Source: a virus
Length of the DNA stretch: 64,000 bases
Reading direction: 5' to 3' (one strand)
Virus record (IMG/VR): IMGVR_UViG_3300022554_000002
Span: 130,474 to 194,473 of that record
In this document: positions 1 to 64,000 of the stretch, piece by piece
How positions within the stretch are numbered: the first letter of the stretch is position 1
Layout: each line of letters begins with the position of its first letter
Position numbers and translations under genes: made by a program
The notes under the pieces: generated by a model
Seen by the model: only the letters and a program-made list of their open reading frames with translations
Databases searched by the model: none
Told to the model about the DNA's origin: nothing

Positions 1-1622
1 AAACGTTTTAACTCATAGATTAAATTTTGATCTTCATAAAAGTCAAATTGACCCACATTAATAAGTGTTTTAAGATATGTATGTTCTTTGTAGCCAACAG
101 ACAATTCTTCAGCAATTATACCCATATTCCAACCATTTACTGTTTGAATTGGCTGTAAACTATTCCATTTATCAAATGTAACTTTTTTAATATTAAATCC
201 TTTACTAGTTTTAAGTAATTTTACAAATTCCAATAATTCACCTATGTTTAATTCTTTGCCCTTTGGTGTTTTAAATCTAACTGCTAAATCCATCACAATA
301 ACATATCCAAAAGTTGGATGTGCTTGTTTATGACACATAGCAAGACCACAACCACAGTGATTAGCCGTTGTACCTTTTGCCAAGTCTATATGAATATGAT
401 ATTCAGCATCACCAATAGCCCTGAACCACGGTGGTAGTTTTGTATAAACATCCATTGGACCTTCCGGTTTGTCTTTACCAGCATCGGGTGCGGGGTCTTG
501 ACGAGAATGATTAATACGAGAAAGTAATAACATATAATCTGGGTAGAATGGTTGACCGGCCACTGAAGGAATAGATTCCACGTCACGTAAAGTCTGAGTT
601 AAGTGATTGTCATATAATGGTTTAAGTTGAATTGGTGGGTGTAATGTAATTTCTTCAATTGTACCGTCTGCTCTTTCGCGTTTTATATTAATATCAAATC
701 GTTCACAATTTTTATATTCAGGTTTACAATCATATAGAGACAATCGTTTAAAATATGTGCTTGGATTTTCTAATGATTCTTCTTCTAATCGTTCTACGTA
801 ATCATCGTCAATGTTAGCGGATGAAATTAATAGAATTAATCCATTATTACCAAATCGTGAAAATTGTCGCTGTCGCATTTCATTAAATAGGTCTTCTGCT
901 GGATCAGACGATTTTTCTTTCCAGTTTGTAGCCTCGTCAATAACGCCAGCAAAAATATTATAGCCTAAAGTGAATGATTGACTAGAATTTCCCGGTAAAA
1001 TCAGTAATTTTGTAAAATCTCGTCTAAATGCTTCGTCCCAAATATTAAATCGTAGTTCTTTTACTGCTTTAGGATCAGGCATTAATTCATGATCACGAAT
1101 GAATTTAACTTCTTTCATAGCTTTAGTAGTATAATCAAATACAACTCGTCTTGCCTGTGTTGTAGTTTGTGCCATCATGATAAATGCGGTTGTTTGTGCA
1201 CTATCATAATTTAATCCTTGAGAGTTTCGTAGGTAAGCACCGAAATCTTTAAAATTTAGATACCAGTACCAAAGATATGCCAATGCCCAACCAGATAAAT
1301 AGGATTTACCAGAACCCTTTGCGGCAACAATAGCGGCAGTTTGATATTTTGGTGCATAGTATTTACCGCTAAAGATTTCTGTTAATACATCTGCTACCCA
1401 AGGATAAACAACCCGTCTTTGGCTATTATTACCAAATTCTGGTGATTCTATAAATTCTCTTGGACTAATCGGTGGACCATATAAAAATAAATCATCACCA
1501 TCAACATGTGTTGGAGATGTACACATTTCAGGAGATAAATTATATTTATTAGCACGATTTTTAATTCGTTCTTTTAATTGACTTAATGATTTTTGTACAT
1601 CTGGTTTTATGTTATCACTCAT
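1..1622 (-). CDS. terL: Terminase large subunit, 3' end truncated by window edge (absent from ORF track)
   Basis: Manual translation from ATG at 1622 (MSDNIKPDVQ...) stays open to the window edge. Walker A AAKGSGKS, Walker B GVIDEA, RNase H-like nuclease motifs HIHIDLA and VTFDKWNS. Confidence 0.9.
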   Translation of the reverse strand, partial: MSDNIKPDVQKSLSQLKERIKNRANKYNLSPEMCTSPTHVDGDDLFLYGPPISPREFIESPEFGNNSQRRVVYPWVADVLTEIFSGKYYAPKYQTAAIVAAKGSGKSYLSGWALAYLWYWYLNFKDFGAYLRNSQGLNYDSAQTTAFIMMAQTTTQARRVVFDYTTKAMKEVKFIRDHELMPDPKAVKELRFNIWDEAFRRDFTKLLILPGNSSQSFTLGYNIFAGVIDEATNWKEKSSDPAEDLFNEMRQRQFSRFGNNGLILLISSANIDDDYVERLEEESLENPSTYFKRLSLYDCKPEYKNCERFDINIKRERADGTIEEITLHPPIQLKPLYDNHLTQTLRDVESIPSVAGQPFYPDYMLLLSRINHSRQDPAPDAGKDKPEGPMDVYTKLPPWFRAIGDAEYHIHIDLAKGTTANHCGCGLAMCHKQAHPTFGYVIVMDLAVRFKTPKGKELNIGELLEFVKLLKTSKGFNIKKVTFDKWNSLQPIQTVNGWNMGIIAEELSVGYKEHTYLKTLINVGQFDFYEDQNLIYELKR

Positions 1623-1642
1623 TGATATATTTTCCTTTTCTA

Positions 1643-2845
1643 TTAGTAGTATTGTACGTGATTTGTATTTGAACCATTAGTATTTCCGGGGAAAAATGAT
1701 GCATTATTGGTATTTGTATATATTAATGAATTTAATGAAACTTCATATTTGGGACCAACTGTAGCCGCATTTTGCCCACTAAATGTTGTATTTTGTGCAC
1801 TAATTTCACCTAATTGTTCCGCCCAAACAAATCCACGAGTAGTTGTAACACGTTCACTAAAAATTACATTAGTGGAATCAATAGCAATAAAAGAACCTAC
1901 AATAGACCTAGCCAAAGAGTAGATATTTTTTGCTGCTATATTTATTTGTTTCGGGGTATCATTTGCTGCGACGAAAATTTTTCCACCATATTGTGCTATT
2001 AATGGTATACCTTGATTTCCTGCAAAAATAAGATTATTGTATGCCATACAACCCTGTATTTGACAATTTATTGATGGTTCATAACCTGATACACGAGATA
2101 CCAAGGTAATTTTCATATCCTGTACAATATATGGACATGGTGTTTCAGAATAAAATCCTGATGTTATACCAGAGAAAACTACATTTGTTCGTTCAGGATA
2201 ATCAGCATTTCCGGCTACTGTAATAGACGCTCCTGATAAGACGTTAACTCTAATCGCTCCTTGTTTACCGTAAAAAGATTTACAAATAATTCTTCCATCA
2301 TGAACATATGTACCATCATATAATTTTATAAAAGCTCGTTTATCAACCAAATCATAATTATTACAAATATGATCTATACTATACTGAATGGTTTGAAATG
2401 GTGATCCTGATTCGCCTGTATTCGTTATATCACTGCCAGTATCGGAATTAACATATATAGTTAAATCATTGGTTAATCTAGTTAATCCCGTAGCCGCCTC
2501 TAATGTTGTAATTCTTTGTTGATTATCAAGAGATAAAATATTTATACCAGATGCATATGTTTCTAATGCGGGGTTTGATCCCGATCCTGTTCCAGCCGTA
2601 CCAGATGCGTAAGATTCTACTTCAGCTAAATGTAGTTGAGTCCACTCACTTAATGTACCAATACCAGACGTATAATTAAGTAAAATATCATAATAATTTT
2701 TATTAATTACATCATTATCATTTGTCGGTACCTGTGGGGTTTGTATTAGTTGTAGTACCTTTGTTCCAGACACCACCTGATTGCTGGTCAAGTCAACATA
2801 GTTGGGTTGTGCTACTTGCAGTCTTGTTATGACACTTCCAGCCAT
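1643..2845 (-). CDS. Virion/tail-associated protein with C-terminal beta-helix-like domain
   Basis: PTNDNDVINKNYYD fibre-type motif, YASG repeats, and TIYVNSDTGSD...SPFQTIQ motif typical of the start of pectin-lyase-like domains. Adjacent to tail fibre and terL. Confidence 0.65.
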   Translation of the reverse strand: MAGSVITRLQVAQPNYVDLTSNQVVSGTKVLQLIQTPQVPTNDNDVINKNYYDILLNYTSGIGTLSEWTQLHLAEVESYASGTAGTGSGSNPALETYASGINILSLDNQQRITTLEAATGLTRLTNDLTIYVNSDTGSDITNTGESGSPFQTIQYSIDHICNNYDLVDKRAFIKLYDGTYVHDGRIICKSFYGKQGAIRVNVLSGASITVAGNADYPERTNVVFSGITSGFYSETPCPYIVQDMKITLVSRVSGYEPSINCQIQGCMAYNNLIFAGNQGIPLIAQYGGKIFVAANDTPKQINIAAKNIYSLARSIVGSFIAIDSTNVIFSERVTTTRGFVWAEQLGEISAQNTTFSGQNAATVGPKYEVSLNSLIYTNTNNASFFPGNTNGSNTNHVQYY

Positions 2846-2851
2846 TTTATG

Positions 2852-3376
2852 TTATCCTGTTTTTTGCATCTTGGCCATGGTTTCACGAATAGTAACTTTT
2901 GGATCAGTAGCATCGAATACAGTTAAATTAATATTATTAATTACTTCTAAAATTGCTTTTTTCTTTTCATCATCAGACAATTTTTCATCATTTGCAATTG
3001 TAACAATTTCGTCTTCTTTGGTATAATAATAAATAAATACTGTTTGCATCCAATTCCATACTAAATCTGTATAATCTGCTGCTTCCTTTAATCCTGCTAA
3101 TCGTGAGTCTGTTTGAAGCTTTTGTAATGATATTTGTCTATGAATTGGATATTTAGAATAGACATATTCTTTAGTTCTATCATCTAATATTTGTACTTGT
3201 TTTTTTGTGAATTCTTCAAGCGTGTCACGAATTTCAGGATTTTTTAGAAATTCTGCAAATTCTAACATTTCCTCACTATCTTCAGGAAGAAATTCTTGAT
3301 TCTCCCTCTGTTTTCTGGCATAGGTGCCACAAATGTAACCGTCTTTATCCCTGTCAATCCATCTGATTTCTGCCAT
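2852..3376 (-). CDS. Probable tail fibre assembly/chaperone protein
   Basis: Directly downstream of the fibre gene. N-terminal GTYARKQRENQEFLPEDSEE resembles small fibre-associated proteins. Confidence 0.45.
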   Translation of the reverse strand: MAEIRWIDRDKDGYICGTYARKQRENQEFLPEDSEEMLEFAEFLKNPEIRDTLEEFTKKQVQILDDRTKEYVYSKYPIHRQISLQKLQTDSRLAGLKEAADYTDLVWNWMQTVFIYYYTKEDEIVTIANDEKLSDDEKKKAILEVINNINLTVFDATDPKVTIRETMAKMQKTG

Positions 3377-3378
3377 GA

Positions 3379-5904
3379 TTATGCGTCCTTTCCTCTTGGG
3401 TCAAACCATCCATACGTCCACATGCAAGCAACCGATTGTTTCGTATTTGCTCGCATTCTCAATTGTGCAGATGTATTTGTTCTAAAAATATTTCCTGCTG
3501 GTCCCTGCGTTACGCCAGTTCCTCCCTCCGTCACTTGCAGCGAATTTTGATTTCCGTTAGCAGGCGCGACATCGGTAACAAGTGGTGATGACGTATACGT
3601 TGATATTGTGTTTAATGCTTTATATCCGTATGTTGTTACTTGCGCTAGAACTTCAACACCTGTGGGGACACTTATTGTGTACAACGTTGCACTGGTGCCT
3701 AATGTTGCCGATGCATTTACGTCGTATACAGGCGTCTTCCACAGGAACAAATCACCATACTGTGTATAGGCGATAATATTTGCACTTCCATTCGTCAATA
3801 CTGCACCAATTCTTCGTTTGAAATCATAGTTTGCTGGCATTGTTGGTGCTGTTGCAGATGTACTGAATAACGCATCAACTACACCCGTATCACTACGCTT
3901 AATTAGCCACACATGGTACCATGTAGCATTGCCAACTGAGCCTGTATCAAGACCACCATTGCCCGAACCTACAGCCCATGACGCATCAATTCTCTTTGTT
4001 ATTGCTGCTGACAAAACTAAATCAGCAGCATTTGTAGAATCCCTACAGGCACCAGCGGCAATATCAATATTATGGTCTGCATCTGTTCCATTATTACTGG
4101 TGATTAATCCGTCAATATATCCACGTGGCAAGCCTGTAGCAGTTGATCCAGTGGTCATAGCCCTACGCATGGTTTCAATACCAGATGCATAATTCTTAGT
4201 ATATGCAATATCGGCGTGGTCATAGGTAATTTCGTGACTATGAACTGCACCATATTGTTCAGCGAAACCTTGCCATGATTGTACGCCGTCTGCTGGATTC
4301 TTATAAACGTAATATGATTGTCCATTGCCAACATTAATGCTGAACCACTGAGTGCCGGAATCTAGTGTATTTGCCGCTGGACGATCTGCATGTAATCCAT
4401 AGAGGATTTTAGAACCTACCCACATTCTACGCATGGTTTCAATACCAGATGCATAGGTAGTTAGTGCTGTAGTATCGCCACCAGTAACCATTGCACGTCT
4501 TAAAGTTTCGATACCTGAAGCATATTCTGTTAACTCTTGTAAATCAACAATAACACCAGATAGTGTATTAGTATTTGATGTTAATTCATTTTGTACAAGA
4601 ATTAATTGACCATTAATACCAGATGCATAGGTTGTTACTGCTGTGGTATCACCACCAGTAACCATTTGCCTACGCATAGATTCAATACCAGAGGCATATG
4701 CTTCTATTGCTGTGGTGTCACCACCAGTAGAGGAACCAGAAACACCATTTAAAACACCACGGTAGCTAACTACGATGCCTTTTGTGTCACTAATGGCAAT
4801 CATTACAGGTTTTGAAATAGTACCGCTTGTAATTGGTTCAGTTGGTGTTAACTCACCTAAGTTATCAGCAGACAGGAAGTACACAATACCGGGAATTAAA
4901 CCGCTTTGATTTTCAATTTCACCCTCAAATACAGCAGTAAATTGATTACCTGATGTAGATTCAATGATAGCAACTGATTCAGCAGTAACAATATTGTCTG
5001 CTTTAGCTTTTGCCCACTGTTCACCAGTGGTTCTATAAATTGCATTTAATGCAGAAAAATCGTGTGTTTGAATATAAGTTTGACGAATGCTTGATCCGGT
5101 AGCCGTAGACGTACCACCAGCAGGTCTTGCACCTATTCCTGAAGCATATTCTGTTAACTCTCTTAAATCAGTAATAATGCCTGATGTTGTATTAGTATTT
5201 GATGTTAATTCATTTTGTACAAGAATTAATTGATTATTGATACCAGATGCATAAGATTCTAACACAGGATTGGAAGAAACCATGACCCGACGCATAGACT
5301 CAATACCGGATGCGTAGGATTCAATTTCTCGTGAATCAATAATTAATCCCGATAATGTATTACTAGCAGCAGTTTGATTTATTTGAATTACATTTAGTAG
5401 CGTTTTTGTTCCAGAAGCATAACCAGTAATATAGTAAATATTTGATTGGTTAACAATTGCTAACGCACCAATACCAGATATATATGGTTCTAGTGCTGGA
5501 TTTGAACCACCACCAGACAAAATCATTGAATCTACATAATGTTTATTAGTTAAATCGGCAGGAATGGTTGGCCAACGATATTGTAACGCTCTTTCAAAGG
5601 ATTTAATACCAGATAAATTCTGGTTTCCTTGAGTTCTAATATATGTAATAATGTCGGCTAAGTGGGCAGATGTTATAACACCAGAAGCAATATTTTCTGG
5701 AACTGTAATAATCTCGCCTAAGTCGGTTCCAGAGGTTAATTTATCTCCGGTAATAGTCCCATTGGCTATTAATTCGTTAGTGATTGCTTCTAAGGAGATG
5801 TGTCTTGTTTGAATATAACCATCTTGTATGTCAGGATTTGGGTAAGCACCTTGTAAGGCACCACCCGCAGCATCACCATATCTAATTGGGTCAGTTAAAG
5901 CCAA
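3379..5904 (-). CDS. Tail fibre protein, 841 aa, TTG start
   Basis: Gly/Ser/Thr-rich; PTIPADLTNKHYVD motif; about ten YASG(I) repeats; C-terminal GYIDGL...IDIAAGACRD...TWYHVWLI...KRRIG module common in phage fibres. Confidence 0.75.
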   Translation of the reverse strand: MALTDPIRYGDAAGGALQGAYPNPDIQDGYIQTRHISLEAITNELIANGTITGDKLTSGTDLGEIITVPENIASGVITSAHLADIITYIRTQGNQNLSGIKSFERALQYRWPTIPADLTNKHYVDSMILSGGGSNPALEPYISGIGALAIVNQSNIYYITGYASGTKTLLNVIQINQTAASNTLSGLIIDSREIESYASGIESMRRVMVSSNPVLESYASGINNQLILVQNELTSNTNTTSGIITDLRELTEYASGIGARPAGGTSTATGSSIRQTYIQTHDFSALNAIYRTTGEQWAKAKADNIVTAESVAIIESTSGNQFTAVFEGEIENQSGLIPGIVYFLSADNLGELTPTEPITSGTISKPVMIAISDTKGIVVSYRGVLNGVSGSSTGGDTTAIEAYASGIESMRRQMVTGGDTTAVTTYASGINGQLILVQNELTSNTNTLSGVIVDLQELTEYASGIETLRRAMVTGGDTTALTTYASGIETMRRMWVGSKILYGLHADRPAANTLDSGTQWFSINVGNGQSYYVYKNPADGVQSWQGFAEQYGAVHSHEITYDHADIAYTKNYASGIETMRRAMTTGSTATGLPRGYIDGLITSNNGTDADHNIDIAAGACRDSTNAADLVLSAAITKRIDASWAVGSGNGGLDTGSVGNATWYHVWLIKRSDTGVVDALFSTSATAPTMPANYDFKRRIGAVLTNGSANIIAYTQYGDLFLWKTPVYDVNASATLGTSATLYTISVPTGVEVLAQVTTYGYKALNTISTYTSSPLVTDVAPANGNQNSLQVTEGGTGVTQGPAGNIFRTNTSAQLRMRANTKQSVACMWTYGWFDPRGKDA
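4514..5253. repeat. Internal duplication in the tail fibre gene (4514-4629 and 5138-5253)
   Basis: Two similar blocks of about 116 bp, 624 bp apart (in frame), sharing cctgaagcatattctgttaactct and tgtattagtatttgatgttaattcattttgtacaagaattaattga. Confidence 0.9.
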
Positions 5905-5909
5905 GGTTC

Positions 5910-5996
5910 ATTCCCTGCTGGTTCGACCTAACAGGAATACCGCCCATCAGAGACGGTACTTTCCATAGTAATATAATCGTTAATTAGGCAGGGAAT
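5910..5996 (-). promoter_or_regulatory. Structured leader that pairs with the tail fibre ribosome-binding site
   Basis: Nested inverted repeats ATTCCCTG 5910-5917 / CAGGGAAT 5989-5996, CCTAA/TTAGG and TACCG/CGGTA. The minus-strand AGGGA SD upstream of TTG 5904 lies in the outer stem. Confidence 0.6.
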
Positions 5997-6019
5997 TGCT
6001 GTTTAGGAAGGAAAAATTA

Positions 6020-7169
6020 TTACAAAATTGGTTTTGTTTTACGAATACCAGTTTCACACTCAATACAGATATTGTCATTTGGACGTACAGACTTAATACG
6101 CACTTTAGCACCACATTTACAACATTTGCCTTCAAACATATAAATTGTGGCTTTTAGTTTTCCATCACAGTAGAGAGTTGTATTATTCTGTCTCATTGAG
6201 TGCACTCTGTGCCTTATTAATTCTAGCATCCTCTAAAGTTTGAAATGATATTTCTCGTAAAGACCCTTTTAGTAATGGAAAATCTCGTCCGAACCCAACT
6301 CCGAACACTTTAATTTCAACAGAACTTGCACCTTCATCTACTTGGTATAATCCGGTAAATGAGCGTCTTTCATCCGGTCCTAACCCACGTAATCCAACTT
6401 TTGATTCAACACGAATAATATCACCTGTTTCACAATCTACAGGTTTTTGGTACCACATTCTTGTATATCGTTGTGCTAAAGGAGTTAAATAAATTCCTTC
6501 GTCATCTTTTTGAATTTCAACTTTAGAATCATTAATAAATATTTCCAACTTAGAACCTTCTTTCAGGTTCTTACAAAATCCAATTTGTACAAATATTTTA
6601 GTGCTCATTTAATTCTCAATAATGTTATTTTCTTCGTCATTAACAAAAGATAAAAATAAAAGAAATATGGCATTAGAAAATGTTTTTAAAAACCTATTGG
6701 GATGAAATAAAATTTCCCAAGTAAAAAATATTCGTAATTTCCAAGGAACAGTTTCAAATGTTAAAGGTTTTGCACTTTCAATAATTCGTTTTCGGTCAGC
6801 TTCAACTATTTGTTTAATTTTATTTACTATAATTTCCTGTCCCGTTACTTGCCCAACATTTCCTAATCCATAAATTTCTTTGGCTGTTTCTAACATTAAC
6901 TTAGTAGTGTAAACCATGTTGTTCTCATTTCTATTTTATGTTGCGTTAGATTCCTGTTCATTATCAATATGCCAATCTTCAATATCATAGTCGTAATCAT
7001 CTACAAAATCATCATAAATACCCTGCTGTTGTAATATCATAGTTTCTAACTCTTGTTTAAAGTCTATAATTTTTTCTAATACTTCTTTGTCAATTTCCTT
7101 ATGTCGTTTCATTTCATTTGTGGCCATACTTAACAGACTTACAATTTTTTGCTGTGATTCTGGTATCAT
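6020..7169 (-). CDS. Four hypothetical proteins (6020-6229 Zn-ribbon-like, 6183-6608, 6609-6917, 6936-7169)
   Basis: Tightly packed co-oriented ORFs; CxxC pairs in 6020-6229; no family recognised. Confidence 0.6.
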
Positions 7170-7233
7170 AGTATGTCTCCTATACCTTTCCCATTAGATA
7201 TTATACAGTCATAACACAAATTGTCAAGTTAAT

Positions 7234-9693
7234 TTAGCCACATTTAGACCAACCACAATCTCTACATGTAATACAGCCTGATTCACGAGCTAGATTCGTG
7301 GATTTACAAGCAGGACATTCTTCACCTGTAACTTTAGTACCATCAACGACGTATGATTTTAGAACACGTGCAATTGCTTTGGCAAAACTGTTCCAATCGC
7401 CTTCCACCTTTTCTAATTGATGAACAATAAATGCTACGTCAGCACCATGTCGTAATGAGGCAGAAATAAGTCTTGTTATTGCTGCTTCTTCGGGTTCTAG
7501 TGCCTTGTGTGTATCCTTGACTAAAACTTCACCTTTATCAGTTTTAACTACATAATGTCCACGTGTAATTTTACTAATTGTACCATGTTGTTTGTCATGT
7601 GCAATTAGATTTTCATCATTGGTATGCATGGCAAATACCTCATATGGATCATTGCCAAAATTACCAACAATGATAAGAATTTTAGATTTCTTATTTGGCA
7701 ATATAAATAAATCACAGGGTAAGCTTTTTGGTCGTTTAGGAGCATGAGTTTTTGTAATACTAGTGAGTAATGTTTCTGCTTTTTTGGATATTAATACTCC
7801 ATCTCTGCAACCTTCACGATAAATTGTAATTCCTTTACAGCCAGCTTTCCATGCTGTTTCATAGATTTCGGCAGTCTTCTCGTAACTTATATCTTTTGGT
7901 AAATTGATTGTTGACGAGATACTATGATCTACATGCTTTTGTATTGCTGCTTGAAGTTTAACACGATTAATCCAATCTATATCCATTGCACAACAATTAT
8001 TCCAAGGAGATTTTTTAAGGTCTGTCTCTCCTGTAACTTCTTTCCACATAGCAACTTTAGGATGGTACACAGTATACTCTTGCCACTTGTCACCATTCTT
8101 GTCAATAAAATCAGGTTTTACAGTTTCAGCATGTGTAATTTTTCGTCTTCGTATATAAGAAAGTTTATATACTGGTTCCACACCAGAACTCGTCTGTGTT
8201 AAAATACTAACCGATCCTGTAGGTGCTGTAGTAAGTAATGAGATGTTCCTACGTCCTGATTTACTCATTCGTTTATACAGGTCAGCACCAGAGACAGTTT
8301 CTCCCTCACCCAACGAAATAGTTTCATCTTTGAAACGATTAAGAAATTCATTGTCTTTTTCTAATTCAAAATTCCAAATAGGGAATGGTCCAATTTCTTC
8401 TGCCATTTCAATTGACGATTCATATGCTGCAAATTTAATCGTCCGATAAATTTTCTCTGCTTTAGCAATACTTTCCTTACTGCCATACTGAATTCCAAGA
8501 GCAGCTAAAGCATCACCAAGAGCCGTAATACCTGTTCCTGTTCTACGACCATTCATGCATTTTTCTTTAATTTTATGCCACAGATTAAGTTCTGTTTGTT
8601 TGGTTTCTTTTGGTTCAGGATCATTTTTAATTTTTGTAATAATTCGATCAATATGTTCAAGTTCTAAATCAATTAAATTATCCATTAACCTCTGTGTAAT
8701 TTTTGCAATATTATAAAATTGTTTAAAATCAAATTTTGCATATTTAGTAAATGGATTTAACACAAAAGAGAATAGATTGATTGCCATTAAACGACAAGAA
8801 TCATATGCACAAAGTGGTAACTCAGCACATGGATTTGTTGCAATTGTTTGAAACCCAACCGAAGCATATGAGTCAGCAGGAGAATTTCGGATAATGTTAT
8901 CCCAAAATAACAATCCCGGTTCAGCCCAATCTCTTGCAGCAGCAATAATTTCCTTCCAAACCTTCTTAGCACTGATCTTTTGTGTTATCTTTGGTATTCC
9001 GGTTACAGGCCAACGAAGCTCATACTCAGTATCCTTTTCAACCGCTTTCAAAAACTCATCCGTAAGTTTAATAGAGATGTTGGCACCAGTAACTTTTGTC
9101 AAGTCTTGTTTAATTTTACAAAATTCTAATATTTCAGGATGGTGAACTGAAACACAAATCATTAAGGCACCACGTCTATTTGCTTGACCAACTTCACGAA
9201 TAGAATTGGAAAAGCGTTCCATGAATGGAATAATGCCAGTAGATGAGTGTGAGGAATTAGTTGTCAATGTGCCATTAGGACGCAAACAAGAAACATCAAG
9301 GCCAGAACCACCCCTACGCTTACAGATTTGTACTATCTCTTGATCTGCTTGGCAAATACCACCATAAGAATCTTGTAAATCTACAACAAAACAATTTGAT
9401 AAGCTTATATATTTACTTTTATTACCAATTCCATACATTGGACTACCTTGTGGCACGATCCATTTAAAATGATCAAACCATTGAAATATGTCTTCCTTGG
9501 TTAAAGGCTTTTTAAATTTCTTGGCATCAATCCTAGCAAGTTCTGTTGCCATTCGCCAATGCATGTCTGTAGGTGTTTTTTCTAAATAAGTTCCCTCTTC
9601 ATTCTTTAAGGCATATTTTAGAAAAACATCGGCAGGAAGTGCGTCATTAAAGTATTCTGTAGAGGCTTTTACAACCTCTTCTTTACTGAACAT
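7234..9693 (-). CDS. nrdJ: Class II (adenosylcobalamin-dependent) ribonucleotide reductase
   Basis: PQGSPM, SLSNCFV, RRGG.G, TNPCAEL, TTAPTGS, ISSTINLP, CKGITIYREG, and C-terminal Zn ribbon CPAC...GCITCRDCGWSKC. No nrdB nearby. Confidence 0.92.
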   Translation of the reverse strand: MFSKEEVVKASTEYFNDALPADVFLKYALKNEEGTYLEKTPTDMHWRMATELARIDAKKFKKPLTKEDIFQWFDHFKWIVPQGSPMYGIGNKSKYISLSNCFVVDLQDSYGGICQADQEIVQICKRRGGSGLDVSCLRPNGTLTTNSSHSSTGIIPFMERFSNSIREVGQANRRGALMICVSVHHPEILEFCKIKQDLTKVTGANISIKLTDEFLKAVEKDTEYELRWPVTGIPKITQKISAKKVWKEIIAAARDWAEPGLLFWDNIIRNSPADSYASVGFQTIATNPCAELPLCAYDSCRLMAINLFSFVLNPFTKYAKFDFKQFYNIAKITQRLMDNLIDLELEHIDRIITKIKNDPEPKETKQTELNLWHKIKEKCMNGRRTGTGITALGDALAALGIQYGSKESIAKAEKIYRTIKFAAYESSIEMAEEIGPFPIWNFELEKDNEFLNRFKDETISLGEGETVSGADLYKRMSKSGRRNISLLTTAPTGSVSILTQTSSGVEPVYKLSYIRRRKITHAETVKPDFIDKNGDKWQEYTVYHPKVAMWKEVTGETDLKKSPWNNCCAMDIDWINRVKLQAAIQKHVDHSISSTINLPKDISYEKTAEIYETAWKAGCKGITIYREGCRDGVLISKKAETLLTSITKTHAPKRPKSLPCDLFILPNKKSKILIIVGNFGNDPYEVFAMHTNDENLIAHDKQHGTISKITRGHYVVKTDKGEVLVKDTHKALEPEEAAITRLISASLRHGADVAFIVHQLEKVEGDWNSFAKAIARVLKSYVVDGTKVTGEECPACKSTNLARESGCITCRDCGWSKCG

Positions 9694-9745
9694 TTATCAC
9701 TCCGAAGATCATTACAAGGTAATTATTGAAGTTTATCCCACTCTC

Positions 9746-10225
9746 TTACTCAGTATAATCTTGAAACCATGATGGAATTGGCCTAGTCGTCCACTTTGCA
9801 AATCGACGTTTTTCTCCTTTGTAATAATTTCTATAAGCTGTTACAGGATTTGGATTTTTATACTGTTCAGGCATACATTGTGCAAAGGGAGTTTGACTAA
9901 TTTGAGAAAAATTAATTTTATGGCTGTTTGAAACCATTTCCTTAATCAAAGCCTCACACTTATGTATTTTACCATAACGATGTGTATACTCTTTACAAAG
10001 ACATAGCGCCATATTGCTTAACCATTTAAAATTTTCTAAAGACGCAGAAGCCCAAATAGAAGCTGGATGATTTTTATGTGTTTGTTTGTATACACCCTGT
10101 AAATTATGTTTCCAAAAGGCATTAGAGAGAAGCTGTGTGGATTCAAGAATCATCTTTACTGTGTGTTTGTCGCAATGATATTCTGCTGCAAGCATTGGGT
10201 CTTCATCTAACACGAAGATATTCAT
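9746..10225 (-). CDS. Pyrimidine-dimer DNA glycosylase (DenV/Pyr_excise-like)
   Basis: MNIFVLDEDP...HCDKHTVKMILE, THKNHP, EYTHRYGKIH, AYRNYY signature. Confidence 0.75.
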   Translation of the reverse strand: MNIFVLDEDPMLAAEYHCDKHTVKMILESTQLLSNAFWKHNLQGVYKQTHKNHPASIWASASLENFKWLSNMALCLCKEYTHRYGKIHKCEALIKEMVSNSHKINFSQISQTPFAQCMPEQYKNPNPVTAYRNYYKGEKRRFAKWTTRPIPSWFQDYTE

Positions 10226-10265
10226 GTCTATATTATACTACCTGTTGTGGTTTTGTCAAGAGAAT

Positions 10266-10634
10266 TTAGTTCAGCTTCTTGACCGCTTCTTCTGACCAGT
10301 ACGTTTCAGTAGTCCAGTTGGGATTCTTGGTGAAGCAGACATATCGAAGAGTCTCACCGTTGGTAAGGTGCAGTAGAAGTGTGGGCTTGGAAAGTTCAAC
10401 GGAACTAGTGGTGTGAGCAATCGACCCAAGGTGCACAACTTCCCACTTTTCAGGATTGCGAATCTTACCATTCTCAAAGATTACAATTGCACAGGTTTTA
10501 ACTTCCTCATTCTTTTCGTTTCGACGCATGATGCAGGCTTCAGCACTGGCAATTTTTGCACCAAACTCGTTGATAAGCACTGCCGCCTTAATCCAGTTGA
10601 AGATGTTGTAGGTGAAAGTCATGTTCAGGTTCAT
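10266..10634 (-). CDS. Hypothetical protein with its own promoter
   Basis: Codon usage GC-richer than neighbours; SD GGAGAAGG; sigma70-type promoter at about 10655-10683. Confidence 0.65.
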   Translation of the reverse strand: MNLNMTFTYNIFNWIKAAVLINEFGAKIASAEACIMRRNEKNEEVKTCAIVIFENGKIRNPEKWEVVHLGSIAHTTSSVELSKPTLLLHLTNGETLRYVCFTKNPNWTTETYWSEEAVKKLN

Positions 10635-10679
10635 TTCCTTCTCCTTTCATTAGTATTATACTGCTATTACTAATGAAAG

Positions 10680-11301
10680 TCAAGAAGTTTCTCCCATTTC
10701 TTTCGAGGCAAATTTTGCCTCTAATCTTCGTGCTTCTTCCATAATCATTTTAACAGATTCCATTGGATCACGATTTTCCATGTTTTCTTTTGCCACAAGG
10801 TGCATTTCTAATTCTCTAATTTGATTTTCGGTTAAATCCTCTAACCTGCTTTGATATACACTTTTGGCTAACTTTTTTAATTCTTTTATGTGCTTATCCA
10901 TTTTTCTTAATCCTCTTTTGTAAAGTTGATAGACCGGATGCTGCTTTTCGTAATTCCTTGTTTCCTTTGATAAGACATGCTTCAATAGTTGCGACAGAAA
11001 ATCTAGTGACCATAGGTAAATCTTTTGCTTCTTGTATTGAAAAATGAAAATTATTGCTCAAAGTATAATTAAAATTTCTGAAAATAATTTGCACTTTAAA
11101 TGTTAATATATTATTAAAAAATTCATAAGCAAGATTAATACTATACATAGGTTTTATAATCACCCACATTAACACTGTTCTATTGTAACCAGCATCATCA
11201 ATAAATACATGTTCATCAATTTGCTCTTTTAGTCTTTCGTTAAGAGCAGTTTTTAGATTTATTAAATGTAAATTATTACAAAGTTCTGTCATTGACATCA
11301 C
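10680..11301 (-). CDS. Two hypothetical proteins (10680-10985, 10894-11301)
   Basis: Co-oriented ORFs within the operon; the start of the first is uncertain. Confidence 0.55.
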
Positions 11302-11307
11302 TTTCTC

Positions 11308-11967
11308 CTATCGTGGATGAGTAATAGCATATTTACGATCATGCATACCCAAATGACCATCTAAAATCCAAGGATTAATTGGTTTTCTACCATAAAAAGA
11401 ACAAACCTCTTCCCACTGTTTTACTATTATATTATATCCTTTATTTTGTAATATTTTAATAGTATGCATCATAGTTAAATCTTCAGAAACCAAATGTGGT
11501 TTTTCCTTATTAGGAATTGCAAAGGCTTCAGGTTCAATATAAGCCTCAATTAGATATTTAGCTAACTTCTTACTAATTCCTTTAACACCACCTTGAATAT
11601 GGTCATGTATGTACGTACCAAAATAATCTGCATCAGGTAATGGGTCTTCAAAATGTCTAAAAATTTCACAGTCTGGATCTAATTTAATTAGATACTCTAC
11701 ATCTTTACTTTCAAAAATTTTAAGATATCGACTAATCCATTTTGTTCCATTTGCAATTGGTTTAAGATACTCGCCTAAATGTGTCATAAAATAGTCAGTA
11801 TTGTCTCTAAATGTCCAATTAAATTGGTCACATTCTTTTTGTTGGTCGTATCCATCAAATACTACATCACAATAAGTGTCAGGGAAATACCAATTAATTT
11901 CCCTGTAGAGATGTATAGCTTTGCCAACATCATCACGGACATTAATTAAGAAACTGAATTCTTCCAT
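11308..11967 (-). CDS. Glycosyltransferase-like protein (GT-A, DxD)
   Basis: YLIKLDPDCEI DxD motif, IQGG and EDLTM; adjacent to the GT4 gene. Confidence 0.55.
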   Translation of the reverse strand: MEEFSFLINVRDDVGKAIHLYREINWYFPDTYCDVVFDGYDQQKECDQFNWTFRDNTDYFMTHLGEYLKPIANGTKWISRYLKIFESKDVEYLIKLDPDCEIFRHFEDPLPDADYFGTYIHDHIQGGVKGISKKLAKYLIEAYIEPEAFAIPNKEKPHLVSEDLTMMHTIKILQNKGYNIIVKQWEEVCSFYGRKPINPWILDGHLGMHDRKYAITHPR

Positions 11968-13019
11968 ACGTTTTCAACCACACTTGTTAAGTTTTTTGCA
12001 AAAATTTCTTCAGTATATTTCTCACGCTCATGTAATATGTTTTCTCTGAATTTTTTAGTTATTGCATTTTCATTGGAAAATAAATCATATGCAAACTCTA
12101 AATCGCGTTTAGTAAGATTAGCATCCTTATTTGGGTTAGTCATTAAGAAAGCATTGTCATCTGTTAAGACTTCATTAACACCATCTACTGTTGTCGCTGC
12201 AATAGGTAATCCCATTGCCATTGCTTCTAACAGTGCAATTGGAGTGCCTTCGTAGAAACTTGGCAAAATGAATGCATCAGCAGAAGCATAGATATCAGGC
12301 ATTACCTCTCTAACCATCTGCTCAATCATATGAATATTTGTATTTAATCCAGTATCCTGTAAAATGCTGTAAAGTTGATAATAATCCGTGCCATCGCCAA
12401 CCCAAATCCAATGTAAATTATTAAAGTTCTTTTCTTTTTCTCTAAGTTTATGAATTACATCAAGTTGGAGATGATATCCTTTTGTTCTGTCAGTTCTCGC
12501 AACAGTTAAAAATACTCGTGCTGTCTTGGGAATTTGAAGAACTTCACGTGCATAAAATGGGTCAGACGTTTTGTAACGATTTGTATTAAATTCTTTGTCA
12601 AAACAGGGGTAAATAACTACGCCTTTATCTTTTGGTAATCCTAAATCCTGTAATGATTTAAGTGTGTTTTGACTAACTGCAATAACTTCCTCTGCACCTT
12701 TCAAGGCACATTCCACCCATGCTTTATCATTGCAGACTTCTTTATACTGTTCTGGAACTAAATGAGCCACAGAAACATAAGGAATACCCACTAGAATAGC
12801 TTTTGTCTTTTCAAGTTTATTTGATTCTGGTGATTTGTCACTGAATATGATTAAATCTGGTGTGACATGCTCTAACAATGAGACGAAATTTCTACGGTCC
12901 TTATCAGACCATGAAAAGGTCAGTTTATATTGTGCCTCTAAATTTCGACACGCTGCCTCATTCCAAACTTGAATACCATATTTAGGATAGTCTGTGTAGA
13001 TTAATATGTTTTTACTCAT
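11946..13019 (-). CDS. Glycosyltransferase family 4 (GT-B)
   Basis: IAVSQ, VIYP, FLTVAR...KG, ADAFILPSFYEGTPIALLEAMAMGLPI. Confidence 0.9.
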   Translation of the reverse strand: MSKNILIYTDYPKYGIQVWNEAACRNLEAQYKLTFSWSDKDRRNFVSLLEHVTPDLIIFSDKSPESNKLEKTKAILVGIPYVSVAHLVPEQYKEVCNDKAWVECALKGAEEVIAVSQNTLKSLQDLGLPKDKGVVIYPCFDKEFNTNRYKTSDPFYAREVLQIPKTARVFLTVARTDRTKGYHLQLDVIHKLREKEKNFNNLHWIWVGDGTDYYQLYSILQDTGLNTNIHMIEQMVREVMPDIYASADAFILPSFYEGTPIALLEAMAMGLPIAATTVDGVNEVLTDDNAFLMTNPNKDANLTKRDLEFAYDLFSNENAITKKFRENILHEREKYTEEIFAKNLTSVVENVWKNSVS

Positions 13020-13606
13020 TTAGCCTTTCCAGTAGATTTTTCCTTGTTTCGGTTAATTTTTCCTTATAAAGACCTAAAGACAAGTAATAATCTATTTTAG
13101 CAATTGCATTTTTAATGTCTTTTATTTTATTTCCACCTAGTTTGGGTTGACTCTTTAATTCTCGTTTAGTCCTTCTAGCAGCAAAATTTAAATAATTTAT
13201 AACATGAAAATCATCTTTAGTATATGTATGTTCTATTTTGTCTTCTACGTATCCACCAGAAAGTCGTCTATCTTCCTTTGCAGCTATTACCATTCCAAGA
13301 GGATACAACATTAAATATTCGTCAGTTGATTCATCCCACAAACTACACTTCTCCCTCACAGGAGAATATAAACTAGTTGGTATGCTCGTTATCATTATTT
13401 AATTCTTTCAATAGATTAGATAATTGTGCTAAAGCTTCTTTTTTAGTTGTAAATTCACCAAGATAGAAATTTTCCCTGTCCGTTGAATTTGGGTAATAAA
13501 ACTCAGCAAGAATGAAGAATTTATTTTCATTTGCAGTTGCAACACGAAGTTGCCCTATGTACCGAGTATTTATCAATGTTTCATTTGTAGTCACTAACCA
13601 TTTCAT
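13012..13606 (-). CDS. Two hypothetical proteins (13012-13395, 13373-13606)
   Basis: Co-oriented overlapping ORFs. Confidence 0.55.
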
Positions 13607-13639
13607 TGCGTTTCTCCTTAGTTTAATTATACGACCACG

Positions 13640-14299
13640 TTAGTCTTTTGTCAAGTAAATAAAGTTGGTTTTCTCTGGATGGAACCAATTTAAACTTGAC
13701 ATTGTGTTCACAAAATGACACACTCCATCATGTACAGATTCGTTTAAAATACCTTTTTCTATGTTTGGAATTTCATTAGGATTTACAACTTTGCCATAAA
13801 TAAAATCATGTATTACAATAATACCACCAGAACGAACCATTTTCATTGCTTTATCAAAATCATGTTTGATGTAAGGATAGGTGTGATTTCCATCAACCAA
13901 ACAGAAGTCAATATCTTTAATGTTATGTTCTTCTGCTTTAAATTGTATACTGTCCATAATGAGAAAATCTATATTACCATCGTTTTTACATTCCATTCCA
14001 ATTTCATCTTTAGGTAATACTTTATTTCCTTGTACAGGGTTATATGCAGAAGAGTCTTTAGGAATTACATAATCTAAAGTCCAGATATGTTGACCTGTAA
14101 CACAATGTAGTACATGGGTAGTTAGTCCGCGCCAAGTTCCAAATTCGTATATTCCCTTACCAGTATTGGATTTACATGCAAGAACACACAGAACTTGACG
14201 TTCATATTTTGTCATCATATGTTCGTGAACATATGGAATTTTATTTAATTCTGATGAATATTTTATAATTTCATCATTAAAATTTACTACTGTTATCAT
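13640..14299 (-). CDS. Class I SAM-dependent methyltransferase (Methyltransf_24-like)
   Basis: YEFGTWRG, DFCLVDGNHTY, GGIIVIHD. Confidence 0.8.
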   Translation of the reverse strand: MITVVNFNDEIIKYSSELNKIPYVHEHMMTKYERQVLCVLACKSNTGKGIYEFGTWRGLTTHVLHCVTGQHIWTLDYVIPKDSSAYNPVQGNKVLPKDEIGMECKNDGNIDFLIMDSIQFKAEEHNIKDIDFCLVDGNHTYPYIKHDFDKAMKMVRSGGIIVIHDFIYGKVVNPNEIPNIEKGILNESVHDGVCHFVNTMSSLNWFHPEKTNFIYLTKD

Positions 14300-14742
14300 T
14301 TTTGTATTGTGTTCTTTTTAAGTAAATTTATTAATGATTTTTCAGTTTTTACAACGTATACTTCTGGTAAATAATGAAAACACTGCCAACGCTCACCATA
14401 CACAACAAGCATATATTCCATCGCAAGACCAAATCCGAACTCGCAATGTCTAGCACCACGAGAGCCATTGTCACCAAATACCTCACAAGCTACTATTGTA
14501 TCTGCACGTTGTAAATCAGCTAAATCATTTAGAGCTTCTTTCCGCATCTTTTTGGGGGTTACTTTACCATATGGCACAGACACCTTATTTGGACTGTGCC
14601 AAGTTGAGACAATTTCTTGCCCCTCTGCTATTAGTCTTTGTGCTAAAGCTTCAACCTGATCCTTTGCACCATATCGTGCAGCAAGATAAATTTTCATGGT
14701 AGTGTAGTCTCCATTATCCAATCGTAAAATGTTGCATAGCAA
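14296..14742 (-). CDS. Nucleoside 2-deoxyribosyltransferase-like protein
   Basis: KIYLAA, DLADLQRAD, GARHCEFG. True start is probably at MKIYL. Confidence 0.65.
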   Translation of the reverse strand: MLCNILRLDNGDYTTMKIYLAARYGAKDQVEALAQRLIAEGQEIVSTWHSPNKVSVPYGKVTPKKMRKEALNDLADLQRADTIVACEVFGDNGSRGARHCEFGFGLAMEYMLVVYGERWQCFHYLPEVYVVKTEKSLINLLKKNTIQK

Positions 14743-14987
14743 AAAGATAAATATTGTAAAGCGTCAGCACGGCTTATTTCTAATATCTCATTTTTATTAT
14801 AATTTTTATTGTAACAAATTTCTATAGAATGTACAGAAGGATGTCTACTATAATTTACTACACAAACATATCCTTGGACTGTTAATTTATTTGGTATTAC
14901 AAAAATAACACGATTAAATAGTTGTATGCGGTCTAATTCTTCTTCGGTCATAAAATTTCCTAGACTTTGGGGAATTTTGGTGTCCAA
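14694..14987 (-). CDS. Hypothetical protein
   Basis: Operon-embedded ORF overlapping both neighbours. Confidence 0.45.
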   Translation of the reverse strand: MDTKIPQSLGNFMTEEELDRIQLFNRVIFVIPNKLTVQGYVCVVNYSRHPSVHSIEICYNKNYNKNEILEISRADALQYLSFCYATFYDWIMETTLP

Positions 14988-15771
14988 TGACCTTCTACAA
15001 GATTAAAGTCATCAAAAATTAATGGTTCTTCAGCTTGCATTACTTTCAACATAGCAGTTGCAACTAAAAGAATCTCTTCTTCAGCAGCAGCACAACAACG
15101 AAGATTAAAAATATGTCTAAGAGCACGTAGATTACCCGTCCAAACCCCTCCCGTTGCTACCCCCATTGGGATAATACGACGCATCATACTTGTAATTTGT
15201 TTCTTATATTTAAATTTTGACTCAGGAGAAAGTTCATCCTTCCAAATATCAACCAATTTGGTGTAATAATCTTCAACAAGAGTAAATACATTATTGACAA
15301 TCTCTCTTGATTTTTGTTTTTTTGCAGCTAATAGACAATTATCTCCATCTTCCTCTTGAAGACTGGTTGGCATCCAAAAAGGAATGTCTTCATACCGAAT
15401 ATAACGCATTGAACCTTAGAAATGGCCATACCAGCACGATGTCGGTTCATTTCTCCTGTGAAAACTCTGCTAACATTTTCAAGAGCAAAGGTATAATTAA
15501 CATGTTCCATGACAGAACCATGTCCACTTTTGAGAATATTGTCAATATATTCCTTTGCATCATCACGAACTTTTGTAACATTGGGATTAAGCAGTGGTAC
15601 AAAAGCTTTATAACACCTTTTACCAGCAAGCATCATAAGTTGCTCACCCGGTGTTCTATTAGGATCAAGTTTGTAGTCTTCTGCTTCAAGACTATCAAGC
15701 CAGTCTCTTGCATTATTATTGCAAATTTGTGTTTTAGCTAACAAAAAAACAGTTGGCTGAACATTGTGCAT
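14960..15771 (-). pseudogene. thyX: Flavin-dependent thymidylate synthase split by a 1-nt frameshift
   Basis: 15328-15771 gives GHGSVMEH...SRVFTGEMNRHRAGMAIS; 14960-15409 gives MRYIRYEDIPFW...TGNLRALRHIFNLRC. Adding one base between 15418 and 15417 restores RHRAGMAIS-x-GSMRY. Confidence 0.85.
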
Positions 15772-15970
15772 TACCTTCTCCTATTTACTATTCCTTAAAA
15801 AACGTAAGCTAAAAATTTATCTTTAATTTCAAATATTACAGAATTACCTGTAAATAATGCTCCTTGAGTAATTATTGCTTCTTTAGATATTTTTAACTTA
15901 TTTAACATAATATCTAGATTATTTTGAGCTTTTTCTTTAGAAACACCCACAGCAATTTTACAAAGCATAT

Positions 15971-16180
15971 TTATTCCTCATATGGAATACTGAACGACCA
16001 CTCATCTTTCAACAAATCAGAATCACGTAAATATCCAGAAAAACTATTTGTACTGTCACGAATAGGAACTATTCTTTCTTCATTAATCCAATTTATCATT
16101 CCTATAAAATAAATTTTTTCATGCTTGGTATTATAAATACCTTGAAAATTACATAACCAGTTAATTTCTTCTTTGGTCAT
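15971..16180 (-). CDS. Hypothetical protein with own promoter
   Basis: SD GGAG and a consensus TTGACA/TATAAT promoter just upstream. Confidence 0.55.
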   Translation of the reverse strand: MTKEEINWLCNFQGIYNTKHEKIYFIGMINWINEERIVPIRDSTNSFSGYLRDSDLLKDEWSFSIPYEE

Positions 16181-16262
16181 ACTTTCTCCTGACTATATTA
16201 TACAATGAGAGATTGAAATGTCAAGGAAAAACCTGAAGAGTGAAATATATATTCACTAACTC

Positions 16263-17541
16263 AGTATGACGGTCGTGATTTACTTCTTACTCTCTTCATT
16301 GGTCTTGGTTTTATTACCCAAATTCCTCTGAGAGTCTTTGTTTATCCTCTGCCGTGAATCCTCACGGTGGAGTAAGGCAAAAGCTTTTATGTTTTTCGCT
16401 GCATTAATATCTCGATCATGGAAAGTGTTACATTTAGCACATGTCCATTCTCTGTGTTGTAACTTTAGGTTTTTATTTATTTCTCCACAAACTGAACATA
16501 TTTTGCTACTTGGTTTAAATTGTCCTATAAATAAGAGATTTCTACCATACCATTCTGATTTATAAGTTAGCTGGCGTTTAAACTCATACCAACTAACATT
16601 ACTTATAGCTTTGGCTAATTTATGATTTTTTAACATATCTGTAATATTTAAATCTTCTAAGCAAATTGTTTGGTTCTCACGAATTAGCTTAGTAGACAAT
16701 TTTTGCAAAAAATCATATTTTTGATTCGTAATTTTTTCATAAATTTTTGCTACAATGAGTTTTTGTTTTTCTCTGTTTTTGCTTCCTTTCTGTTTTTTAT
16801 TGAACATTCGTTGATGATGTTTTAGTCTTTTTTCTTGTTTATTAAAATATTTAGGATTTGTAATTTTATCACCATTTGAAGTTACACAAATATCTTTAAG
16901 TCCCAAATCTATACCAATTGTTGTATTGCTTACAATGGGTGGTTTAGTGGGAATTGGTTCACCAGTATCAACTAGTATACAAGCAAAGTATTTATTTGTT
17001 TTTGTTTTTACAATGGTTGTAGTTTTAATCTTACCTGTAAATTGTCTATGAAAAACACATTTAATATTTGGAATTTTCATAATGTGTAATAAACTATTAT
17101 TAAAATCTACTTTTGTATATTGAGGGCATTGAAATGTTTGTTTTTTATTTTTAGATTTAAATACTGGAAATTTTGCTTTGTTATTATTAAAATTTGTGAA
17201 AGCATTATCAAGATTCATAAGAGCCATCATTACTGCTTGACTATTTACTACTTTTAACCAGGGTAATTCCTGTTTTAATTTTGGTAGTTGTTTTTTAATT
17301 TCATAACAAGTGATTTTTTTGTTTTCTGCTTGGGTTTTAAGTCGTTGTTCTAGCCCCCAATTATAAATATATCTACAACACCCAAAATGCTGCCCTAAAA
17401 ATTTCTTTTGTTTTTCTGTAGGATATATTTTATATTTATAAGTTTTTAACATTTAGAGAATCTTTATCCCCTTTCTAAGTATATAATCTAGTTTTTTATA
17501 AAAAATAGAGGGAAATGGTTAATTTAAATAGTATGACGGTC
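16263..17541 (-). mobile_element. Non-autonomous tnpB element (no tnpA) bounded by 12-bp direct repeats
   Basis: AGTATGACGGTC at 16263-16274 and 17530-17541. Right-end-like TCAC on the minus strand at 16278-16275, just after the stop codon. Confidence 0.65.
16280..17452 (-). CDS. tnpB: TnpB RNA-guided endonuclease (IS200/IS605 OrfB)
   Basis: N-terminal YKYKIYPT helix-turn-helix, RuvC-I GIDLG, RuvC-II ICLEDL, Zn finger CSVCG...CAKC, RuvC-III DRDINAAKNI. All three catalytic acidic residues are present. Confidence 0.95.
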   Translation of the reverse strand: MLKTYKYKIYPTEKQKKFLGQHFGCCRYIYNWGLEQRLKTQAENKKITCYEIKKQLPKLKQELPWLKVVNSQAVMMALMNLDNAFTNFNNNKAKFPVFKSKNKKQTFQCPQYTKVDFNNSLLHIMKIPNIKCVFHRQFTGKIKTTTIVKTKTNKYFACILVDTGEPIPTKPPIVSNTTIGIDLGLKDICVTSNGDKITNPKYFNKQEKRLKHHQRMFNKKQKGSKNREKQKLIVAKIYEKITNQKYDFLQKLSTKLIRENQTICLEDLNITDMLKNHKLAKAISNVSWYEFKRQLTYKSEWYGRNLLFIGQFKPSSKICSVCGEINKNLKLQHREWTCAKCNTFHDRDINAAKNIKAFALLHREDSRQRINKDSQRNLGNKTKTNEESKK

Positions 17542-17563
17542 CCGTATTTAAATTAACCATTTC
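17512..17563. repeat. Perfect 19-bp inverted repeat with 14-nt loop
   Basis: GAAATGGTTAATTTAAATA (17512-17530) / TATTTAAATTAACCATTTC (17545-17563). Confidence 0.95.
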
Positions 17564-18287
17564 TATTTACAAAGTCTACCGTCTTTGTAAATATTTTTTC
17601 CTCTATAAACTCTTTACTCTCCAAGTACTTATCGAAATTTTCAAACAAGATGTTCTTCTGTCCTTCAGTGTACCCATATTCTATAATCGTACATGGACAT
17701 TTTGAATTCCAAAAGATTGTTCGTGGAATTCTATAACACGTAGCCATGTGCATAAAGAAACTGTCAAGCCCAATATAATGTTTACAGGAGGATAAAATCT
17801 TTATTGCCAACTCTAAATTTTGAATTTCATCCAAATCTATAAATGTTATATTGTTATCGTCTAACTTTTTTATTAGCTTTTTCCATAATTCTTCAGGAAG
17901 CTGTTTTAGATTTTTAAATGTTGAGCATTTATTACTAATAGCAATAATATTACTAGTTTGCACCACAGGTATTTGTGGTGGCATAGTAGTATAATTTCTA
18001 GAAACTTTTACTCCTGTAATAAATTGAACTTTGTCCAATATATAATCTGCGTGGCTTGTTGATGCATGAATTCCTGCTTTAAATGGATACAGAACTTTGA
18101 TTTCACCAAAGGAACGTCCAAATTTAAAATTGTACCCAAGCAATGTTAATAGAAAGTTATATTTTTTATAATCAATAAACACTTCTATGTCAGAATTAGC
18201 AAGATTTGTAAATGCATTATGACTAAGTATTATATCTCCTATGGCACCGGGATGTAAATGCCTAAGTGTTACAACTCTCATATCCAT
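17553..18287 (-). CDS. Glycosyltransferase family 9-like (heptosyltransferase-like)
   Basis: HPGAIGDIIL at the N-terminus and CKHYIGLDSFFMHMA near the C-terminus. Confidence 0.7.
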   Translation of the reverse strand: MDMRVVTLRHLHPGAIGDIILSHNAFTNLANSDIEVFIDYKKYNFLLTLLGYNFKFGRSFGEIKVLYPFKAGIHASTSHADYILDKVQFITGVKVSRNYTTMPPQIPVVQTSNIIAISNKCSTFKNLKQLPEELWKKLIKKLDDNNITFIDLDEIQNLELAIKILSSCKHYIGLDSFFMHMATCYRIPRTIFWNSKCPCTIIEYGYTEGQKNILFENFDKYLESKEFIEEKIFTKTVDFVNRNG

Positions 18288-18958
18288 TTCTTAACAGGAT
18301 GCCATAGACCTTTTTGTGTTACATCTATATTAGATTCTAGTTTTTGAAAACTAATATTACCTTGATAATTACTAAATCCTTTTGGTGGGTAGCCAACCCT
18401 ATTTGCTAAAGTTGGAAAACGTACCTCACAGAAAACGCTGACAAATTCCTTTTGTAATAATTCTACCATTTTAGCCAGAACAATATCATCAATTAGAATT
18501 ACTGTAAAAGGCATTATACCAGTATAAAATGGCTTATAGCTTTCAGGCAAGTTATTATACTCTTTCTTCCAGTACCATTCTCCGTCTGTTATTCCTGCTC
18601 GTCCAGCAACTACAAAAGGATCGTTCCAGTTATCACCCCAAAACTCCTTGAGATTCATATTGCATCGTACATCAGCTTCAAGTAAAACCCACTTTTTACA
18701 ATTATTCTTTTTGTTTAACCACCAGAGATAGTTTAATAAATCACAATTTTGCCAAGCTTTGTTTTTATTGATTGCCACACGTTGCCAAATATCATTTAAA
18801 TCGTGTAGCTTTTTCGCGGCTAAACCATCTTTGAATGGAATGTTACCTGAAATAGTTTCAATGGGTACATTAGGATTATGTTGTTTCATTAATTCAATAT
18901 GTTTTGTTGTAACATCATTTGTATCAATGTGTCTTACAACAATTCCATATTCTAACAT
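18278..18958 (-). CDS. Glycosyltransferase-like protein
   Basis: WVLLEADV, EVRFPTLA and LWHPVK; lies between two GT genes. Confidence 0.5.
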   Translation of the reverse strand: MLEYGIVVRHIDTNDVTTKHIELMKQHNPNVPIETISGNIPFKDGLAAKKLHDLNDIWQRVAINKNKAWQNCDLLNYLWWLNKKNNCKKWVLLEADVRCNMNLKEFWGDNWNDPFVVAGRAGITDGEWYWKKEYNNLPESYKPFYTGIMPFTVILIDDIVLAKMVELLQKEFVSVFCEVRFPTLANRVGYPPKGFSNYQGNISFQKLESNIDVTQKGLWHPVKKWI

Positions 18959-18961
18959 GTG

Positions 18962-19726
18962 TTAGTCCAAAAACGTTGATTCGTCATTAAACTTTCTAGC
19001 AAATAGGCATTCATGTGTTCCATACGCATCAGTATGTATATTATAATTTAATGCTTCTTGATATTCATCCGCAGTCAAGACTTCTGGACCATGTTTACCT
19101 TTGATATGGTTATAATACATTAAATGATGTTTTGTGTTTAATGAAAATTTTGCTAACATGGTTTGAAAGTAAAACTCAACAGGGAATATCGTATTTCGTT
19201 CTAGGAACAACCTTCGTCTATCATTTTTCCATCTATCTAATACATGTCGTGCTGCATCCTTGGTAATTGCCCAATATGCATATCCACAATAAGGGTCTAA
19301 TTCGTGGTAAACAATATTGAAATCTTTAGGAATACGTACCGCTGGTTTATCACCTTCTGGCCAAGGTAACTTTTCACAGCTTATGAATTCATTATATTCA
19401 TTTGTATTGAAAAAATCATTAATATAATCAGGTTTGACAATAGGATAGTCAGAACCACTTAAAAGTACAATATGTGTTACGTCTTGTGAAACACCATATT
19501 CTAGCAAATTAATAGTTGCTTTAATGGTGTTCCAATCTGCCCAACCAGTTCTTTGTGGATTATTAATTTGTTTGGATAGGCATAACTCAGAAAATTCAGT
19601 AGGATAAAATGTATCTAGATTGAGAAATACTTTTGCATATGGTTGGTCAATAGCCGTAATAAGCCTATGAAGATGCTTCGGATTATTATGAGCTAATATA
19701 CAGTATGCTATCATTGAACCACCCAA
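18962..19726 (-). CDS. Glycosyltransferase family 14 (core-2/I-branching enzyme-like)
   Basis: IAYCILAHNN, LLSGSDYP, YWAIT, EFYFQT, FARKF. Confidence 0.85.
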   Translation of the reverse strand: MGGSMIAYCILAHNNPKHLHRLITAIDQPYAKVFLNLDTFYPTEFSELCLSKQINNPQRTGWADWNTIKATINLLEYGVSQDVTHIVLLSGSDYPIVKPDYINDFFNTNEYNEFISCEKLPWPEGDKPAVRIPKDFNIVYHELDPYCGYAYWAITKDAARHVLDRWKNDRRRLFLERNTIFPVEFYFQTMLAKFSLNTKHHLMYYNHIKGKHGPEVLTADEYQEALNYNIHTDAYGTHECLFARKFNDESTFLD

Positions 19727-20673
19727 TTTACCTTTTTGAATGCTTTTAAGTCTCTACCACCAGCATATGAAATGCTGCTACGAAGGCTTTGGTCAATTTC
19801 TTTATATTTATCAACTATAGAGCCACGATATGGAATTTCAATTTTGCAACCTTCTACGTATTCTTTAACACCCTTATTATGTTCACTAGCAGAACCAAAG
19901 TATTCTTTTACAATTCGTCCATCAGGATAGATAATCTTTTTTCCCGGTGATTCTTCAAATCCAGCCACTAAATTTCCAGTCATAACCCAACTAGCACCAG
20001 CAACTAATGCCTTAGCAATATCTCCATTCTGAGTAATACCCCCATCAGATATAATGGGTTTCTTTGCAAAAGCAGCACATTCCAAAACAGCAGAGAATTG
20101 TGGTCTGGAAAATCCTGTTTGAAGTTTGGTAATGCAAACTTTTCCACTTCCTATTCCAACCTTAGTCGCATCTGCTCCCCAAGACTCTAATGCGTGTACA
20201 CCGTTCCCTGTGCATACATTGCCAGCAATAACAAAAGTGTCAGGAAGATTTTCCTTAATAAGAGCAATCATCTTCTTCATTTTGTCACAATGACCATGAG
20301 CAATGTCAATTGTAATATAATGAATTTTTATTTTTAGTTTTTTTAATTTTTTAATAACCTCAATACTGTCTTGGTTGACGCCAACAGAAATTGAAACTAG
20401 GCCAATTTTTTGCATCTTTTTTGCAAAGTCAATAATATCAACACCAAATCTATGCATAACATAGAAGTAACCATTTTGAGTTAGCCATTTTGCTAAATTA
20501 AAGTCTATAATAGTTTTCATATTAGCAGGAATGATAGGAAGTTTAAACTTCCAATTTCCTATAGTTTGCCACGTACTTACTTGTTCTCGTGAGTCAACAA
20601 GTGCTTCATTTGGTAATAATAGAATATCGTTGTAATGATATTCTTTATGTTTAGACATCAAATGCTCGTTCAT
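19711..20673 (-). CDS. guaC: GMP reductase
   Basis: PIIPANM, YFYVMHRF, IDIAHGH, IAGNVCT, KVGIGSGKVCITK, SDGGI, LRSSISYAGG. Confidence 0.92.
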   Translation of the reverse strand: MNEHLMSKHKEYHYNDILLLPNEALVDSREQVSTWQTIGNWKFKLPIIPANMKTIIDFNLAKWLTQNGYFYVMHRFGVDIIDFAKKMQKIGLVSISVGVNQDSIEVIKKLKKLKIKIHYITIDIAHGHCDKMKKMIALIKENLPDTFVIAGNVCTGNGVHALESWGADATKVGIGSGKVCITKLQTGFSRPQFSAVLECAAFAKKPIISDGGITQNGDIAKALVAGASWVMTGNLVAGFEESPGKKIIYPDGRIVKEYFGSASEHNKGVKEYVEGCKIEIPYRGSIVDKYKEIDQSLRSSISYAGGRDLKAFKKVNWVVQ

Positions 20674-21122
20674 TCATTCTTCTCCCAAGGAAATATGATC
20701 CAATCATCTGTCTCTTTTCCAATGTAAACAGGTTTATATGGACACCAAGGCTTTAAAACCAATGCTGCTGTGCCTTGCCAATACCAGCGTTCATCAGCTA
20801 TGTAATCTTTAATTGTATAACCAGTGTCATAAACATCATCAATTAATAATTGTCCTTCTTGATGAAAGTGCACTGGTGGTTTTTTGATAATTTTAAGATC
20901 AAGTTTTAATACATAAGCTAGTATAGATGCTGGAATTATACCACCATTGGCAATTGCAACAATACCAGTAAATTTATGAATATCCGGTTTGATCTGTTCT
21001 GCTAACTTATTACAAAGATCAAAAACCTCTTCCCATGTCATTTCATGTAGTCGTTTAGATGGAGAACGATTCTGTGAATCCATACTTGCTGCTTTATATA
21101 GAGCCGCTAATTGTTCGTTCAT
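20670..21122 (-). CDS. Purine phosphoribosyltransferase (Gpt/Hpt-like)
   Basis: IVAIANGGIIPA, PRPP loop LLIDDVYDTGYT, WIIFPWE. Confidence 0.85.
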   Translation of the reverse strand: MNEQLAALYKAASMDSQNRSPSKRLHEMTWEEVFDLCNKLAEQIKPDIHKFTGIVAIANGGIIPASILAYVLKLDLKIIKKPPVHFHQEGQLLIDDVYDTGYTIKDYIADERWYWQGTAALVLKPWCPYKPVYIGKETDDWIIFPWEKNE

Positions 21123-21763
21123 TAAAAGTTTCCTTTAACCACTTGCTTGTACTGTTTATCAGGAGGATAAGCCCGTAAAAAAGCTTTACATAATTTTATC
21201 ATATACTTGTACCAATATTTTTTATGATACATCTGTGGCAAATCATTCATACTTTCTATTCTACGTTTTTCTATTAAATTTTTTGTATTACACCACAAAT
21301 ATAAAGCATTTCTTTTAGCTAAAAAGATTCTACAAGAATAGAATAAGGACAACATTTGACAGAAAAACTCATGCTGATCATAAAAATCTTTCATTGTAAG
21401 TTTTTGTATCTTTTTATTGTATAAATAAGCATGACCATACTCATGTACTAATGTACCTAGCAAATCTGTAGCACTGTGTGCATTGTAGAAATTATAACCA
21501 AGAGTTATAATTTTTAAAGTGTCATCATATTCTGCCAATCTATCATTACAAATTTTGTTTAATACAGTAATAGGAATTGATCTAATGGATATTGGCAATA
21601 CGATTAAGTTTTTCTGATTTTTGTTTACAAAAGGACCAATATCTGTTTGAGTTATATAAATAATTGCCTTTTTCAAATCACGTTTTAATCTATAATTTTT
21701 AAGAATTTTATCATATGTCCTAAAATTAGTAATAAGTTTATGCATGATAAAATCCTTTACCAC
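21122..21763 (-). CDS. HExxH metallopeptidase-like protein
   Basis: TLVHEYGHAY followed by HEFFC. Confidence 0.5.
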   Translation of the reverse strand: MVKDFIMHKLITNFRTYDKILKNYRLKRDLKKAIIYITQTDIGPFVNKNQKNLIVLPISIRSIPITVLNKICNDRLAEYDDTLKIITLGYNFYNAHSATDLLGTLVHEYGHAYLYNKKIQKLTMKDFYDQHEFFCQMLSLFYSCRIFLAKRNALYLWCNTKNLIEKRRIESMNDLPQMYHKKYWYKYMIKLCKAFLRAYPPDKQYKQVVKGNF

Positions 21764-22218
21764 CGGCTACAAAAATCAAAAATTACAGGTTTACCTCTAT
21801 ACCAACCAACATTATTAGAATGAACATCATATTTTGCATGAATATCTTTTTTGTATCTATCCAAAATAGTTCTCCACGCCTTGTATTGACGTGTTAATTT
21901 AACTTCATTCTGAATTAGTATTTTTCTAGTTTTATAAATTGGGTGTAAATAATCTTCCTTTATATCTTTTGGAACATAATAGCTATCATACTTATAACTA
22001 TCTGAATGTCTATATACTTTAATTATATATTCAGGATACTTTGGATGCTTTAAAATATTTTTGTAATATCCGTGGTTGCTTTTACAAATTAAATGAATAA
22101 ATCCATTTTCTGTTAGCTTTTTTACAATTTTATCTCCATTATTAATTTTACTTACTTCTAATTTTTGTATTACAGCAATAAGTTTCTTTCCTTTGTCGCA
22201 TGGCTTTACAATAGGCAT
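21757..22218 (-). CDS. Small protein-kinase-like protein
   Basis: YIIKV lysine strand, DVHSNNVG catalytic-loop-like motif and VIFDF. Confidence 0.5.
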   Translation of the reverse strand: MPIVKPCDKGKKLIAVIQKLEVSKINNGDKIVKKLTENGFIHLICKSNHGYYKNILKHPKYPEYIIKVYRHSDSYKYDSYYVPKDIKEDYLHPIYKTRKILIQNEVKLTRQYKAWRTILDRYKKDIHAKYDVHSNNVGWYRGKPVIFDFCSRW

Positions 22219-22227
22219 ATGAAACCC

Positions 22228-22485
22228 CTAATAAGGAATAATATCTCCATTTTCCTTCATGGCTTGGTCTTCTCGTTTATCCAAGTAACGTCTTCGGAAC
22301 TCATCAGCACAATGTTGTGCTGCATAAGTACAATCATGTAATGTTGTATATCGTTTTTCTTTCTTTTCCATATATAACTTCATTAATGTAAAAATACAAT
22401 ATTCCAATTCACCCTTTGTCTCAATATTTGGTAATAAGTATAAATCATCAAACCTCTTACGATCTTTTTCTTTGATGTATGGCAT
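22228..22485 (-). CDS. Conserved phage protein
   Basis: MPYIK...GELEY...EFRRR...ED...NGD pattern recurrent in phage nucleotide-metabolism clusters. Confidence 0.55.
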   Translation of the reverse strand: MPYIKEKDRKRFDDLYLLPNIETKGELEYCIFTLMKLYMEKKEKRYTTLHDCTYAAQHCADEFRRRYLDKREDQAMKENGDIIPY

Positions 22486-22681
22486 GGCTACTTCTCCTTT
22501 TTCTGAGTTTGTCCTATATTATTTTTTTGTTCTGCTTCCATGATGTATCTAAGAGCAGTTTGATGCCTAGTCTCTCCCCCAAATTTACTAGAAACAGCAA
22601 GAAGCAACTCATTATATTTTTTACGAATCTCATTCGTTTTACGTGCTCTATGATTGTGGCTCATAATTATTTTTCCTTAAA

Positions 22682-23275
22682 TTAATGTAAATCATTACAC
22701 AAAGTAGGATTGAAAAATTTAAAACCAACTTCTATTTTTTTATAGAAATCAATTAATGTGGCATCATTGGTAATTAAATAATCAAAATTATCAATCATCC
22801 AACCCTTCTCTGATTCATGAGTATCTGTATTAACTAATGATGGACGAACAATCTTAATAACTTTGCCATCTAATTCATGGATAGCATCAACTTCATGTTG
22901 AAATCTAACATCAGCAATAATGATATTAGAGTCTTTATTTACATTTCTTAAAAGAGATTTGACCCAAAGCTTTCTTCCAGTGGTAGTTTCAAACTGAGGG
23001 AACATTTTACAAAGCATTAACTGACCCCACTCCGTACCAATTGTGGTTAATGCTTGCCTAGGTGAGATGCCCCAAAAAGGATCAACAACCTCTTTTAAAT
23101 CACCATTAACATGCTCTTCTGTCCAACCAAAGATAATTTTTACCGCTTCTTTCATAGGTGTTGCCAATGACCGTTTTTCATAAGAAGGATCAATATTTCG
23201 TATAATGTAGTCAGCAGCAGTGTCTTTGCCAACACGCTTTTGTCCTAACATTCCTAGAATCATAGTATCCTCCAT
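22682..23275 (-). CDS. Deoxynucleoside monophosphate kinase
   Basis: GQKRVGKDTAA P-loop, SPRQALTTIGTEWG, IIADVRFQHE, HESE. Confidence 0.9.
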   Translation of the reverse strand: MEDTMILGMLGQKRVGKDTAADYIIRNIDPSYEKRSLATPMKEAVKIIFGWTEEHVNGDLKEVVDPFWGISPRQALTTIGTEWGQLMLCKMFPQFETTTGRKLWVKSLLRNVNKDSNIIIADVRFQHEVDAIHELDGKVIKIVRPSLVNTDTHESEKGWMIDNFDYLITNDATLIDFYKKIEVGFKFFNPTLCNDLH

Positions 23276-23294
23276 TTCAAATTATACAGGTGTA

Positions 23295-23939
23295 TCAGGG
23301 TTTTGTCAAGCGAAATTTCTTTCCATTTTTAGATCGTTGATAAGGGTCAAATTTATTCTTACTCATTCTATATAGTTGATTAAACCACGCATCAGGAATT
23401 GGCAATATTTTTTGTATCTTATCTTTAATTTTACTATTTGCATAATCATACCAAAAACAATAATCAACACTAAGGCAGATAGCCACAGCTTTTACCTGTT
23501 TTAGTGGTATTTTATATAGATTTCTATGAGAGACAACTTTAGTATGAGTATTCCAACCTGAAGAATCTGTACTAAATGGATCAGCTTCGTCTTTTAGTGT
23601 ACAAACACCGGATTTATTAGTATAATTATCCATTTTAGGTGGTAACCAAATAAACTTACCTTTGTTACGCCATATAATATGATTACCCCAAGTGCCGCAG
23701 GTTAGCCTTGGTGGTGTTTTTTTCTGTGTATCATCAGCAAGATCACTGTGATAATCTACATTAATTAGAAGATCACAAGGATTCTTATTTGCCCAATTTA
23801 ATATATGATGATGTTCATGATAAATCCGTATTGGAGCAGAGCAATTTTTTAATAGATATTTTATATATTTTGATAATGGTGTAATACTTTCCCAATAATC
23901 AAGATCAATAGACAGAAAAATAGACTTATTTTTAAACAT
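23295..23939 (-). CDS. UPF0489-like metal-dependent hydrolase
   Basis: LSIDLDYW, HHHIL, NVDYHSDL. Confidence 0.55.
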   Translation of the reverse strand: MFKNKSIFLSIDLDYWESITPLSKYIKYLLKNCSAPIRIYHEHHHILNWANKNPCDLLINVDYHSDLADDTQKKTPPRLTCGTWGNHIIWRNKGKFIWLPPKMDNYTNKSGVCTLKDEADPFSTDSSGWNTHTKVVSHRNLYKIPLKQVKAVAICLSVDYCFWYDYANSKIKDKIQKILPIPDAWFNQLYRMSKNKFDPYQRSKNGKKFRLTKP

Positions 23940-23965
23940 ATCTATCCTTTTAAAAATTATTCAGG

Positions 23966-24154
23966 TTATTTTTCGGCTTTATCGTCATTCAACGCATCCC
24001 AAATACCTCTTCGGAATACGTCTGGTTGATTCACTTCCAGCCATTTCACCATTGCCGAAATCTTGCTCTCTAACTTCTCAATGCGCGAGTTGAGTTCATC
24101 AAGCCTGTCGCACCATTCTCCGCAATGTGGGCAGACATTCTTGCCATCGGCCAT
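23966..24154 (-). CDS. Small Zn-finger/coiled-coil protein, GC-rich
   Basis: CPHCG motif, strong SD AAGGAGG, GC content clearly above the flanks. Confidence 0.65.
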   Translation of the reverse strand: MADGKNVCPHCGEWCDRLDELNSRIEKLESKISAMVKWLEVNQPDVFRRGIWDALNDDKAEK

Positions 24155-24173
24155 GCACCATCCTCCTTAATTA

Positions 24174-24635
24174 TTAATCGTCTTTTATTGAGTTAGCATG
24201 TAAATCATGAATTGCACGAAGACACATTGCAGCAGTTTGTAATAATTCTGTACATATTTGTTCTTCACTCCGTTTTTCTCGTTTCAATCGCACCTGTTCC
24301 CAATATTCATCTAATTCTTCTAAAATAACAGCATAAGCTTCATGATCCGAATTCATTGAGGCATGTAATTTCATTGCCCGTGTTAATTCAGATTCTAATT
24401 TACAAAGCATTATGTCTATGCATTTTTCATTTATTAAATCTGATTTACCTGATCCACAAACATACAACCTGCCTTTATTGTCCACCTTTGCGATTACCTG
24501 TCCCAGATATGAAGAATTTACTATTCCACTGTCTCCCGGCTTGCACCATCGACCAAAATGATAATATCTACCAAATAATTTCATTATTGGAGCAAGTAAA
24601 CGAATTATCATTTTCTTCTGTACCTTTTTTCCCAT
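24174..24635 (-). CDS. Protein with C-terminal MazG-like NTP pyrophosphohydrolase domain
   Basis: HEAYAVILEELDE...ELLQTAAMC (EExxE...ELxQ). Confidence 0.6.
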   Translation of the reverse strand: MGKKVQKKMIIRLLAPIMKLFGRYYHFGRWCKPGDSGIVNSSYLGQVIAKVDNKGRLYVCGSGKSDLINEKCIDIMLCKLESELTRAMKLHASMNSDHEAYAVILEELDEYWEQVRLKREKRSEEQICTELLQTAAMCLRAIHDLHANSIKDD

Positions 24636-24805
24636 GTTGCTAAAGCAACATCTGCACGTTTAAATTCTTTTGTCTGACACCCACAATTATCATTACAACA
24701 AACAACAGTAAAATATGAATTTACAATATCATAGAATTCGGTTTCTATATATTCATCTCTAGTTTGTAATTTAGCCTTTGAATTACAGAATGGACATCGT
24801 TTCAT
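24608..24805 (-). CDS. Lar-like restriction-alleviation Zn-finger protein
   Basis: KRCPFCN...VVCCNDNCGC...ALATWEKR. Confidence 0.6.
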   Translation of the reverse strand: MKRCPFCNSKAKLQTRDEYIETEFYDIVNSYFTVVCCNDNCGCQTKEFKRADVALATWEKRYRRK

Positions 24806-24809
24806 TTTT

Positions 24810-25082
24810 CTACCAATCTACCTTTTTAGCATTGATACAAGCATAGCCATAAATAGCAGTTAATGCAACATCTAACAACTCTTCTTTAAGTTTTTTAGCG
24901 GAACCACTATGCACAGCCTCATTGAATTCATCAAATTCTTCTTTTAGTAATCCTTGAATTTCGTGTCTAGAACTAAATGTGTGTGGTCCTTTTCGTTTTA
25001 TTTCTTTAAACAGCTTGGCTATCAAAGCATCAATAGCTACATTTACTTCATTTGTGGTTAGCTTTGGTCGTTTAGATAGCAT
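24810..25082 (-). CDS. MazG-like NTP pyrophosphohydrolase
   Basis: HEIQGLLKEEFDEF...EELLDVA. Confidence 0.6.
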   Translation of the reverse strand: MLSKRPKLTTNEVNVAIDALIAKLFKEIKRKGPHTFSSRHEIQGLLKEEFDEFNEAVHSGSAKKLKEELLDVALTAIYGYACINAKKVDW

Positions 25083-26454
25083 CTGGTTTATCTATTCCAC
25101 AATGTTTACAACAATATCTAATACTATTAAAACCAAAATTAACCCATTGATGATTACAAACTTTTACTGTTTCTGTTTTTACTTCCATTTCACCATTAAC
25201 AAGATGCGGTTTTAATGCTGGATGAATTATTGTCATATTTAAAGTAGAAGCACCATTTAATATGTCATCTACTGTGTCATATAAATCATTACTTGCTTTT
25301 GAATAATCAACATCATAAAAAATTATAAATTCTCTATTGTTAATACCTAATGGAAGTGGTGGGTCTTTTGGTAAAACAAAACCACCAGAACCCTGATAAA
25401 AATTCCAAACACCATATTGTGGGTTTAAAAAATTAAATATCTCTAATAAAAATCTTTTTGGATTAGACTCTTTCGTATGACATAAAACATACCTTTTGGA
25501 CACACAACCACTAATTACTTCGTCATAATAATGCATAATTAATTTTTTATTTGACGAATTAACAGTTTGAATATTCATATTTTAATATTTCCTAAAATTA
25601 ATATTCAGGATACGGAGTAGGAGGAATAAATTTCTTTACTGGATAAGTACGACACTTGGGATTGATAGCTTCCTTCCAAGCAGTGGCAACTTGATTATAG
25701 TGCATAAGCCTGTTATATGCAGACGTTGGAACACTAGGTGCTTTGTCTACAAGCTGTTCTGCAATAGCTTCAAAGTACTTAGCCCAAAGCTCATTACGAT
25801 GTTCTGGCTTCAATATCTTTGAAAGACGTGACAGTGCAAGCTTTCGACCGAACCATTTATTATACTGGTCCCTTGGGTTACAACTTGCACACTCTTCTTT
25901 AATAGGTACCCAAGCACCATTAACATCAATGCTAAGAACAACCAATGTGTCACCAAAAATATGCTTAAACGCCACACGGTGCTTCCTGCCGCTAAAAACT
26001 GTGTAAAATTTCATACGTGTTCTCCTTTTCGTTTCCTAGTTATATTATACTGTCTCAAAAGCCAATGTCAAGCGTTTTCTTCCCTAGAAATTAACCAACG
26101 CATATTCTGCACCATGTGAAGTGTCAAATTCAGCAATCATAGTACACACTCTCCTTTTAATCTTCGTTCCTGTTTCTTTTTAAGCTTCTCTAAACTATCA
26201 AGTGGTAAGAATGTTACTATTTGTGCTCGTAATTTGTCATAAACTACTAATACACTCTTACCCTTACATTCAAGTTTCCAAACTGTTGCCCTGTTAGAAG
26301 ATTTGTAAATGAACTCACCCTTATTACTTTGTATGTCATTTACTAATGCTTCCAAGTCAAGTCTGTTAACTATTAGTTTGTATCTTTGCCTTGCTCTCCT
26401 TTTTGCATGGTCACGTTCTGCCCTTCGCTTAGAATGGCTCATGCTGTACTCCAT
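25072..26454 (-). CDS. Three hypothetical proteins (25072-25578, 25598-26014, 26137-26454)
   Basis: Co-oriented; the last two each have an upstream TTGACA/TATAAT promoter. Confidence 0.6.
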
Positions 26455-26605
26455 ATTGAATTGTCAACATACCCTATTCAAATTATACAGGCAGATAGGG
26501 CATTTGTCAAGCATGTTTTTAATTTTTAATAAGGTTTCACTTAAAAGTTTGTAATAATTTTGGGATTATAATAGATGGGAGACTTTGTTTAGGAGTAACA
26601 CTTAA

Positions 26606-26914
26606 ATGGCTAATAATTTGCCTAGTGATGGAAATAATCGTGCAGTTCAGGCTTTAAAGCCTGTTGTTGGTTCATGGCAACGAATTGAGTTCAATACTAT
26701 ATCTGGTAATAAGTTTAACATTAGGGATGCTGAAATTGTACGGTTTCGTGCATCTCAGGAATGTTACATAGCATTCGGTGAAACTGTTTCCAGTGGTTGT
26801 ATGGTTTTAGATGATAAAGCCGCTGAATACTTCCATGTTACAGGTTTTGACCGGATTGAAGTTCTAGGAGTGTCTACTGCTGGCTATCTTAGCAAATTGA
26901 AAATGGATTACTAA
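26606..26914 (+). CDS. Hypothetical, possibly virion-associated protein
   Basis: SD AGGAG; first gene of a two-gene plus-strand unit. Confidence 0.6.
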   Translation: MANNLPSDGNNRAVQALKPVVGSWQRIEFNTISGNKFNIRDAEIVRFRASQECYIAFGETVSSGCMVLDDKAAEYFHVTGFDRIEVLGVSTAGYLSKLKMDY

Positions 26915-26936
26915 TCCCTTCTTTGAGGTTTTACCA

Positions 26937-29231
26937 ATGCTAGGTTCTCCCGGCAGGTTAACAAGAGTTGGAAATGTTTCATTAAATGCTATTAAAAAAA
27001 TTTTAAATAAGATTGGATTAGGATATTTAGCAAATAATGTTGTTTATATGCTTTACCCAAATGATCCTTCAAGGTCTGAAGGTAATAGGCATTATCTTTA
27101 CACGCCGACCGGCGGCTGGGCGCTTTCTGGGACCATGACAGGCACGATGGACGCCTACGGGGATGTGACGGGCGGCACGTTTGCTATGTCTGTTCCTGCT
27201 GGCACGGTAGATATGGTTTCGTACTGGGGCACTCCGCTCAAACACACGAAATTCCCGTTCCTGTCCATCGGATTCAACCGCTCGCTGACCGCTGGAGAGA
27301 TTGCATCCTTCACGTCTGCGCTGTCAACTTACGCTACGGCTGCTGGCGTTACGCCAGCCACTGCAAGCGTTACGTTCAAGTACGGATATTCGACCAAGTA
27401 CCCAACAATCACAGGGACAACCTACTACGTCGATCCAGTGGACGGGAACGATGCGAACGCCGGGACTGCTCCGGGTGCTGGCAATGCGTGGAAGACAGTA
27501 GCCAAGGTAAACGGATTCGCATTCAACGCTGGCGACGGTGTTCTATTTAAGGGGGGTAACACATACACGACCGCGCTGAAGCCAACTGCGTCAGGCACGT
27601 CTACTGCTCCGATAGTGTTTGGCGCATACGGAGTCGCAGGCTCAACGCCTCCGATTATCAACGCTGCAAGCCCAATACAATGCAACGGGAAAAGCGGCCT
27701 GATGTTTAGAGGGTTGGTTCTTAGAGGTTCTGGGGCGCAAGTAACGGCGCAGTCAAACGAGAGTTATATCTGGCTCCTGTCGTGCATCTTCGAGTCTGCC
27801 GGAACATTTGGATTCTACGGATCTGCTAATGCAGCCGTAGTTATTGACGGGTGCGTGTTCTCGCGTCCTGCTCGATACCCAATATATTGCTCTGGGGCGT
27901 CAACAATCACCGCAAGAAATTGCGTAATCTTGCCATGTGTCACATCATCGGATGAAGGTCCATACAGTATAGGCACTGGCGGTTCGCTGGATATAGATTA
28001 CAGCATAGTGAATACGCTGGTCACGCCATCGACAACAAGAGTAACGTATGGGTCGAACAATATCACAAGGGGCACACCTGGATTCACGTCATATCCTCCG
28101 ACACCCGCCGTTACTCCGAGAATCACGTTTACGGTCGATGATACAGCAAATCTGGCAGACTTCAGCGCGTTCTGTTCTGGCGTCCTTGACCCGCTTGGAT
28201 TGAAGGCCACGATTTTTGTATCACCTGCTGGTATGTCCGCTGGAGATCAGGCGACATGCGCAACCTTGGCGGCTGCGGGTCACGAAATAGCGAATCACAC
28301 GCTTAACCACGAAGACCTTTCCGCGACAAATGCCTTCACGGTTACTTCGACCAACACGAACCCTACGGTGGACGTTGACGTTGCAACCACAACCATCGCA
28401 TTCTCGTGTGATGAAGTCGGAAACCGCGTCACGTTCGATTGGTCTGGCGGCAAGACACTCACTGACCTCAAAGCGGCAGTGGCGGGAAAAGGCTGGACGC
28501 TGACTAACTCGGTGGAGAATGGGAAAACGAGACAGAATGGCTTGCTGATTGATTCGCTTGCTGATACGTCTGGAGCGCAAGCCGTACCATATACATGCGC
28601 TCTCGATATTTCCGCTACAAGTAAATTCTGGGATCACGAAATCAACGACGCAACGACGCAGATTGCCGCGATAACTGGAGTTACTCCGACGACGATGGCT
28701 TACCCATATGGCTTCAGTACAGCAAATTTAAGAACTTGGCTGGCGGCGCACACATCGCTGCTCGCCGCAAGAACGGTCGGAGGCGCAGTTCCGTCGCTCG
28801 CCTCGGTCCCCCAGTGGTTGATGATTCAGAGGCCATATCTTTACACCGCGTCATCCACAGAGGCGGATGTTCGGAAAATCGCAAGGGCGTTTCTTGCATT
28901 CGGAGCGTCTTGTCCGTCATATAATATTTTCTACGATCACGCCATGTCTTCGGACTTGAGGCAGCGTCACGCATGGTTCATCAATGAGTTTGTAACACTT
29001 GGCGGTGGAACACTGATGACGTTCGGCGCATTGGCCGCATGGATTAATGCGGACCATACGCTATCAAGCGGAACATGGACTAAGACGTATGACGTTACCG
29101 GAGCAGATTACACGCCATCATCTGGATCTGCGATGCTGACCGTAGGGAATCCATCCGCACCACACATCACGGTGGATGCGCTTGGCACATCCGCGCCAGT
29201 GTTTAGCAGCATTGGCGCAGTCCAGAAGTGA
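26937..29231 (+). CDS. Beta-helix plus polysaccharide deacetylase (NodB-like) fusion protein
   Basis: YYVDPVDGNDANAG...AWKTV and GDGVLFKGG (pectin-lyase-like start); FTVDD, KATIFV, GHEIANHTLNHEDL and MAYPYG (NodB motifs). From about 27100 the sequence is much GC-richer than the genome. Confidence 0.8.
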   Translation: MLGSPGRLTRVGNVSLNAIKKILNKIGLGYLANNVVYMLYPNDPSRSEGNRHYLYTPTGGWALSGTMTGTMDAYGDVTGGTFAMSVPAGTVDMVSYWGTPLKHTKFPFLSIGFNRSLTAGEIASFTSALSTYATAAGVTPATASVTFKYGYSTKYPTITGTTYYVDPVDGNDANAGTAPGAGNAWKTVAKVNGFAFNAGDGVLFKGGNTYTTALKPTASGTSTAPIVFGAYGVAGSTPPIINAASPIQCNGKSGLMFRGLVLRGSGAQVTAQSNESYIWLLSCIFESAGTFGFYGSANAAVVIDGCVFSRPARYPIYCSGASTITARNCVILPCVTSSDEGPYSIGTGGSLDIDYSIVNTLVTPSTTRVTYGSNNITRGTPGFTSYPPTPAVTPRITFTVDDTANLADFSAFCSGVLDPLGLKATIFVSPAGMSAGDQATCATLAAAGHEIANHTLNHEDLSATNAFTVTSTNTNPTVDVDVATTTIAFSCDEVGNRVTFDWSGGKTLTDLKAAVAGKGWTLTNSVENGKTRQNGLLIDSLADTSGAQAVPYTCALDISATSKFWDHEINDATTQIAAITGVTPTTMAYPYGFSTANLRTWLAAHTSLLAARTVGGAVPSLASVPQWLMIQRPYLYTASSTEADVRKIARAFLAFGASCPSYNIFYDHAMSSDLRQRHAWFINEFVTLGGGTLMTFGALAAWINADHTLSSGTWTKTYDVTGADYTPSSGSAMLTVGNPSAPHITVDALGTSAPVFSSIGAVQK

Positions 29232-29333
29232 GTGAAAGGTAACCGGACTTACCTTGATATGCCAAGTGCCGCAGGATTGGCTAATGTAGCAACATTGACT
29301 GCTCGTGGTTGGGACATGCTAGTTTCTAGTTAG
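29232..29333 (+). pseudogene. In-frame C-terminal remnant after the TGA at 29229-29231
   Basis: Same frame continues VKGNRTYLDMPSAAGLANVATLTARGWDMLVSS to TAG 29331-29333; resembles the PS..G......L..RGW C-terminal motif of phage surface/fibre proteins. Confidence 0.5.
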
Positions 29334-32300
29334 TGTTCTACTTTCTTAATCCAAACATTTGTAGGAATTTGTACCACGAAAGTTTTGTATTTTAAGGGAA
29401 TAATAATACCAGTAAAGTTTTTATCATAAACTGGTCTTCGTAAAATACATCTATCTGTAACAACATCAATAAAATTGAATCCTTTTCGTGTAACCTTTAC
29501 AAACTTAACAATTCGATGATTATAAGTAAACAACTCACCTAATGTAGCTTTTAAACTATAGAAGTTTGGAATCATACACTATAGTTTCTCCACTTTTTTG
29601 TGTTGTAAGTCCAATTCTCACCAAGAGGAATGACATGACTCCAAACAATAGTTTGATTTGGGTCAAGGTATGTATTATTTAACAACTCTTGATATTCTCT
29701 AATCTCTTCTGGTGTTGCTGGTTTTGCTTTTCCTATCTTAGCTACTTTCTTTGGTTCAGGCTCAATGCCAAATATTCTAGCAGCAGTTGTGCCTGTTACT
29801 AATGATAGAAACTTTCGTCTATCCATTTTTTCTCTCATATGATGAACTGAGCTTAATACGATTATTGAAACACATATGTAAAATTTCACTAAATGACATT
29901 TTCTCTAATTCTTCTGGATACATAAGACAACCACCAGCAAAAATAATATTCATTGCCAACTCTTTTAAAAATTGCTTCTTTTGATTTTCCCTATCTTCTG
30001 GCAGTGCTGGTTTTAGTGGTGGTAAAGGCAGCTTATCATTAATAATTACAGGAATAAGATATTGTTCATCTGGTGATGCATATTCATAATATTCGATTAT
30101 TTCTGAAGTGTCCAAAAAACTAATAGAATACTTAAATTTATATTTAGAACAATCACATAATTCATTACATATTACAGATAAAACCTTATGCACTTGAGCT
30201 AAATCATATGGGTATGTCTTAAACAATAGATAGTCACCTTGTTTAATTTCAGAAAGACGTTTCAATTCAATTCTCATCATTACTTATCTCCATAAAGGTC
30301 TTTGTAAATCTTACGAAGGAAATTTAACATGTTCTGTGCCGCAACAAGTTTATCTGCTTCCGTTGCATGTTCTGTCCAAGCATAATCATCATATGGAGTA
30401 TTTTGGCAATATTCTTTACCTGTTTTATCTTTAATTGGACAACCACTACATGTAGCAAATCCATGATAACGAAGACAAAGACCACAAGTAATGCTGCCGT
30501 TATCATCTTTAATATTACCACAATTATCAACAATATACTTCCATTTAGCAATAGACCAGCGTAATGCTTCTCGCCTGTCTTTAGGTTTTTTGCTTTTGTC
30601 CAGAAGGTCCAACACACCATCCGCGCCAATCTTAAATTCTGCTTTCATATTAGTTTCCTTTTTCAACAGGCTTTTTTTCGTCAAGAACCCAAACTAAATG
30701 CATTCGACCACAACTGTCTGTTACTGGCTTTTGAACATAACCATTTTCCATAGCTTTAATGGTTATTGAAGCATCATTATTATAAATTATGTATGTAGTT
30801 AATGGAACACAAACAGCAATAGCAAGGAAAAATATAATTACTGGAAAATATTCTGATTCTACTAATGTTTTAAGTATGTCTTTCATATTAAATCTCCTTA
30901 GTAGTAGCTTTTATACATTTTGTAATTTTTAATATCTACACGTTTTGTAATTTTAACTGCATCACATCCAATAGTGCCAGTGGGAGGGATTCGATTGAAA
31001 CAAGGATATTTCCAAAAATCAATAAGGTTATAATGGTTCCAAGTCATAATAGGATTATACTTTGGGTTTTTAACTTCACATTCATATACCCTAGCATAAC
31101 TACTTTTTCTAACCATCGGCCAAAATTTAAACAAAGCCTCTAAAGAACTAAACACATATAAACAGGAATTTTTAATTTTGGGTTTTGTCCATTTACCTGT
31201 TCGGTATCGAACAACACTAGGTCGGCAGTTATTAGTTAAATGTGAATAAAGCTTCTTGTTCTTTGCAGTCAACAGTTTGTAATAAGTCATTTCATCCCTC
31301 CTTTAGTTTCTATTATACTGTTAGGTGGGTAGAATGTCAAGACCTTTTCTTCTTTTTTGTTGGGTCTTTTCTAAAGCTGTATTTGTTAAATCCTTTTGCT
31401 TCAGCCATAGTAACATCACTTATTTTTGGAATTGGTTTAATAGGTACAGCTAAATTATTCATAAACATGGTAATTTCTTGATATGCTTTTATCGGATTAA
31501 AAATTTTAGCAAAATCAAGTTCTTTAAGTCGTGAATTGTAACAAATTGTATGTTGTTGTGACATACTATAATTTATTACAAAAATAGGACAACGTTTTTC
31601 TTCAAAAACTTTAATATACTGTTTTTCATATTCACCAACATGTAAGGTCTACTCTTTAAAGAATTTTCCAAAATAATCCCTATTTAAAATTCGTATTTTG
31701 TGGCTATACTTTGGTGATTCAAAATACTGGTCAATAACTTCCTTCTTGTAATATGTTTGAATAAAATTATCAATTTGTTTTAAATTATAACAATATGAAA
31801 TGTTAAAGTGTGGAAGTGGAGCATTTAGTTTAAGTAATGGATATAATTTTCCACAAAAACCAACAACTGACAATTCAAATGTTGGGTCATAGTTTCCCCA
31901 ACCATATAAGGTTGGAAAGTTCCAACAATGTTCTTCATGTATCTCTTTACGAAGGTAAAGAGTTTGTTTGTCTAGGTCAAGTTTTTGACCACAATCGTAA
32001 TAGTCATGGAAATCACTGATAATTCTCATATTAATCCCGCCCAACCTCTTCCCAATATGATTTGCAGTTAAACTTATTATGCACACGCACTTTTCGTGTA
32101 ATCTTAAGAGTGGAACATATTAAAGTTTCTTTTGGTGCACACTGGTACGGCATATTTGGTAGACAATGTTTATTTTTTCGTTGTTTCCAAAAAGTTGCTA
32201 AATCCTCTCTCTTACACATCATAATATCAGGAAATTTTTTAATACCGGCGACATCTTTTGCCTCACACTTCCAAATTTCATCACCTAATTCTACTTTTTG

Positions 32301-35300
32301 GGCGTCCTTTAACGTTTTAAAAATAAACAGCTTGCTATGTTTTATCTCAGGAGTGGTTCAAATATTATAGTTGTAACCAATGCACACATCATCACAAGCA
32401 CGGCACAATGAAATCTTTTTAGGTAACCATAACTGTAATGCTTTAGTATAATAATTATGACAAATTATTTTATAATAAGTTTTCATTTATATCTCCTATT
32501 AGTTAATTTCCATTTTAATTATCCCATGATAAGAACTATGTCAAGAACTTTGTATTCTTTTAATCAATTTAACTTTTTTAACATAATATTCTTCCGTTTT
32601 AAGAAGTATAAGCTTTCCGATAATTCCTGAAACTTTACATTCATAAATAGCACCCGTTTTCCTCTGACAGGCTTCAATATCTGTACGCAAAATACTTTTG
32701 GCCATGCAAAGACTAGTTGTTACAAATAGACGTGGGTGCTTTTTATCTCTAGATTTAACCCAACTCCCAATCATATAACGAACAGGCTTAAAATGAAACA
32801 TATGAGCAAAGCTAGAATATAGCTTTTTGTTTTTACGAAGCACTACTTTGTAATAAGTTTTCATTATCAATTCCCTTTAATTTTTATTGTTTTTAATTCG
32901 CCACAGACATTGCATAATATCTGTTACATAACAATTATGACCGTATGTACAATTTTTGCAAAGTTTTGCACAGAGTTTTTCTGAAATATTAGAAATACGA
33001 GTTTCTAATATTTCTTTTTGGGCTTGTAATTTTTCCATTTTTGACGCAAGCTCAATGACTGACTTTTTTGTTTTTTTATCAAACATATATAACTCTTTTA
33101 GTAAGTTTAACTTTGTCAACTAAAACTGTTGGTGCGCCATCAGAATCTTTATCTTTTACAGGATTTTCTACTTCACATTCATAGATAGAACCATTATTAT
33201 CACAATCATATTTTAATATACTTGCTGCATAATTTAAATTTGTTGTTACAAATAGTTGTGGATTGGCTAAGTCTCTAGAAGCTACCCACTTATTTTTAAT
33301 ATTTTGCTTGTTCAATGGTTGGACAAATCCAAAGAAGTGTATCTTTAACTTTAGGTTTCATCCACTTATTTTTTGTGTAACGAATAGATATATCTGGTCT
33401 AAAAATGAATGACCATAATTGCTTATTTCGTGAACTCAAAACTTTGTATCCATAATTAATTTCCATAGTTATTAACCCCTTATATTATTTCTTTTTCAGG
33501 TGTAAAAAACGGTTTCTCCTTCAAAACCGCAATACACAGTTCTTTAATTCTATTCTCTACCTCTTCCCAATCCTTATTAATAGAAGGTTGCCAATTGTCA
33601 ACTACCCATTGTAATCCTTTTCTAGCCATTTCATAATCATCTAAACTAGTCAATTCCATTGATCCGGTATTGCACTCATGAACAAACTCACAAGTTTGTA
33701 ATATGTCACATTTTATCCATTTTGGCCTATATCCATCTTCACATCGTGCCATATTTTAACTCCTTATTTAACTACGTATGGTTCTTCGGGTTGTGCCTTT
33801 TTACATTCATGGCACATATTGTACAAAGTCCATCGTACACCACAGTTTTCACATAGTATACATCCACAAACACTACATCGTCGTACTTTTTTACTGGGTA
33901 CTGATTCGTTACATTCTTTGCAATAATGAGTTTTCATTCTTTATCCTCAAATTGTTTACATTTGCATAAATCACAATGACCATCAAAGTGATCTTTGCAT
34001 TGATGCCCACATTTGCAAAGCTGGTCACACTCATGGGCTTCGTCCCAATGTTGGCAAAATGGTCCAGAGTCATAGTTTGCCCAATAATCGTCTTCGTTTT
34101 CTTCTTCATCTTCCATTAGGTGCGTTCCTTTCCATATGTTTCATTATACAGTCACATAGTATTCTTGTCAAGAGTTTTTAACTTGTAATCTTTTAAGTGT
34201 CCAACCTTTTCTCAAAACCCAATTGTTACCTTTTACATCATAACAGGTAAATGATGGATTGTTTACAAGTTGACGAAGTGCTTCTTCAGCATTCGTTCCA
34301 TATAAAATACCCATCATCTTTTTATTCTTTCGTAACACATACAAATGTTTCGGGTTATATACGTCACCTTCATATGGTATATTGAATTTCATTACATAAC
34401 TCCTATGAATTTAAATACTTAATAATTTCTTTAATAACATCATCATTACCATGTTCCACTGAATTATAAGCATCTTTGTATACTTGTTTAAATAAATTAA
34501 AATGCTCCATCATTTTATGCGTGGAATATGTCGCCAAGTTGCTAAAAGAATCACTATCAAAGATTCTAAGGTAATAGTGACCGCTATATTGTTCACTTTT
34601 TTCAATTTCAATGTACTTATTACCAATTTTACATCTATACACATTTGAAATTGGTGTTCGCTCCCACACAATGTTCTTTTCAGTATGTACCAAACTGTCA
34701 AGTAATTTAAAAACTATCTCATTTTCCATTAGGTGCATTCCTTTGTATTGTCCCATGAAATTACAAAATAAAGATTTGTATTAGTAAGTATAACTTTATA
34801 ACCTAATGGAGCAAAAATCTGTTTCATTCTGTTAAAAACAGTATCAAGGCTATGACGTTCACAAAGCTCTAATGGAGTCGGAACAACCCATTGATAGCAT
34901 CCACGATCACTAGCTTTAACTATTTCAACGGCAGCTTGAATTTTAAGCCCATTAATATATGTCTCAAGTTCTTGCTGGCTACAAATGTCTGAATTCTTCC
35001 TTAATACATCTGCTGAAGGTATTTCTGATGTTGCTAACATAATTTTACTCCTTTAATTTTTATTTAGTATCATAAAATTAATTACATTATCTTTATCTTC
35101 TATTTGTGCAATCTTTGGCTCACCAAGTTCTTCCAATATACCATTGAGTAATCCAATTACACGAATATAATTAAAGAAATTTTTACCATCACAACTTCGG
35201 CCAATTGGAATTTTAGGATGATTTGCTAAATTATTATTACATTTACATTTCGTTAGCATTAATTGCTGTATTGCATCTTGGTCAAGGTCGTATGCTTCCT

Positions 35301-35725
35301 GTAAAATCTTAAGAATAGCATTCGTTACATTGTGTTTTTTGTTTCTTTTTGCCATTTGGTGCATTCCTTTATATCATTTTATCTTTGCCATTAATGATAT
35401 TTGGGTATTGTTTAATTATCTCTCATAAACAATCCGCACATATACTTGCCGTAGCAGACTCATAATCTGGCTCTTGTCCAACCTGTACTACTTCATTAAC
35501 ATTCCTACCACAATTATCACACGTGCAACGTGTCCAACTATCATTTCCAATGATTTTATTTACTTCCTCTGGTTCAGGTGAATCTCCCAACGCTTTTAAT
35601 TTATTGTATATTTCCTCACTGTCATCTCTATAAGAGTTCCATTTAGTACCGTTGTAATATTGTTGCTTCCATCGTTTGGCAGCAATTGCAGCATTTGTTT
35701 TCGTTGACATATATGTAATTGGCAT
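29330..35725 (-). CDS. Dense run of about 20 small hypothetical early genes
   Basis: Abutting or overlapping minus-strand ORFs with SD motifs, e.g. 29330, 29572, 29819, 30280, 30650, 32877, 33480, 33934, 34168, 34403, 34729, 35053, 35423. Confidence 0.65.
30898..33466 (-). CDS. Paralogous small-protein family (30898-31290, 32031-32486, 32541-32870, 33079-33315, 33296-33466)
   Basis: Shared YK.....NK.L.S, Y...KW.KP.IK..L.VF and IYECEV motifs. Confidence 0.7.
31337..32029 (-). pseudogene. Conserved phage protein interrupted by a single in-frame TAG (31651-31649)
   Basis: MRIISDFHDYYD...FFKE*TLHVGEYEKQYIKVFEEKRCPIFVINYS continues in frame into ORF 31337-31564 (28 codons between). Confidence 0.7.
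32031..32486 (-). pseudogene. Paralog-family gene interrupted by in-frame TGA (32360-32358)
   Basis: MKTYYKII...YNYNI*TTPEIKHSKLFIF; the stop aligns with the W of KWTKPKIKNSCLYVF in paralog 30898-31290. Confidence 0.75.
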
Positions 35726-36162
35726 AGTTCAATCCTTTCTTACTTTTAACCCGGTACTGTTTTTTAGTACCCCATCTTCCATAATTCTCACTTTTTGCCT
35801 GACAACCATCCTCTTTGCCATTCATAATATGGAGCATGGTTTTTACTTGCCTTATCTTTTGGTTTATTATAAGGGTTAGAAGTTATGGGTCGTCCTTTAT
35901 TCTTTGCACGTTTTCCTTGTTTATAGGCAAGGGCCAGTTCTTCAAATGGAACCAATTTTTAGTACCCCCCGTGTTATTTTTCGCATAAATCATATTTTTG
36001 TCATTTTATGGAAGCATTGTAATAAATTATTACAATTTTTCCAAAAATTTTATATGAATGTCTGCGCGATAATCCACCCACGCAACGCATTCATAACAAT
36101 CCTATTTTTCCCCCACTCCCATACCCCTACCCCCATGTAACCCTAGGAAGCTATGGGACTTA

Positions 36163-36203
36163 TGGGATGGATAGGACAGTATCCCAGCATCCTATCCATC
36201 CCA
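36163..36203. repeat. Perfect 14-bp inverted repeat in a non-coding, promoter-driven segment
   Basis: TGGGATGGATAGGA / TCCTATCCATCCCA, 13-nt loop; minus-strand promoter at 36279-36251. Confidence 0.9.
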
Positions 36204-36282
36204 CTATGATAGCCGAAGCGGCGAAGCTCCGACTTCATTCCCACATCTACATTATACAGGCAACCTATTCACTTGTCAAGGA

Positions 36283-39200
36283 TTATTCCCAATAAACTTT
36301 ACCAGATACAGAACCAACACACCGAGTCAAACCCATATCTCGCATAATGCTATTCCTACAACGTGCAGCATTATTTGCACGTTGTGTCTTGCGACGTGCA
36401 TTGACTGCCTTCTGAAAGCTTTGCGAACCAGCAGAAATTGCTTCACTCTGCGTACAGGTTCCCTTTGCAGACATTGCCCAAAGATAAGCAAACTCTGCAT
36501 TATCATGGCATTCTTGCGAAAGAATCTGAACCCATTCGTTCTTACTCATTGTTTCGATCCCTCTCTCTCTGCTTACATTGTACGACTAACTTTAGCAATG
36601 TCAAGAACTATTATCAAGATATTACAAATTGGCACTAATGCCATTTGCTGCCATGCTGCAAGGCGATAGATGGCAGACTGCCATTGTCATACTTATTACA
36701 ACCGTTTGCTAAATGGCAGCAAGGTAAACGTTACTACAGGTAAGACAGGTGAATACTTCACGAGTCAACAGACAGGCATTCAAAGATTCTCAAAGTTAGT
36801 TCTTGACTTTGGCATTCTCATCTGTACAATGTAGACAGAAGACAACTTAATGGAGTAACGAACGGGGTGAAGGTAGGGTAGCCGTGAAGGTACAAGCGGG
36901 AAACTCTACAACACATTGTGCAATTGGAATGGAATTCCCCGCTCACACATTCATGGATTCCCGATACGTTTCCCCATTCATTCCCAATCGTATTTAGTTG
37001 TCTTTTCTATTTGAATTATACAATGAGAGATTCCCAAAGTCAAGGGGAATCTCTCATGATTTTTACTGTCTCACGGTTCTTACAAATTCATAACCTTCGC
37101 CATTAATGTCAATAGTGTAACCAGCATGGTCGTCATTCTTTGCCCACAATTCAAACACGCTAGAATCGTCATTGTCTTGAAGGATTACCATATCCTTGTC
37201 TTTCCACCCCGCAACGTGCATTCCTGATTCACTAATCGGTTCTCGGTTCTGACTTCCACGTTTCGTAATCATGATCAATCCCTCTCTTTCTTAATTACAT
37301 TATACAATGAGAGATTCCCAAAGTCAAGGGGAATCTCTCACGATTTTGAAAAGTCATAAGTCTAACGGTTTTGTTCAATAAACGTCTTTAAAGCTTCCAC
37401 GTGCATAGGAATAGTATTCATCAAGGGGTTAGACTGACTCTTATGCTTGCTAGTCGTTACAGAATACTTGCTGATATTCTCATACCAAAAGCCACAATCA
37501 GAACAGACAAACAACGGCCAGTGATGGCCATAACTGTATACAACATAAAGGTTTCCATCCTGTGCACCAAACAGGTTATTAGCCTTGAATGGCTTCCGTT
37601 CCTGCACAAACTTCCGAGCGTTCCGGTTTGCAATCTTCATGTTTGATCCGTCCTTTCTTAATTACATTATACATGGGAGATTCCCCAAAGTCAAGGGGAA
37701 TCTCTCACATTTGTTATTTATGCAATGTTTTGAAGAATTGATAGAGTATTGACAAGTTGGGAAACATTTTCACCGCGACTGTTGATAAATTCCAAGTCTT
37801 TCTTCAAAAGCTTAATAAACCGAGTTTTCCAATTGCCACTAACAAACAAACTAAGATAAAAGGGTATTCCGTCTTCTGCTCGTTTTGTAATATTTTGAAT
37901 TCGTCCTACCATTTTACTATTCCAATGTGCCCACACAATCTTACCATTTTTATTTGATTCAACAATATCACCAAGAGAAATATGTGCAGAAACACTATAC
38001 CGGCGAACGTAATCATACCCTGCCCAATCAAAGAAATAGCGAAGGGTAAACTTTCCAATTTGAATTGTATACTCTGTACACCAACTACTCTTTTGTCTTT
38101 TTGCCATAAATCCAAGTGCACGAAAGAACTTAGTTACATCTTTCACGTCACCATTAATTAGCTTAGGCATTTTCTTCTCCTTTGATCTTTGTTCTTCACA
38201 CATTTACAGTATACAAGTAAGACTGTCATTTGTCAAGTTTAATTTATTACAAACTTTTTCCTTGACAAACAGACTTTCCACTTGTACAATAAAAATAGAA
38301 AGACAATCGAATAGGTGAGAACTACCAGAATGGGGAAACGTATCGGGTATCCATGAACGTAAGAGCGGGAAACTCTATTTTAAAAAATCTAATCATTCCA
38401 CAGTCGGACGGCATGCCATTTTGACACGGTTGGCACCATGTCATTTTGACACGGTTTTATTGTCATAATGACATTAATGCCATTCGTTGCACATTGTGAT
38501 CATGTCAAAATGATATGGTCATTCTGACATGATTCGTAACTTGTAATAATCTTATCGTGCCATAATGACAATAGAGTTTGTCAAAATGGCGTGTAGGATT
38601 ATCAAATCTGTAAATTTGTTACAAATGGTAGTCTGTTACAATCCTTTCTCGGACCATAACAGACTACCACAACCTACATATTACATTCTACAGACTGACT
38701 AACCATTTGTCAAGGTAAATTGTGGATAATTCCTAATTGGGCTATGGTTACAGTATTTTTGCACAAACTCCAAACTAATGCCCTTAGCCTTACAAGTTTC
38801 CACAAACGTTGTTGCGTCACAGTCTTCTTCCAAGTAAACCGTCTTACCCTTCTGATAAGAATAAGGCGTAATCTTATCAAGAATGCCTAACGTGACAAGC
38901 AATTCCCTTTTGACTGCCATCCACCCATGTCCTGCATCCGAGTAAAATTTAACTTTCATGTTTTGATCCATCCTTTCTACTTACATTCTACAATTAACTT
39001 TAGCAATGTCAAGAACCAAATATTACATTTCCAGTCCAGTACTCGAATACGTTAATGCCTGAATTGATATTTCTCCCTTTCCTCTGATTCACATATTCTC
39101 GTGCCTGATTGTACGTATCAAAATTCGCTACAAGTTCACTGTTATGAAACACATTAAAGGTCCGGTCATTGCTGCGTTTGATCGTGAAGTTCATCTTTCT

Positions 39201-42200
39201 TCCCTCTCTTTCTTAATTACATTATACAGAGAGAGATTTTAAATGTCAAGAACTATTATTACAAATTTAAATCCTTGATATGATTAGACTTAGCTTTGTT
39301 GCGCGGGAAAGGTAGAAATTACAACCTTTATACTTATTCTAAAGGCAATACGTGAGACTACCCTATTATATTAGGATAATCTCACGATTTGCATTATTTA
39401 ATTAAGTATTAAACACCTTTACATACTCGTTCTTAGTCAATAGCCTAACACCAAACGTCTCAGCATTATTATACTTCATCGCATCACGCCAGCAACAACC
39501 GTCACTCAAACTAATAAGAATATTAGAATCTCCCCGCATAACTATTACACCCTTGTTTGCTGCAACCAGATGATTCACGATAACACCCACTTGCCCAAAT
39601 TCCATTTTTGCAGGACAAACTAAAACTTCACTTTGTGTTCCGTATAATGCGCAAGCCATTGTTTTTTCCCTACCTTTCTTATTTACATTGTACAGGCAAC
39701 TTGTAATAAGTCAAGAAATTAATCCCTAAAAGGACCAAGAGCAGAATTTACTTCACTCAAATCATGTTGTATCTTTTCTCGCTCTGCCAGCAGGTTTTCT
39801 ACCTGTTCCACGGTGTAATAATCTGGCAGGTTAATAGGAGCGTACAGGTTTTTAATGATAGCATTGTCAAGACGGGCCACATACACCGGAATCTCTTGAT
39901 AGACGCAACCGCAGGCACCTTCTACCTGTTCCCAAGTTTTAACTGTCCAGCCAAGGGAATAGTCAGAATTATGTTTATAAATCTGCACATTGACCGGCAG
40001 GTTATTGAATTTTGGCAGCAATTCCTTAACCGCCAAAAGAAGGCTTCCGTCTGCCTTCAAAACCTTTTTTCCCACGTATCCGGCAAAAAATTCCTGCATC
40101 TTGTCATTGACAATCTTTGCGTAGTCAATGCACCGATTGTACGCTTTCACCTTTGCAGCCAGTTCGTTCTTGTTCATGTTTTGATCCGTCCTTTCTTAAT
40201 TACATTGTACAGACTGAAAAGGTAAAAGTCAAGAATTATTTATTACAAAATATCTGGCAAATTATTCTCACAAATTCCACCATGTTTTTTAATTAATTCA
40301 TGAATTACACTAACTGGCACGTAACCATAAACAGTCATACAAGGATTTTCTGGAGTTTCTGCATAAGGCAACAACAATTCTTCTACCTGATTAGGGTATC
40401 CCAATTCTACTTCTGTATAAGGCCCAACATCATACCTTGGTGTACAGTAATGCGTACTAGACGCTTGTATGCTTACTGAAAATCCATCGTTGAACACGGT
40501 TATTTTGTTTAGCTCTTTCATGTTTCCCACCTTTCTTAATTACATTACACGGCTAACTTCAAGAATGTCAAGAATTATCTAACATAAATCCTAGTCTCAA
40601 CCGTTTGACAATCCAGTACCTTAAACTTCTCTTGCAGCATAGCCTTTATGGTATCTTCGGAAATATTCCCCATTGTCTGTATCGTTACCTTAAACTCAAT
40701 AACCTTATGGTCTTGCATATGACAATTGTTGTCTGTCACAGGCTGACCGTTGTTTGCATACAGAATCTTAACCTTATCCATGATCAAATCCTCTCTTTCT
40801 TAATTACATTATACAAATGAGAATACCATTTGTCAAATGGTAACTAGGAATTTTCCAAGATTAATTGTATTGTCTTTGTAATCAAGGCCAGAATCTTTCA
40901 GAATTCGTTCTGTCTGCTTTGTGGCACTAATGGCAAAGGTTGTGCCAGAAATGCCCACATTCTGAATTGAAACAGCAAAATCATGAGCATAGTCGTCAGG
41001 TTCAACGACAATGGCAGTCAGTCCATAGTATCCAACCGACCGATACTCCAACACGTCAAGATTCAGAAGACTACAAAACTCGGTCAGCAATTCTTGCCTT
41101 GACATGGTTTTGATCCTCTCTTTCTTAATTACATTATATGGACAACAAGGGTAAATGTCAAGTTTATTATTTATTTTTCCTGTTACCGTGAAAAAGAATC
41201 TCTATCGTTTTTCCGCTCACAATACGGCAAATATTGCATGTTTTACAGTTACCTTGACACAGGAAATTATTGCCGGTTGGCTGTTTTACAGGTTTAAATC
41301 TATTTGTATCATTCTTATACCTTTCGCTGTCTCCGCTCAAGTTAAGGCTAACACCTAGTGCAATCAATTGTGACAAGTCAAGGTCAATTCTGGCAGTATA
41401 CCCGTAAATTTTCCAGCCATACGTGATTAATCTAGAAGCAAAGAAAGCAAAGAGATTAACCTGTGCCTGATTAACAAAATCTCCTGCCTCATTGAATCGC
41501 AATACCTTATCTTTTCCCTGTGTCTTACGTCTATTCCTTTGCAATTCCAATTCGTCCGCACATTTCAATACATCTTTTAGTGTAGCTTTTTTCCACCATT
41601 TCATTTGTTTAAGTCTATAGGGTAAAACCTGTTTATACATTTCTTCGGCATGTAAAGCATAGCAATTATTTGGGCATTGACACAATCCTAAAGCTTTAGA
41701 CGGGCAGCATTTAGCAGGGGTAAAATTAATAATTACAAATGGCACCTTAGTATTTCCAATTGAGTAAGGCAAGCCATTTGCATTCATCTTTGATCCTCTC
41801 TTTCTTAATTACAGTATACAGATGGGAATACTGTTTGTCAAGAGTATTTCTTGAAATTCTTGACAAATTCCTCATGTAGCTTTTTCCCGCTGTCCGGTAT
41901 AACCGTTGCCAGTTTAGGTTCTGTCTTAGCCAGTTCGGTTATCTCATTCGATGTCTTTTTGCCAGTAATGCCATTAGAGACTAGGGCAATATAGGCAATC
42001 GTACCCCACACCTTATCATTGTAATTGTCACTCTTCTTTAACTCGAAAATACGCACAGGATTAACCGATAGATTGCCAGCAGGTTTTCGGCCTTTACCAG
42101 TGTGAGGATTTTTGTCATAGTTCTTAATTACTCCCAGTTTTTCCATTTCGCTGAAAAGCCATTCTGAAAACATGGTTCTTTCCCTCATTCCTATTTACAG

Positions 42201-43076
42201 TATAAAGATGAAACTGTCATTTGTCAAGAATTATTACTTCAATTGCGGTCCTTTCTCCAAAAGCGTTACCATCGTATTAAATGGGAAAGTAGATTCTTCA
42301 TGCCCAATATAGGGTATTACGCTTGTATAGTTGTTTCCCCCATAAGAAAAGTCTGCCACGTGAATATATGGCCGAATTGTAGTAACCTCTTTCCGCTCTG
42401 TATTGATTTTGATTACTGTACAATGGGAATATGGATACTCGGCAAGTGTTACGATATCCCCAAGGTTTAGAAACTTTGCTTTTACTCCGCTTAGTGTCTT
42501 CATGTTTTTGATCCTCTCTTTCTTAATTACATTCTACGGGCATACTTGCCATTTGTCAAGTTTAATTTATTACAATCTTTTTTCTTGACTTTGGTATTCT
42601 CGTTTGTACAATGTAAATAGAGACAGACAACTTAACGCAGTACCGAACGGGGTGAAGGTAGGGTAGCCGTGAAGGTCGGAGCGGGAAACTCTATCGTGTC
42701 ATATTGACATGATATGAAAAAATTACCATGTCGTTTTGACATGGTAATCCTTGCTACCTATTCAATAATACTACAATATTACCTGCCCAACATGCACCTT
42801 ATTAGTAATATCAATAATGCTCAACGTAGCGTACACCTTGCTATCGTCCTTTTTCAATTGATTAGTCAATCCAACAAACTCCCAAAAGGTTTCCCAAGCT
42901 TTCTCTTCGGAATCATGCACAATAACCGTGCCACTAAACATGCGGCGAATTGCTCTAGTTATTGCATCCTCATTAAGAGTAGCAAGCACAAGTCGGAAAA
43001 TTTCGCTTCGCTTTGTCGTTGTTTCCATTCCCTTAGTATTCATCTTTGATCCTCTCTTTCTATTTGAATTGTACAA
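36283..43076 (-). CDS. Array of single small genes, most behind their own promoter/RBS module
   Basis: ORFs 36283, 37063, 37362, 37718, 38699, 39009, 39402, 39719, 40243, 40575, 40833, 41167, 41838, 42234, 42771; recurring upstream TTGAC(A/T)-N17-TA(T/C)AAT-GTAATTAAGAAAG..AGG. Confidence 0.75.
36841..36907 (+). ncRNA. Conserved G-rich element, copy A (candidate ncRNA)
   Basis: Starts just after promoter TTGACT 36803 / TACAAT 36825; GACAAC...GAACGGGG...GGGTAGCCGTGAA...GCGGGAAACTCT; no ORF. Confidence 0.6.
36931..37002 (-). ncRNA. Conserved G-rich element, copy B
   Basis: Minus strand GACAAC...GAATGGGGAAACGTATCGGGAATCCATGAA...GAGCGGGGAATTCC after promoter 37043-37015. Confidence 0.6.
37023..37707 (-). 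promoter_or_regulatory. Three stem-loop promoters (37023-37057, 37308-37340, 37674-37707)
   Basis: TGAGAGATTCCC-AAAGTCAAG-GGGAATCTCTCA palindromes with the minus-strand TTGACT -35 box in the loop. Confidence 0.85.
38302..38376 (+). ncRNA. Conserved G-rich element, copy C
   Basis: After promoter TTGACA 38262 / TACAAT 38285; GAATGGGGAAACGTATCGGGTATCCATGAA...GCGGGAAACTCT. Confidence 0.6.
38414..38591. repeat. Array of seven TG(T/C)CA-N3-TGACA-like palindromes
   Basis: Sites at 38414, 38439, 38461, 38503, 38517, 38558 and 38579 in non-coding DNA; 13-bp inverted repeat at 38626-38669 follows. Confidence 0.85.
41167..41787 (-). CDS. Phage Gp88-like Cys-rich protein
   Basis: PAKCCP...CPNNCYA, LRFNEAGDF, YGYT, C-terminal CQGNCKTCNIC. 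Confidence 0.6.
   Translation of the reverse strand: MNANGLPYSIGNTKVPFVIINFTPAKCCPSKALGLCQCPNNCYALHAEEMYKQVLPYRLKQMKWWKKATLKDVLKCADELELQRNRRKTQGKDKVLRFNEAGDFVNQAQVNLFAFFASRLITYGWKIYGYTARIDLDLSQLIALGVSLNLSGDSERYKNDTNRFKPVKQPTGNNFLCQGNCKTCNICRIVSGKTIEILFHGNRKNK
42626..42692 (+). ncRNA. Conserved G-rich element, copy D
   Basis: After promoter TTGACT 42585 / TACAAT 42607; near-identical to copy A; followed by TGTCATATTGACA (42697) and TGTCGTTTTGACA (42729). Confidence 0.6.
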
Positions 43077-43136
43077 ACGAGAATGCCAAAGTCAAGGAAT
43101 TAGTTAAAGAAAATTATTACAGAAAAGAATTGACTT

Positions 43137-44723
43137 TTGAATTCTTGTCTTTATAATGTGAGTAAAGGGAGAATGAAAATGAAGATCAAGAAATTCAGCA
43201 AGCTTCAAGAGAACGGTTTTGATGCGGTTTCTAACTCCGCTGAAAACCTTTTCTTGTCTGCCGTTGCTGGTAGCGGTAAGACGACTTGGCTAGTTGAAGC
43301 TTGCAAGCGTTTGCCCTTGTCCGTCAAGGCTGTTTTTTGTGCCTTCAATAAGCATATTGCGGATGAATTGCGTGGTAAGCTTCCCAAGAATGTTCCTGCC
43401 GCTACGCTGCATAGCCTTGGCTTTGCCACTATTCGCCAGAATCTTGCTAATGCTGTTCATGTTTGTGAGGATAAGACTGACCGAATTTTGGAACAGTTCA
43501 TTAAGGTTGAATCAGAAGAATACAAGTTTAATGCTGCACCTATCAAGAAACTGGTTAGCCTTGCCAAGAATAACTACATGGTGAAACCGGAAAAGGCTGA
43601 CTGGGATAGCCTAATTGAACAGTATGGTGTGATTCTCCCTAACGGTTCTTTCGATTGGACTGCTCTTAATGAGACGTATGCTTTGGCTACTGCAAGGCAG
43701 TATAAGGCAAAGCTTTATAACAAATTCTTTAAGCGTGAAGTAGAATTGCCCGTCATTGATTTCGATGATATGCTTTTCTATCCGGCAATTGAAGGTTGGA
43801 ATATTGCTAAAAATCTCAATTGTCTCTTTGTTGACGAATCACAGGATTTGAATGCGGTTCAGATTAAGCTTTTGGAAACTGCCAATAAGAATGGTACTCG
43901 CATCATTTGCGTAGGTGACTCTGCACAGGCTATCTATGGTTTCAGGGGTGCAAGCATTGAAAGCATTGATAACCTTACTAACCTGTTTAACATGAAGACG
44001 TTGCCGTTGTCGGTTACCTATCGTTGCAGTAAGGCAGTAGTCGAATACGCTAAACGATACGTGCCTGAAATTGAAGCTAGGGAAGGTGCGCCGGAAGGTA
44101 ATGTTTCGGAAATTAGTTTGGCTAATTTAAAGGTTGAAAGCTTCCGGCATGGTGATTTGGTTGTTTGCCGCACTAATGCTCCGCTTGTCGGTTTGGCTTA
44201 TGCTTTGCTCCGTTTGAATAGTGGCATTAAATTCCGCATTCAAGGCGTGGAATTGGGGCAGGAATTGGGCAGACTTGTGGGTTATCTTACCTTCAAGAAT
44301 AACCTGCAAGACGTTGATATGGCTGGATTTATGAAGGCATTGTCCGTCTATGAACAGCATATGACCGAGAAATACATGCAACTTAAGGCTAACGGAGAAA
44401 AATATATTGCGGAATTGCAGGATAAGCTTGAAGTTATTTCCCTTGTCGCTGGTAATTCCAAAACCATTTCGGGAATCAAAATTAACCTGTGCAAGCTTTT
44501 CGCGGATAGTGACGACCGAAATTGTGTTTTGCTGTCGTCTATCCATCGTGCAAAAGGTTTGGAAGTCCTTGCGGAAGATAATACTTGTATCGTTCTTCGG
44601 ACTGACTTGCTGCCACATCCTAAAGCTACACGAGACTGGGAATTGATTCAAGAGTCTAACCTTATCTATGTGGCTTATACCCGCGCCAAGTCTAATCTGG
44701 TTTTGGTGCATAAGGAAAAATAA
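43137..44723 (+). CDS. UvrD/Rep-like superfamily 1 helicase
   Basis: AVAGSGKTT, FVDESQD, VGDSAQAIYGFRGA, LSVTYRC, SSIHRAKGLE, YVAYTRAK. Confidence 0.92.
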   Translation: MNSCLYNVSKGRMKMKIKKFSKLQENGFDAVSNSAENLFLSAVAGSGKTTWLVEACKRLPLSVKAVFCAFNKHIADELRGKLPKNVPAATLHSLGFATIRQNLANAVHVCEDKTDRILEQFIKVESEEYKFNAAPIKKLVSLAKNNYMVKPEKADWDSLIEQYGVILPNGSFDWTALNETYALATARQYKAKLYNKFFKREVELPVIDFDDMLFYPAIEGWNIAKNLNCLFVDESQDLNAVQIKLLETANKNGTRIICVGDSAQAIYGFRGASIESIDNLTNLFNMKTLPLSVTYRCSKAVVEYAKRYVPEIEAREGAPEGNVSEISLANLKVESFRHGDLVVCRTNAPLVGLAYALLRLNSGIKFRIQGVELGQELGRLVGYLTFKNNLQDVDMAGFMKALSVYEQHMTEKYMQLKANGEKYIAELQDKLEVISLVAGNSKTISGIKINLCKLFADSDDRNCVLLSSIHRAKGLEVLAEDNTCIVLRTDLLPHPKATRDWELIQESNLIYVAYTRAKSNLVLVHKEK

Positions 44724-45061
44724 AAAAATATTTTTTTCTTGACTTTTTAATTTTTTGATGTATAATTACAATATAGAAAGTGAGGATTTGAAATGGATGA
44801 AATGATCAGAGAACGAAAATTGCTTCGCCCCTGTTGGAGTTGGGAATTCAGGGGTAAAGCAGATAAGAAAATTAATCGTCGGATTGTGCGACATAGAATG
44901 AAACAAAGAGACAGAAAAAATAACTTGACAGATTGAACTAAAACAGGGGGTCGGAGTTAGAGATTTAATGTGGTAAACAATCCACAGTCTCGAAACGATG
45001 TATCCCCTTATTTTTTAAAAAAAATAAAAAATATTTTTTTCTTTCCCTTAAAATATTTTAG

Positions 45062-45134
45062 GGTCTTTTTCCCCCTCATTTCCCCACTCACGGATACCCT
45101 AACTTCACCCCGTTCGGTACTGCATTAGGTTGTC
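45062..45134 (-). ncRNA. Conserved G-rich element, copy E (divergent 3' end)
   Basis: Minus strand GACAACCTAATGCAGTACCGAACGGGGTGAAGTTAGGGTATCCGTGAGTGGGG after promoter 45176-45148. Confidence 0.55.
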
Positions 45135-45252
45135 TGTCTCTATTTACATTGTACAGGCAAAAGTATCATTTGTCAAGAAAAAATAAAAAATATTTTTTTC
45201 TTGACTTTTTAAATTTTAGCTGTACAATTTTAATATGACAAGTGAATAAGTC

Positions 45253-45422
45253 GGGGGTGTAGCCTAGAGGACAGGCGATACTTGCGTATTATGGCAAGTG
45301 AGTATAATGACTGCGCTAACAGCATTATATAAACTGCGATAATGCAAAAAACAGGTAACTAATAGCTTTAGCGAGTTATTACTATCTGCGTATAGACGCT
45401 GGTTCGATTCCAGCCACCCCCT
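45253..45422 (+). ncRNA. tRNA-like RNA with a roughly 105-nt structured insert replacing the anticodon loop
   Basis: Acceptor GGGGGTG/CACCCCC, D-arm GCCT-AGAGGAC-AGGC, T-arm GCTGG-TTCGATT-CCAGC; own promoter upstream. Confidence 0.8.
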
Positions 45423-45482
45423 GCCTTTTTAAAAATAATTCTTGACAAATACCTATCTTGAGCGTATAATATAGATAGGAGA

Positions 45483-48400
45483 ATGGAAATGATTTTTCAT
45501 AGCTTTAAAGATTTGGTAGTTTTCCTTGAAAAAAAGATGTATGTTGAATATGGTGAAGCTTTTACAATGGCTTGGGAATTAGTAGTAAGTAAGGAAATAC
45601 TTTGGGATAGTGAATCAAAAGGTTACATTTGGCCTAGTAATTTAACAGATGAAATGCTATATGATGTACTGGATATTGGATTAGAGAAAGAAATGTTGCC
45701 TTTCTAAAAGGAAATAAAAAATGTCAAATATCTTAGTTTCTACTACTGCTGAACAACATGGATATGGAAGTGACCCATACAAACATGTATCTCGTCTAAC
45801 AAAAGAAGAACAAGAACATGTGAAAAAGGGTGGAATTGTAATTTTTAAATCCGAGCGAAAGTCTGGTGGGCTTTATCATGGAACGTATTGGCGAGTAGTG
45901 CGCTATCATCGTAAATATGGCTATTTTCCAAGGGTTGCTAGTCCTGAAGATGTAAAAGCTATGGGATTTGAATATTGAGAATATTTCTTGACAAATGACA
46001 ATTAAAGCTGTATAATGTAAATAAGAAAGGTAGGGAAAAAACAATGCCTGCGACTCCAATGGTAGTTCTTCCTACTAAGGCAAGAATTGAAAGATTGCCT
46101 GAAGAAACTCTTGCTATTACATATCCAGCCAAGTTTGGCGAACATTTGAAGATTAGTTTCCTGTTTGAAAATAAGACGCACAAGTTTTTTCGCATGGATT
46201 ATTATAATACGTCAAATGAGAACAGGATTAGCCGTAGCTACTTCGTAGGTATGGATGTTAAGACAGGCATTCCGGTTAGGATGGATTATAATGCAAACGT
46301 CTAAGCGTAAACCTAAGAAGAAGTATAAGATAGGTTCCTATATTGACTATTATGGTATTGTACAGTCAATAGAGTGGGATTCTGATAATAAGGAATGGCT
46401 TTACCATACGCAAAAGTCTTTTTGGGAAGGTAAATATATGATGCAGCTAGAATTCCGAGAACGGTTTGAAAAGAATAGGGAATAATCATAAATTAATTCT
46501 TGACAAATGCTATTATTGCCTGTATACTATAAATAAGAAAGGTAGGATCAAATGGCATCTTACTGCACGATTAGTTTGAATGAAATGGAATCCTTTCTTG
46601 AAACTCGTGGTTTTCACCAAGTGAATGTTGATAAATGCCAAGAATTGGTTTGGGAAAAGGTTTCCAAACAGGATGGAAGGCTTGCATTGCGTGTTTATAG
46701 TTCACTGACTAACGGTGTTTCTCGCGGAGTCGGTGAAGATGCTATCCGTATCGTCATTTGGGATTATTCTATTAGTCGTCCGGTTACAGGTGCAATTCGT
46801 ACTAATCGTGTAGCTGGCTGGCAGGATAGAATGCTTGCCAAGCTTAAGAGTCTGGCATCTTCTTTTAAATTTGCCAAGTGTCCTCATTGTGGGAATTATA
46901 TGATGGAACGGAGTGGGAAGTATGGAACGTTTTTGGGCTGTTCCAATTTTCCCAATTGTAAACACATTGCTGCGAAAGGAATGTAAAAATGGATAAAGCT
47001 AATCTTAAAGACGGAATTGAAATTCCTTTTGTGGTTAAACAAAAATATCCACAGGAAGAACGAACATTGCTGTTTATAATTTTTCAAAGCAATGATGGTA
47101 AAGGTTGCTATTTAGAAGAAGTATTAAAAAATAAAACTGTAAAAATTGCTTCTAATAGTTCTTTTTATAAAATTGCGGGTATTCTTAAAAATATGGGTGC
47201 AGTACCCAAAAATTTTGGGGAATATGTAACTGATTATTTCAAATATAATGATGCTCCAAAGAGTACTCATAGAGATAATTGGTAAGATAATTCTTGACAA
47301 GGTTAATCTTTCTTTGTATAATATAATTAAGAAAGGAATTACAAAGATGATTAACGAAATGGATCTTGTTTCTCGGTTTCCTGATTTTCGGACTCTGATC
47401 AATTCGCTGCCAAAGACTCCGAATTTTAAACCTTACGTAGAGTCTGCCGACACGCAAAACAATCCTCATCAGACTAAGGAATGGGCGCAGGAACGTGTTA
47501 ATCACTGGTGGAATGTTGCAATTTCTAAGTTTGCTCCAAGATTCATTAATCGGCATGATGCACCAAGAGTGCGATTTGATGATAGGATGAATGCCAGAAA
47601 TGGTGGCACTGCACATAGTGGTAAGCATCTTATCACTCTGACTACTCGTTACTTGCAGGAAGATGATTTTGAAAATACCATTGTGCATGAAGTATGCCAT
47701 ATTGTGGCAACTTATCATTTCGGAGCAAATTGTGCTCATAGTGCACGATGGAAAACTGTGATGCTCGCTACTGGCTACATTCCTCATCGTTGCCATACGT
47801 ATAACCTTGCCAAGTCTGCACTTACATGCAAGTGTGGGCATGATAATATTCTGGCAAACGTGGACATTATGAAGAAACTGAAACAGGGTATTACTACTTA
47901 TCGTTGTGAAAAGTGTAAGATGGTGCTTGAACTGCCAAAATCTTATGAATTGCATGGAATTACAAAATAGTTCTTGACAAAGGATAGTAATAGCCTTATA
48001 ATAGAAATAGGAAAGGATTAAACAAATGCCAAAATGTAGAGATTGTGATAATGAGGCAGTACACGTAGATGAATGTTCTGGTTTGGCATTTTGTAAATCT
48101 TGTGAAGAGTCTGATTATCAAGAATGGTTTTGGAACGAACGTGCAAGAGAATATTGGCTGAAATGAATTAAATGTGATGATTGCAGTGGCTATCAAGAGT
48201 GGTGTACTTGTTGTGAAACATACACTAAAATTTGTTGTGTACCATATGGAACTTGTTTGTGTTCATAATGGATGATATTATTAAAAATTATCCTTGACAA
48301 ACCATACTTGAATTAGTATAATACATATAGAAAGGAATTCAAATATGGGATACACAGTTCATGCCTTTGAAAGAATTCAAAAGCGTCTGGTTGAAGCTGG

Positions 48401-49842
48401 TCTTAATCAGGCTCAAATCAAGGCACTAGAAATGCTTGCTGGATTGTGGGCAAAACGGTCAACCGTAGAATCTGAAGCGATTAGACTCTGCAAGCTGGCA
48501 AAGCAGACTAATACCCCTTGGTCAGAAGTTAGCAATGGGAATGAAGTGTGGGCAATCGTCCGTCAAAAGGATTTGGTTACAGTTATGTTTCGACGTGAAA
48601 CACAACCTAAGACTCCTGAAGCTTTGCGAGTTGAAAAGGTTACGGTTCTTTAAGGAGAATAAAATGTTTTGGTTTTCTTGTATCTTTCTGTCTGTTATGG
48701 CGCTTCTTCATGTTATAAGTTGTGTGCGGGAAATGTGCAAAAATGAAGAAGCAGCAAAAGCTGTAATAAATTTACTTTTTGCTATGTGCTTTCTTGCTAT
48801 TGTTATCTGGTTAGGAATGACAAAATAGGACTTGACAAACGCCATTTGATTCTGTATAATGTAAATAAGAGCGGGGATAGCTCAGTTGGTAGAGTAGCGG
48901 ACTTTTAATCCGTTGGTCGTGGGTTCGATCCCCACTCCCCGCACCAAAACTAAAGGATTGCTAGAATGGAAAGTAATAATAATAAGATTATCGTTTACCG
49001 AAATCAATGGGAAAAGGATGCAGACGAGTTTTGGCATTCTGAAACTGGTCTGTATACTATTGGTGTTTTGGTTCTTGTTATATTAATTCCTATTCTTGGT
49101 TCTAAGATTTGGTCATACGTTAAAGGAAAGTAAAAGTGAAAAATAAGAAGAAAAAACTTAAGTATGTTCTAAAGGCAGAAAGAGCCACTAATTTATTGTA
49201 TGAACTATGTGAGAGATTAATTCAAAATGGTGTTTGGGATAAGTTTGTAACGATTGATTTGAATAAGTGGTTTGTAGAAACTAACATGAAGAAAATTAGT
49301 ATTTTAAAGCAGTAAAAAGATAAACTAGAAAAATCTCAACAAGAAGGAAAGTAAACATGTCTGCTATGAATTTGCGTCCAGAAACAGATAAAGCTGTTAT
49401 GCACATTATGGATGTTTTTACTGGTGCAGATGGTGGTGCAGAATTTTGGAAGTTTCGAGTATTTATGGAAGAGTTTGACAAACGGGCATCTAATGGAGAT
49501 ACCGCAGCACAAGAGTTGATTAATGTTGTAATAACATTTAATCATCTTCTTAATGTAAGTCAAAAAATATTTGATAAAAAGAATTGACAAATGCCATTCT
49601 TGTCTGTATAATTTAGATAAGAAAGGTAGGGAAAAACAATGTACGTTAGTCCGAATTTCAAGACTAAGAAGGCGTTGAAGGAAGCTGTAAACGCTGGTCA
49701 GACGGTTCAAGTTTTCTCCCCCGGTCCATTTCCTGCCCCAACGCAGGGTAAGACTTGCGTAGAAGGTCCACACTATCCAGAACCGCATAAGTGGTATGCG
49801 GAAGTGGAAATTAAGAATGGAATTGTCATAAAGGTTAAGTAG
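45483..49842 (+). CDS. Run of small early genes, many individually promoted
   Basis: ORFs 45483, 45721, 46044, 46255, 46989, 48345, about 48663-48828, 49357, 49639 plus shorter ones. Confidence 0.65.
46552..46986 (+). CDS. Protein with C-terminal topoisomerase-type C4 zinc finger
   Basis: CPHCGNYMMERSGKYGTFLGCSNFPNCKH. Confidence 0.8.
   Translation: MASYCTISLNEMESFLETRGFHQVNVDKCQELVWEKVSKQDGRLALRVYSSLTNGVSRGVGEDAIRIVIWDYSISRPVTGAIRTNRVAGWQDRMLAKLKSLASSFKFAKCPHCGNYMMERSGKYGTFLGCSNFPNCKHIAAKGM
47347..47970 (+). CDS. SprT-like zinc metalloprotease
   Basis: TIVHEVCH...HSARWK...IPHRCH and C-terminal CxC...CxxC. Start moved to ATG 47347, downstream of the promoter. Confidence 0.85.
   Translation: MINEMDLVSRFPDFRTLINSLPKTPNFKPYVESADTQNNPHQTKEWAQERVNHWWNVAISKFAPRFINRHDAPRVRFDDRMNARNGGTAHSGKHLITLTTRYLQEDDFENTIVHEVCHIVATYHFGANCAHSARWKTVMLATGYIPHRCHTYNLAKSALTCKCGHDNILANVDIMKKLKQGITTYRCEKCKMVLELPKSYELHGITK
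48832..48860 (+). promoter_or_regulatory. Example of the recurring sigma70-type early promoter (about 50 similar copies by manual count)
   Basis: TTGACA-17 nt-TATAAT. Similar plus-strand copies include 38262, 42585 and 51043; minus-strand copies include 36279, 37043 and 45176. Confidence 0.9.
48871..48946 (+). tRNA. trnK: tRNA-Lys(UUU)
   Basis: Canonical 76-nt cloverleaf; anticodon loop CTTTTAA; encoded CCA. Confidence 0.97.
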
Positions 49843-49880
49843 AAGTTGATTTTGTAGTTGCTCATTGAAAATTCAAATAT

Positions 49881-50173
49881 GCCGGAATGGCGGAACAGGA
49901 AGACGCTACGGACTTTTTAATGGGTCGCTTATAGGGAAACCTATAAGTAAGTAACCTGTCAAATTCGGTAAACGCTGAAATGCCAATACCGAGCTAACTG
50001 CACTAAGTGCAGGAATGTGTAGAGACTAAACGGCAGGAATCTAAACCTAGAGATAGGCATGATTAAGATATAGTCCAGACCACAAACCTAACAGGGTAGC
50101 GAAAGCTATAGTGGTAGGTAAAATCCGTTCTCCCCAAAAGGAGGTGTGGGTTCAAATCCCACTTCCGGCACCA
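49881..50173 (+). tRNA. trnL: tRNA-Leu(UAA) interrupted by a group I intron
   Basis: Exons 49881-49914 and 50119-50173 join to ACGGA-CTTAAAA-TCCGT; acceptor GCCGGAA/TTCCGGC; long variable arm; encoded CCA. Confidence 0.92.
49915..50118 (+). ncRNA. Group I self-splicing intron (IC3-like), 204 nt, no internal ORF
   Basis: P1 GACT/GGTC with U.G at the splice site; P AAATTCGGTAAAC, Q AATACCGAGC, R GTGTAGAGACTAAA, S AAGATATAGTCC; P3 CCTGTC/GGCAGG; GAAA tetraloops; terminal G. Confidence 0.92.
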
Positions 50174-50175
50174 TT

Positions 50176-50550
50176 TTACCAATAATTTTTGGTTAAAAGA
50201 TTACCATGATATTTTCTATGACAATTATTACATAAACAAACACATTTTTCAATTTCTTTTAAAATTTCTTCTTTAGTATGATTTTTGTATTTTGATAATG
50301 AAAATTTTTTCCTTTCAGGATTTTTATGATGAAAGTCTAAACAGGGTAATCTAGACTCACCACAAACTAAACATTTTTGTTTTTGGCTATTTATTGCAGG
50401 TAATTTTTCTTGTTTTTGTTTCTTATAGGATTGTTTATTTCTTTGTTTAGAGTACTCTCTACATGTGCCACAAAGACCATCTTTTTTAGCTATTGATTTA
50501 TTAAATTGATCCAAACTTAAAAATTGTTTACAAACATTACATTGTTTCAT
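50176..50550 (-). CDS. HNH endonuclease
   Basis: CLVCG...LDFHH...CVCLCNNCHRKYH; N-terminal CxxC recombination-endonuclease-like finger. Confidence 0.85.
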   Translation of the reverse strand: MKQCNVCKQFLSLDQFNKSIAKKDGLCGTCREYSKQRNKQSYKKQKQEKLPAINSQKQKCLVCGESRLPCLDFHHKNPERKKFSLSKYKNHTKEEILKEIEKCVCLCNNCHRKYHGNLLTKNYW

Positions 50551-50965
50551 TTAGTTTTATCCATCCTGCCCCAACAAGCCTATGACAGTTACCACATAAA
50601 CAAATACATTTCTCAATTTCTTTTAATAAAATATCTTTTTTACAAGAAGTTCTACTAAAACAAAAATCAAATAATTTTTTAGATGGGTCTTTATGATGAA
50701 AGTCAATACAAATTTTTTCAGACTCTCCGCAAACTACACAAGGTGTTTTCTGATTATTTACAAACTGTTTAAGTTTTTGTCTATATTCTAATTTATATTG
50801 TTTTTGTTTTTCAGAAATTTGTCTTTTTTTCCATTTATGTTTATTCTTTTTATAATAGTTGCGCATATAAATACGCATATAATTGTTATAACAATATTTA
50901 CAGATTGTCGGTTTTTTAAATTCAAAGTCTTCAAAATTTTTTTTACATTTGCTACAAAGTTTCAT
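50537..50965 (-). CDS. HNH endonuclease (paralog)
   Basis: CVVCG...IDFHH...CICLCGNCHR. Confidence 0.85.
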   Translation of the reverse strand: MKLCSKCKKNFEDFEFKKPTICKYCYNNYMRIYMRNYYKKNKHKWKKRQISEKQKQYKLEYRQKLKQFVNNQKTPCVVCGESEKICIDFHHKDPSKKLFDFCFSRTSCKKDILLKEIEKCICLCGNCHRLVGAGWIKLNETM

Positions 50966-51076
50966 TTTGTCTCTCCTAAAAGAATATAATCCTAAAAAGA
51001 CTCGAAACAGGAGAAGATTCTTAACCTCTCAAATAATTTTTCTTGACAAGTGAGACTTAGTTTGTATAATAGAAAT

Positions 51077-51231
51077 GGGCAGTCTGATGACGTGAGGAAT
51101 TACGACCACTAGTAGCAAAGTAGCCTAGTACAAAGTTGGCTGAATTTCCTTGGTCGGAACGTTCAGAACTTAACTAGGTGAAAGGCCATACTAGGTAGTT
51201 CTCCATTGAGGGTCTGATTCCCTCATGCCCT
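51077..51231 (+). ncRNA. Degenerate tRNA-like RNA with multi-hairpin insert
   Basis: Begins at the predicted +1 of promoter 51043/51065; GGGCA...TGCCC closing stem; T-arm-like GAGGG-TCTGATT-CCCTC; internal stems ACTAG/CTAGT and AGAACT/AGTTCT. Confidence 0.6.
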
Positions 51232-51265
51232 TAAAAAGGATCGTGTAAATAAAAGGAATAATAAA

Positions 51266-54200
51266 ATGACTGAAGAACTTGAAAGAGAAGTTATTGCGTT
51301 GTTAAAAGAAATTACTTCTTATAACAATATTTTTTCAGCAAAAGCTGAAAAGATTCTAAGTGAGCTAAAAGGTATTAAGGCTATTATTTTCAATGTGGGT
51401 ACTGATACTCTTGATGAATATGAATTAGAGAAGCTTTATCTAAAAGCTGATGATGTAGTAATTTATAAGTATGAACAGGGTGCATATGATGGTAATGGAA
51501 TTATTGTAGTTAAACACGGTAATGGTTCTGTACAATATGCAAATCTTGGTCATTGCTCATGTTATGGTCCTACTGACCAAGTAACATGGAGTGACATTTC
51601 ATTAGAGGCTTTACTTGATAATAAAGACGACCTTGGTCGCCGACGTACTCCAAACGATTATGATTACAGTATGTGGAATGTTATTTGTGAAAAAGCTAGA
51701 GAGATTTGGAGCTAATATAAAATAAAGGAGAAACAAAATCATGGCAAATGTTGAATTTAGCAACAATAGGATTCGTGAAGTAACCGCGAAAGAAATGAAA
51801 AATGGTCAGGTTGGAGTTATTACAAGTAGTGAGGGTACTTCAGGTAATTTTACTGGACGTGTTGTTATGAAAATTCATGATGATATGTTAGTTTTGCTTG
51901 ATAATGGTGATTTTTGGCGTTACGCAAGTGAAATGCGTATTAAAATTCATATTTTTGATAAAAATGAACCTGTTGTATTAACTAACTAAAAATAATTAAT
52001 TTTCTCTTGACAAAATGGAATTAGCCTGTATAATTTAACTAAGGAGAGGAATCATGAAAATTATGCTTCGTGTTGGTGACACCGTGCAGTGGTATAAGAA
52101 TACTGCGGTACATAGGATTACAAAGATTGAAGATGGTAAGATTTATTATCATGATACTACCAATAACTATGATACAAAGAACGCCGTCATTAATGCCATT
52201 AAAGATGGTTTTATGTTCAAATATACACCAGTTAAGGTAAAGAAGGAGAAGAAGGTAGAAAATAAAGTTATCAAGCTGGCAAATATTCCTTCAGTTTTGA
52301 AAAAGTCTAATGGCAAGATTTTCACAGTTGCATTCTATAAGCGTTCTGACGGTTCAGTGCGTGTAATGAATGCTAGATTGAAGGTTCAAAAGAATCTCAC
52401 TGGTCAAGGCATGTCATATAATGCCAAGAACTATAACCTTATGACTGTCTTTGACATGCAGAAGAACGATTACCGTACTGTGGACCTTACTACTGTTATT
52501 TGGGCAAAGGTTAATGGCAAGATGTATACCGTTGACATGCTAGATTTGACTTTTAGTACTGCACGATAGTTGTAAAACAGACTAGAACGCTATTGGTGGT
52601 AACTTCTAGTCTGATTATACCTCCTGAGAAGTTAGTGCAAATTATGAGGAATTGCACAAACCGCCATAGCTTCTCAGATTAGATAATGGCATACTGGCCC
52701 ATCCAAGGCAAGTATGCCATTTTTATTTGTAGTAATTCTTCTTGACAAACCATAGTTCAGTCTGTATAATATCAATAGGAGATAACAAATATGCTAAAGA
52801 TAATTAAAAAGGGAAAGATACCAAACCAAGACAAAGAAGTAACTTGTGGGTATTGTAACACAGTTTTTACATATAATCAAGAAGATGTTGAATGTGACGA
52901 CAGACCTTGTGCAATGCCTTTTGTTATTTGTCCTTTGTGTGGAAAACATGTGAAAACTATGTAAGGACAATAAAATGAAGATGGAATATAACAAGTATGG
53001 AGTGTTGACGGGTGAAGGCAGAGAATTAAAAGATAAGATTATGTCATTGTTGAAAACAGAGATTAAAAGCAATTGTGAAGATATGACTAATGTGGACCTT
53101 CGTTTGCTTGAGCAGGAACTTACTACATCTTTGAACGCTTTTTTTGGTGAGCAAAGGTTGATGAAAGCTACAAAACTACACATGCAAGAACGAAAAGAAT
53201 CACACTAATGCCATACAAAGGCTACTCTGAATCCGGTGTAGAGAAGAAACAAGGTTTCAGTGTTGAACTTATTGGTGGTCCTTTTGATGGTGATAAACGA
53301 ACTATTACTCACCCCAAAATTGGAACTACCCTATATTTCTCATTTAATAATAGGTATACTGCGACCTATAAATTTAAGGTTAAGAACAGGAAATTCTTTG
53401 CATACTATGATGGAGGTTATAAGACAAAATGACTAAACAAGAAAAAGAAAGACATAGTGCTGATTTAACTAAAGCCGAAGAAAAGCTTAAAGAACTTGAA
53501 TTAGCTACAAAACGAATTGGTTTGTTTGAACTATCACAAGAACTACAATATATTAGAGGTAGTGTTTCTTTTACGGCTTATATATTAAAAGGAGAGATTG
53601 AAAAATGAATATAACAGATAAATTCGGAAAGATACTACAATTATTGGCAGAAATTAGACAAGACATTGTTAGTGAAGAGCCTAAAATGGTTAATCCTCAT
53701 AAACGTTGGGCCAATCAAGCAATTAGTGATTTAAAAGAACTAGAGCGAGTTTTAGCTAGTGATTTTGCAATTATGACAAAGGTTGACACAGTAATTCCTA
53801 CTATCACTGAACTTAGGGAAAAATGGAATAGGAAGGACGTATAATGGACTTCTTTTTACTTTGTATAACAATTATGGTCTTTAATATAGTCTACGTTGCT
53901 GGACCTATGCTTGCAATAAGCAAAATGAAAGAAGTCCCTTGGACACGAACTTGGAATATTAAAAGTTTCAGTTTACTTGTATATCTGCTAGGATTACAGA
54001 TATATGCTCTTTTGTTTTTGTTACCCAATTTTTATAGATAATAATTCTTGACATTTGGGTTGGAGGCTTGTATAATGAGAAATAAGAAAGGTAGGAAAAA
54101 GAAAATGACTAAGCAAGCCGAAAACGCAAAGACGGGTGCTGCTGCTATGGCACATAGCACGTATAATCGGAAAACTGTAATTGATTCCAATAAGCGTGAA

Positions 54201-55123
54201 AAGCTTCATCAGATTCGTGAACGGGAAATGGATGAAGAGATTCGTGATGCTCTTGCCATTAATGTTGATGAATACGCAGATTGGGATTTTTGAGGAACAA
54301 AAATGTGTTACTTTAGTAACAAGTGGGATATTTAATTTATGCTTAAACTAGAATCAAGTTATGGTATTAAAATACGTTGGCTTCATTGTGATTTTTGTGA
54401 TAATATTTATAAATATTATCGTCAAACAAATATTTGTAGTGGCTGGCAGGCTAGAAAAGTCCGTCATAAAGCGAAAGAAGATGGTTGGATAAGGAAAAAG
54501 AAAAAGGATGTGTGTACTAGGTGTCATAATTTTATTTAATAATGATTAGTTCTTGACAAATGGCATTCCTGTTTGTATAATACATATAGAAAGGGAATGA
54601 TATGAAAAAGCTGAATCGAATTGGACTCACTAAGAAAGAATGGATTGAGTTCATTACCGAATCAATGCGTCTTGTTAATACAGAAGTTAAGATAAGCTTT
54701 ACTCCTGAAGGTGTTTATATTGGTGATTGGGCATTGATTGGTTATGGTGAGGAAGTTGTTAAAGGTCTTGAAGATTGTCTTCAGCGTGGATATACTCTCA
54801 CAACATTTTCTTCGACTTATTCTTATATCAGTGGATATGATACCATTGACCAAGAACACGGATTCTTTAGAACGCCATTTGATGTTATTAGAAAACTTTG
54901 TAATATACGGCTTGAATACCAACTTTCTTCCGTATATGAAACGGTAACATACCAAAGGCAGAAAGCAGAAGAAGAGAAGGCATATATGGAACTTGAAGAG
55001 TACTATGCACAACAACTAGCGGAAGAACAAATGAAACAGGCTGATGAAATAATGGAAGCTATGGATGAGGCTGATGAAGAATATTTTGAACGACGCAATA
55101 AGCAAGCACTAAAGGGTTTATAA
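51266..55123 (+). CDS. Run of hypothetical early genes
   Basis: ORFs 51266, 51741, 52975, 53208, 53605, 53844, about 54100-54293, 54339, 54602. Confidence 0.65.
52054..52569 (+). CDS. SH3/WYL-like beta-barrel protein (two small domains)
   Basis: C-terminal FTVAFYKRSDGSVRVMNAR...VFDMQKNDYRTV resembles a widespread phage SH3-fold family. Confidence 0.55.
   Translation: MKIMLRVGDTVQWYKNTAVHRITKIEDGKIYYHDTTNNYDTKNAVINAIKDGFMFKYTPVKVKKEKKVENKVIKLANIPSVLKKSNGKIFTVAFYKRSDGSVRVMNARLKVQKNLTGQGMSYNAKNYNLMTVFDMQKNDYRTVDLTTVIWAKVNGKMYTVDMLDLTFSTAR
52685..52728 (+). terminator. Intrinsic terminator, last of three tandem hairpins
   Basis: AATGGCATACT/AGTATGCCATT stem followed by a T-rich tract. Confidence 0.7.
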
Positions 55124-56254
55124 ATGATTTCTGAAACTCCCCTACAGGCATATCTACGCTCTGTCACTAAAGAACATAATGCAGAGTTGGCATTAGAGTT
55201 ACTTACAACAAAGTATGGTATTAATGTTTATAAGCATCCTACTCTGCCTCTGGTTGGGTTTAAATATAATCAAATTGAATCTCCTAAGTATGATCCTATC
55301 GTTCGCTGGTCACGTGGAACTGTGTTGGAATATGAAACATGGAACCTAGTGGCACAGGGAATGAAGCGTTTTTATAATTGGGGCGAGTCTCCAATTGAAA
55401 TGGAAATGTTCAATTGGAACTTCTTTCAAGCTACAGGCAAAGAAGACGGAAGCTTAATACTTCTCTATAATTATAATAATGAATGGCATGTAAACACTTC
55501 TGGTTCATTTGGTTTTGGTACAATTAATGACACAAATATTATTTGGCGTGATTTATTTTGGAAAACATTTGAAAAGCAGGGAATGCGACGAGATATATTG
55601 GTTAAAGGGTTAACCTATATTTTTGAGCTTTGCAGTCCTTATAACAAAGTTGTACGTTTATACACTGAACCTAAACTGTTTCATATTACAACATTTATAG
55701 ATGATAAAGAAATTGGACTGCCATATGGAGAGGCTATTGGTTGTACTCCTGTAACTACTTATGCACTAAATAGTTATGAAGATGTTGTTGCCTTCATTAA
55801 AGAAAAGGAGCACACAGATTCTACTTTTGAAGGATTGGTATTACGAGACAATAATGGTATTCGTTTTAAAGTAAAGACTACCACTTATGTAAATTTGCAC
55901 CATTTGCATGATAATGGTAATATTTACAGTCTAAAGCGATTAGTACCCATTGTGCTTAAAGCTGAACAGGATGAAGTTGCCGCTGTATTTCCTGAATTGC
56001 AGGATAAGTTTCAGGTTATTAAGGGACAGTTGGATGGTATTTATAATAACCTGCGAGACTTGTGGGCATTCACTAAAGATATTGAAAACCAGAAAGACTT
56101 TGCGCTTGCCATTGCTGCGCATCCTATGAAAGGCTTGCTGTTTATGGTTCGCAAGGTGCATGGTAAGAATCAGACAGAGACACACCTAAAGAATCTTTGG
56201 TGTGATTCTGCTGATTTGATTTTGAAATATTATGAGAATGTTCTTGACAAATAG
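55124..56254 (+). CDS. RNA ligase, T4 Rnl1-like
   Basis: FKY...RG, MKRFYN, motif I KEDGS, FELCSPYN, FEGLV, FKVK..YV.LH. Confidence 0.88.
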   Translation: MISETPLQAYLRSVTKEHNAELALELLTTKYGINVYKHPTLPLVGFKYNQIESPKYDPIVRWSRGTVLEYETWNLVAQGMKRFYNWGESPIEMEMFNWNFFQATGKEDGSLILLYNYNNEWHVNTSGSFGFGTINDTNIIWRDLFWKTFEKQGMRRDILVKGLTYIFELCSPYNKVVRLYTEPKLFHITTFIDDKEIGLPYGEAIGCTPVTTYALNSYEDVVAFIKEKEHTDSTFEGLVLRDNNGIRFKVKTTTYVNLHHLHDNGNIYSLKRLVPIVLKAEQDEVAAVFPELQDKFQVIKGQLDGIYNNLRDLWAFTKDIENQKDFALAIAAHPMKGLLFMVRKVHGKNQTETHLKNLWCDSADLILKYYENVLDK

Positions 56255-56281
56255 ATTTTATTCTGTATAATCTTAATAAGA

Positions 56282-56356
56282 GAACATAGTCCTAAAGGAA
56301 GCCCAAGAGGCAAAGCGGAAGGTTAAATAGCTACGCATAGGTAGCTGGCTATGTTC
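56282..56356 (+). promoter_or_regulatory. Structured 5' leader
   Basis: GAACATAG/CTATGTTC closing stem with inner CCT/AGG, GCC/GGC and TAGCTAC/GTAGCTG; starts near the predicted +1. Confidence 0.55.
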
Positions 56357-56371
56357 AAAAGGAGAATGGAA

Positions 56372-56725
56372 ATGTCTACGACTCGTTTGCAGGAATTGTT
56401 GGGTAAAATCGTTGTTGGTGTTACTCTGACTCTGGTGGAACGTGAAGAATTGTTACAGTTTATGCTTAAGTTCGCTGTGAATGAAAAGCTTGTTGGTACT
56501 TCTGTTATTTTCACTCTTCATGGTTTCAATGTTACAAGGGAATTGTACGATGATGTTTGCTTAATTTTGAAGTCTGGTAAGTATTATGATGAATATGCAG
56601 GACAATTTCGTAACAACAATAAGATAAAAGCTATTAAACTCATTCGTGAGCGGCTTGTCTGTGGTCTGAAGGAAGCTAAGGACATTTGTGAAGATAAGCA
56701 TTTCCCTGCCTATGGACAGTACTAG
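56372..56725 (+). CDS. Protein with C-terminal ribosomal bL12 CTD-like motif
   Basis: NKIKAIKLIRERLVCGLKEAKDICE matches KI.vIK.vR....GLKEAK..VE. Start set at the ATG 7 nt after SD AGGAG. Confidence 0.7.
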   Translation: MSTTRLQELLGKIVVGVTLTLVEREELLQFMLKFAVNEKLVGTSVIFTLHGFNVTRELYDDVCLILKSGKYYDEYAGQFRNNNKIKAIKLIRERLVCGLKEAKDICEDKHFPAYGQY

Positions 56726-56770
56726 GCTATATAAGTCGAAAGCGTAGACGGGACAGAATGAGGGGCTAAT

Positions 56771-56992
56771 ATGGAAACTCTTCTTTGGATAATGACATTT
56801 GTAGCAATTGCTGGTGTGATTCTTAATATTAAGAGGTATCGCATTAGCTTTGTGCTGTGGTTTATTTCCAATATGACGTTTGTAATTTTTAACATTTATG
56901 CAAAGCATTGGTCCCAAGCCTTTCTTTGGTTAGTTTATGCTAGTTTATCTGTTTGGGGTTGGTTTGAATGGGGAAAGAAAAATGAAAACTAG
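56771..56992 (+). CDS. PnuC-like small membrane protein
   Basis: Three hydrophobic segments; ends LSVWGWFEW. Confidence 0.55.
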   Translation: METLLWIMTFVAIAGVILNIKRYRISFVLWFISNMTFVIFNIYAKHWSQAFLWLVYASLSVWGWFEWGKKNEN

Positions 56993-57443
56993 ACAGGGTT
57001 TTGTCAGCAATTCAAGTAGTTCCAGTTTTGTAATCATCGGTACTGGCAATATTAACATTCCTGAGAAAGATGATTTTTTAAGTGCTAATGATTCAAGCAT
57101 ATTTGTAATTTCTGCTAAAAATGGTGGAACAAGACTATTTGGTTGGGAAGAAGGAAGACACAGGCGTTTTGAAGACCGTCTTAATTTTGCTGCAATTCAA
57201 GCAAGGGATGGTGGACAAGAATATGTTGATATGCTCCGTAAAGTAGTTTGTAAAGCTTTTGGCACAAAAGACATAAAGATTTTGTTGTCAAATGATTATG
57301 ATGGTGGCGAGTGGGCATACATTGACCACCAAAGCTCTATTACTGAAGGACAGAATAAAGAATTGTTTGATTCAGAGGAAGCGTTGTATAACTTCCTATT
57401 CTCCGACAATTCTGAAATTCATACAGATAACGATAATAAGTAA
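56982..57443 (+). CDS. Conserved protein with N-terminal R.GFVSNSSSSSF motif
   Basis: MKTRQGFVSNSSSSSFVI; ATG overlaps the end of the upstream gene. Confidence 0.65.
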   Translation: MKTRQGFVSNSSSSSFVIIGTGNINIPEKDDFLSANDSSIFVISAKNGGTRLFGWEEGRHRRFEDRLNFAAIQARDGGQEYVDMLRKVVCKAFGTKDIKILLSNDYDGGEWAYIDHQSSITEGQNKELFDSEEALYNFLFSDNSEIHTDNDNK

Positions 57444-57505
57444 TTTTACTTGACAAAGTAGTTTGTGGTCTGTATAATAACAATTAGAAAGGATGGCAAA
57501 CTAAA

Positions 57506-58174
57506 ATGACTCTTAATGAACTTAAGAAGATTTTTCCTTATGCCACAAATGACACGTGGCATCAGCACAATAACGGCGGTGGTTGGGTGCAGAAGACAGC
57601 AGAAGTTGCTGATACAGCATATGTAGGTGTTAGTGCACTAGTTTGTGATAATGCACGAGTTTGTGATAATGCACGAGTTTGTGATAATGCACAAGTTTAT
57701 GGTGATGCACAAGTTTGTGGTGATGCACAAGTTTGTGATAATGCACGAGTTTATGGTAATGCACGAGTTTATGGTAATGCACGAGTTTGTGGTAATGCAC
57801 GAGTTTGTGGTGATGCACAAGTTTGTGGTAATGCAGTAGTTTATGGTAATGCACGAGTTTATGGTGATGCACAAGTTTATGGTGATGCACAAGTTTATGG
57901 TAATATGCAACTTATTGATAATAAGTGGGATTTCTCTCCCCTTAGTATCATTGGTTGCAAGTATACCATGAATGTTGTAGCATATGGCAAAATTAGCATA
58001 GGTTGCAAAATTCATACAATTGATAAATGGAAACGTATTGGTAAACAACTTGCTAAGAGTGAAGGATTGACGAAGCAAGAATTGAGTGATTTTGTGAACG
58101 CTTTTAAGTTTGCCATTACTTGGATGAAAAACCATAAAGTTAGTAAGAATTCTCTTGACAATAGCAAAGTTTAA
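57506..58174 (+). CDS. Hexapeptide-repeat (left-handed beta-helix-like) protein, copy 1
   Basis: 15 units of V(C/Y)(D/G)(N/D)A(R/Q) encoded by 18-bp tandem repeats. Confidence 0.85.
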   Translation: MTLNELKKIFPYATNDTWHQHNNGGGWVQKTAEVADTAYVGVSALVCDNARVCDNARVCDNAQVYGDAQVCGDAQVCDNARVYGNARVYGNARVCGNARVCGDAQVCGNAVVYGNARVYGDAQVYGDAQVYGNMQLIDNKWDFSPLSIIGCKYTMNVVAYGKISIGCKIHTIDKWKRIGKQLAKSEGLTKQELSDFVNAFKFAITWMKNHKVSKNSLDNSKV

Positions 58175-58253
58175 TGTATAATACTTAATGTGAGGAATGG
58201 TCGAAGTAAGGAAAAAGCCATCTATATCCCGAAATGGGAAAGGAGAAACGAAA

Positions 58254-58733
58254 ATGGCTAACACGATTAAGTTTGACCGGAATAAGATGCACGAGTTGAG
58301 GATGGAAGGAAAGACGTTGCAGCAAATCGCTGGTGCGATGAAGTGCAGTTTGGGTACGGTTGCCAATGCTATGCGTGGCATCTATGGCAAGCGTGATGCT
58401 GCTGGTCGTCGTCCGTCGTTTGCCCATGTTGGAATTATTGAGGCTTACAAGAAGAATCCCAACATGGCGGCAATTGCTGCTGAGTTTAAGTGTAGCTATG
58501 GTACGGTTCGTAATGTGGTTAAGAAGGCTGGACTTCCCATTGGTCCGCGTGGTCGAAAGCCGAAGGTTGTTGAACCTACGGTTACCAACGTTGTTCCGGT
58601 TACCGAACCGGCACAGGTTGTTGATGCTGCTGCGGTTACCCCCGCTGTTGAGGTTACTCCTGCTCCGGTTGTAGAAGTGACTCCTGCTGTTCAGGTTCCT
58701 ACTACGGAAACTCCTACTACCCCCGTTCAGTAG
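58254..58733 (+). CDS. Tandem helix-turn-helix protein with Pro/Thr/Val-rich tail
   Basis: TLQQIAGAMKCSLGTVAN and MAAIAAEFKCSYGTVRN; start moved to the ATG after SD AAGGAG. Confidence 0.75.
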   Translation: MANTIKFDRNKMHELRMEGKTLQQIAGAMKCSLGTVANAMRGIYGKRDAAGRRPSFAHVGIIEAYKKNPNMAAIAAEFKCSYGTVRNVVKKAGLPIGPRGRKPKVVEPTVTNVVPVTEPAQVVDAAAVTPAVEVTPAPVVEVTPAVQVPTTETPTTPVQ

Positions 58734-58742
58734 GAATGAAAA

Positions 58743-58794
58743 AGGGATTAGTCAATAGTATGGCAAATCGTCTGCCAGAACTTGACTAATCCCT
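58743..58794. repeat. 13-bp hairpin preceding the tRNA-like pair
   Basis: AGGGATTAGTCAA/TTGACTAATCCCT with inner TGGCA/TGCCA. Confidence 0.8.
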
Positions 58795-58803
58795 TGATCT
58801 TAT

Positions 58804-58920
58804 GGGGCGGCTGACAGGCATACAAGAGATGCCACCTTTGTCAAAAGGAGAGCCAAGCACATTTGATCAGTGTGCTTCCCGTTTGGGATACTGTTGGTGC
58901 AAATCCAACCTTCCCCACCA
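58804..58920 (+). ncRNA. tRNA-like RNA with extra arms and encoded CCA, no canonical anticodon arm
   Basis: GGGGCGG/CTTCCCC-A-CCA; T-arm GTTGG-TGCAAAT-CCAAC; four internal hairpins. Confidence 0.65.
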
Positions 58921-58927
58921 AACTTAC

Positions 58928-59008
58928 AGGGCGGAAAGTCTGGTTGACTCGGCGGGGCTTATATCCTCGCGTCATTGCAGTTGGGTTCGATCCCCACCCG
59001 CCCTACCA
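58928..59008 (+). tRNA. Atypical tRNA-Ile(UAU)
   Basis: Acceptor AGGGCGG/CCGCCCT-A-CCA; D-arm AGTC/GACT; anticodon arm CGGGG-CTTATAT-CCTCG; T-loop TTCGATC; enlarged variable region. Confidence 0.7.
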
Positions 59009-59030
59009 TAAAAATGAAAAGGATAATGGT

Positions 59031-59594
59031 ATGAAAATGACTGAGGAACTTTGGCTGGAATTAGGTTTTCGTTTTGAACGTTGGTTTGGTGCTGAAAAAA
59101 GTTGGGGAATGTCAGTTGGTAGAGAACTTGTTCATTTTCCCAGTTATAAATTTAAGGAAATACCCACTTTAAATTTTGTAGTTGCTGAACTTATAGCTGT
59201 TCAAAAACGTATTGCATTCCATGAAGGTGAAGAATGCATCAGGAATCAATTAAAAAGCTTATTGAATATTGAAAATAACTCTTGACAAAGGACAATTGAT
59301 TCTGTATAATAAAACTAAAGGAGATTGATTATGAAACTTTTTAAGCAGACTTTCACTGTAAGTGGTAGTTATCCTTTTCCGATGGATATGCTTCGTTATG
59401 ACCGTGCTTGTCCTGATACTGAAACTGATTCTGGTGTAATTGCACGTTCCATTGAGCATCCTTATGATAAGAATTATCAGGTTAGTGTCCTTCGTTACGT
59501 AACTGAAAAGACTAACCTGCCAACGTCTGAGCGTTGGAAGTCTTTTGGTTGGACGGTTGATGAAATGTCAATTAAAACTGAGGAGGTTTATTAA
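59031..59594 (+). CDS. Two hypothetical proteins (59031-59285, 59325-59594)
   Basis: First ORF trimmed to ATG 59031 to avoid the tRNAs; second has FPMDMLRYD and its own promoter. Confidence 0.65.
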
Positions 59595-59596
59595 TT

Positions 59597-59845
59597 GTGA
59601 AAAACAAAAAAGAACATACATGGTATTGGGCATGTCGTCAACTAATTAATGGATTAAGGGTTAGACGTAGTTACTGGCGAAATAATGACTTTCACCTTGT
59701 TATGAGCATGAATGTAAATTTTGCATTGCATGGACAACGATTGTGTGGTGTTGACAGTCCTTCTGGTGTTCCTATGCCTTACACAGTTTATCTAAATGAT
59801 TTAGTTGCTGTGGATTGGGAGATTTATGGAAATGATAAAAGTTAA
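59597..59845 (+). CDS. DUF2829/Tad2-like protein
   Basis: A...L..G.RVRR..W at the N-terminus and D.VA.DWEI at the C-terminus. Confidence 0.6.
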   Translation: MKNKKEHTWYWACRQLINGLRVRRSYWRNNDFHLVMSMNVNFALHGQRLCGVDSPSGVPMPYTVYLNDLVAVDWEIYGNDKS

Positions 59846-59877
59846 GTGTCTACCCTGATAATTTTAAGGATTAAACA

Positions 59878-61029
59878 ATGGAACGCCAATTAGCAACAAT
59901 TCAAAGAATTCTTGAAGTCAAGAATCATCCTAATGCTGACAAACTGGACCTTATCAAAGTTATGGGTTGGCAGTTAGTATCTAAACGGGATGAATTTAAA
60001 ATTGGTGATTTGTGTGTTTTTGCAGAAATTGATTCTGTACTTCCTATCACGAATCCTAATTTTGCATTTCTTGAGAAGTCCAAAGGTCGAATTAAGACTA
60101 TTCGACTAAGAGGGGAATTGTCTCAAGGTATCGCATTTCCTGTAAGCATTTTATCTACACAAGTTGAAGAAGGAACAGATGTTACAGAATTGTTAGGTAT
60201 TACAAAATATGAACCTCCTGAACCGTCGCATAAAGGACAGAATTTTGGTAGCTTTGGTAAGTCACGTGGTAATTTTCCATCATTCATTCGTAAGACAGAT
60301 GAAATTCGATTGCAAAGTTGCCTTGGTGTATTGGATGAAATTGATGGTAAAGAATGTTATGTTACCATGAAACTTGATGGTTCAAGTTGTACTATCTATT
60401 CTAAAACTGATATTTCTGGCACGAGACGCCTTGGTGTTTGTTCCAGAAATATGGAAATGGATTTCAATTACGAAAATCCTAGTGGTCGGTTTTGTGAAAC
60501 TGTGCACAAATTTAAAATTGGAGAAAAATTAACTCAATATTGTGAAGAGAACAATGTTGATATTGCTGTTCAAGGTGAATTGGTTAGTGAAGGTATACAG
60601 GCTAACCGACTAGGTATGACAGGCTCAGATATTAGAATTTTTAATGGTTACAATATAAAGGAAGGCAGATACCTACACTGTGCAGAAATGCTTGATTTGG
60701 TTAAGCAGTTAGGTATTCTTACTGTACCCATTTTACAGATTGAGGGAAGCTATAAAAAGGTAATTCCTATATATACTCATAAATGGTTAAACAATGTTGA
60801 ATTTTATGTTTTCAAGTATGACAAGAATATTCATACTCTGGATTACTGGCTTAACTTTGCTGATAACCAGAAGTATAATTTTAATACCGTTGGCAGTAGA
60901 GAGGACTATGAGCATACGGCTGAAGGTGTTGTTATTCGCCCAATTGAAGAGTGTTACTCGCAAAGGCTTAAAGGTCGAATGTCCTTTAAGGTAATTAGTA
61001 ACAAGTATCTTTTGGAAATTGGAGAATAA
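59878..61029 (+). CDS. RNA ligase, DRB0094/Rnl2-like
   Basis: HPNADKL, IRLRGELSQG, TDEIR, motif I KLDGSS, QGELV, EGVV, FKVISNKYLL. Confidence 0.9.
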   Translation: MERQLATIQRILEVKNHPNADKLDLIKVMGWQLVSKRDEFKIGDLCVFAEIDSVLPITNPNFAFLEKSKGRIKTIRLRGELSQGIAFPVSILSTQVEEGTDVTELLGITKYEPPEPSHKGQNFGSFGKSRGNFPSFIRKTDEIRLQSCLGVLDEIDGKECYVTMKLDGSSCTIYSKTDISGTRRLGVCSRNMEMDFNYENPSGRFCETVHKFKIGEKLTQYCEENNVDIAVQGELVSEGIQANRLGMTGSDIRIFNGYNIKEGRYLHCAEMLDLVKQLGILTVPILQIEGSYKKVIPIYTHKWLNNVEFYVFKYDKNIHTLDYWLNFADNQKYNFNTVGSREDYEHTAEGVVIRPIEECYSQRLKGRMSFKVISNKYLLEIGE

Positions 61030-61221
61030 GGACGCAATGGCACTGTGCCGCAAGTTGTAAGCCAAGTCGGGGAATATTTACGGCATCCCTAGAACCTAAG
61101 CGTCCTATAATTAAGTTCAATAATGTCAATGAGTTAAAACTTTAGTAATTCTTCTTGACTTTCAATTTTCAGTCTGTATAATATTAATAAGAGAAGACAA
61201 AAATTGAGAGGGAGATAAAAG

Positions 61222-63390
61222 ATGAAAGTTGAAGTCTCTACGGTTGAATGCGAACGGAACATTGAAGGTGAACACCGGCAAATGGGAATTAAAAGTCCGC
61301 GTGTCATTGTGGACTTCATGGTAAATAAGCTGTATACGCACAAAATCAAAGCTATCACTCAGGAAATTAGTTGTAATGCTCGTGATGCACATCGTGAGGC
61401 TGGTTGTGCTGACCGTCCTATTGAGATTACTGTTCCTAACGCTATGACTCCTTTCTTCTCTGTAAAGGATTATGGCATTGGAATGAATTATGAACGTCTT
61501 ACCAATATTTATCAGTTCATTGGTGAATCCAGCAAGCGTGAAACCAATGAACAAACTGGTGGGTTTGGTATTGGTGCTAAGTGTCCTTGGGCTTATTCCG
61601 ATGTGTTCACTACTGAAACGGTTGCTTGGGAGAACAGCAAAAAGCTCAAGCGAACCTTGGTTCTTCATCGTACTCCTGAAAATGATATTAGTTTTGACAT
61701 TATTTCCTGTGAAGAAACTAACGAACCTACTGGCACGATTGTCAAGGTTCCAGTTAAGGAAGGCGATTATGGTTCGTTCCTGACTGAAACTCTTCGTGCT
61801 ACGTCTATGTGGAATCCTAAGCCCATTATCAAGGGTGCAAAGGAAGGCGAAGATTTTGAATGGAAGAAGTTTGATGTTTACCTTGCTGGAACTAATTGGA
61901 CGATTTATAAGAATTACGGCGATTCGTCTGATTTTGTTATGAATTTTGATGGAGTTCCTTATCCCATTGATGATGCACGATTTACAGATAATGATTCTCG
62001 TATTCTTCGTAATATGGTGAATTATTCTGATAAGTGCTTTGTTGTTAATGCGAATGTTGGAGAAATTAACGTTGCTTTGAACCGCGAAGCGTTGGAATAT
62101 TCGGAAAAAACCATCACACATATTAAGAAAAATATTGATGATTGCTTGAAGAGTTTGAAGGAATTTGCAATTAATGATATTATGTGCAAACAGTCTCTTC
62201 TTGAGGCTATGAAGACGTTCCATGAACATCATTCGGTTTTGGGACAGTTTATTCCCGACGTTTTGGAGTGGGTTTCTCCTACTGGTGAAAAGATTACCAT
62301 TAATCCTGCAACCTACATTCATATCAAGGGTACTGTTTATTCATACTACATGAATTGGAAAGGTCGTCTGAAACGTAGCCGTAACCGGACGATTGACTTG
62401 AACCGCCCATTGCTGACGTGTAAAGATGCAATTACTAATAATACAGATTATGAACCTGCTCGTTCTCAGATTTTGGGAATGATGGATGCTCTTGGTCATA
62501 ATAATGATGAAAAAACTGTGCAGGTTATTACGTCCTATGATTCTACGGATGAAAACACAGTTAATATTCTTAAGCAGAACAATCTTACTACCATTGAAAG
62601 CTATCCCCGCCGAAAGAATAAGCCACGAACAACGGGTGGTGGCGTCAGTACTCCTGTAAATATTGCACTTTGTTGGCAAATTCAAAAGTATACCCTTGAA
62701 CCTATGCCGTCCAATGATTACACATGGTCTGATTTTACTGGCAAAGCATACGTTCTTAAGGACACTGCTACGCAGTTTAATCTTACTAATAAGCATGATA
62801 ACTCTCTTGACCGATATTATTCAGTATCATTGGCAACTCATTTGGGTTTTGATGAAATTTATGCCATTCGTGAAAAAGATGAACAACAAGCCATAAAGAA
62901 TGGCATGGTAAGACTTTATGATGTATTGGTGAAAAAACATTCTGCAATCAGTGAAAAAGTTCTTAGTAGCGAAGATTATGAATTTCTAGACTCTCATAAG
63001 ATGAAAACCTTCCTGCCCGTTTTTAATCCTAAGATGTTTACTGAGGAATTGTTTAAGAATGACAAACACATTCTTCATAAGTTTGTGACTTTGTTTAAAG
63101 AAGCGTCTGAAATTAAAAAGAATATGTCTAGTTCCAGATATGATTACTCAAATTACTTGCTGTCTTCTGATAAGATTCGTCTTAATAAGAAAAACAAGAA
63201 AAAAACTACTCTAACGTTTGGATTGAACGTGCTTTACAAGCGAATTACTAGGCAATATCCTATGCTGAAAGTCAATCCTAAGCTTTTCTCTACAAATAGC
63301 TATCATTATCATATGAATGCTGTCAAGGATACAATGTGCCACGCTATTCAATACGTTAAATTGATTGATAAAGTGGGAAAAAGTGCTTGA
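61222..63390 (+). CDS. rIIA: rIIA-like protein (GHKL ATPase N-terminal domain)
   Basis: EISCNARDAH, VKDYGIGM, GGFGIGAK, EPTG..VKVPV, LNREAL. Confidence 0.75.
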   Translation: MKVEVSTVECERNIEGEHRQMGIKSPRVIVDFMVNKLYTHKIKAITQEISCNARDAHREAGCADRPIEITVPNAMTPFFSVKDYGIGMNYERLTNIYQFIGESSKRETNEQTGGFGIGAKCPWAYSDVFTTETVAWENSKKLKRTLVLHRTPENDISFDIISCEETNEPTGTIVKVPVKEGDYGSFLTETLRATSMWNPKPIIKGAKEGEDFEWKKFDVYLAGTNWTIYKNYGDSSDFVMNFDGVPYPIDDARFTDNDSRILRNMVNYSDKCFVVNANVGEINVALNREALEYSEKTITHIKKNIDDCLKSLKEFAINDIMCKQSLLEAMKTFHEHHSVLGQFIPDVLEWVSPTGEKITINPATYIHIKGTVYSYYMNWKGRLKRSRNRTIDLNRPLLTCKDAITNNTDYEPARSQILGMMDALGHNNDEKTVQVITSYDSTDENTVNILKQNNLTTIESYPRRKNKPRTTGGGVSTPVNIALCWQIQKYTLEPMPSNDYTWSDFTGKAYVLKDTATQFNLTNKHDNSLDRYYSVSLATHLGFDEIYAIREKDEQQAIKNGMVRLYDVLVKKHSAISEKVLSSEDYEFLDSHKMKTFLPVFNPKMFTEELFKNDKHILHKFVTLFKEASEIKKNMSSSRYDYSNYLLSSDKIRLNKKNKKKTTLTFGLNVLYKRITRQYPMLKVNPKLFSTNSYHYHMNAVKDTMCHAIQYVKLIDKVGKSA

Positions 63391-63445
63391 CAAGTAACAT
63401 TGCAATCTGTATAATAATAACAATTAGAAAGGATGGCAAACTAAA

Positions 63446-64000
63446 ATGACTCTTAATGAGCTTAAGAAGATTTTTCCTAATGCCACAAATGACACGTGGC
63501 ATCGACACAGTAATGGTGGTGGTTGGGTACAGAATACAGCAAAGGTTGCTGATACTGCATACGTAGGTGAAAATGCACAAGTTTGTGATGATGCAGTAGT
63601 TTATGGTAATGCACAAGTTTATGGTAATGCACGAGTTTATGGTAATGCACGAGTTTTTGGTAATGCACGAGTTTATGGTAATGCACGAGTTTGTGATAAT
63701 GCACGAGTTTATGGTGATGCAGTAGTTTGTAATAACGCATTAGTTTGTGGTGATGCACAAGTTTATGGTGATGCACAAGTTTATGGTGATGCACGAGTTT
63801 ATGGTGATGCAGTAGTTTGTAATAACGCATTAGTTTGTGGTGATGCACAAGTTTATGGTGATGCACAAGTTTATGGTGATGCACGAGTTTATGGTGATGC
63901 ACAAGTTTATGGTGATGCACAAGTTTATGGTAATATGCAACTTATTGATAATAAGTGGGATTTCTCTCCCCTTAGTATCATTGGTTGCAAGTATACCATG
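63446..64000 (+). CDS. Hexapeptide-repeat protein, copy 2, truncated by window end (absent from ORF track)
   Basis: Manual translation: MTLNELKKIFPNATNDTW..., 20 hexapeptide units, then LIDNKWDFSPLSIIGCKYTM identical to copy 1. Confidence 0.9.
   Translation, partial: MTLNELKKIFPNATNDTWHRHSNGGGWVQNTAKVADTAYVGENAQVCDDAVVYGNAQVYGNARVYGNARVFGNARVYGNARVCDNARVYGDAVVCNNALVCGDAQVYGDAQVYGDARVYGDAVVCNNALVCGDAQVYGDAQVYGDARVYGDAQVYGDAQVYGNMQLIDNKWDFSPLSIIGCKYTM

Follow-up and report, generated by a model that had tools for sequence, protein, structure and literature searches.

A transposase-less phage TnpB element flanked by a 12-bp target duplication is probably a homing element inserted at the loop of a conserved hairpin

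A tnpB gene in a phage genome was found to occupy a site that is vacant in related phages, and filled and vacant alleles coexist at this site among the relatives. The predicted guide of the element spells the vacant site of these relatives, because the downstream copy of a 12-nt repeat lies directly against the right end and serves as the guide template. The element is probably a transposase-less (IS1341-type) homing element made of TnpB and its omegaRNA that landed in the apical loop of a hairpin and whose duplicated target leaves that hairpin intact; this reading is based on sequence comparison. The DNA analyzed, called the window below, comprises the final 64 kb of an IMG/VR virus record that is 194,473 bp long and has direct terminal repeats. 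An independent assembly of the same phage from an ENA sample is 100% identical across 6 kb around the tnpB locus.

The TAA stop codon of tnpB (16282-16280, minus strand) is followed by ATCAC (16279-16275) and then by GACCGTCATACT (16274-16263). A second copy of GACCGTCATACT is located at 17541-17530 on the minus strand, and its end is 78 nt ahead of the tnpB ATG. The original prediction had reported that the same 12-mer follows the right end and recurs upstream of tnpB, and the exact positions of both copies are confirmed here. These are the only two copies in the 64-kb window with up to one mismatch allowed, where 0.12 would be expected from shuffles, and the repeat search of the window gave a spacing of 1267 between them. 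The two copies are identical for exactly 12 nt from the right-end junction and are unalike past that point. Extending the comparison beyond 12 nt gave no significant similarity, either between the two copies (p 0.04-0.22) or between the upstream copy and the vacant alleles. The features of the element and its immediate flanks are as follows.

16280-17452, minus strand: tnpB, 390 aa, with RuvC D-E-D residues and zinc finger intact, Pfam PF12323, PF01385 and PF07282
16275-16400, minus strand: predicted omegaRNA scaffold from a seven-sequence alignment, overlapping the 3' end of tnpB and ending with the ATCAC at 16279-16275; the 5' limit is approximate
16259-16274, minus strand: predicted 16-nt guide template, the first bases past the conserved right end
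16263-16274, minus strand: downstream 12-mer copy, adjoining the right end of the element and forming the first 12 nt of the predicted guide template
17453-17488, minus strand: conserved left end defined by the similarity of three elements, beginning with GATTATA, after which a covarying hairpin (17478-17472 / 17460-17453) surrounds the ribosome-binding site
17489-17529, minus strand: 41-nt segment between the upstream 12-mer and the element, containing the hairpin 3' arm, a CTCT...T-run and finally AAAAAACTA; no conservation is seen between the three elements
17530-17541, minus strand: upstream 12-mer copy, predicted to be the apical loop of hairpin P2 and the ancestral target sequence; its position after the end of the upstream gene equals that of the single copy in the vacant contigs L041, L042 and L083

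The TnpB protein contains the HTH_OrfB_IS605, OrfB_IS605 and Cas12f1-like_TNB domains and matches ISDra2 TnpB with an E-value of 5e-60. Its full-length alignment to PDB 9yyg/8bf8 keeps D191, E278 and D361 as well as both CxxC pairs. The intact RuvC residues noticed earlier were therefore recovered as a D-E-D triad, and a CxxC..CxxC zinc finger is present as well. The reported lack of tnpA also held when the search was extended to the whole 194-kb genome, in which neither a Y1 transposase tnpA (PF01797) nor a second tnpB was found. The closest TnpB relatives are metagenomic, L039 with 74% and L040 with 67% amino acid identity. The best match in species-representative genomes is 55% identical, and these genomes offered no host or multi-copy source for delimiting the ends or the TAM. 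No matches were obtained by scanning viral and metagenome contigs for the right-end pattern, or by megablast against GenBank phages.

The right end was delimited by comparing three elements: the DNA of the window, L039 and L040 is alike through ATCAC and unrelated past it. This agrees with the earlier placement of the right end at ATCAC with the guide starting directly after it. An alignment of the last 200 nt of seven sequences contains two stem systems with 22 pairs, 10 of which show compensatory changes; in the window, the stems lie at about 16372-16289. A scan of 15500-18200 against Rfam at E<=1 matched no family. Judged from the conservation limit at ATCAC and from this covarying 22-pair alignment, the omegaRNA scaffold is conserved and the predicted guide template starts at 16274.

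At the left end, the three elements are similar from GATTATA (17488) onwards (p<=0.001 versus shuffles), and the hairpin arms around the ribosome-binding site carry compensatory changes among the elements. The 41 nt upstream of this point are no more alike among the three elements than shuffled sequence (p 0.46-0.85). The element proper is thus 17488-16275, since the similarity starts at 17488 and the 41 nt are not conserved, and the upstream 12-mer lies outside it, 41 nt beyond the conserved left end. The alternative that the 41 nt belong to the left end was considered and rejected, as they are not conserved among the window, L039 and L040. Their AAAAAACTA becomes CTAG when the first base of the element is included. 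A possible template of these 41 nt was sought in the genome and the fetched loci, where nothing matched except the inverted copy of the segment itself and low-complexity sequence. At the left junction of L040 (2962-2973), 12 nt spanning TAG and the element start GATTATACA recur at about 4333-4344, which is 150 nt downstream of the right end and about 50 nt ahead of the next gene. Either the duplication of a promoter-like motif or a left-end remnant may explain this recurrence.

The more distant elements L051, L056 and L059 have a terminal GC-rich stem-loop just before a TTCAT end, which is absent from the window, L039 and L040. The left-end hairpin of L051, L056 and L059 is likewise missing from these three. 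The missing hairpins are probably those recognized by TnpA. A TnpA encoded by the host could act in trans; transposition by this route is unlikely because the genome has no Y1 transposase and a single tnpB, and because the subclade lacks the terminal GC-rich stem-loop. By eye, the window element has no terminal inverted repeats beyond AT-rich noise.

The site without the element was recognized through the gene upstream of tnpB. Its 244-aa protein has no relatives in IMG/VR and two homologues in a 5.8-billion-protein collection, encoded on contigs L041 and L042. Both contigs are syntenic with the window and lack tnpB. In each of them, the stop codon of the upstream gene is directly followed by a single GACCGTCATACC, and the sequence is then collinear with the right flank of the window up to the TTGACA/TATAAT promoter. 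A third vacant allele, L083, was found through a pattern scan of JGI metagenomes; it also has no tnpB and a single 12-mer. Because all three vacant contigs carry a single copy, the pair of 12-mers in the window is a target duplication. Relative to all three vacant alleles, the insertion is 1255 bp long (17529-16275) and is bracketed by this 12-bp duplication. The predicted guide matches L041, L042 and L083 at 14 of its 16 positions, the first 11 being exact. Besides a regulatory role, the original prediction had suggested that an unusual insertion or repair event could have left the repeat, and the single-copy vacant alleles point in that direction.

No vacant allele of the exact lineage of the window and no "canonical" filled allele were found. 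The window and L042 share 90% identity up to 17602, the alignment is lost in the hairpin region, and the identity on the right side is 78%. No clear co-conversion tract is visible in the identity to the relatives, none of which represents a donor lineage, and this may weigh against homing.

The upstream copy is part of a secondary structure at the end of the upstream gene, where two adjacent hairpins are predicted.

17512-17563, minus strand: hairpin P2, with a 19-bp perfect stem and a 14-nt loop; its 5' arm spans the stop codon of the gene at 17553-18287
17564-17593, minus strand: hairpin P1, with an 11-bp stem and the loop ACGGTAGA, within the upstream gene at its 3' end; conserved across the four lineages, all with compensatory changes

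The arms of P2 (17512-17530 / 17545-17563) are exact complements and enclose the upstream 12-mer in the loop; the 19-nt 3' arm consists of the last T of the 12-mer and the first 18 nt of the 41-nt segment. No perfect palindrome in the 194-kb genome is longer than P2, whose fold has a dG of -20.7 and a z of -5.1. Hairpins of this geometry are also predicted for the vacant alleles (dG -20 to -23.5, z -3.7 to -4.7), where the 12-mer again occupies the apical loop. In the window P2 is followed by a CTCT...T-run, as is the hairpin of the vacant alleles. RNAalifold recovered both hairpins, P1 and P2, from the four lineages with 8 compensatory pairs. Since the vacant alleles fold alike and P2 is recovered in four lineages, the alignments and folds indicate that P2 is the orthologue of a conserved host hairpin, and that the upstream 12-mer is its ancestral loop and not a newly acquired self-target. 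When the 5' arm of the window is joined to the downstream copy and its flank, no folding is seen (z -0.5). In these models, the hairpin is kept whole by the upstream copy only.

The possibility that the 3' arm is purely a fold-back repair copy was weakened by the finding that the hairpin is ancestral, yet the stem is perfect here and imperfect elsewhere. The region of P1 and P2 (17512-17593 on the minus strand of the window and 3290-3370 in L041) shows covarying stems with invariant loops in four lineages at the end of the 244-aa gene. The GACGGT of the P1 loop is complementary over 6 nt to the ACCGTC of the P2 loop, and a kissing-loop contact would be possible. The whole genome (G000) contains 24 perfect palindromes with arms of at least 11 nt and loops of up to 20 nt, compared with 2-6 in block shuffles, and several of them resemble intrinsic terminators.

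On the other side of the element, the right flank contains a candidate terminator and a promoter.

16225-16264, minus strand: predicted local hairpin and T-run starting in the guide template, with a 5+6 bp stem followed by GTTTTT in the MFE fold
16197-16224, minus strand: perfect sigma-70-type promoter of the gene at 15971-16180, with TTGACA, 16 nt and TATAAT (12/12 match), kept in the vacant alleles

The right-flank hairpin begins at guide position 11, and it is not seen in this form in the vacant alleles. Together with its T-run it may terminate the transcript of tnpB and the omegaRNA just ahead of the downstream promoter.

A second filled and vacant pair is provided by L039, the closest relative of the window element, whose target site lies vacant in the window itself.

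5911-5937, minus strand: vacant target of the sister element L039 (TnpB 74% identical), with the target at 5930-5911 and the 5' flank TTCCTGT at 5937-5931

The flanks of L039 map to 136498-136411 and 136403-136001 of G000, that is, to the genome of this phage. The guide of L039 matches the vacant site in the window at 15 of 16 positions, and its right junction against this site is exact at ATCAC. On its left side, 7 nt of the vacant allele are gone and there are 42 unrelated nt. L039 and the vacant-allele contig L041 share one sequencing run, which does not imply origin from a single genome. Two related phage lineages thus seem to possess sister TnpB elements, the guide of each pointing to the vacant site in the other lineage. 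An extra segment of L039 matches a gene start in L041 at 20 of 21 positions, which may be chance. The vacant site of L039 in the window is just upstream of a tail-fibre gene. Upstream of the tail-fibre promoter region, L039 also has a further insertion of 159 nt (58-216) in comparison with this genome.

The junctions of other TnpB insertions were surveyed. Among 35 TnpB loci, a repeat of at least 11 nt that starts exactly at the right-end boundary was found only in the window and in L012. As background, 4% of mismatched flank pairs share a repeat of at least 11 nt at any position. About 25 independent TnpB insertions were examined, of which 2 show such a repeat, and this rarity counts against reading the repeat as a footprint of homing. 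L012 belongs to a separate group of ~100-kb phages, whose TnpB is 47% identical and whose element is found at several loci; whole records served as vacant references for this group. Comparison of the filled alleles L011-L013 and L035 with the vacant alleles L063-L066 revealed that the first target bases are duplicated over 11 nt. The start of this duplication coincides with the right end, and its overlap with the left-end consensus is a 3-nt microhomology. This copy adjoins the left end, and there is neither a hairpin nor a spare module. Other insertions show losses: in L029, 61 nt of the left flank are lost, and in L003 the losses are 134 nt of flank plus about 36 nt at the left end of the element. 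Right junctions are exact in all filled and vacant pairs compared, whereas left junctions are irregular, with offsets of +12, +11, -7, -61 and -134 relative to the target start.

The TnpB family of L004, L006, L012 and L029 (IMG/VR 3300045988 phages) has 16-bp terminal inverted repeats, GGTAACTATATACCAG at the left end and its reverse complement at the right end, which are unusual for IS200/IS605-type elements. The left ends are about 80 nt ahead of the ATG and the right ends about 130 nt past the tblastn match, and L006 has two tandem right ends. The same left junction followed by different sequences right after the right end was observed among L006, L008, L009 and L027, between L003 and L005, and between L029 and L078. 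These alleles look like deletions of ~70-120 nt that start exactly from the right end, each of which would give the element a new guide.

Homing into vacant sites is the reading preferred here. The complex of TnpB and omegaRNA would cut vacant sites in co-infecting relatives, and recombinational copying would follow as a form of non-restorative homing, so that the element spreads or rival phages are excluded. "Transposon non-restorative homing" into co-infecting phages or plasmids has been proposed in a review (PMC13565253), and restorative homing by TnpB was described by Meers et al. (PMC10055086). For ISDra2 TnpB, the distance of the cut from the TAM is 15 bp on the non-target strand and 20-21 bp on the target strand (PMC8612924). 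The TAM-side end would accordingly keep the first ~15 target bases, and sealing of this end without long homology would leave a duplication of up to ~15 nt. Variable resection of the same end would produce deletions; both outcomes would fit the series of left offsets and the exact right junctions. The duplication would have arisen with the entry of the element or soon after, either as a repair product in which the TAM-side end retains the first ~12 target nt, or through unequal exchange with a vacant allele. It would persist because the host hairpin stays intact.

The TAM is a difficulty for this reading. The vacant sites are preceded by CTTAG and CCTGT, and the flanks of the three left ends are CTAG, CTAT and GTAG, which is suggestive only. 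The upstream copy is preceded by TACGG, which differs both from the CTTAG of the vacant target and from the CTAG before the left end. If the upstream copy is a retained cut end, the TAM must therefore be loose or have changed since. In addition, if the 3' arm and the T-run are ancestral in full, the module that was duplicated measures about 50-60 nt, which exceeds the 15-21 nt left by a TnpB cut. The upstream copy has no demonstrated role for TnpB.

The strongest competitor of homing with concurrent duplication is a duplication older than the element, and it is possible, if somewhat unlikely. The loop, the 3' arm and the T-run of the hairpin would have been present in tandem, and the element would have entered the redundant distal copy, either with a host TnpA acting in trans or through homing. 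The insertion would have been tolerated as the proximal hairpin remained whole, and the repeat would then be uninformative on the mechanism of insertion. The CTAG before the left end resembles the TTAG of the vacant target and fits a canonical order of TAM, element and target, and the upstream hairpin shares the geometry of the vacant alleles down to the CTCT...T-run after it. Against a pre-existing duplication, all three vacant alleles have a single module, and the identity of the two copies spans exactly 12 nt from the right-end junction, with dissimilar sequences past it. Moreover, the 11-nt repeat of the unrelated phage TnpB also begins precisely at the right-end boundary and that locus has no spare module, and entry by TnpA is opposed by the absence of tnpA and of the TnpA-type end hairpins.

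A stronger claim than homing itself is that a seed-length target copy on the left side is a recurrent and useful feature of transposase-less TnpB homing elements. A donor with target bases 1-12 on its left would be homologous to both ends of the break, leaving no heterologous tail to remove, and the same donor would rebuild the host structure split by the insertion. In a bolder variant, the loop copy would be recognized as ssDNA without a TAM and would tune the element. The claim that the copy is useful in this manner is decidedly unlikely.

RNA-guided autorepression, the first option named in the original prediction, is not supported. The complex of TnpB and omegaRNA would bind the upstream 12-nt partial match without cutting and repress its own transcription; alternatively, the loop would be bound as ssDNA, so that a TAM is not needed. 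A 12-nt seed match does exist between the upstream operon and tnpB, and TnpB-derived RNA-guided repressors are known. The mechanism meant is that of TldR, nuclease-dead TnpB-derived repressors whose omegaRNA-like guides bind near promoters. TldR proteins have lost the RuvC catalytic residues, and their guides fully match an operator beside a TAM. In contrast, RuvC is intact in the window TnpB, only 12 guide positions match, and the flank TACGG corresponds to neither candidate TAM context. ISDra2 TnpB cleaves matching ssDNA independently of the TAM (PMC8612924), and the upstream site is in a hairpin loop, which would suit the ssDNA variant. However, this site is the likely ancestral loop and is present in phages without tnpB, so that an explanation related to TnpB is not needed, and the comparable 11-nt copy in the other phage group adjoins the left end without any hairpin. 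Autorepression is thus the least supported reading and very improbable.

A target-site duplication made by a DDE-type transposase in trans, through a staggered cut and fill-in, is scarcely credible: a direct repeat of 11-12 bp flanks the insertion and a second phage TnpB family has 16-bp terminal inverted repeats, but the window element has no such inverted repeats, 41 non-element bases separate the repeat from its left end, and other insertions of the inverted-repeat family show deletions and no duplications.

In its three-domain protein, RuvC triad and zinc finger, the element resembles the IS1341-type TnpB of IS200/IS605 elements (ISDra2; PDB 8bf8/8exa). It is also similar to them in that the omegaRNA overlaps the 3' end of the gene and the guide is read just past a conserved right end finishing in TCAC. 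Unlike IS200/IS605 elements, it resides in a genome without tnpA and belongs to a subclade that lost the terminal GC-rich stem-loop and the left-end hairpin. It is further distinguished by the 12-bp direct repeat flanking the insertion, whereas insertion without duplication of the target is part of the family definition (PMC13565253). The IS200/IS605 features lacking in the window element are thus the TnpA-related end hairpins and the absence of a target duplication.

The locus shares with TnpB homing (PMC10055086; PMC13565253) a guide that spells the vacant site, the coexistence of filled and vacant alleles, and two lineages that are mutually targeted. It differs from the homing described so far in that the natural layout was read from sequence and that the left side keeps the first 12 target nt with the host hairpin intact. 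A filled allele retaining the first 12 nt of its target and an intact hairpin was not found described in the literature search. Free-standing phage homing endonucleases (SegF, SegB and Mob of T-even phages; intronless homing) are comparable as selfish nuclease genes between conserved phage genes, with presence or absence among relatives and a conserved target sequence. In contrast to SegF, SegB and Mob, recognition would be by a guide RNA and not by a protein, and self would be distinguished from non-self by the insertion, which parts the TAM from the target.

Cas12 descends from TnpB, and the ways in which transposase-less copies of TnpB are maintained and propagated are a subject of current work. 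The locus described here is a natural and directly testable case of such persistence. Phage-borne TnpB and TnpB homing are already known ideas; what is added is a natural pair of filled and vacant alleles with apparently reciprocal guides, a conserved hairpin loop as the likely target, and a retained target copy that keeps the predicted hairpin. If the duplication is a repair footprint, it would be sequence-level evidence that RNA-guided cuts drive the spread of these elements in phages. If the duplication is selected, it would show how such elements avoid harming their carrier.

Follow-up and report, generated by a model that had tools for sequence, protein, structure and literature searches.

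Results

The window analysed here is a stretch of 64,000 nucleotides from an uncultivated phage whose genome measures 194,473 bp. It contains five copies (A-E) of a G-rich, non-coding element of about 75 bases that is conserved in this phage and its relatives, and all five were recovered where the preliminary description had placed them. A search of the whole genome (nhmmer --max, E up to 10) returned only these five matches (E 2e-18 to 3.6e-13), a recovery far beyond chance. Element A (36836-36909, + strand, 72.7 bits) converges on element B (37007-36928, - strand, 65.8 bits), their 3' ends lying 18 nt apart, and these are followed by element C (38297-38379, + strand, 64.4 bits), element D (42619-42694, + strand, 73.5 bits) and element E (45141-45058, - strand, 59.8 bits). 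G makes up 31% and purines 65% of the RNA-sense strand of the elements, whereas G or C accounts for 16-19% in the genome. The sequence motif first proposed for the family is real in all five copies, but what had been written as one unspecified base between its two blocks is a gap of 8-9 nt: with a literal single N the pattern has 0 matches, whereas with the longer gap it matches exactly the five copies. Four copies end, as described, in GCGGG(A/G)AA, unlike copy E, which ends in GAGGGGGAAAAA; this second 3'-end type (GUGGGGAAAUGAGGGGGAAA) is common to E and the related contig L010. At the 5' end, a GACAAYNGAAUA header is shared between the elements and the leader of a neighbouring tRNA-like RNA gene. 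A protein-coding reading was rejected, as no open frame is kept and stops occur throughout the forward frames; a 1-nt indel between subtypes within the conserved core (8- versus 9-nt loop) also counts against coding.

The elements lie opposite to or outside the coding units, a claim that holds after re-annotation. Copy B alone is co-directional with the adjacent genes, without overlapping any ORF. Copies A, C, D and E all point towards the downstream end of a block of genes, and most copies have no same-strand gene downstream; D, for example, is followed not by a + strand ORF but by a leftward gene (42771-43043) with its own promoter (43095-43068). Next to this gene is a strand-switch intergenic region (43044-43178), with leftward genes on its left and rightward genes on its right, and then a UvrD/PcrA-type SF1 helicase gene (43179-44723, + strand), which lies between D and E. 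Across the 194-kb genome, cumulative GC skew reaches its minimum at window position 43060, also between D and E and at the gene-orientation switch, although GC skew in phages largely tracks gene orientation and the minimum is thus weak evidence for an origin. In all four related contigs that show this side of the helicase gene (L008, L009, L010 and L132), an element stands upstream of the gene and points at it. The element in L009 precedes the helicase start by 127 nt, an interval that contains no clear promoter; L010 has a separate promoter between its element and the helicase. The phage polymerase belongs to family A, not family B. No RNase H gene (PF00075) was found in the phage, and no replication initiator was recognised among the small genes neighbouring the elements.

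The region is assembled from duplicated promoter cassettes, and each element begins just past a promoter. In all five window copies the GACAA start lies 10-13 nt past a -10 box (TACAAT or TATAAT), in agreement with the preliminary description, and TTGAC(T/A) is found 16-17 bp upstream of that box. The promoters of A (36803-36830, + strand, TTGACT-16-TACAAT) and E (45148-45176, - strand, TTGACA-17-TACAAT) flank the set. That of B (37015-37043, - strand, TTGACT-17-TATAAT) is a member of the stem-loop promoter cassette family D4, which also drives neighbouring protein genes. The promoter of C (38262-38290, + strand, family D3) is back to back with a leftward gene promoter at 38236-38208, and that of D (42585-42612, + strand) is inside a duplicated divergent-promoter module (D3, D7). 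The module reported to be common to C and D is indeed present at both, with 38204-38266 and 42527-42589 being 81% identical (family D3). When relatives are included, a sigma-70-type promoter stands just upstream in 15/15 copies with known upstream sequence; L139b, which is cut by a contig end, was left out of this count. The distance from the -10 box to the (G/A)ACAA start is 10-13 nt for 13 copies; in L009 it is 16 nt and in L139a, where the start reads AACAA, approximately 12 nt. No intrinsic terminator was found after any of the 16 copies (using a consensus scan for the window copies), and a G+C-rich hairpin with a U-run is absent from the downstream sequences of all of them.

The total of 16 includes 11 further copies on 8 metagenome contigs of related phages. 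One of these is cut by a contig end and one is a near-duplicate; structural comparison used 14 full copies. Searches of IMG/VR and of 185,579 prokaryote genomes yielded no additional copies. The family is conserved across at least five uncultivated phages, in which element positions relative to genes differ. Core identity between positional counterparts is 84-92%, compared with 58-65% for the neighbouring helicase genes, where seen, and a mean of 54% for the element's own 5' spacer, which indicates purifying selection on the element itself. An Rfam 15 scan of the window returned a tRNA and a group I intron only. At E values up to 10, positions 36500-45500 gave three chance-level matches partly overlapping A/B, C or E (mir-281, MIR6140 and tpke11; 17-20 bits versus thresholds of 43-140), none of which fits. 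The earlier suggestion of an undescribed family is supported by the Rfam comparison, and the evidence favours a previously undescribed RNA motif, absent from Rfam.

The covarying stem first noted in the five window copies, with ACGG/CCGT in A, D and E and ATGG/CCAT in B and C, now extends to all 14 full copies from several phages. The 4-bp helix AYGG/CCRU pairs in 14/14 (CG in nine, UA in five), with no intermediates of the C-G to U-A double change among the 14 copies and both variants present inside one genome. Invariant GA dinucleotides surround the helix in 14/14 copies; in D the helix arms are 42647-42650 and 42667-42670 (+ strand), flanked by GA at 42645-42646 and 42671-42672. When the element was compared with a kink-turn, with its tandem sheared G-A pairs, the stretch that would form the canonical stem was paired, in a fixed register, in only 51% of cells. 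A second helix, closing the 5' and 3' ends of the element, is paired in 77% of cells and reaches 6 bp in element C (GAAUAG/CUAUUU), which also carries an extra mini-hairpin, GGU-GAGA-AYY. L139a and L132b have long hairpin inserts of 33 and 42 nt at one loop, with the flanking motifs intact. These two hairpins contain 3-4 G-U pairs and are stable only on the sense strand (-18.0 versus -7.1 and -25.5 versus -17.8 kcal/mol, sense versus antisense). Overall folding energies are indistinguishable from those of shuffled sequence (z -1.5 to +1.5), and most of the invariant bases are unpaired under any RNA model. A second stable fold, incompatible with the conserved helix, is available to A and D and is not conserved in C-type copies. 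A G-quadruplex was considered and rejected: only three G-tracts are conserved, two Gs of the first tract are paired, and a quadruplex appeared in no minimum-energy fold among the 14 copies (ViennaRNA, quadruplex model).

Beyond the elements, a TGTCA-N3-TGACA palindrome occurs within 35 nt downstream in 11/16 copies, and within 2 nt in six of them. The whole genome contains nine such palindromes where 0.8 are expected, six of the nine beside elements. Behind C-type copies there are arrays of 6-10 sites, and behind D-type copies one or two sites. The array after C (38412-38595, TGNCA-N3-TGNCA) begins 35 nt past the element and comprises six sites within one mismatch of TGTCA-N3-TGACA and a seventh that is more degenerate; the same array is found behind a C-type copy in L006, L008, L132, L135 and L138. 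Because the half-sites of the array vary independently, they are predicted to be protein sites read as double-stranded DNA. Two palindromes lie directly past D (42695-42745, offsets 2 and 34); the second also serves, when read on the minus strand, as terminator hairpin for the leftward gene at 42771-43043. In a second phage, L139b and L139a are the orthologues of the convergent A and B, the 3' half of A being nearly identical to L139b. One intact palindrome lies between the L139 3' ends, whereas half of the palindrome has been lost in A and B. L009 has no palindrome, and neither palindromes nor A+T-rich DNA are found past A, B or L009. Element E would be transcribed into an A+T-rich tract (45010-45057), and L010 has an equivalent stretch after its element.

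Discussion

Our tentative interpretation, which we hold at somewhat less than even odds, is that the elements are cis-acting origin or primer transcripts, likened to T4 oriE/oriF. The element would constitute the structured, purine-rich 5' domain (approximately +5 to +80) of short early transcripts that host RNA polymerase synthesises and that lack terminators. These transcripts may act in cis on the DNA ahead of them, as origin-activating or primer (R-loop-forming) RNAs, in a putative replication-origin region around the genome's strand switch. In this scheme the palindromes would be bound by a phage protein, the G-rich RNA would stay in a hybrid with its C-rich template, the phage family A DNA polymerase could extend the 3' end of the RNA, and the convergent pairs A/B and D/E would allow both strands to be primed. 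The preliminary description had offered two functions, a small RNA decoy or an R-loop primer at origins. The lack of terminators, the 11/16 copies leading into palindromes, the skew-minimum and helicase setting and the conserved convergent pair shift some weight towards the origin or primer. The origin reading draws on the promoters, the conservation, two covarying helices and the sense-specific structure, together with the palindrome and A+T-rich junctions. The genome-wide concentration of palindromes beside elements, the G- and purine-rich sense strand and the family A polymerase also count in its favour. As at transcript-primed phage origins, promoters fire into the DNA in question (15/15 copies with known upstream sequence), and the region coincides with a strand and nucleotide-skew switch, with the caveat that skew follows gene orientation. 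Against this, five units inside 8.3 kb would be odd for origins, the small genes nearby include no recognised initiator, no RNase H gene was found in the phage, and the palindrome is half lost in A/B and absent in L009. The invariant bases and conserved helices imply a specific RNA fold or partner, which a primer model does not require. Furthermore, the closing helix requires CUAUU to have emerged from the polymerase, which is impossible if the polymerase is halted at an abutting bound palindrome.

Several characterised systems share parts of this arrangement. T4 oriE pairs an early promoter with clustered iterons, is located where transcription and skew switch, and depends especially on the SF1 helicase Dda; at oriF and oriG the transcript stays in place as an R-loop, from which the leading strand is primed (PMC3016281). 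At oriE, oriF and oriG, as proposed here, a host-type promoter sends a non-coding or leader transcript into origin DNA, and the likeness to oriE extends to the promoter with repeats, the strand and skew switch and an SF1 helicase (Dda dependence in T4, an adjacent gene here). The earlier comparison with T4 nonetheless stands as analogy only, since oriF R-loops need no specific transcript sequence (PMC3016281) whereas the element is strongly conserved. The T4 iterons are 12-nt direct repeats rather than 13-18-bp palindromes, its origins share no common motif where the approximately 75-nt element is 84-92% conserved with helices, and they are spread over the genome rather than gathered as five units in 8.3 kb. 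T4 moreover uses a family B polymerase, and there is no sequence homology.

At the ColE1 and T7 origins, transcripts are extended by polymerases of family A. RNA II of ColE1 is a promoter-driven transcript of approximately 550 nt that requires its fold and whose G-rich segment holds a persistent hybrid; it is controlled by antisense RNA I, cut by RNase H and extended by a family A polymerase. Neither an antisense regulator nor an RNase H gene was seen in this phage. The T7 primary origin consists of tandem promoters followed by A+T-rich DNA, as found past copy E, but both ColE1 and T7 are without initiator palindromes. Finally, RSF1010 oriV has initiator-binding iterons and two inverted structured priming signals of approximately 40 nt, ssiA and ssiB, on opposite strands (PMC8567376). 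This layout resembles the convergent A/B (L139a/b) and D/E pairs. The ssi signals differ in being promoterless single-stranded DNA hairpins read by a plasmid primase, where each unit here has its own sigma-70-type promoter.

The alternative that the elements are multicopy trans-acting small RNAs, with each promoter yielding a short, abundant early RNA, is a serious possibility, if a doubtful one. The purine-rich junction might then act as a decoy or sponge by binding a protein of host or phage, or pair with C/U-rich targets, and 3' ends would result either from processing or from a protein that blocks the polymerase at the palindromes. The strong promoters and the presence of five paralogues in one genome recall multicopy small RNA families, and the conserved covarying helices, the optional hairpins that occur at fixed positions and are stable in the sense strand only, and the header shared with the tRNA-like RNA gene leader all fit this proposal. 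The variable positions relative to genes between phages likewise make function look independent of downstream genes. Yet 0/16 copies has the terminator that would end a discrete gene, the fold energies do not differ from shuffled sequence, no Rfam match was obtained, and a free RNA does not predict a tight, conserved junction with DNA palindromes. Qrr1-5, LhrC1-5 and CsrB have intrinsic terminators and repeated loop motifs; the elements resemble them in comprising several promoter-driven paralogues per genome with a conserved single-stranded motif, but have neither of those two features. A protein decoy in particular, as first suggested, was unsupported by our tests, with no repeated CsrB- or 6S-type loop motif.

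We consider it improbable that the element is a cis-acting leader that modifies its own polymerase or senses a ligand or protein, as an HK022 put-like RNA or riboswitch aptamer, and so determines whether transcription continues into the palindromes or the helicase gene, or runs antisense to the operons that it faces. Its fixed location at the extreme 5' end of the transcript and the closing helix around a conserved purine-rich junction, the usual aptamer layout, would suit such a role, as would the L009 element running towards the helicase without a clear intervening promoter, the orientation of A, C, D and E against gene blocks and the alternative fold of A and D. However, that fold is not kept in C-type copies, L010 places a separate promoter before the helicase, most copies lack a same-strand downstream gene, and no terminator or ribosome-site-sequestering hairpin follows any copy. 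HK022 put RNAs are approximately 70 nt long, have two stable stem-loops and lie upstream of terminators and genes. The element shares their length, their position directly past early phage promoters and independence from an own downstream ORF, but consists of one 4-bp helix with a closing helix that is weak, and is oriented against genes in most cases. We rejected a put-type antiterminator on these grounds, as the two conserved stem-loops are lacking and same-strand downstream genes are few. A function at the level of DNA only, in which the conserved bases are duplex binding sites for the palindrome-binding protein or an early-promoter regulator and the transcript is incidental, appears highly unlikely. 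Conserved blocks do adjoin clear DNA-binding palindromes, and the majority of the invariant bases stay unpaired whichever RNA model is used, but the 33- and 42-nt insertions in L139a and L132b would wreck duplex spacing while leaving the flanking motifs intact, the inserts are G-U-containing hairpins that work on the sense strand only, and the helix change from C-G to U-A has no intermediates. There is only a very slight chance that the element is a functionless passenger of a mobile promoter cassette, comparable to T4 promoter-early stem-loop cassettes; this would explain the duplicated cassettes and the copies shifted relative to genes between phages, but not the core conservation in excess of that of the helicase and the 5' spacer, which indicates purifying selection.

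Returning to the origin reading, a stronger version is conceivable though unlikely: a new type of origin or origin switch, in which a folded G-rich RNA and a palindrome-bound protein decide the fate of the primer and convergent pairs prime both strands. Here the RNA domain may recruit the palindrome protein, be handed over, or sense a ligand.

To our knowledge, few conserved phage non-coding RNAs have been described, and little is known of how replication begins in large lytic phages that do not follow T4 or T7. The promoter, the 75-nt RNA domain and the palindrome array form a compact, testable unit that can be cloned and directly assayed. If the unit is an origin, it would represent an unusual case of a priming transcript with a conserved fold; if the RNA acts free of its template, it would found a new multicopy family of early phage RNAs. 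Under either reading, these phages carry a new RNA motif that is lacking in Rfam and liable to be missed by annotation pipelines.

Results

The G-rich, non-coding element of about 75 nt occurs in the window as copies A (36836-36909, plus strand), B (37007-36928, minus), C (38297-38379, plus), D (42619-42694, plus) and E (45141-45058, minus), exactly at the positions given in the preliminary description, the window being the final 64 kb of a viral record of 194,473 bp and 35% G+C. The motif proposed there as common to all five is real once its 'N' is read as a gap of 8-9 nt, while the literal form with a single N matches nothing. Across the whole genome the gapped pattern has exactly five sites, the same as copies A-E, and an exhaustive HMM search likewise returned A-E only (E-values 2e-18 to 3.6e-13). 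Alignment of the five copies spans a promoter and about 75 nt 3' of it. Each copy is preceded by a sigma-70-type promoter (TTGAC(T/A), 16-17 bp, TACAAT or TATAAT), and GACAA follows closely behind the -10 box, as had been noticed, at a distance of 10-13 nt, so that, counted from the transcription start, the element would begin at roughly +4 to +7. The back-to-back promoter module common to C and D is indeed a duplication (repeat family D3). The leader of a tRNA-like RNA gene (GACAAGTGAATAAGTC, window 45237-45252), 9 nt after a -10 box, resembles the header at the 5' end of the element, GACAAYNGAAUAGG, in sequence, and GACAAGTGAATAGGT also occurs in the promoter at 36279-36251, within its spacer.

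With ORFs called so as to take ribosome sites into account, window 34.7-43.04 kb forms a leftward block of cassettes with one promoter per gene, and the rightward block opens with a UvrD/PcrA-type helicase gene (43179-44723). A plus-strand ORF after D was rejected as spurious, the real gene being 42771-43043 on the minus strand, with a promoter placed by promoter scan at 43095-43068 (minus strand). On this map A, C and D run counter to the leftward block, E faces the rightward block and 0/5 copies overlap an ORF, which agrees with the earlier statement that the copies run opposite to, or outside, local coding units; B is the sole window copy to run in the same direction as its neighbouring genes. 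A protein-coding reading of the element was discarded because of stops throughout the forward frames and a 1-nt indel in the conserved core between subtypes. The cumulative GC-skew minimum (genome 173,533, window 43060) lies between D and E and coincides with the intergenic region where the leftward block gives way to the rightward one. GC skew in phages follows gene orientation, so this minimum is supportive only; genome-wide, the skew minimum (173533) and maximum (26231) match the two gene-orientation switches. The phage encodes a DNA polymerase of family A, and neither a family B DNA polymerase nor an RNase H (PF00075) was found in it.

Rfam, searched at the gathering threshold and at E-values up to 10, gave chance-level partial overlaps only, none fitting the element, in keeping with the initial failure to recognise an RNA family. 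Phage GenBank records (megablast and blastn, in a set from which close records may be missing) gave no element match, two pattern scans of IMG/VR and two of GTDB genomes (one per species, 185,579 prokaryote species) produced chance matches only, which the HMM rejected, and IMG/VR, when looked up by helicase or rIIA, yielded no relatives. The related-phage contig L006 emerged from one metagenome pattern scan; further short contigs were fetched by helicase and RadC-like neighbour anchors, then searched with a sequence-only model. The relatives' copies (a and b being separate copies on one contig) are L006, L008a, L008b, L009, L010, L132a, L132b, L135, L138, L139a and L139b. L135 and L138 are the same element with differing flanks and L139b is truncated by the contig end; the total is 16 copies, 14 of them full-length and distinct. 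No element was present in the contig sequence searched for L007, L133, L134, L136 and L137. L131, a contig from a relative further removed (GP88 protein 50% identical), also lacks the G-rich element; 5' of its GP88-like gene, at 430-1080, is a dense repeat array of another kind, with at least eight copies of ACAAGGATYT and its complement. In the relatives a RadC/JAB-like gene adjoins a C-type or B-type element (L006 1207-1635, L008 3-389, L132 5879-6310, L135 1058-1489, L138 392-823, L139 78-506); the window gene at this position (37718-38170, 150 aa) is unrelated.

Between positional counterparts the element core is 84-92% identical, against only 58-65% nucleotide identity for the neighbouring helicase genes of the contigs that show them (L008-L010) and a mean of 54% across all pairs for the 5' spacer of the element. 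This contrast indicates purifying selection on the element, a non-coding sequence.

RNAalifold predicts one helix, AYGG/CCRU. The covarying stem first seen in the five window copies holds in the larger set, being paired in 100% of cells over 14 copies (A-U 13 and G-U 1; C-G 9 and U-A 5; G-C 14; G-C 14), with no half-changed intermediates. A short tree, weakly supported, places L139a (C-G) within the U-A group, suggesting that the C-G/U-A double change arose at least once and possibly twice. Invariant GA...GA on both sides of this helix is compatible with candidate tandem sheared G-A pairs. A long-range closing helix pairs 5' GAAUAG with 3' CUAUU(Y) in 77% of cells, compared with 35-43% for a two-helix model with slid 3' partners, and in L009 a U-A pair of this helix is replaced by C-G, a compensatory change. 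The covariation score of the two-helix model was reached by 0/500 shuffles. In A, D, E and B the closing helix is weak or missing, with alternative folds better by 9-17 kcal/mol, and single-copy folding energies are no better than those of shuffled sequence. C-type copies have an extra mini-hairpin, GGU-GAGA-AYY. A candidate third helix, P1 (ACC/GGU past the GA loop), has only 51% of cells paired in a fixed register and is not supported there; L008b and L132a are among the copies in which it does occur. L132b and L139a carry inserted hairpins of 18 and 16 bp at the same site, between the invariant GGGG and GGG; these contain 3-4 G-U pairs and are far more stable in sense than in antisense (-25.5 vs -17.8 and -18.0 vs -7.1 kcal/mol).

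Several other readings of the structure were set aside. No G-quadruplex is predicted. A GAG-CGGGAAA-CUC hairpin considered as a terminator has just 2-4 bp and is not conserved, and by-eye likenesses to preQ1-I, mini-ykkC, a CRISPR-repeat mimic, a type III antitoxin mimic, a C/D box and a GAAA receptor were dropped as being at odds with the B/C-type copies or with Rfam. AGCGG within the element is the B. subtilis Chi sequence, an identity over five bases only that we treat as coincidental.

No intrinsic terminator follows the element in 16/16 copies. A palindrome with at most one mismatch to TGTCA-N3-TGACA lies within 35 nt 3' of the element in 11 of the 16, starting 1-2 nt beyond its end in six, and C-type copies are followed by 6-10 such palindromes over 200-300 bp (window, L006, L008, L132, L135). 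Genome-wide, such palindromes are all but restricted to these places, nine being observed against 0.8 expected, six of the nine beside elements. The half-sites vary independently (TGTCA, TGCCA, TGGCA), which fits sites for a putative dimeric protein that binds DNA, not hairpins in RNA. Pfam and PHROG assign no function to the small proteins near the elements, and hence point to none of them as the palindrome-binding protein or an initiator. In E and L010 the 3' end is of a second type, common to both, with A+T-rich DNA downstream instead. The convergent pair A/B is orthologous to L139b/L139a, where the two 3' ends flank a single intact palindrome; relative to L139, the A/B spacer in the window is missing 16 bp, including the left half of the palindrome. 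An element lies 5' of the helicase gene and is aimed at it in 4/4 related contigs showing that side.

Other signals occur in the same DNA. A leftward promoter (TTGACA-17-TAGAAT, window 38713-38685) fires into a 13-bp hairpin (38669-38626) and then a U-rich tail; its tiny, terminator-closed transcript (38626-38713), without an ORF, converges on C across the palindrome array, which is thus bracketed by two promoters. One of the palindromes (CCATGTCGTTTTGACATGG), with a T-run on the minus strand, serves as terminator (window 42714-42745) for leftward gene 42771-43043, and likewise in L008 and L132. Three copies of an A/T-rich segment of 41 nt (AAAAATAAAAAAATATTTTTTTC...) are present (44716-44756, 45019-45059, 45178-45218); two form the upstream portion of promoters, and one is the tract into which element E is transcribed.

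Discussion

The element family is real and conserved. Optional hairpins at a fixed site, strand-specific wobble pairs and compensated changes argue for a folded transcript, and we consider the element very probably a folded RNA domain; that it acts solely as a site in duplex DNA is, on the same evidence, improbable. Against an RNA fold stand the single-copy folding energies, the lack of a predicted quadruplex and the unsupported third helix. That the element is a passenger of promoter cassettes without function is less probable than a DNA-only site.

As to what such an RNA would do, we tentatively rank first a cis-acting origin or primer transcript, the only reading that explains together why terminators are missing, why the elements consistently adjoin palindromes or A+T-rich DNA, and why convergent copies around a palindrome have been conserved at the strand switch beside a helicase gene. 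Family A polymerases extend such transcripts at ColE1 RNA II and the T7 primary origin. The nearest described parallel is T4 oriE, in which an early promoter and iterons lie at a transcription and skew switch and which is sensitive to Dda helicase (PMC3016281); in RSF1010, iterons are combined with inverted priming signals (PMC8567376). An origin or primer role leaves unexplained the strong sequence specificity of the RNA, the presence of five units within 8.3 kb, and how the closing helix would form if polymerase stops at the abutting bound site. A small RNA acting in trans, which we regard as possible but doubtful, would explain the fold and the copy number, but neither the linkage to DNA sites nor the fact that terminators are missing. 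A leader of the put or riboswitch kind seems to us unlikely.

The family has no match in Rfam or in the small number of papers searched. The element would act either in a transcript of the origin or leader type or as a small RNA of the phage, and the promoter-element-palindrome unit to which it belongs is compact and directly testable.

Follow-up and report, generated by a model that had tools for sequence, protein, structure and literature searches.

Positions 45253-45422 of the window (the 64,000-nt stretch of DNA analyzed here) probably, though by no means certainly, encode an independently transcribed, non-decoding RNA of 170 nt that uses a tRNA scaffold to carry a folded insert. The insert would be the working part of the molecule, perhaps as a decoy or a protein binder, a role that is entirely conjectural. 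The window represents the final 64 kb of a 194,473-bp IMG/VR contig with direct terminal repeats, which belongs to an uncultured phage and comes from a sediment metagenome assembly. The RNA gene sits in a 760-nt stretch without genes, flanked upstream by a UvrD-type helicase gene and downstream by a row of small open reading frames (ORFs) of unassigned function, and no ORF of 40 or more codons overlaps it. Genes for tRNA-Lys(UUU) (3.4 kb away), tRNA-Leu(UAA) (4.5 kb away), and tRNA-Ile(UAU), as well as two RNA ligases, are found within 16 kb downstream. In a search of sequencing runs, contigs covering the RNA region came from the source sediment sample and from a hot-spring run, the latter with identical 151-letter contigs at a depth of 2; these added no sequence variant, and no RNA sequencing run containing this stretch was found. 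One run-contig joint that skips positions 45189 to 45803 was not trusted because its 21-letter side lies inside an A/T-only motif. Coordinates of the principal features are listed in the table; positions within the RNA are numbered so that RNA position i corresponds to window position 45252+i.

Table. Features of the RNA locus and its surroundings (window coordinates unless a relative is named)
Feature	Coordinates	Strand	Basis or remark
UvrD-type helicase gene	43137-44723		Upstream of the 170-nt RNA
A/T-only palindromic motif AAAATAAAAAATATTTTTTTCTT	45180-45202	+	Runs into the promoter
Copies of AAAATAAAAAATATTTTTTTCTT in the window	44718-44740, 45021-45043, 45180-45202	+	
Copies of AAAATAAAAAATATTTTTTTCTT in relatives	L002:~1645-1670, ~1835-1860; L057:~150-172, ~421-443		
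Sigma-70-type promoter TTGACT-16-TACAAT	45201-45228	+	Predicted; promoter scan, 10/12 matches
170-nt tRNA-shaped RNA gene	45253-45422	+	ARAGORN -i; weak Rfam tmRNA match with the same ends; fold z score
D arm GCCU-AGAGGAC-AGGC	45262-45276	+	GG for the tRNA elbow; pairing probability 0.88-0.92
AUAC, 5' strand of connecting stem	45278-45281	+	Partner GUAU at 45390-45393; read from sequence
Insert of 108 nt in place of the anticodon arm	45282-45389	+	Fold z score, helix probabilities
Domain 1 loop CGCUAA	45314-45319	+	Complements UUAGCG at 45367-45372, domain 2 tip
Frame GCG AUA AUG CAA AAA ACA GGU AAC UAA UAG	45336-45365	+	Stops in domain 2 stem
4-nt variable loop AGAC and T arm GCUGG-UUCGAUU-CCAGC	45394-45414	+	Pairing probability 0.95-0.98
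tRNA-Leu(UAA) interrupted in the anticodon loop by a group I intron	49881-50173	+	Rfam, ARAGORN -i
Structured RNA, acceptor-like stem beside T-arm-like hairpin	51077-51231	+	Fold z score -3.9
RNA ligase, T4 Rnl1-type (PF09511)	55124-56254	+	
Structured RNA, acceptor-like stem beside T-arm-like hairpin	58804-58920	+	CCA-ended
RNA ligase, PHA02142 OB-fold plus RNA_ligase (PF09414)	59878-61029	+	

With introns allowed (option -i), ARAGORN called the gene at exactly these ends, as a 69-nt tRNA with a 101-nt “intron.” When the 194-kb genome was dinucleotide-shuffled 10 times (1.9 Mb in total), the same setting gave no calls, so the tRNA shell is not a product of chance. Neither default ARAGORN nor an Rfam scan at the gathering threshold called the interval, and RF00005 gave no match in either cmscan run, where a weaker match of the same clan would stay hidden under the tmRNA match. 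The RNA as a whole folds at -62.5 kcal/mol (z score, -5.3). Its acceptor consists of seven perfect pairs between GGGGGUG at positions 1 to 7 and CACCCCC at positions 163 to 169 (window 45253-45259/45415-45421), its D stem comprises four pairs (10-13/21-24) closing the loop AGAGGAC, and its T arm occupies positions 146 to 162; pairing probabilities of these shell helices range from 0.88 to 1.0. The conserved nucleotides of the tRNA elbow (U8, A14, G18 G19, G53 U54 U55 C56, and C61) are all present. The D-arm 17-mer is also found in ordinary phage tRNA genes from IMG/VR, and the T arm is identical to those of ordinary phage tRNA-Gln, tRNA-Pro, tRNA-Met, and tRNA-Asn genes. At the 3' end, the discriminator U170 (position 45422; U73 in tRNA numbering) is followed by GCC. 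Thus, the acceptor, D, and T arms that the preliminary description had reported as perfect were found just where it placed them, with the ends also given by ARAGORN; the G3-C70 pair, the U discriminator, and the lack of an encoded CCA were likewise verified in the sequence, and the insert, put there at roughly 105 nt, measures 108 nt.

The shell is similar to class I tRNAs of the Gly/Cys type, with U73 and no CCA, and carries the anticodon of neither. Its 3' half matches phage tRNA-Gly genes, U73 included, and the tRNA-Gly of Synechococcus phage S-CAM9 has a similar D loop of 7 nt (AGAGGNA) and a similar variable loop of 4 nt (AGNC). However, the pair at position 2-71 is G-C, as opposed to the C2-G71 of bacterial tRNA-Gly; a Gly anticodon is absent, and the Cys triplet GCA is not presented in an anticodon loop, such a loop being absent from the RNA altogether. 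Given that CCA is encoded in the remaining tRNA genes of the phage but not in that of the 170-nt RNA, the 3' maturation of the latter is uncertain; a gene for a CCA-adding enzyme was not found in the phage.

On its own, the insert folds at -35.5 kcal/mol (z score, -4.45), and none of 200 shuffles folded as well; its helices have probabilities of 0.7 to 1.0. Where the anticodon stem of a tRNA would begin, AUAC (positions 26 to 29) faces GUAU (positions 138 to 141) in a stem of 4 bp, which is marginal in the nearest-neighbor model (probability 0.11) and costs 0.9 kcal/mol when forced (-61.6 versus -62.5 kcal/mol). In the modeled fold, this stem can close a three-way junction with two hairpin domains. 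Domain 1 is a long hairpin (45286-45345; RNA positions 34 to 93) with a robust apical hairpin at 45303-45329, whose helix 51-57/71-77 (UAUAAUG/CAUUAUA) plus CUG/CAG is predicted to be essentially certain, and with a basal helix 34-40/87-93 of probability 0.7 to 0.99. An A-rich linker (AAAAAA, 45346-45351) leads to domain 2, a hairpin at 45352-45388 (positions 100 to 136) that includes UAAUAGCU/AGUUAUUA at 108-115/122-129 with one G.U pair. All the letters of the stem and hairpins listed in the preliminary description are in place, but one of those hairpins, ACUUGC/GCAAGU (28-33/42-47), has a pairing probability of just 0.01 and is a minor alternative, its bases preferring the basal helix of domain 1. 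The loops of the two domains contain exactly complementary sequences, CGCUAA and UUAGCG; a loop-loop complement of at least 6 nt appeared in 23 of 1,000 shuffles (2.3%). As an ordinary nested helix, this pairing was rejected, since it would bring the fold to -43.4 instead of -62.5 kcal/mol. Being rare in shuffles and not viable as a nested helix, it is treated as a possible kissing contact, for which the sequence complementarity is no more than suggestive.

The RNA gene is preceded by a near-consensus promoter on the matching strand, which was counted in favor of its being an independent gene; transcription is predicted to start at approximately position 45235, leaving a leader of about 17 nt ahead of the mature 5' end. 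According to the alignment, this promoter block is conserved in the related phage sequence L057. The palindrome AAAATAAAAAATATTTTTTTCTT that runs into it has three matches in the window, all within 500 nt, against an expectation of 0.01. Two of these three copies enter a TTGAC promoter, the exception being the copy at 45021, and the motif appears to mark the boundaries of small non-coding transcription units. Two further small promoter-driven non-coding units are found in the interval that separates the helicase gene from the RNA, at 44770-45010 on the plus strand and at about 45060-45147 on the minus strand. One of them is a copy of a G-rich element of ∼70 nt, which the preliminary description had counted as a five-copy family and which has copies in the relatives L002 and L057, too.

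A tRNA-like domain that encloses an internal stretch, in which a short frame has its tandem stops inside a stem, is the layout of tmRNA, and the RNA had initially been suggested to represent a miniature ribosome-rescue or tagging RNA of this kind that resumes translation on GCG and adds the tag AIMQKTGN. This interpretation did not hold up and is now considered extremely improbable. It is true that tmRNA (RF00023) is the only Rfam family with a weak end-to-end match to the RNA (11.7 bits; E value, 0.015), that both RNAs consist of a tRNA-like acceptor/T part built around a larger internal domain, and that reduced tmRNAs lacking a tag frame exist in phage DS6A and in organelles (PMC11915505). 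However, the match falls far short of the gathering score of 47, and of the ARAGORN and Infernal checks proposed in the preliminary description, the former recovered the shell solely with introns allowed and was negative in its tmRNA search, while the latter returned just this sub-threshold hit. The G3.U70 pair and A73 of tmRNA are replaced here by G3-C70 and U73, so that the alanyl-tRNA synthetase identity is absent. Whereas tmRNA lacks a D stem, the RNA has a full one of 4 bp with a probability of about 0.9; it is 170 nt long as opposed to about 350 nt; and instead of the long P2 helix and the pseudoknots PK1 to PK4 of tmRNA, it is predicted to form two plain hairpins on a connecting stem of only 4 bp, with no tmRNA-type pseudoknot. 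The frame itself is there, and its stops do lie in a stem, but a coding role for it is unsupported: the proposed resume codon and the codons that follow (GCG AUA AUG C) form part of the basal helix of domain 1, which dominates the predicted fold, and no homologues of the mini-ORF were found that would show conservation of the frame. No Shine-Dalgarno sequence precedes the frame. Degradation tags typically end in hydrophobic residues, and AIMQKTGN does not. A gene for SmpB was not found in the phage, although the SmpB of the host could serve.

The ARAGORN model can also be taken literally, as a tRNA(GCU) of 69 nt from which an insert of ∼101 nt is removed to leave a decoding tRNA, the excision being either autocatalytic or the work of a nuclease together with the RNA ligases of the phage. 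The same phage provides a genuine precedent in its tRNA-Leu(UAA), which is likewise interrupted in the anticodon region and called by ARAGORN -i, and in which Rfam recognizes a compact group I intron of 204 nt (Intron_gpI, 61.5 bits); the two RNA ligase genes lie 10 to 15 kb from the RNA, and repeats mark the borders of the insert. Nevertheless, splicing of the 170-nt RNA appears quite improbable. While removal of the intron from tRNA-Leu(UAA) gives a canonical class II tRNA of 89 nt with an encoded CCA, the 108-nt insert lacks the signature of an intron, and its removal does not restore a canonical anticodon arm: in an enumeration of splice points, no excision produced one (5-bp stem, 7-nt loop, U33, and purine 37). 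In canonical numbering, every choice of splice points results in G33, or in the anticodon AUC with U37, plus a U31.C39 mismatch, as can be reasoned from the sequence. The product modeled by ARAGORN would have an anticodon stem of only 4 bp, in which the program counts G26.A44 as a pair, and a variable loop of 3 nt; it would also combine a Ser anticodon with a class I, U73 shell, which by established identity rules bacterial seryl-tRNA synthetase should not accept. No group I or group II intron or self-cleaving ribozyme from Rfam matched the RNA at E values up to 10, and the smallest group I introns known to us are about twice as long as 101 nt. The protein-spliced intron mentioned in the preliminary description fares no better, as a bulge-helix-bulge motif cannot be drawn from the sequence and genes for the splicing endonuclease EndA and for RtcB were not found in the phage. 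Two ORFs on the opposite strand (50176-50965), taken for HNH genes in that description, are located directly 3' of tRNA-Leu(UAA).

Comparison with related phages shows which parts of the locus are kept and which are replaced. The RNA is found in none of the four sequences with homologues of the helicase (L002 to L005; 59 to 80% identity), and a helicase-based search for related loci in IMG/VR gave no relatives. In L002, whose helicase is 80% identical, the corresponding slot carries a protein gene and the G-rich element. The second relative, L057, was reached through a homologue of a 74-aa ORF (its own ORF is of 72 aa and 69% identical) and retains the A/T palindrome and promoter on the upstream side, as well as a promoter and gene start on the downstream side; the A/T motif is found upstream of the slot in L002 and L057 alike. 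The slot of L057 (476-640, plus strand) is occupied by an unrelated RNA of ∼140 nt, which is closed by UCAAGAUA.../...UAUCUUGA, has a fold z score of -2.0 and no Rfam match, and is not tRNA-shaped. The similarity between this slot and the 170-nt RNA is not significant, since 24 of 300 shuffles scored as well. With the flanking promoters kept and the cargo differing among relatives, the locus appears, as judged from these sequences, to behave as a promoter-flanked slot with exchangeable cargo, which fits an accessory function. A tentative suggestion, with the balance still against it, is that this phage lineage has, in an early or accessory region, a swappable slot for non-coding RNAs that is defined by promoters and currently carries the 170-nt RNA, and that the tRNA shell is a natural scaffold with which phages deliver different folded domains to bind or disarm host proteins such as tRNA-directed defense nucleases.

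The absence of the RNA from its two closest relatives would, however, also fit a recent and possibly non-functional acquisition. The main rival to the scaffold interpretation is a young or neutral relic, that is, a Gly/Cys-like tRNA gene that was disrupted by a rearrangement or insertion and is still transcribed without having any role; this is regarded as unlikely, though less so than the tagging and splicing alternatives. The RNA is indeed an orphan. Searches of 50,697 phage records of INPHARED by blastn, with a 401-nt segment and the 170-nt RNA as queries, returned only chance matches and short matches to the 3' halves of tRNA-Gly and tRNA-Ile genes. Among patterns run against IMG/VR, the shell plus gap had no matches, the D-arm 17-mer matched 12 ordinary tRNAs, the T arm plus acceptor had 11 matches, none of them related to the RNA in the insert, and the two loops with a gap had 24 chance matches in coding DNA. 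A single pattern searched over JGI metagenomes gave one false positive, in a tRNA array; two patterns had no matches in GTDB genomes, and the phage itself contains no paralogue. Besides this lack of homologues and the absence from the syntenic slot of both relatives, the relic would be in keeping with the presence in the phage of further off-consensus tRNA-like genes, such as one called “tRNA-???” by ARAGORN, and with the 7-nt direct repeat UGCGUAU (positions 31 to 37 and 135 to 141) that flanks the insert. The repeat, which the preliminary description had pointed out at the insert ends, is real but carries less weight than was implied, as simple arithmetic gives ∼0.8 such repeats by chance in 170 nt. 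Nor does it look like a tidy target-site duplication, because excision of the insert with one repeat copy leaves a 4-nt loop and no tRNA. Finally, a decaying gene would not be expected to have all 16 shell base pairs intact along with consensus D and T loops. The much stronger folding of the insert relative to its shuffles was also counted against a relic.

Under the preferred interpretation, that of a non-decoding scaffold RNA, the acceptor, D, and T arms would fold into a normal tRNA elbow, which should allow RNase P to cut off the leader of ∼17 nt. RNase Z or exonucleases would trim the transcript after U73, the CCA enzyme of the host may then add CCA, and the tRNA shell would make the RNA stable. 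In place of the anticodon arm, the 4-bp stem would lead into the three-way junction with its two hairpin domains, the loops of which may kiss. Because an anticodon loop is missing, as are G3.U70, a long variable arm, A73, and C2-G71, charging is unlikely under the established identity rules, and the RNA is presumably neither charged nor used on the ribosome. Protein binding would be its likely role: the RNA might act as a decoy and attract host factors that recognize the tRNA shape, e.g., a tRNA-targeting defense nuclease, or it might serve as a carrier on which the insert is presented. A decoy for a synthetase or nuclease had already been put forward in the preliminary description, and it is compatible with everything seen here, the function itself being conjectural. 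Differences in slot cargo between related phages are what might be expected of accessory cargo.

The closest published analogue of this RNA is, by its architecture, the species 1 RNA (rnaC) of phage T4 (139 nt; NC_000866, 70908-71046), which adjoins rnaD, the species 2 RNA. It is a stable RNA of the T4 tRNA cluster with no assigned role. Like the 170-nt RNA, rnaC is a small non-coding RNA gene of a large lytic-type phage, located among or near tRNA genes, and lacks an anticodon loop; in both RNAs, an acceptor-like stem with a consensus T arm beside it encloses two stable hairpins. The two RNAs have no sequence similarity, however, and while every arm of the shell is perfect here, the acceptor-like stem of rnaC is imperfect (with two U.U mismatches in our own reading) and its D arm is unclear; rnaC is also cotranscribed in a tRNA operon, whereas the RNA described here has its own predicted promoter. 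The features of the rnaC/rnaD type that are found here (phage-encoded, non-coding, near tRNA genes, a T arm with a closing stem, and no anticodon) define a loose class rather than a curated family. To our knowledge, anticodon-less tRNA-shaped phage RNAs have been around since the T4 species 1 and 2 RNAs, and none has an assigned function; Rfam 15 has no curated family for them, and the literature search retrieved no paper that describes or explains such a class of tRNA-scaffold phage RNAs.

The phage encodes at least two further structured RNAs in which an acceptor-like stem stands beside a T-arm-like hairpin, both without sequence likeness to the 170-nt RNA. The one at 51077-51231 starts directly after a TTGACA-17-TATAAT promoter, and the one at 58804-58920 is located 7 nt ahead of tRNA-Ile(UAU).

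Two other systems share part of this organization. YrlA, reportedly described by Chen et al. in 2014 as a Y RNA of bacteria and phages that contains a tRNA-like domain, is a non-decoding RNA that mimics the tRNA elbow and is found in phages. In YrlA (RF02553), however, the two termini make up the Ro60-binding stem and enclose the tRNA-like portion, whereas the ends of the 170-nt RNA form the acceptor stem. Identity as a Y RNA was rejected on the grounds of this topology, the lack of an RF02553 match, and the lack of a Ro60/TROVE gene in the phage. The engineered “tRNA scaffold” that Ponchon and Dardel are said to have introduced in 2007 for recombinant RNA is similar in that a cargo RNA replaces the anticodon arm and the tRNA shell provides processing and nuclease resistance; unlike the RNA of this phage, it is a laboratory construct and not a natural molecule.

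The locus is unusually clean, in that the tRNA shell is perfect, the gene has a consensus promoter to itself, and the cargo of 108 nt is strongly folded; by itself, it constitutes a well-documented instance and not a breakthrough. Should the slot prove to be swappable as suggested, it would represent an RNA counterpart of the protein anti-defense gene cassettes. If RNAs of this type turn out to target host tRNA-binding factors as decoys or carriers, phage counter-defense would gain an RNA layer, and a question in T4 biology that has lingered for a long time would be answered as well.

Several other genes were noted in passing. The phage genome includes a TnpB/OrfB_IS605 gene with a Cas12f-like TNB domain (window positions 16280-17452, minus strand). 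The gene called “tRNA-???” lies outside the window, at C1:13101-13174 (plus strand), and received a two-base anticodon call. In IMG/VR, 5 of the 11 matches to the T arm GCUGGUUCGAUUCCAGC (L019, L024, L021, L027, and L018) are tRNA-like genes that have long inserts or are missing their 5' halves. One of these, L019, combines a GGGGGCG acceptor with the same T arm and was considered as a homologue of the 170-nt RNA, but was rejected because many types of phage tRNA share this T arm and the insert of L019 is unrelated. The L019 gene (12302-12428, plus strand) is 127 nt long, and all 7 bp of its acceptor are perfect. With ARAGORN -i, a gene of 157 nt with a 63-nt insert is called in L024 around positions 4678 to 4700 on the minus strand, and an insert of 325 nt is called in L018.

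What the first reader, a model, noticed from the sequence alone, without database searches (positions are those of the whole stretch)
51077..51231. Second tRNA-scaffold RNA with a different multi-stem insert
Seen: transcript predicted to start exactly at GGGCA; D-like CGT-GAGGAATT-ACG; domains closed by GACC/GGTC and AGAACT/AGTTCT; T-like arm with loop TCTGATT; ATGCCC end; 154 nt and no ORF. Inference: a tRNA-derived structured ncRNA unrelated in sequence to the one at 45253.
Basis: partly seen in the sequence, partly recalled or inferred. Interest (0 to 1): 0.7.

Follow-up and report, generated by a model that had tools for sequence, protein, structure and literature searches.

The report
Conserved structured phage leader RNA
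A 155-base RNA at the very start of an early phage transcript folds into a four-way junction with a long rod. That fold is kept by compensating mutations in a second phage, so the RNA is real and matches no described family, but nothing tested shows it derives from a tRNA.

Summary
The element begins 7 nt after a perfect TTGACA-16-TATAAT promoter in a 194-kb sediment phage.

A homologue was found in a second phage lineage (L005:884-1039), behind its own promoter with the same spacing. The two RNAs are 82% identical, while neighbouring genes are 68-76% identical at the DNA level.

All 17 substitutions in paired columns keep pairing: 8 are double compensatory changes and no pair is broken. Random placement of the same substitutions broke 9.6 pairs on average and never zero in 100,000 trials.

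The supported fold is a junction of four helices with no linker bases. It has a closing stem, a 3-bp mini-hairpin, a 115-nt rod and a 6-bp hairpin with loop UCUGAUU.

No tRNA, tmRNA or Rfam model matches. There is no CCA, and the stem lengths are not those of a tRNA.

The RNA travels with a 149-aa gene as an accessory cassette that is absent from a close relative. Its function is unknown. My best guess is a leader or protein-binding platform for that cassette. Only two lineages are known.

The parts
51043..51070 (+). Early promoter: TTGACA, 16-nt spacer ending in TG, TATAAT. The likely transcription start is G51077, 7 nt after the -10 box.
   Evidence: 12 of 12 match. The homologue has the same layout at L005:852-879, again with a 6-nt gap before the RNA. 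It is one of 31 perfect promoters on this strand of the genome.
51077..51231 (+). The structured RNA, RNA positions 1-155: four helices meeting at one junction with no linker bases.
   Evidence: MFE z = -3.9. Consensus fold of 44 pairs with 8 double compensatory changes and none broken. Permutation tests.
51078..51081 (+). P1, the closing stem, 5' strand (GGCA). It pairs with 51226-51229 (TGCC). In the window G51077-C51230 adds a fifth pair; in the homologue that position is an A/A mismatch.
   Evidence: The four pairs never vary, so they carry no covariation.
51082..51091 (+). P2, a mini-hairpin GTC-TGAT-GAC (3 bp). It contains CTGATGA. GTCTGA recurs at 51212-51217.
   Evidence: Predicted in both sequences. 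The stem is invariant, so it is unsupported by covariation. This segment is also complementary to 51159-51167.
51092..51206 (+). P3, a 115-nt rod. Its helices are 51092-94/51204-06, 51098-103/51195-200, 51109-14/51189-94, 51123-29/51173-79, 51133-37/51167-71 and 51146-49/51156-59.
   Evidence: Seven of the eight compensatory double changes lie here. The homologue folded on its own gives the same architecture.
51104..51108 (+). A 5-nt bulge, GACCA, invariant in both lineages and fully complementary to the apical loop.
   Evidence: Complementarity of this length between unpaired segments arises in 18% of loop shuffles, so it is only a lead.
51119..51122 (+). AGTA facing GAA (51180-51182) in the large internal loop. 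This is the sequence signature of a sarcin-ricin / loop-E (bulged-G) motif, next to helix 51123-29/51173-79.
   Evidence: Invariant in both sequences. Assigning the motif is my inference from the known AGUA/GAA consensus; it was not tested.
51150..51155 (+). Apical hexaloop TTGGTC, invariant.
51207..51225 (+). P4, the T-like hairpin: a 6-bp stem (TGAGGG/CCCTCA) with the 7-nt loop TCTGATT.
   Evidence: A51209-T51223 becomes G-C in the homologue. The loop is invariant.
51233..51242 (+). Conserved tail AAAAAGGATC. In the homologue it is the ribosome-binding site of a 39-aa arginine/lysine-rich ORF. In the window it is followed only by GTG-TAA.
51266..51715 (+). ORF149, co-transcribed with the RNA and co-inherited with it. 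It has a conserved GHCSCYGP motif and belongs to a widespread phage family of unknown function.
   Evidence: AlphaFold model with pLDDT 94. Its core resembles ribosome hibernation factors only weakly, at Z 5-6.

Best explanation
Shown: this is a genuine RNA-level element, read from the plus strand. It starts at the +1 of a strong early promoter of a 194-kb phage. It folds into a self-contained domain: a closing stem, a mini-hairpin, a 115-nt rod with conserved internal loops, and a 6-bp hairpin with a 7-nt loop, all meeting at one junction. It is inherited together with the next gene (ORF149) as an accessory cassette.

Inferred: it is not a tRNA derivative. It most likely works in cis or as a ribonucleoprotein platform at the 5' end of the cassette's transcript. 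Its base-paired 5' end would protect the transcript. Its invariant loops (GACCA bulge, AGUA/GAA loop, UUGGUC apical loop, the two GUCUGA sites) would be binding sites for a protein. Candidates are ORF149, the small basic peptide encoded behind the RNA in the other lineage, or a host factor. Binding would set translation from the ribosome-binding site that lies 3 nt behind the closing stem (7 nt to its GGA core).
For: - Promoter and +1 spacing are identical in both lineages.
- The leader is 189 nt, whereas most of the other perfect promoters of the genome are followed within about 10-45 nt by a ribosome-binding site and start codon, and one directly by a tRNA.
- The homologue is 82% identical (128 of 156). 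The local alignment gives 85% over 142 nt, against 68-76% for the flanking genes.
- The consensus fold has 44 pairs, 8 double compensatory changes, 1 G-U/G-C change and none broken. Sliding the partners by 1-3 columns gives 0 compensatory pairs.
- Randomly placing the same 28 substitutions breaks 9.6 pairs on average, and never 0 in 100,000 trials.
- Using the fold of the window sequence alone, 5 of 55 pairs break, against 11.9 +/- 2.0 expected (P = 0.00085).
- G-U pairs and the better fold of the plus strand point to RNA rather than DNA.
- No terminator follows the RNA, so it is co-transcribed with ORF149.
- Cassette behaviour: a relative with a 68%-identical RNA ligase and the same flanking genes has the promoter directly before the WYL_2 gene, with neither the RNA nor ORF149. 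The same site holds other cargo in L028 and L029.
- The tail AAAAAGGATC is conserved directly behind the closing stem.
Against: - Only two lineages are known, so no helix can be tested with R-scape-type statistics, and P1, P2 and the first three rod pairs never vary.
- There are no expression data, so the ends are inferred.
- The cis-regulatory or protein-binding step has no direct support. No pairing that hides the ribosome-binding site is conserved.
- In the other lineage a different small ORF, not ORF149's homologue, follows the RNA.
- Two distant ORF149 relatives checked (E about 1e-17 to 1e-18) have upstream gaps of only about 70-105 nt, too short for such an RNA.
- Loops as conserved as these would fit a trans-acting RNA equally well.
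Confidence: 0.45

Rival explanations
1. A stand-alone, trans-acting non-coding RNA. The 155-nt domain is cut from the early transcript and accumulates as a stable RNA that binds a host or phage target, for example as a decoy or scaffold used in host takeover or anti-defence. It may act as a homo-oligomer through bulge-loop kissing.
For: The 5' and 3' ends pair with each other, giving a closed, autonomous domain. The loops are as conserved as the stems: 11 substitutions in 68 unpaired columns against 17 in 88 paired columns. The RNA is better conserved than the adjacent protein genes. It sits in a variable early region typical of accessory genes. The invariant GACCA bulge is complementary to the invariant UUGGUC loop, about 38 bp away along the rod. 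Phage-associated RNAs under 200 nt can form RNA-only assemblies (bioRxiv 10.64898/2026.07.01.735769; PMC12286853).
Against: No terminator or recognisable processing site defines a 3' end. The RNA always shares a promoter with ORF149. The bulge-loop complementarity is not significant (18% of shuffles).
Confidence: 0.28
2. One reading: a tRNA-derived scaffold. An acceptor stem, D-like arm and T-like arm frame an inserted multi-stem domain, and the RNA is handled by tRNA enzymes such as RNase P, RNase Z, the CCA-adding enzyme or the phage RNA ligases.
For: Four helices meet at one junction, and a terminal stem stacks on a hairpin with a 7-nt loop whose first, fourth and fifth bases (U, G, A) fit a T-loop. 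The region also carries tRNA genes and two RNA ligases.
Against: No tRNA, tmRNA or other hit from ARAGORN or from Rfam at E up to 10. The stack is 11 bp in the window and 10 bp in the homologue, not 12. Loop positions 55 and 56 are CU, not UC. There is no CCA and no 5' leader for RNase P. The 'D loop' bases covary with 51195-51200. A relative keeps the Rnl1-type ligase but lacks the RNA.
Confidence: 0.06
3. An mRNA processing and stability element only. The long irregular hairpin is an RNase III site, as in T7 or SP82 early transcripts, and the paired 5' end is a 5' stabiliser. There is no specific ligand.
For: A rod of about 35 bp with internal loops, placed right after an early promoter. The 5' end is paired from +1 or +2.
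Against: A processing hairpin needs neither a four-way junction nor six invariant loops. None of the other 30 perfect early promoters of this genome carries anything similar.
Confidence: 0.1
4. A riboswitch whose aptamer senses a small molecule and controls translation from the ribosome-binding site behind P1.
For: A multi-helix junction closed by P1, with a ribosome-binding site starting 3 nt behind it (7 nt to its GGA core), conserved unpaired bases, and alternative pairings that also survive the substitutions.
Against: No match to any Rfam riboswitch. It is extremely rare (two lineages). The conserved bases are spread along a rod rather than clustered around the junction. No conserved sequestering helix was found. 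ORF149 has no metabolic annotation.
Confidence: 0.07

Closest known systems
tRNA and tRNA-like structures (Rfam clan CL00001, including the tRNA-like domain of tmRNA, and YrlA Y-RNA-like RNAs)
   Same: Four helices at one junction. A terminal stem formed by the two ends stacks on a hairpin with a 7-nt loop that has U, purine and A at T-loop positions 54, 57 and 58.
   Different: No covariance-model or ARAGORN hit. The stack is 10-11 bp, not 12. There are no junction linker bases, no supported D arm, no anticodon arm and no CCA. The phage has no Ro60/TROVE gene.
phi29 packaging RNA (pRNA, Rfam RF00044)
   Same: A phage RNA of similar size transcribed from an early promoter.
   Different: No Rfam hit. 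The genome is 194 kb with direct terminal repeats, not a phi29-like one. The complementarity is invariant, so it carries no covariation, and it is not significant. The junction has four helices rather than three.
raiA motif RNA (Rfam RF03072; PMC10861870, PMC12968392)
   Same: A highly structured RNA of unknown function placed upstream of a gene. Here that gene's product has, weakly, the fold of the RaiA/HPF ribosome hibernation factors.
   Different: No sequence or structure match in Rfam. The fold similarity of ORF149 is only Z 5-6. This RNA is found in two phage lineages, raiA in thousands of bacterial species.
Autoregulatory leaders and translational operators (ribosomal-protein leaders, T4 gene 32 and regA operators)
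   Same: A structured 5' leader directly before a ribosome-binding site, co-inherited with the gene it precedes.
   Different: It is much larger and more elaborate than the known phage operators. Binding by the encoded protein has not been tested.
RNase III processing sites and 5' stabilisers of phage early mRNAs (T7 R sites, SP82)
   Same: A long irregular hairpin right after an early promoter, with a paired 5' end.
   Different: It has a four-way junction and invariant loops, and it is unique in the genome rather than repeated between genes.

Membership tests
tRNA / tRNA-like (Rfam RF00005, clan CL00001) | Recognised by tRNA or tmRNA covariance models or by ARAGORN | tested here: not met
   ARAGORN finds only tRNA-Lys and tRNA-Ile elsewhere in the window. 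Rfam at gathering scores and at E up to 10 on 50950-51350 gives no tRNA or tmRNA hit. The same holds for the homologue.
tRNA / tRNA-like (Rfam RF00005, clan CL00001) | 7-bp acceptor stem stacked on a 5-bp T stem (12 bp), with linker bases at positions 8, 9 and 26 | tested here: not met
   P1 plus P4 is 5+6 bp in the window and 4+6 bp in L005. The junction has no linker bases.
tRNA / tRNA-like (Rfam RF00005, clan CL00001) | T-loop consensus U54-U55-C56-R57-A58 | tested here: not met
   The loop is UCUGAUU in both lineages. U54, G57 and A58 fit; positions 55 and 56 are C and U.
tRNA / tRNA-like (Rfam RF00005, clan CL00001) | A D arm supported as a helix | tested here: not met
The CGU/ACG stem never varies. 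Bases 22-27 of its 'loop' pair with 119-124, with two compensatory double changes.
tRNA / tRNA-like (Rfam RF00005, clan CL00001) | A 3' CCA end, or processing by RNase P, RNase Z or the CCA-adding enzyme | not testable with these tools
   No CCA is encoded: the tail is CUUAAAAAGG in the window and AUGAAAAAGG in the homologue. Enzymatic processing needs a bench test.
Y RNA-like (YrlA) | A Ro60 (TROVE) gene in the same genome, and a match to a Y RNA model | tested here: not met
   PF05731 is absent from the complete 194-kb genome, while the controls were positive. No Rfam hit.
phi29 pRNA (RF00044) | Model match, a phi29-like genome, and interlocking loops supported by covariation | tested here: not met
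   No Rfam hit. The genome is 194 kb with terminal repeats. The complementary loops are invariant, with P = 0.18 by shuffling.
raiA motif RNA (RF03072) | Match to the model; commonly lies upstream of raiA/HPF genes | tested here: not met
   No hit at E up to 10. ORF149's similarity to the HPF fold is weak, Z 4.1-5.9 for about 12 hibernation-factor chains.
Riboswitch | An aptamer plus a conserved expression platform that hides the ribosome-binding site or forms a terminator | tested here: inconclusive
   No terminator. No conserved helix of 5 bp or more covers the GGA of the ribosome-binding site except weak options that include G-U pairs. Ligand binding cannot be tested here.

The most novel reading that the evidence does not exclude
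The RNA is an autonomous phage non-coding RNA that assembles with itself. The invariant 5-nt bulge GACCA (51104-51108) and the invariant apical loop UUGGUC (51150-51155) lie about 38 bp apart on a stiff rod, so they can only pair between molecules. That would give antiparallel dimers or rings, as in phi29 pRNA or the RNA-only assemblies recently described for short phage-associated motifs. A related possibility is a two-state switch. The same concerted substitutions in four CUAG boxes, and at positions 23, 60, 92 and 123, keep both the rod fold and most of an alternative multi-hairpin fold pairable.
Probability: 0.1. Interest if true: 0.75.

Novelty: new variant of a known kind. Interest (0 to 1): 0.45.

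Why it matters
Structured RNAs encoded by phages are few and mostly unexplained. This one has a defined start and a fold backed by compensatory changes. Its six invariant loops are obvious binding sites, and it has a fixed partner gene from a large phage protein family of unknown function. It is short enough for chemical probing, gel-shift assays and cryo-EM, and it sits in an early-region hotspot where host-takeover and anti-defence cassettes are exchanged. Working out what it binds could assign a function to both the RNA and the GHCSCYGP protein family. The result also corrects the 'tRNA scaffold' label, and with it weakens the idea that this RNA forms one system with the phage's RNA ligases.

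Tried and rejected
**Family and homologue searches**
- Rfam at gathering scores and at E up to 10: only chance snoRNA-like rows caused by UGAUGA and CUGA.
- GenBank phages by megablast, blastn and tblastn: nothing related.
- Pattern scans of conserved blocks in viral contigs found nothing or one match inside a coding region.
- Pattern scans of metagenome contigs gave 3 hits and genome contigs 4 hits, all at the chance rate. They lack stem complementarity and were rejected by the covariance model.
- Covariance model R1 on the whole genome and on relatives found through the RNA ligase (L017, L018, L024-L027 and their full records): no homologue. The best row (L027, E 0.76) lies inside a 655-aa ATPase gene.
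- Relatives of a virus record cannot be drawn by the genome search.

**Neighbouring genes used as probes**
- Distant ORF149 relatives P0003 and P0004 have only 70-105 nt upstream.
- Variants of the upstream ORF (L028-L030) carry other cargo and no RNA.

**Expression**
- No RNA holder listed among public sequencing runs. The only full DNA holder is a sediment metagenome that may be the source sample.

**Readings considered and dropped**
- A C/D-box kink-turn reading of UGAUGA and CUGA was rejected: the CUGA lies in the loop of a covarying hairpin, 8 nt from the terminal stem.
- A hammerhead reading of CUGAUGA was rejected: no GAAA follows the adjacent stem.
- An intramolecular GACCA/UGGUC pseudoknot was judged sterically unlikely in the rod fold.
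- Pfam found no family for ORF149. Foldseek against PDB found nothing at E 0.001 or better.

Full report
**Where it lies.** The window is the last 64 kb of a complete 194,473-bp IMG/VR phage record with direct terminal repeats. The only full DNA holder among public runs is a sediment metagenome. From about 44 kb onward the plus strand carries an early-type region of small ORFs. It also holds tRNA-Lys and tRNA-Ile, a group I intron, two HNH genes and two RNA ligases. The genome has 31 perfect TTGACA-N16-18-TATAAT promoters on this strand.

**Checking the observation.**
- The promoter at 51043-51070 ends 6 nt before G51077.
- No ORF of 20 aa or more lies inside the element.
- ORF149 starts at 51266, so the leader is 189 nt. 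Most of the other perfect promoters are followed by a ribosome-binding site and start codon within about 10-45 nt, and one directly by a tRNA.
- The plus strand folds to -56.7 kcal/mol, z = -3.9, with 0 of 200 shuffles as good. The minus strand gives -47.0 kcal/mol, z = -2.6.

**A homologue.**
- ORF149 has one near-identical copy on a 188-kb ENA contig (L008) and one 55%-identical relative, P0002, on short sediment-type contigs L002-L007.
- In L005 a promoter with the same 16-nt spacer, TG extension and 6-nt gap (852-879) is followed by a clear homologue of the RNA at 884-1039.
- The two RNAs align without gaps and share 128 of 156 bases.
- By blastn this is the best-conserved stretch of the shared neighbourhood: 85% over 142 nt, against 68-76% for coding DNA.

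**The fold.**
- RNAalifold gives 44 pairs in nine helices: P1 (2-5/150-153), P2 (6-8/13-15), a long arm P3 (16-130, six helices) and P4 (131-136/144-149, loop UCUGAUU). No unpaired bases separate the four arms.
- Of the 28 substitutions, 17 fall in paired columns and every one preserves pairing. There are eight double compensatory changes, including U-G to G-U and A-U to U-A, plus one G-U to G-C change and no broken pair. Sliding the partners by 1-3 columns gives none.
- Placing the same substitutions at random breaks 9.6 pairs on average and never zero in 100,000 trials.
- To avoid circularity I repeated the test with the fold of the window sequence alone. Five of 55 pairs break in L005, against 11.9 +/- 2.0 expected (P = 0.00085).
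- L005 folded on its own gives the same architecture.
- Three consensus pairs depend on G-U, which together with the strand asymmetry indicates an RNA read from the plus strand.

- The D-like hairpin, GACC/GGTC and AGAACT/AGTTCT can be drawn, but forcing them costs about 21 kcal/mol in both sequences.
- That scheme has 31 pairs with 4 double changes and 3 broken cells.
- The bases of the supposed D loop instead pair with 119-124, with two compensatory changes.
- One oddity remains. The four CUAG boxes changed in concert (G to A in boxes 1 and 3, C to U in boxes 2 and 4), so both box1:box4 with box2:box3 (the rod) and box1:box2 with box3:box4 (local hairpins) stay paired. Position 123 is likewise compensated on both possible partners. 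This may reflect a co-transcriptional intermediate or a switch, or it may be a by-product of palindromic boxes. Two sequences cannot decide.

**Is it tRNA-derived?**
- No test supports this. ARAGORN and Rfam give no tRNA, tmRNA or any other hit, even at E up to 10.
- The terminal-stem plus hairpin stack is 11 bp in the window and 10 bp in L005. Loop positions 55 and 56 are CU. No CCA is encoded. Transcription starts at the first base of P1, so there is no leader for RNase P.
- A Y-RNA-like reading fails because the phage has no TROVE gene.
- What remains is a cloverleaf-like topology.

**Conserved unpaired parts.** Six loops are invariant: the bulge GACCA, GCAAAGUA facing GAAAG, the apical UUGGUC, CGUUCAG, CUC and UCUGAUU.
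- AGUA facing GAA next to a helix is the signature of a bulged-G (sarcin-ricin / loop E) motif. This is my inference from the established consensus and was not tested. If it holds, the rod is stiff at that point.
- The bulge and the apical loop are fully complementary but about 38 bp apart, which would permit only intermolecular pairing. Such complementarity arises in 18% of loop shuffles, so it is a lead only.
- GUCUGA occurs both in P2 and in the P4 loop.
- Positions 7-17 are complementary to 83-91.

**Distribution.**
- The RNA and ORF149 behave as one cassette. L017, whose Rnl1-type ligase is 68% identical and whose flanking genes match, has the promoter directly in front of the WYL_2 gene, with neither the RNA nor ORF149.
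- The same site holds a NUDIX gene in L029 and other sequence in L028.
- L017 therefore keeps the ligase without the RNA, which argues against an obligatory RNA-ligase system.
- No further homologue was found by pattern scans of three collections or by the covariance model on all relatives reachable here.

**The partner gene.**
- ORF149 belongs to a large family of 100-130-aa phage proteins: 604 representatives at E 0.001 or better, with invariant H, S, C and P inside a GHCSCYGP motif. It has no Pfam family.
- A confident model (pLDDT 94) has a beta-alpha-beta-beta-beta-alpha core. Its best structural neighbours are ribosome hibernation factors (HPF, YfiA, pY, RafH): about a dozen chains at Z 4.1-5.9, with Foldseek probability 0.96 for one. 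At these scores this may be only a common arrangement.
- In L005 a 39-aa arginine/lysine-rich ORF lies between the RNA and the ORF149 homologue. It uses the conserved AAAAAGGAUC as its ribosome-binding site. In the window the same motif is followed by GUG-UAA.

**Mechanism.**
- Shown: a promoter-proximal, plus-strand, structurally conserved RNA domain that is co-inherited with ORF149.
- Inferred, and my preferred reading (0.45): a 5'-terminal platform that protects the transcript through its paired 5' end and binds a protein at its invariant loops, setting expression of the cassette.
- Rivals: a processed trans-acting or self-assembling RNA (0.28), a pure RNase III / stabiliser element (0.10), a riboswitch (0.07), and a tRNA-derived scaffold (0.06).

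**Novelty.** No described RNA family matches. The general kind, a structured phage leader or non-coding RNA, is known. With only two lineages and no functional data, interest is moderate.

Noticed in passing
L005:1053-1172, compared with window 51233-51248: In the second lineage a 39-aa ORF rich in arginine and lysine (MTIKRMKWDFRKNRLRSLRRLKKFRR...) lies between the RNA and the ORF149 homologue. It uses the conserved AAAAAGGAUC as its ribosome-binding site. In the window the same motif is followed only by GTG-TAA. The peptide could bind RNA.
   Followed up: partly
window 51266-51715: ORF149 belongs to a large phage protein family (604 representatives) with an almost invariant GHCSCYGP motif and no Pfam family. 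Its confidently modelled core resembles ribosome hibernation factors (HPF, YfiA, pY) at Z 4.1-5.9.
   Followed up: partly
window 51109-51113, 51124-51129, 51172-51177, 51189-51194: Four CUAG boxes in the RNA changed in concert between the two lineages (G to A in two boxes, C to U in the other two). Two mutually exclusive pairing schemes both stay intact as a result.
   Followed up: partly
L017:7003-7055; L029:1498-1580; L028:425-700: The site just downstream of a conserved 66-69-aa ORF varies between relatives. It holds the RNA plus ORF149 cassette in L005, nothing in L017, a NUDIX gene in L029, and other sequence in L028.
   Followed up: partly
G000:C1:5837-5900 and 12070-12135 (outside the window): Two early promoters share a 51-nt block that is 92% identical. 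It covers the promoter and a short leader beginning AAAGGTTAG and continuing to AATTACC, a small repeated leader hairpin.
   Followed up: partly
window 16280-17452 (minus strand): An IS605 OrfB / TnpB-like gene (OrfB_IS605 plus Cas12f1-like TNB domains) sits inside the phage genome.
   Followed up: no
L017:5202-5272, 6588-6675, 13281-13373: In the relative L017 three tRNA genes sit in the syntenic early region. The first two start within about 15-45 nt of strong early promoters, as tRNA-Lys does in the window.
   Followed up: no
G000:C1:13101-13174 (outside the window): ARAGORN reports a tRNA-like gene with an undetermined anticodon.
   Followed up: no

Follow-up and report, generated by a model that had tools for sequence, protein, structure and literature searches.

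Phage-encoded tRNA-like RNAs without an anticodon have been known since RNAC and RNAD of phage T4, and they still lack an assigned function. RNAC (species 1 RNA, rnaC; 139 nt), for which no function has been assigned to date (PMC3014915, PMC9697503), is a small RNA encoded within a tRNA transcription unit of the phage. Its ends pair imperfectly in the manner of an acceptor, and it joins a T-arm of the tRNA type to a body of long hairpins, with no anticodon loop. RNAD (species 2 RNA, rnaD; 119 nt) lies in tandem within a tRNA cluster and carries a 3' ACCA, the final A of which follows the annotated end. No Rfam family exists for either RNA. YrlA, a noncoding RNA of approximately 110 nt that is sometimes phage borne and is linked to RNA-repair genes, likewise contains a tRNA-like module, but its ends form a Ro-binding stem and not a CCA-tailed acceptor. 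Finally, the tRNA-like domain of tmRNA unites an acceptor, a T-arm, and CCA without an anticodon.

Here, we describe a candidate of this kind, encoded on the plus strand at positions 58804-58920 of a 64,000-nt stretch of phage DNA (the window). The setting and the structural features of RNAC listed above are shared by the candidate, which is also of nearly the same length as RNAD, ends in ACCA, and lies in tandem with a tRNA. In contrast, RNAC has the standard UUCGAAU T-loop, encodes no CCA at its annotated end, and follows a tRNA cluster, whereas the candidate precedes a single tRNA. Furthermore, RNAC is conserved and has been shown to accumulate, while the candidate is an orphan known from sequence alone. 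RNAD differs in having no T-arm motif and a different fold. MAFFT alignment with rnaC and rnaD gave only scattered identities, and a blastn search of a collection that included T4 returned no such match. By this comparison, the candidate appears to be analogous, not homologous, to RNAC. Unlike tmRNA, it lacks both a tag reading frame and G3.U70, and its size is one-third that of tmRNA; ARAGORN searches for tmRNA, including -m at a relaxed threshold, yielded 0 genes. A comparison with YrlA, suggested in a preliminary description of this DNA, came back empty: neither the region nor the phage genome as a whole contained a match to model RF02553 at E<=10, and no TROVE/Ro gene (PF05731) was present in the complete 194-kb genome, while control genomes were positive.

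The window comprises bases 130474-194473 of the complete, 194,473-bp IMG/VR genome of an uncultured phage, which has direct terminal repeats and a low G+C content. The genome is T4-like in some traits, such as its Rnl1-type RNA ligase, its DRB0094/TIGR02306-type RNA ligase, and rIIA. The features of the neighborhood are as follows.

55124-56254: Rnl1-type RNA ligase
58155-58182, plus strand: perfect (12/12) sigma-70-type promoter
58197-58733, plus strand: gene for an HTH-domain protein (178-aa open reading frame [ORF], 159-aa form in public gene calls), matching HTH_38 and related HTH families
58743-58794, plus strand: 13-bp hairpin whose 26-nt loop holds an inner 5-bp hairpin; no U-tract, not called as a terminator
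58804-58920, plus strand: tRNA-like RNA in its 117-nt form, from direct reading and as preferred by folding energy
58928-59008, plus strand: tRNA-Ile(UAU), 81 nt, called by ARAGORN
59597-59845: Tad2-like ORF of 82 aa (Thoeris anti-defense 2 domain; Pfam score of 26.9 bits versus a cutoff of 25)
59878-61029: DRB0094/TIGR02306-type RNA ligase
61222-63390: rIIA

The 13-bp hairpin ends 9 nt before the tRNA-like RNA, and a 7-nt spacer separates the latter from tRNA-Ile(UAU), so that the setting given in the preliminary description (downstream of the hairpin and 7 nt ahead of the tRNA) agreed in all coordinates. The Tad2-like ORF lies between this RNA pair and the DRB0094-type ligase. After the promoter at 58155-58182, the next perfect sigma-70-type promoter is at 59282-59310, and between 58182 and 59282 we found no other plus-strand promoter scoring above 9/12 and no terminator-like site. 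From these sites, the HTH gene, the tRNA-like RNA, and tRNA-Ile are predicted to share one transcript, the most likely start of which is the promoter at 58155-58182. With no promoter or terminator between it and tRNA-Ile, cotranscription followed by tRNA-type processing would be the natural expectation.

In the window, ARAGORN called tRNA-Lys(UUU) in addition to tRNA-Ile(UAU); over the whole genome, it further called tRNA-Pro, tRNA-Ile(GAU), and one odd tRNA. When introns were allowed, it also called, at approximately 49881-50173, a tRNA-Leu(UAA) gene that contains a group I intron, with an Rfam Intron_gpI match of 61.5 bits at 49906-50099. Most genuine tRNAs of the phage encode CCA, and a gene for a CCA-adding enzyme is absent from the genome. 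The tRNA-Ile(UAU) is itself atypical, with a 6-bp anticodon stem, an 11-nt variable region, and a weak T-stem, and it scores under the Rfam tRNA threshold. One other tRNA-shaped RNA of the phage (45253-45422) was considered as a relative of the candidate and rejected, as its shell differs; no paralogue or repeated module of the RNA was found within the phage genome.

The elements of the candidate RNA, all on the plus strand, are as follows.

58804-58810: 5' strand of the acceptor in its outer form, with 6/7 pairs to 58910-58916
58817-58833: hairpin 1, a 5-bp stem with the 7-nt loop ACAAGAG (pairing probability, 0.96 to 1.0)
58835-58848: hairpin 2, a 5-bp stem with a GUCA tetraloop (pairing probability, 0.91 to 0.96)
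58855-58877: hairpin 3, a 7- to 9-bp stem (segment z = -2.7)
58878-58887: hairpin 4, a 3- to 4-bp stem with the 4-nt loop GUUU
58893-58909: T-arm, a 5-bp stem with the loop UGCAAAU
58910-58920: acceptor 3' strand, A discriminator (58917), and encoded CCA (58918-58920)

The RNA thus has the parts of a tRNA top half, namely a 7-bp acceptor, a 5-bp T-stem, a 7-nt T-loop, a discriminator, and CCA; the acceptor comprises five G-C pairs, one G.U pair, and one C.U mismatch. These elements had been reported in the preliminary description as an acceptor with one mismatch, an A discriminator, CCA, and a T-arm with loop TGCAAAT, and each was recovered at the same position. So were the four internal hairpins, all of which were found in the MFE fold and in the listed suboptimal folds. 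In the MFE fold, only the first four G-C pairs of the outer acceptor form, and bases 6 to 9 pair with 58851-58854. The pairing probability exceeded 0.9 in every helix checked (T-arm, hairpins 1 and 2). Folding of the whole RNA gave z = -2.2, with 3 of 200 dinucleotide shuffles folding equally well, and the two halves of the body gave z values of -1.8 and -2.7. The sequence shows that the acceptor/T-arm minihelix with ACCA reproduces a tRNA top half, while three or four hairpins, none with a usable anticodon loop, stand where the lower half would be. Hairpin 4 may correspond to the variable arm or to an anticodon arm that has been truncated. In hairpin 3, the loop contains the self-complementary UGAUCA; we gave no weight to kissing-loop dimers formed through it, as a 6-nt palindrome is expected in approximately 6% of 9-nt loops.

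With regard to the ends proposed in the preliminary description, the 3' end held, with ACCA at the tRNA offset, while the 5' end at 58804 did not stand alone, as there is a rival start at 58847. The 5' end is one that we infer, since a 5' strand with 6/7 complementarity is insignificant by itself: such heptamers occurred at approximately 1 to 3 per 200 nt in comparison loci (one to several within 220 nt). The rival start is the following feature.

58847-58853, plus strand: alternative, inner acceptor 5' strand (5/7 pairs, with A.C and C.C mismatches), giving a 74-nt RNA

It is unlikely that the mature RNA is this inner form (58847-58920), from which RNase P would have cut off the first 43 nt as a structured leader. 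Such an RNA would be a tRNA body with a long hairpin resembling a D-arm, a variable loop of 5 nt, and the T-arm, in which the anticodon arm is reduced to a stub; its other elements would have the lengths found in a class I tRNA. Indeed, ARAGORN at a relaxed threshold called its 70-nt body (58847-58916) with a 2-nt "anticodon." Likewise, the covariance model R1, which was built from 32 genuine tRNAs sharing the 17-nt T-arm, aligned end to end with 58847-58920 (28.9 bits; E value, 5.7e-8); in this alignment, the D-arm falls on hairpin 3, and hairpin 4 corresponds to an anticodon arm of 10 instead of 17 nt. However, most of this score came from the identical T-arm and CCA, and R1 could not have chosen the outer form; a covariance model penalizes a 43-nt insertion, so the preference of R1 for the inner form is not neutral. 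Moreover, the inner acceptor has two mismatches, and forcing it in the full transcript was 10.6 kcal/mol worse than the MFE because hairpin 2 is broken, and 8.2 kcal/mol worse than forcing the 7-bp outer acceptor. A D-stem between 58813-58816 and 58838-58841 was considered and rejected, as it formed only when the inner acceptor was forced. On these modeled energies, the 117-nt form is preferred as clearly the more probable of the two.

The T-arm links the RNA to tRNAs. Its exact 17-nt sequence occurs in more than 116 IMG/VR loci, and ARAGORN-called tRNAs accounted for 45 of the 98 distinct flanks; these were mainly tRNA-Met, -Cys, and -Ile(GAU), with a few tRNA-Gln and single tRNA-Tyr, -His, -Pro, and -Glu. 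The chance expectation of this 17-mer in the 64-kb window is approximately 1e-5, and it is then followed by ACCA at the exact tRNA offset. The last 28 nt of the RNA are approximately 89% identical to the 3' ends of phage tRNA-Tyr genes. In contrast, the acceptor 5' strand equals that of the neighboring tRNA-Ile at 6/7 positions, while the T-arm and the 3' strand do not match tRNA-Ile. No other tRNA of the phage has a UGCAAAU T-loop. The proposal of a CCA-ending tRNA-like RNA in tandem with a tRNA is therefore borne out by a T-arm identical to that of real phage tRNAs and by the placement of ACCA, and on this evidence 58804-58920 is a real, tRNA-derived gene.

The UGCAAAU T-loop, in which G replaces U55, is a feature of an elbow that is widespread in phage tRNAs (IMG/VR loci L002 to L117). 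The D-loop GG was missing in 44 of the 45 ARAGORN tRNAs with this T-loop, and A-G-Y-A-G was found in its place. Together, the two loops make up a distinct tRNA elbow variant. In the 32 tRNAs with the 17-nt T-arm, U8 and A14 were invariant and G15 was nearly so. At least eight RNAs of 100 to 125 nt with the same T-arm (L002, L004/L082, L031, L056, L059, L075, L086, and L113) were present in unrelated uncultured phages; they have a perfect or near-perfect 7-bp acceptor, and ARAGORN called 0 of them. In L002, L056, L059, and L113, the canonical D-arm is kept and an unrelated insert replaces the anticodon arm.

Both the phage tRNAs with the UGCAAAU loop and the 100- to 125-nt RNAs share with the candidate the 17-nt T-arm and the layout of acceptor and discriminator. 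They keep U8, a 3- to 4-bp D-stem two bases past the acceptor, and the A-G-Y-A-G D-loop. In the candidate, in contrast, positions 8 and 9 are C-U and are followed by four more unpaired bases, so that the first hairpin begins six bases past the acceptor; its stem is 5 bp long, there is no G15, and the insert is unrelated. Hairpin 1 may nevertheless be a displaced D-arm analogue in the outer form, since its loop begins with A and has A-G as its fourth and fifth bases, as do the D-loops that accompany the UGCAAAU T-loop, a likeness with a roughly 1-in-64 chance of being coincidence. The candidate thus has the acceptor and T-arm of a tRNA shell with an insert, and a D-arm only if hairpin 1 is counted as a displaced one; having no canonical D-arm, it would fit only loosely among tRNA-shaped RNAs with an insert in the anticodon arm.

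Two further arrangements came to light in these comparisons. In Vibrio phage BUCT194 (MZ447858.1, approximately 5290-5388), a cultured N4-like vibriophage, an unannotated RNA-like stretch of approximately 100 nt has a standard T-arm and the acceptor 3' strand of the candidate, followed by G and CCA; it has a 5' complement of approximately 5 bp and no cloverleaf. In IMGVR_UViG_3300031994_000701 (minus strand, locus positions of approximately 5290-5420), we found an apparent circularly permuted tRNA-Tyr(GUA) gene. It opens with the anticodon arm, which is followed by the T-arm, the acceptor 3' strand, and ACCA; after 4 bases come the matching acceptor 5' strand and the D-arm, and 7-nt complementary segments lie on both flanks.

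The Rfam tRNA model (RF00005) had no match to the candidate even at E<=10, and ARAGORN did not call it at default settings, at -ps80, or with introns allowed. The preliminary description had noted the absence of an anticodon loop, and this applies to both the 117- and 74-nt forms. None of the loops combines U33 with a purine at position 37: ACAAGAG has C at position 33, UUGAUCA (the 7-nt reading of the hairpin 3 loop) has C at position 37, and GUCA and GUUU are tetraloops. It is therefore highly improbable that the stretch is an aberrant decoding tRNA, e.g., one reading Ile codons via GAU in hairpin 3, or that it codes for protein. Although the 7-nt loop of hairpin 3 does present U33 and GAU, its stem would be of 8 bp, a canonical D-arm is missing, and the phage already encodes tRNA-Ile(GAU). 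Similarly, two ORFs (58802-59011 and 58863-59285) are open across the RNA, and the 140-aa ORF is used in one public gene call, but both extend across the conserved tRNA-Ile gene, Pfam gave no match for either, and no Shine-Dalgarno sequence was seen before the start at 58802. We therefore rejected the coding reading.

Searches for homologues were negative in all collections searched. With blastn, neither a 2-kb region nor the 117 nt had a homologue among 50,697 phage records (INPHARED). In IMG/VR, no homologue was found with an acceptor-gap-T-arm pattern, a purine/pyrimidine-tolerant pattern, or the exact 26-mer of the body, and the single pattern match was an ordinary tRNA-Met in the tRNA cluster of another phage. 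The tolerant pattern had 10 matches in JGI metagenomes, none like the body of the candidate, and the one fully parsed JGI family proved to be an ordinary tRNA-Thr(GGU), the D-arm of which satisfies the pattern. No homologue was found in GTDB genomes with the same pattern. Two further public contigs were 100% identical over 2.9 kb; the phage is thus present in more than one sample, but these contigs add no variation.

Relatives of the locus as such do exist. Whereas a search with the neighboring genes in IMG/VR yielded only distant RNA ligases without the RNA, protein searches identified four true relatives (L130, L147, L148, and L149), in which the RNA ligase homologues were 87% and 83% identical and the HTH protein was 67 to 78% identical. 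In one relative, a Lar-like gene lies close to the locus. In all four, the HTH gene is followed by the hairpin and then directly by tRNA-Ile(UAU), with the tRNA-like RNA being absent; in L147, the hairpin of which is most like that of the window, tRNA-Ile begins exactly at the position where the candidate starts. The positions of this hairpin and of the tRNA that follows it are listed below, together with that of the tRNA in an unrelated phage (L133).

Window: hairpin at 58743-58794, tRNA-Ile(UAU) at 58928-59008
L130: hairpin at 1548-1584, tRNA-Ile(UAU) at 1598-1672
L147: hairpin at 1670-1754, tRNA-Ile(UAU) at 1763-1858
L148: hairpin at approximately 706-770, tRNA-Ile(UAU) at 780-855
L149: hairpin at approximately 806-868
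L133: tRNA-Ile(UAU) at 4134-4228

The hairpin was kept in position in the five phages, with compensatory changes in the stem. Two pairs differ between the window and L130, L148 and L149 have a different stem sequence, and the loop module is duplicated in L147. The 10-nt spacer that follows the hairpin in L130 is the exact reverse complement of that in the window. In the related phages, tRNA-Ile(UAU) is kept in position but is highly variable in sequence, with complete genes of 75, 76, 81, and 96 nt; in L147 and the unrelated L133, it has a long type II variable arm, which is unusual for tRNA-Ile. tRNA-Ile(UAU) is the conserved occupant of the locus, with the gene itself being freely replaced or remodeled.

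As the RNA is absent from all four syntenic relatives, we regard it as a lineage-specific insertion or duplication. This raises the question of whether it is a functionless relic, i.e., a tRNA duplicated from or recombined next to tRNA-Ile that has lost its anticodon loop and gained unrelated sequence and is perhaps still processed. We consider such an origin less likely than a functional one but a serious rival, since the orphan status is accounted for with equal simplicity by a neutral tRNA-derived relic of recent origin. The lack of homologues in the collections searched agrees with it, as does the locus being a hot spot of tRNA turnover, where the relatives' tRNA-Ile(UAU) genes span 75 to 96 nt with very different sequences. 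The RNA is also chimera-like, with an acceptor 5' strand close to that of tRNA-Ile (6/7) and a 3' end closest to phage tRNA-Tyr; its acceptor has a mismatch, and R1 fits an inner tRNA with a cut-down anticodon arm. On the other hand, the T-arm is still 17/17 identical to the functional consensus and the ACCA is intact. Furthermore, the four internal helices are perfect, unlike what decay would leave, the approximately 43 extra structured nucleotides require insertion rather than loss, and the RNA outfolds 197 of 200 shuffles.

The order of elements in the relatives also bears on a possible action in cis. Punctuation of transcripts by tRNA-like elements is an established principle (PMC1920247), and the candidate is flanked, in one transcription unit, by a conserved hairpin at the end of an mRNA and by a tRNA. 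It could therefore act like the "t-elements" of plant mitochondria, with RNase P cleavage setting the 3' end of the HTH mRNA, which the upstream hairpin would protect, and freeing tRNA-Ile, while the RNA itself, once excised, would be without a role. However, such a signal would be redundant, because in the relatives tRNA-Ile directly after the hairpin offers an RNase P site at a distance of 9 to 13 nt, and we consider this explanation improbable.

The explanation that we tentatively favor, at somewhat less than an even chance, is that of a phage-specific, tRNA-derived, nondecoding RNA gene, the product of which would be cotranscribed with its neighbors, processed by RNase P, and act as a mimic of the tRNA top half. 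The RNA would be transcribed from the early-type promoter at 58155 along with the HTH gene and tRNA-Ile(UAU). Its 5' end would be released by host RNase P, most likely at G58804, and RNase P cleavage of the next tRNA together with exonuclease trimming of the 7-nt spacer would expose the encoded CCA, giving a stable RNA of approximately 117 nt as the end product. Our guess at its role is that it would divert, as a competitor or decoy, a protein recognizing the acceptor stem, the T-arm, and the CCA tail of tRNAs or would be a tRNA chassis on which its hairpins are displayed. It can be stated firmly that the RNA is unable to decode and that it presents the surface recognized by RNase P, by the CCA-adding enzyme, and by further proteins that bind the top half of tRNAs.

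Several lines of evidence argue for this top-half mimic. All structural elements are present and stable, and the outer acceptor form is 8 to 10 kcal/mol better than the inner one. The T-arm is identical at 17/17 positions to that of the 45 phage tRNAs called by ARAGORN, and ACCA stands at the tRNA offset in a phage that encodes CCA in most of its real tRNAs. No promoter or terminator parts the RNA from the upstream gene or from tRNA-Ile. The inserted hairpins are perfect helices (segment z values as given above) and not decayed ones. In addition, there is the company of RNA ligases, a Tad2-like protein, and rIIA and, in a relative, of a Lar-like gene, as well as the occurrence of other 100- to 125-nt tRNA-shaped RNAs with the same T-arm in unrelated phages and the precedent of T4 RNAC, with its acceptor and T-arm, missing anticodon, and place in a tRNA operon. 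Against it stands the lack of any homologue in INPHARED, IMG/VR, JGI, and GTDB, so that there is no covariation and no sign of selection; the four relatives with the same order of gene, hairpin, and tRNA-Ile lack the RNA, and its other copies are 100% identical. The C.U mismatch and G.U pair in the acceptor, the absence of U8, A14, and G15 from their usual places, and the statistically weak 5' end also count against it, and the decoy idea is based on context.

Previous research has shown that phage tRNAs counter tRNA-directed defenses (PMC10264068, PMC11555353) and that the immune nuclease Cas12a3 recognizes the acceptor stem, the T-arm, and the CCA tail (PMC12851939). Together with the gene neighborhood, these reports make a decoy or competitor the most attractive guess as to function. 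In its specific form, in which an abundant, nondecoding top half soaks up a host immune or toxin enzyme so that the real tRNAs are spared, an anti-defense decoy is a speculative and rather unlikely proposal. Its targets would be nucleases that, like Cas12a3, cut the tail or toxins directed at the acceptor, and its acquisition would be recent, inside a fast-changing counterdefense island.

The RNA was found in one phage only, with the two further copies being identical. To the anticodon-less phage RNAs, the candidate adds a case with an encoded CCA, the nonstandard UGCAAAU elbow, and the site between two RNA ligase genes beside a Tad2-like gene. Taken by itself, it is a single-lineage orphan and provides one data point for the wider question of anticodon-less phage RNAs. 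By analogy, it appears to belong with the long-known and unexplained tRNA-like RNAs of phages, and should RNAs of this type turn out to be decoys or chassis, the candidate would be a compact test case.
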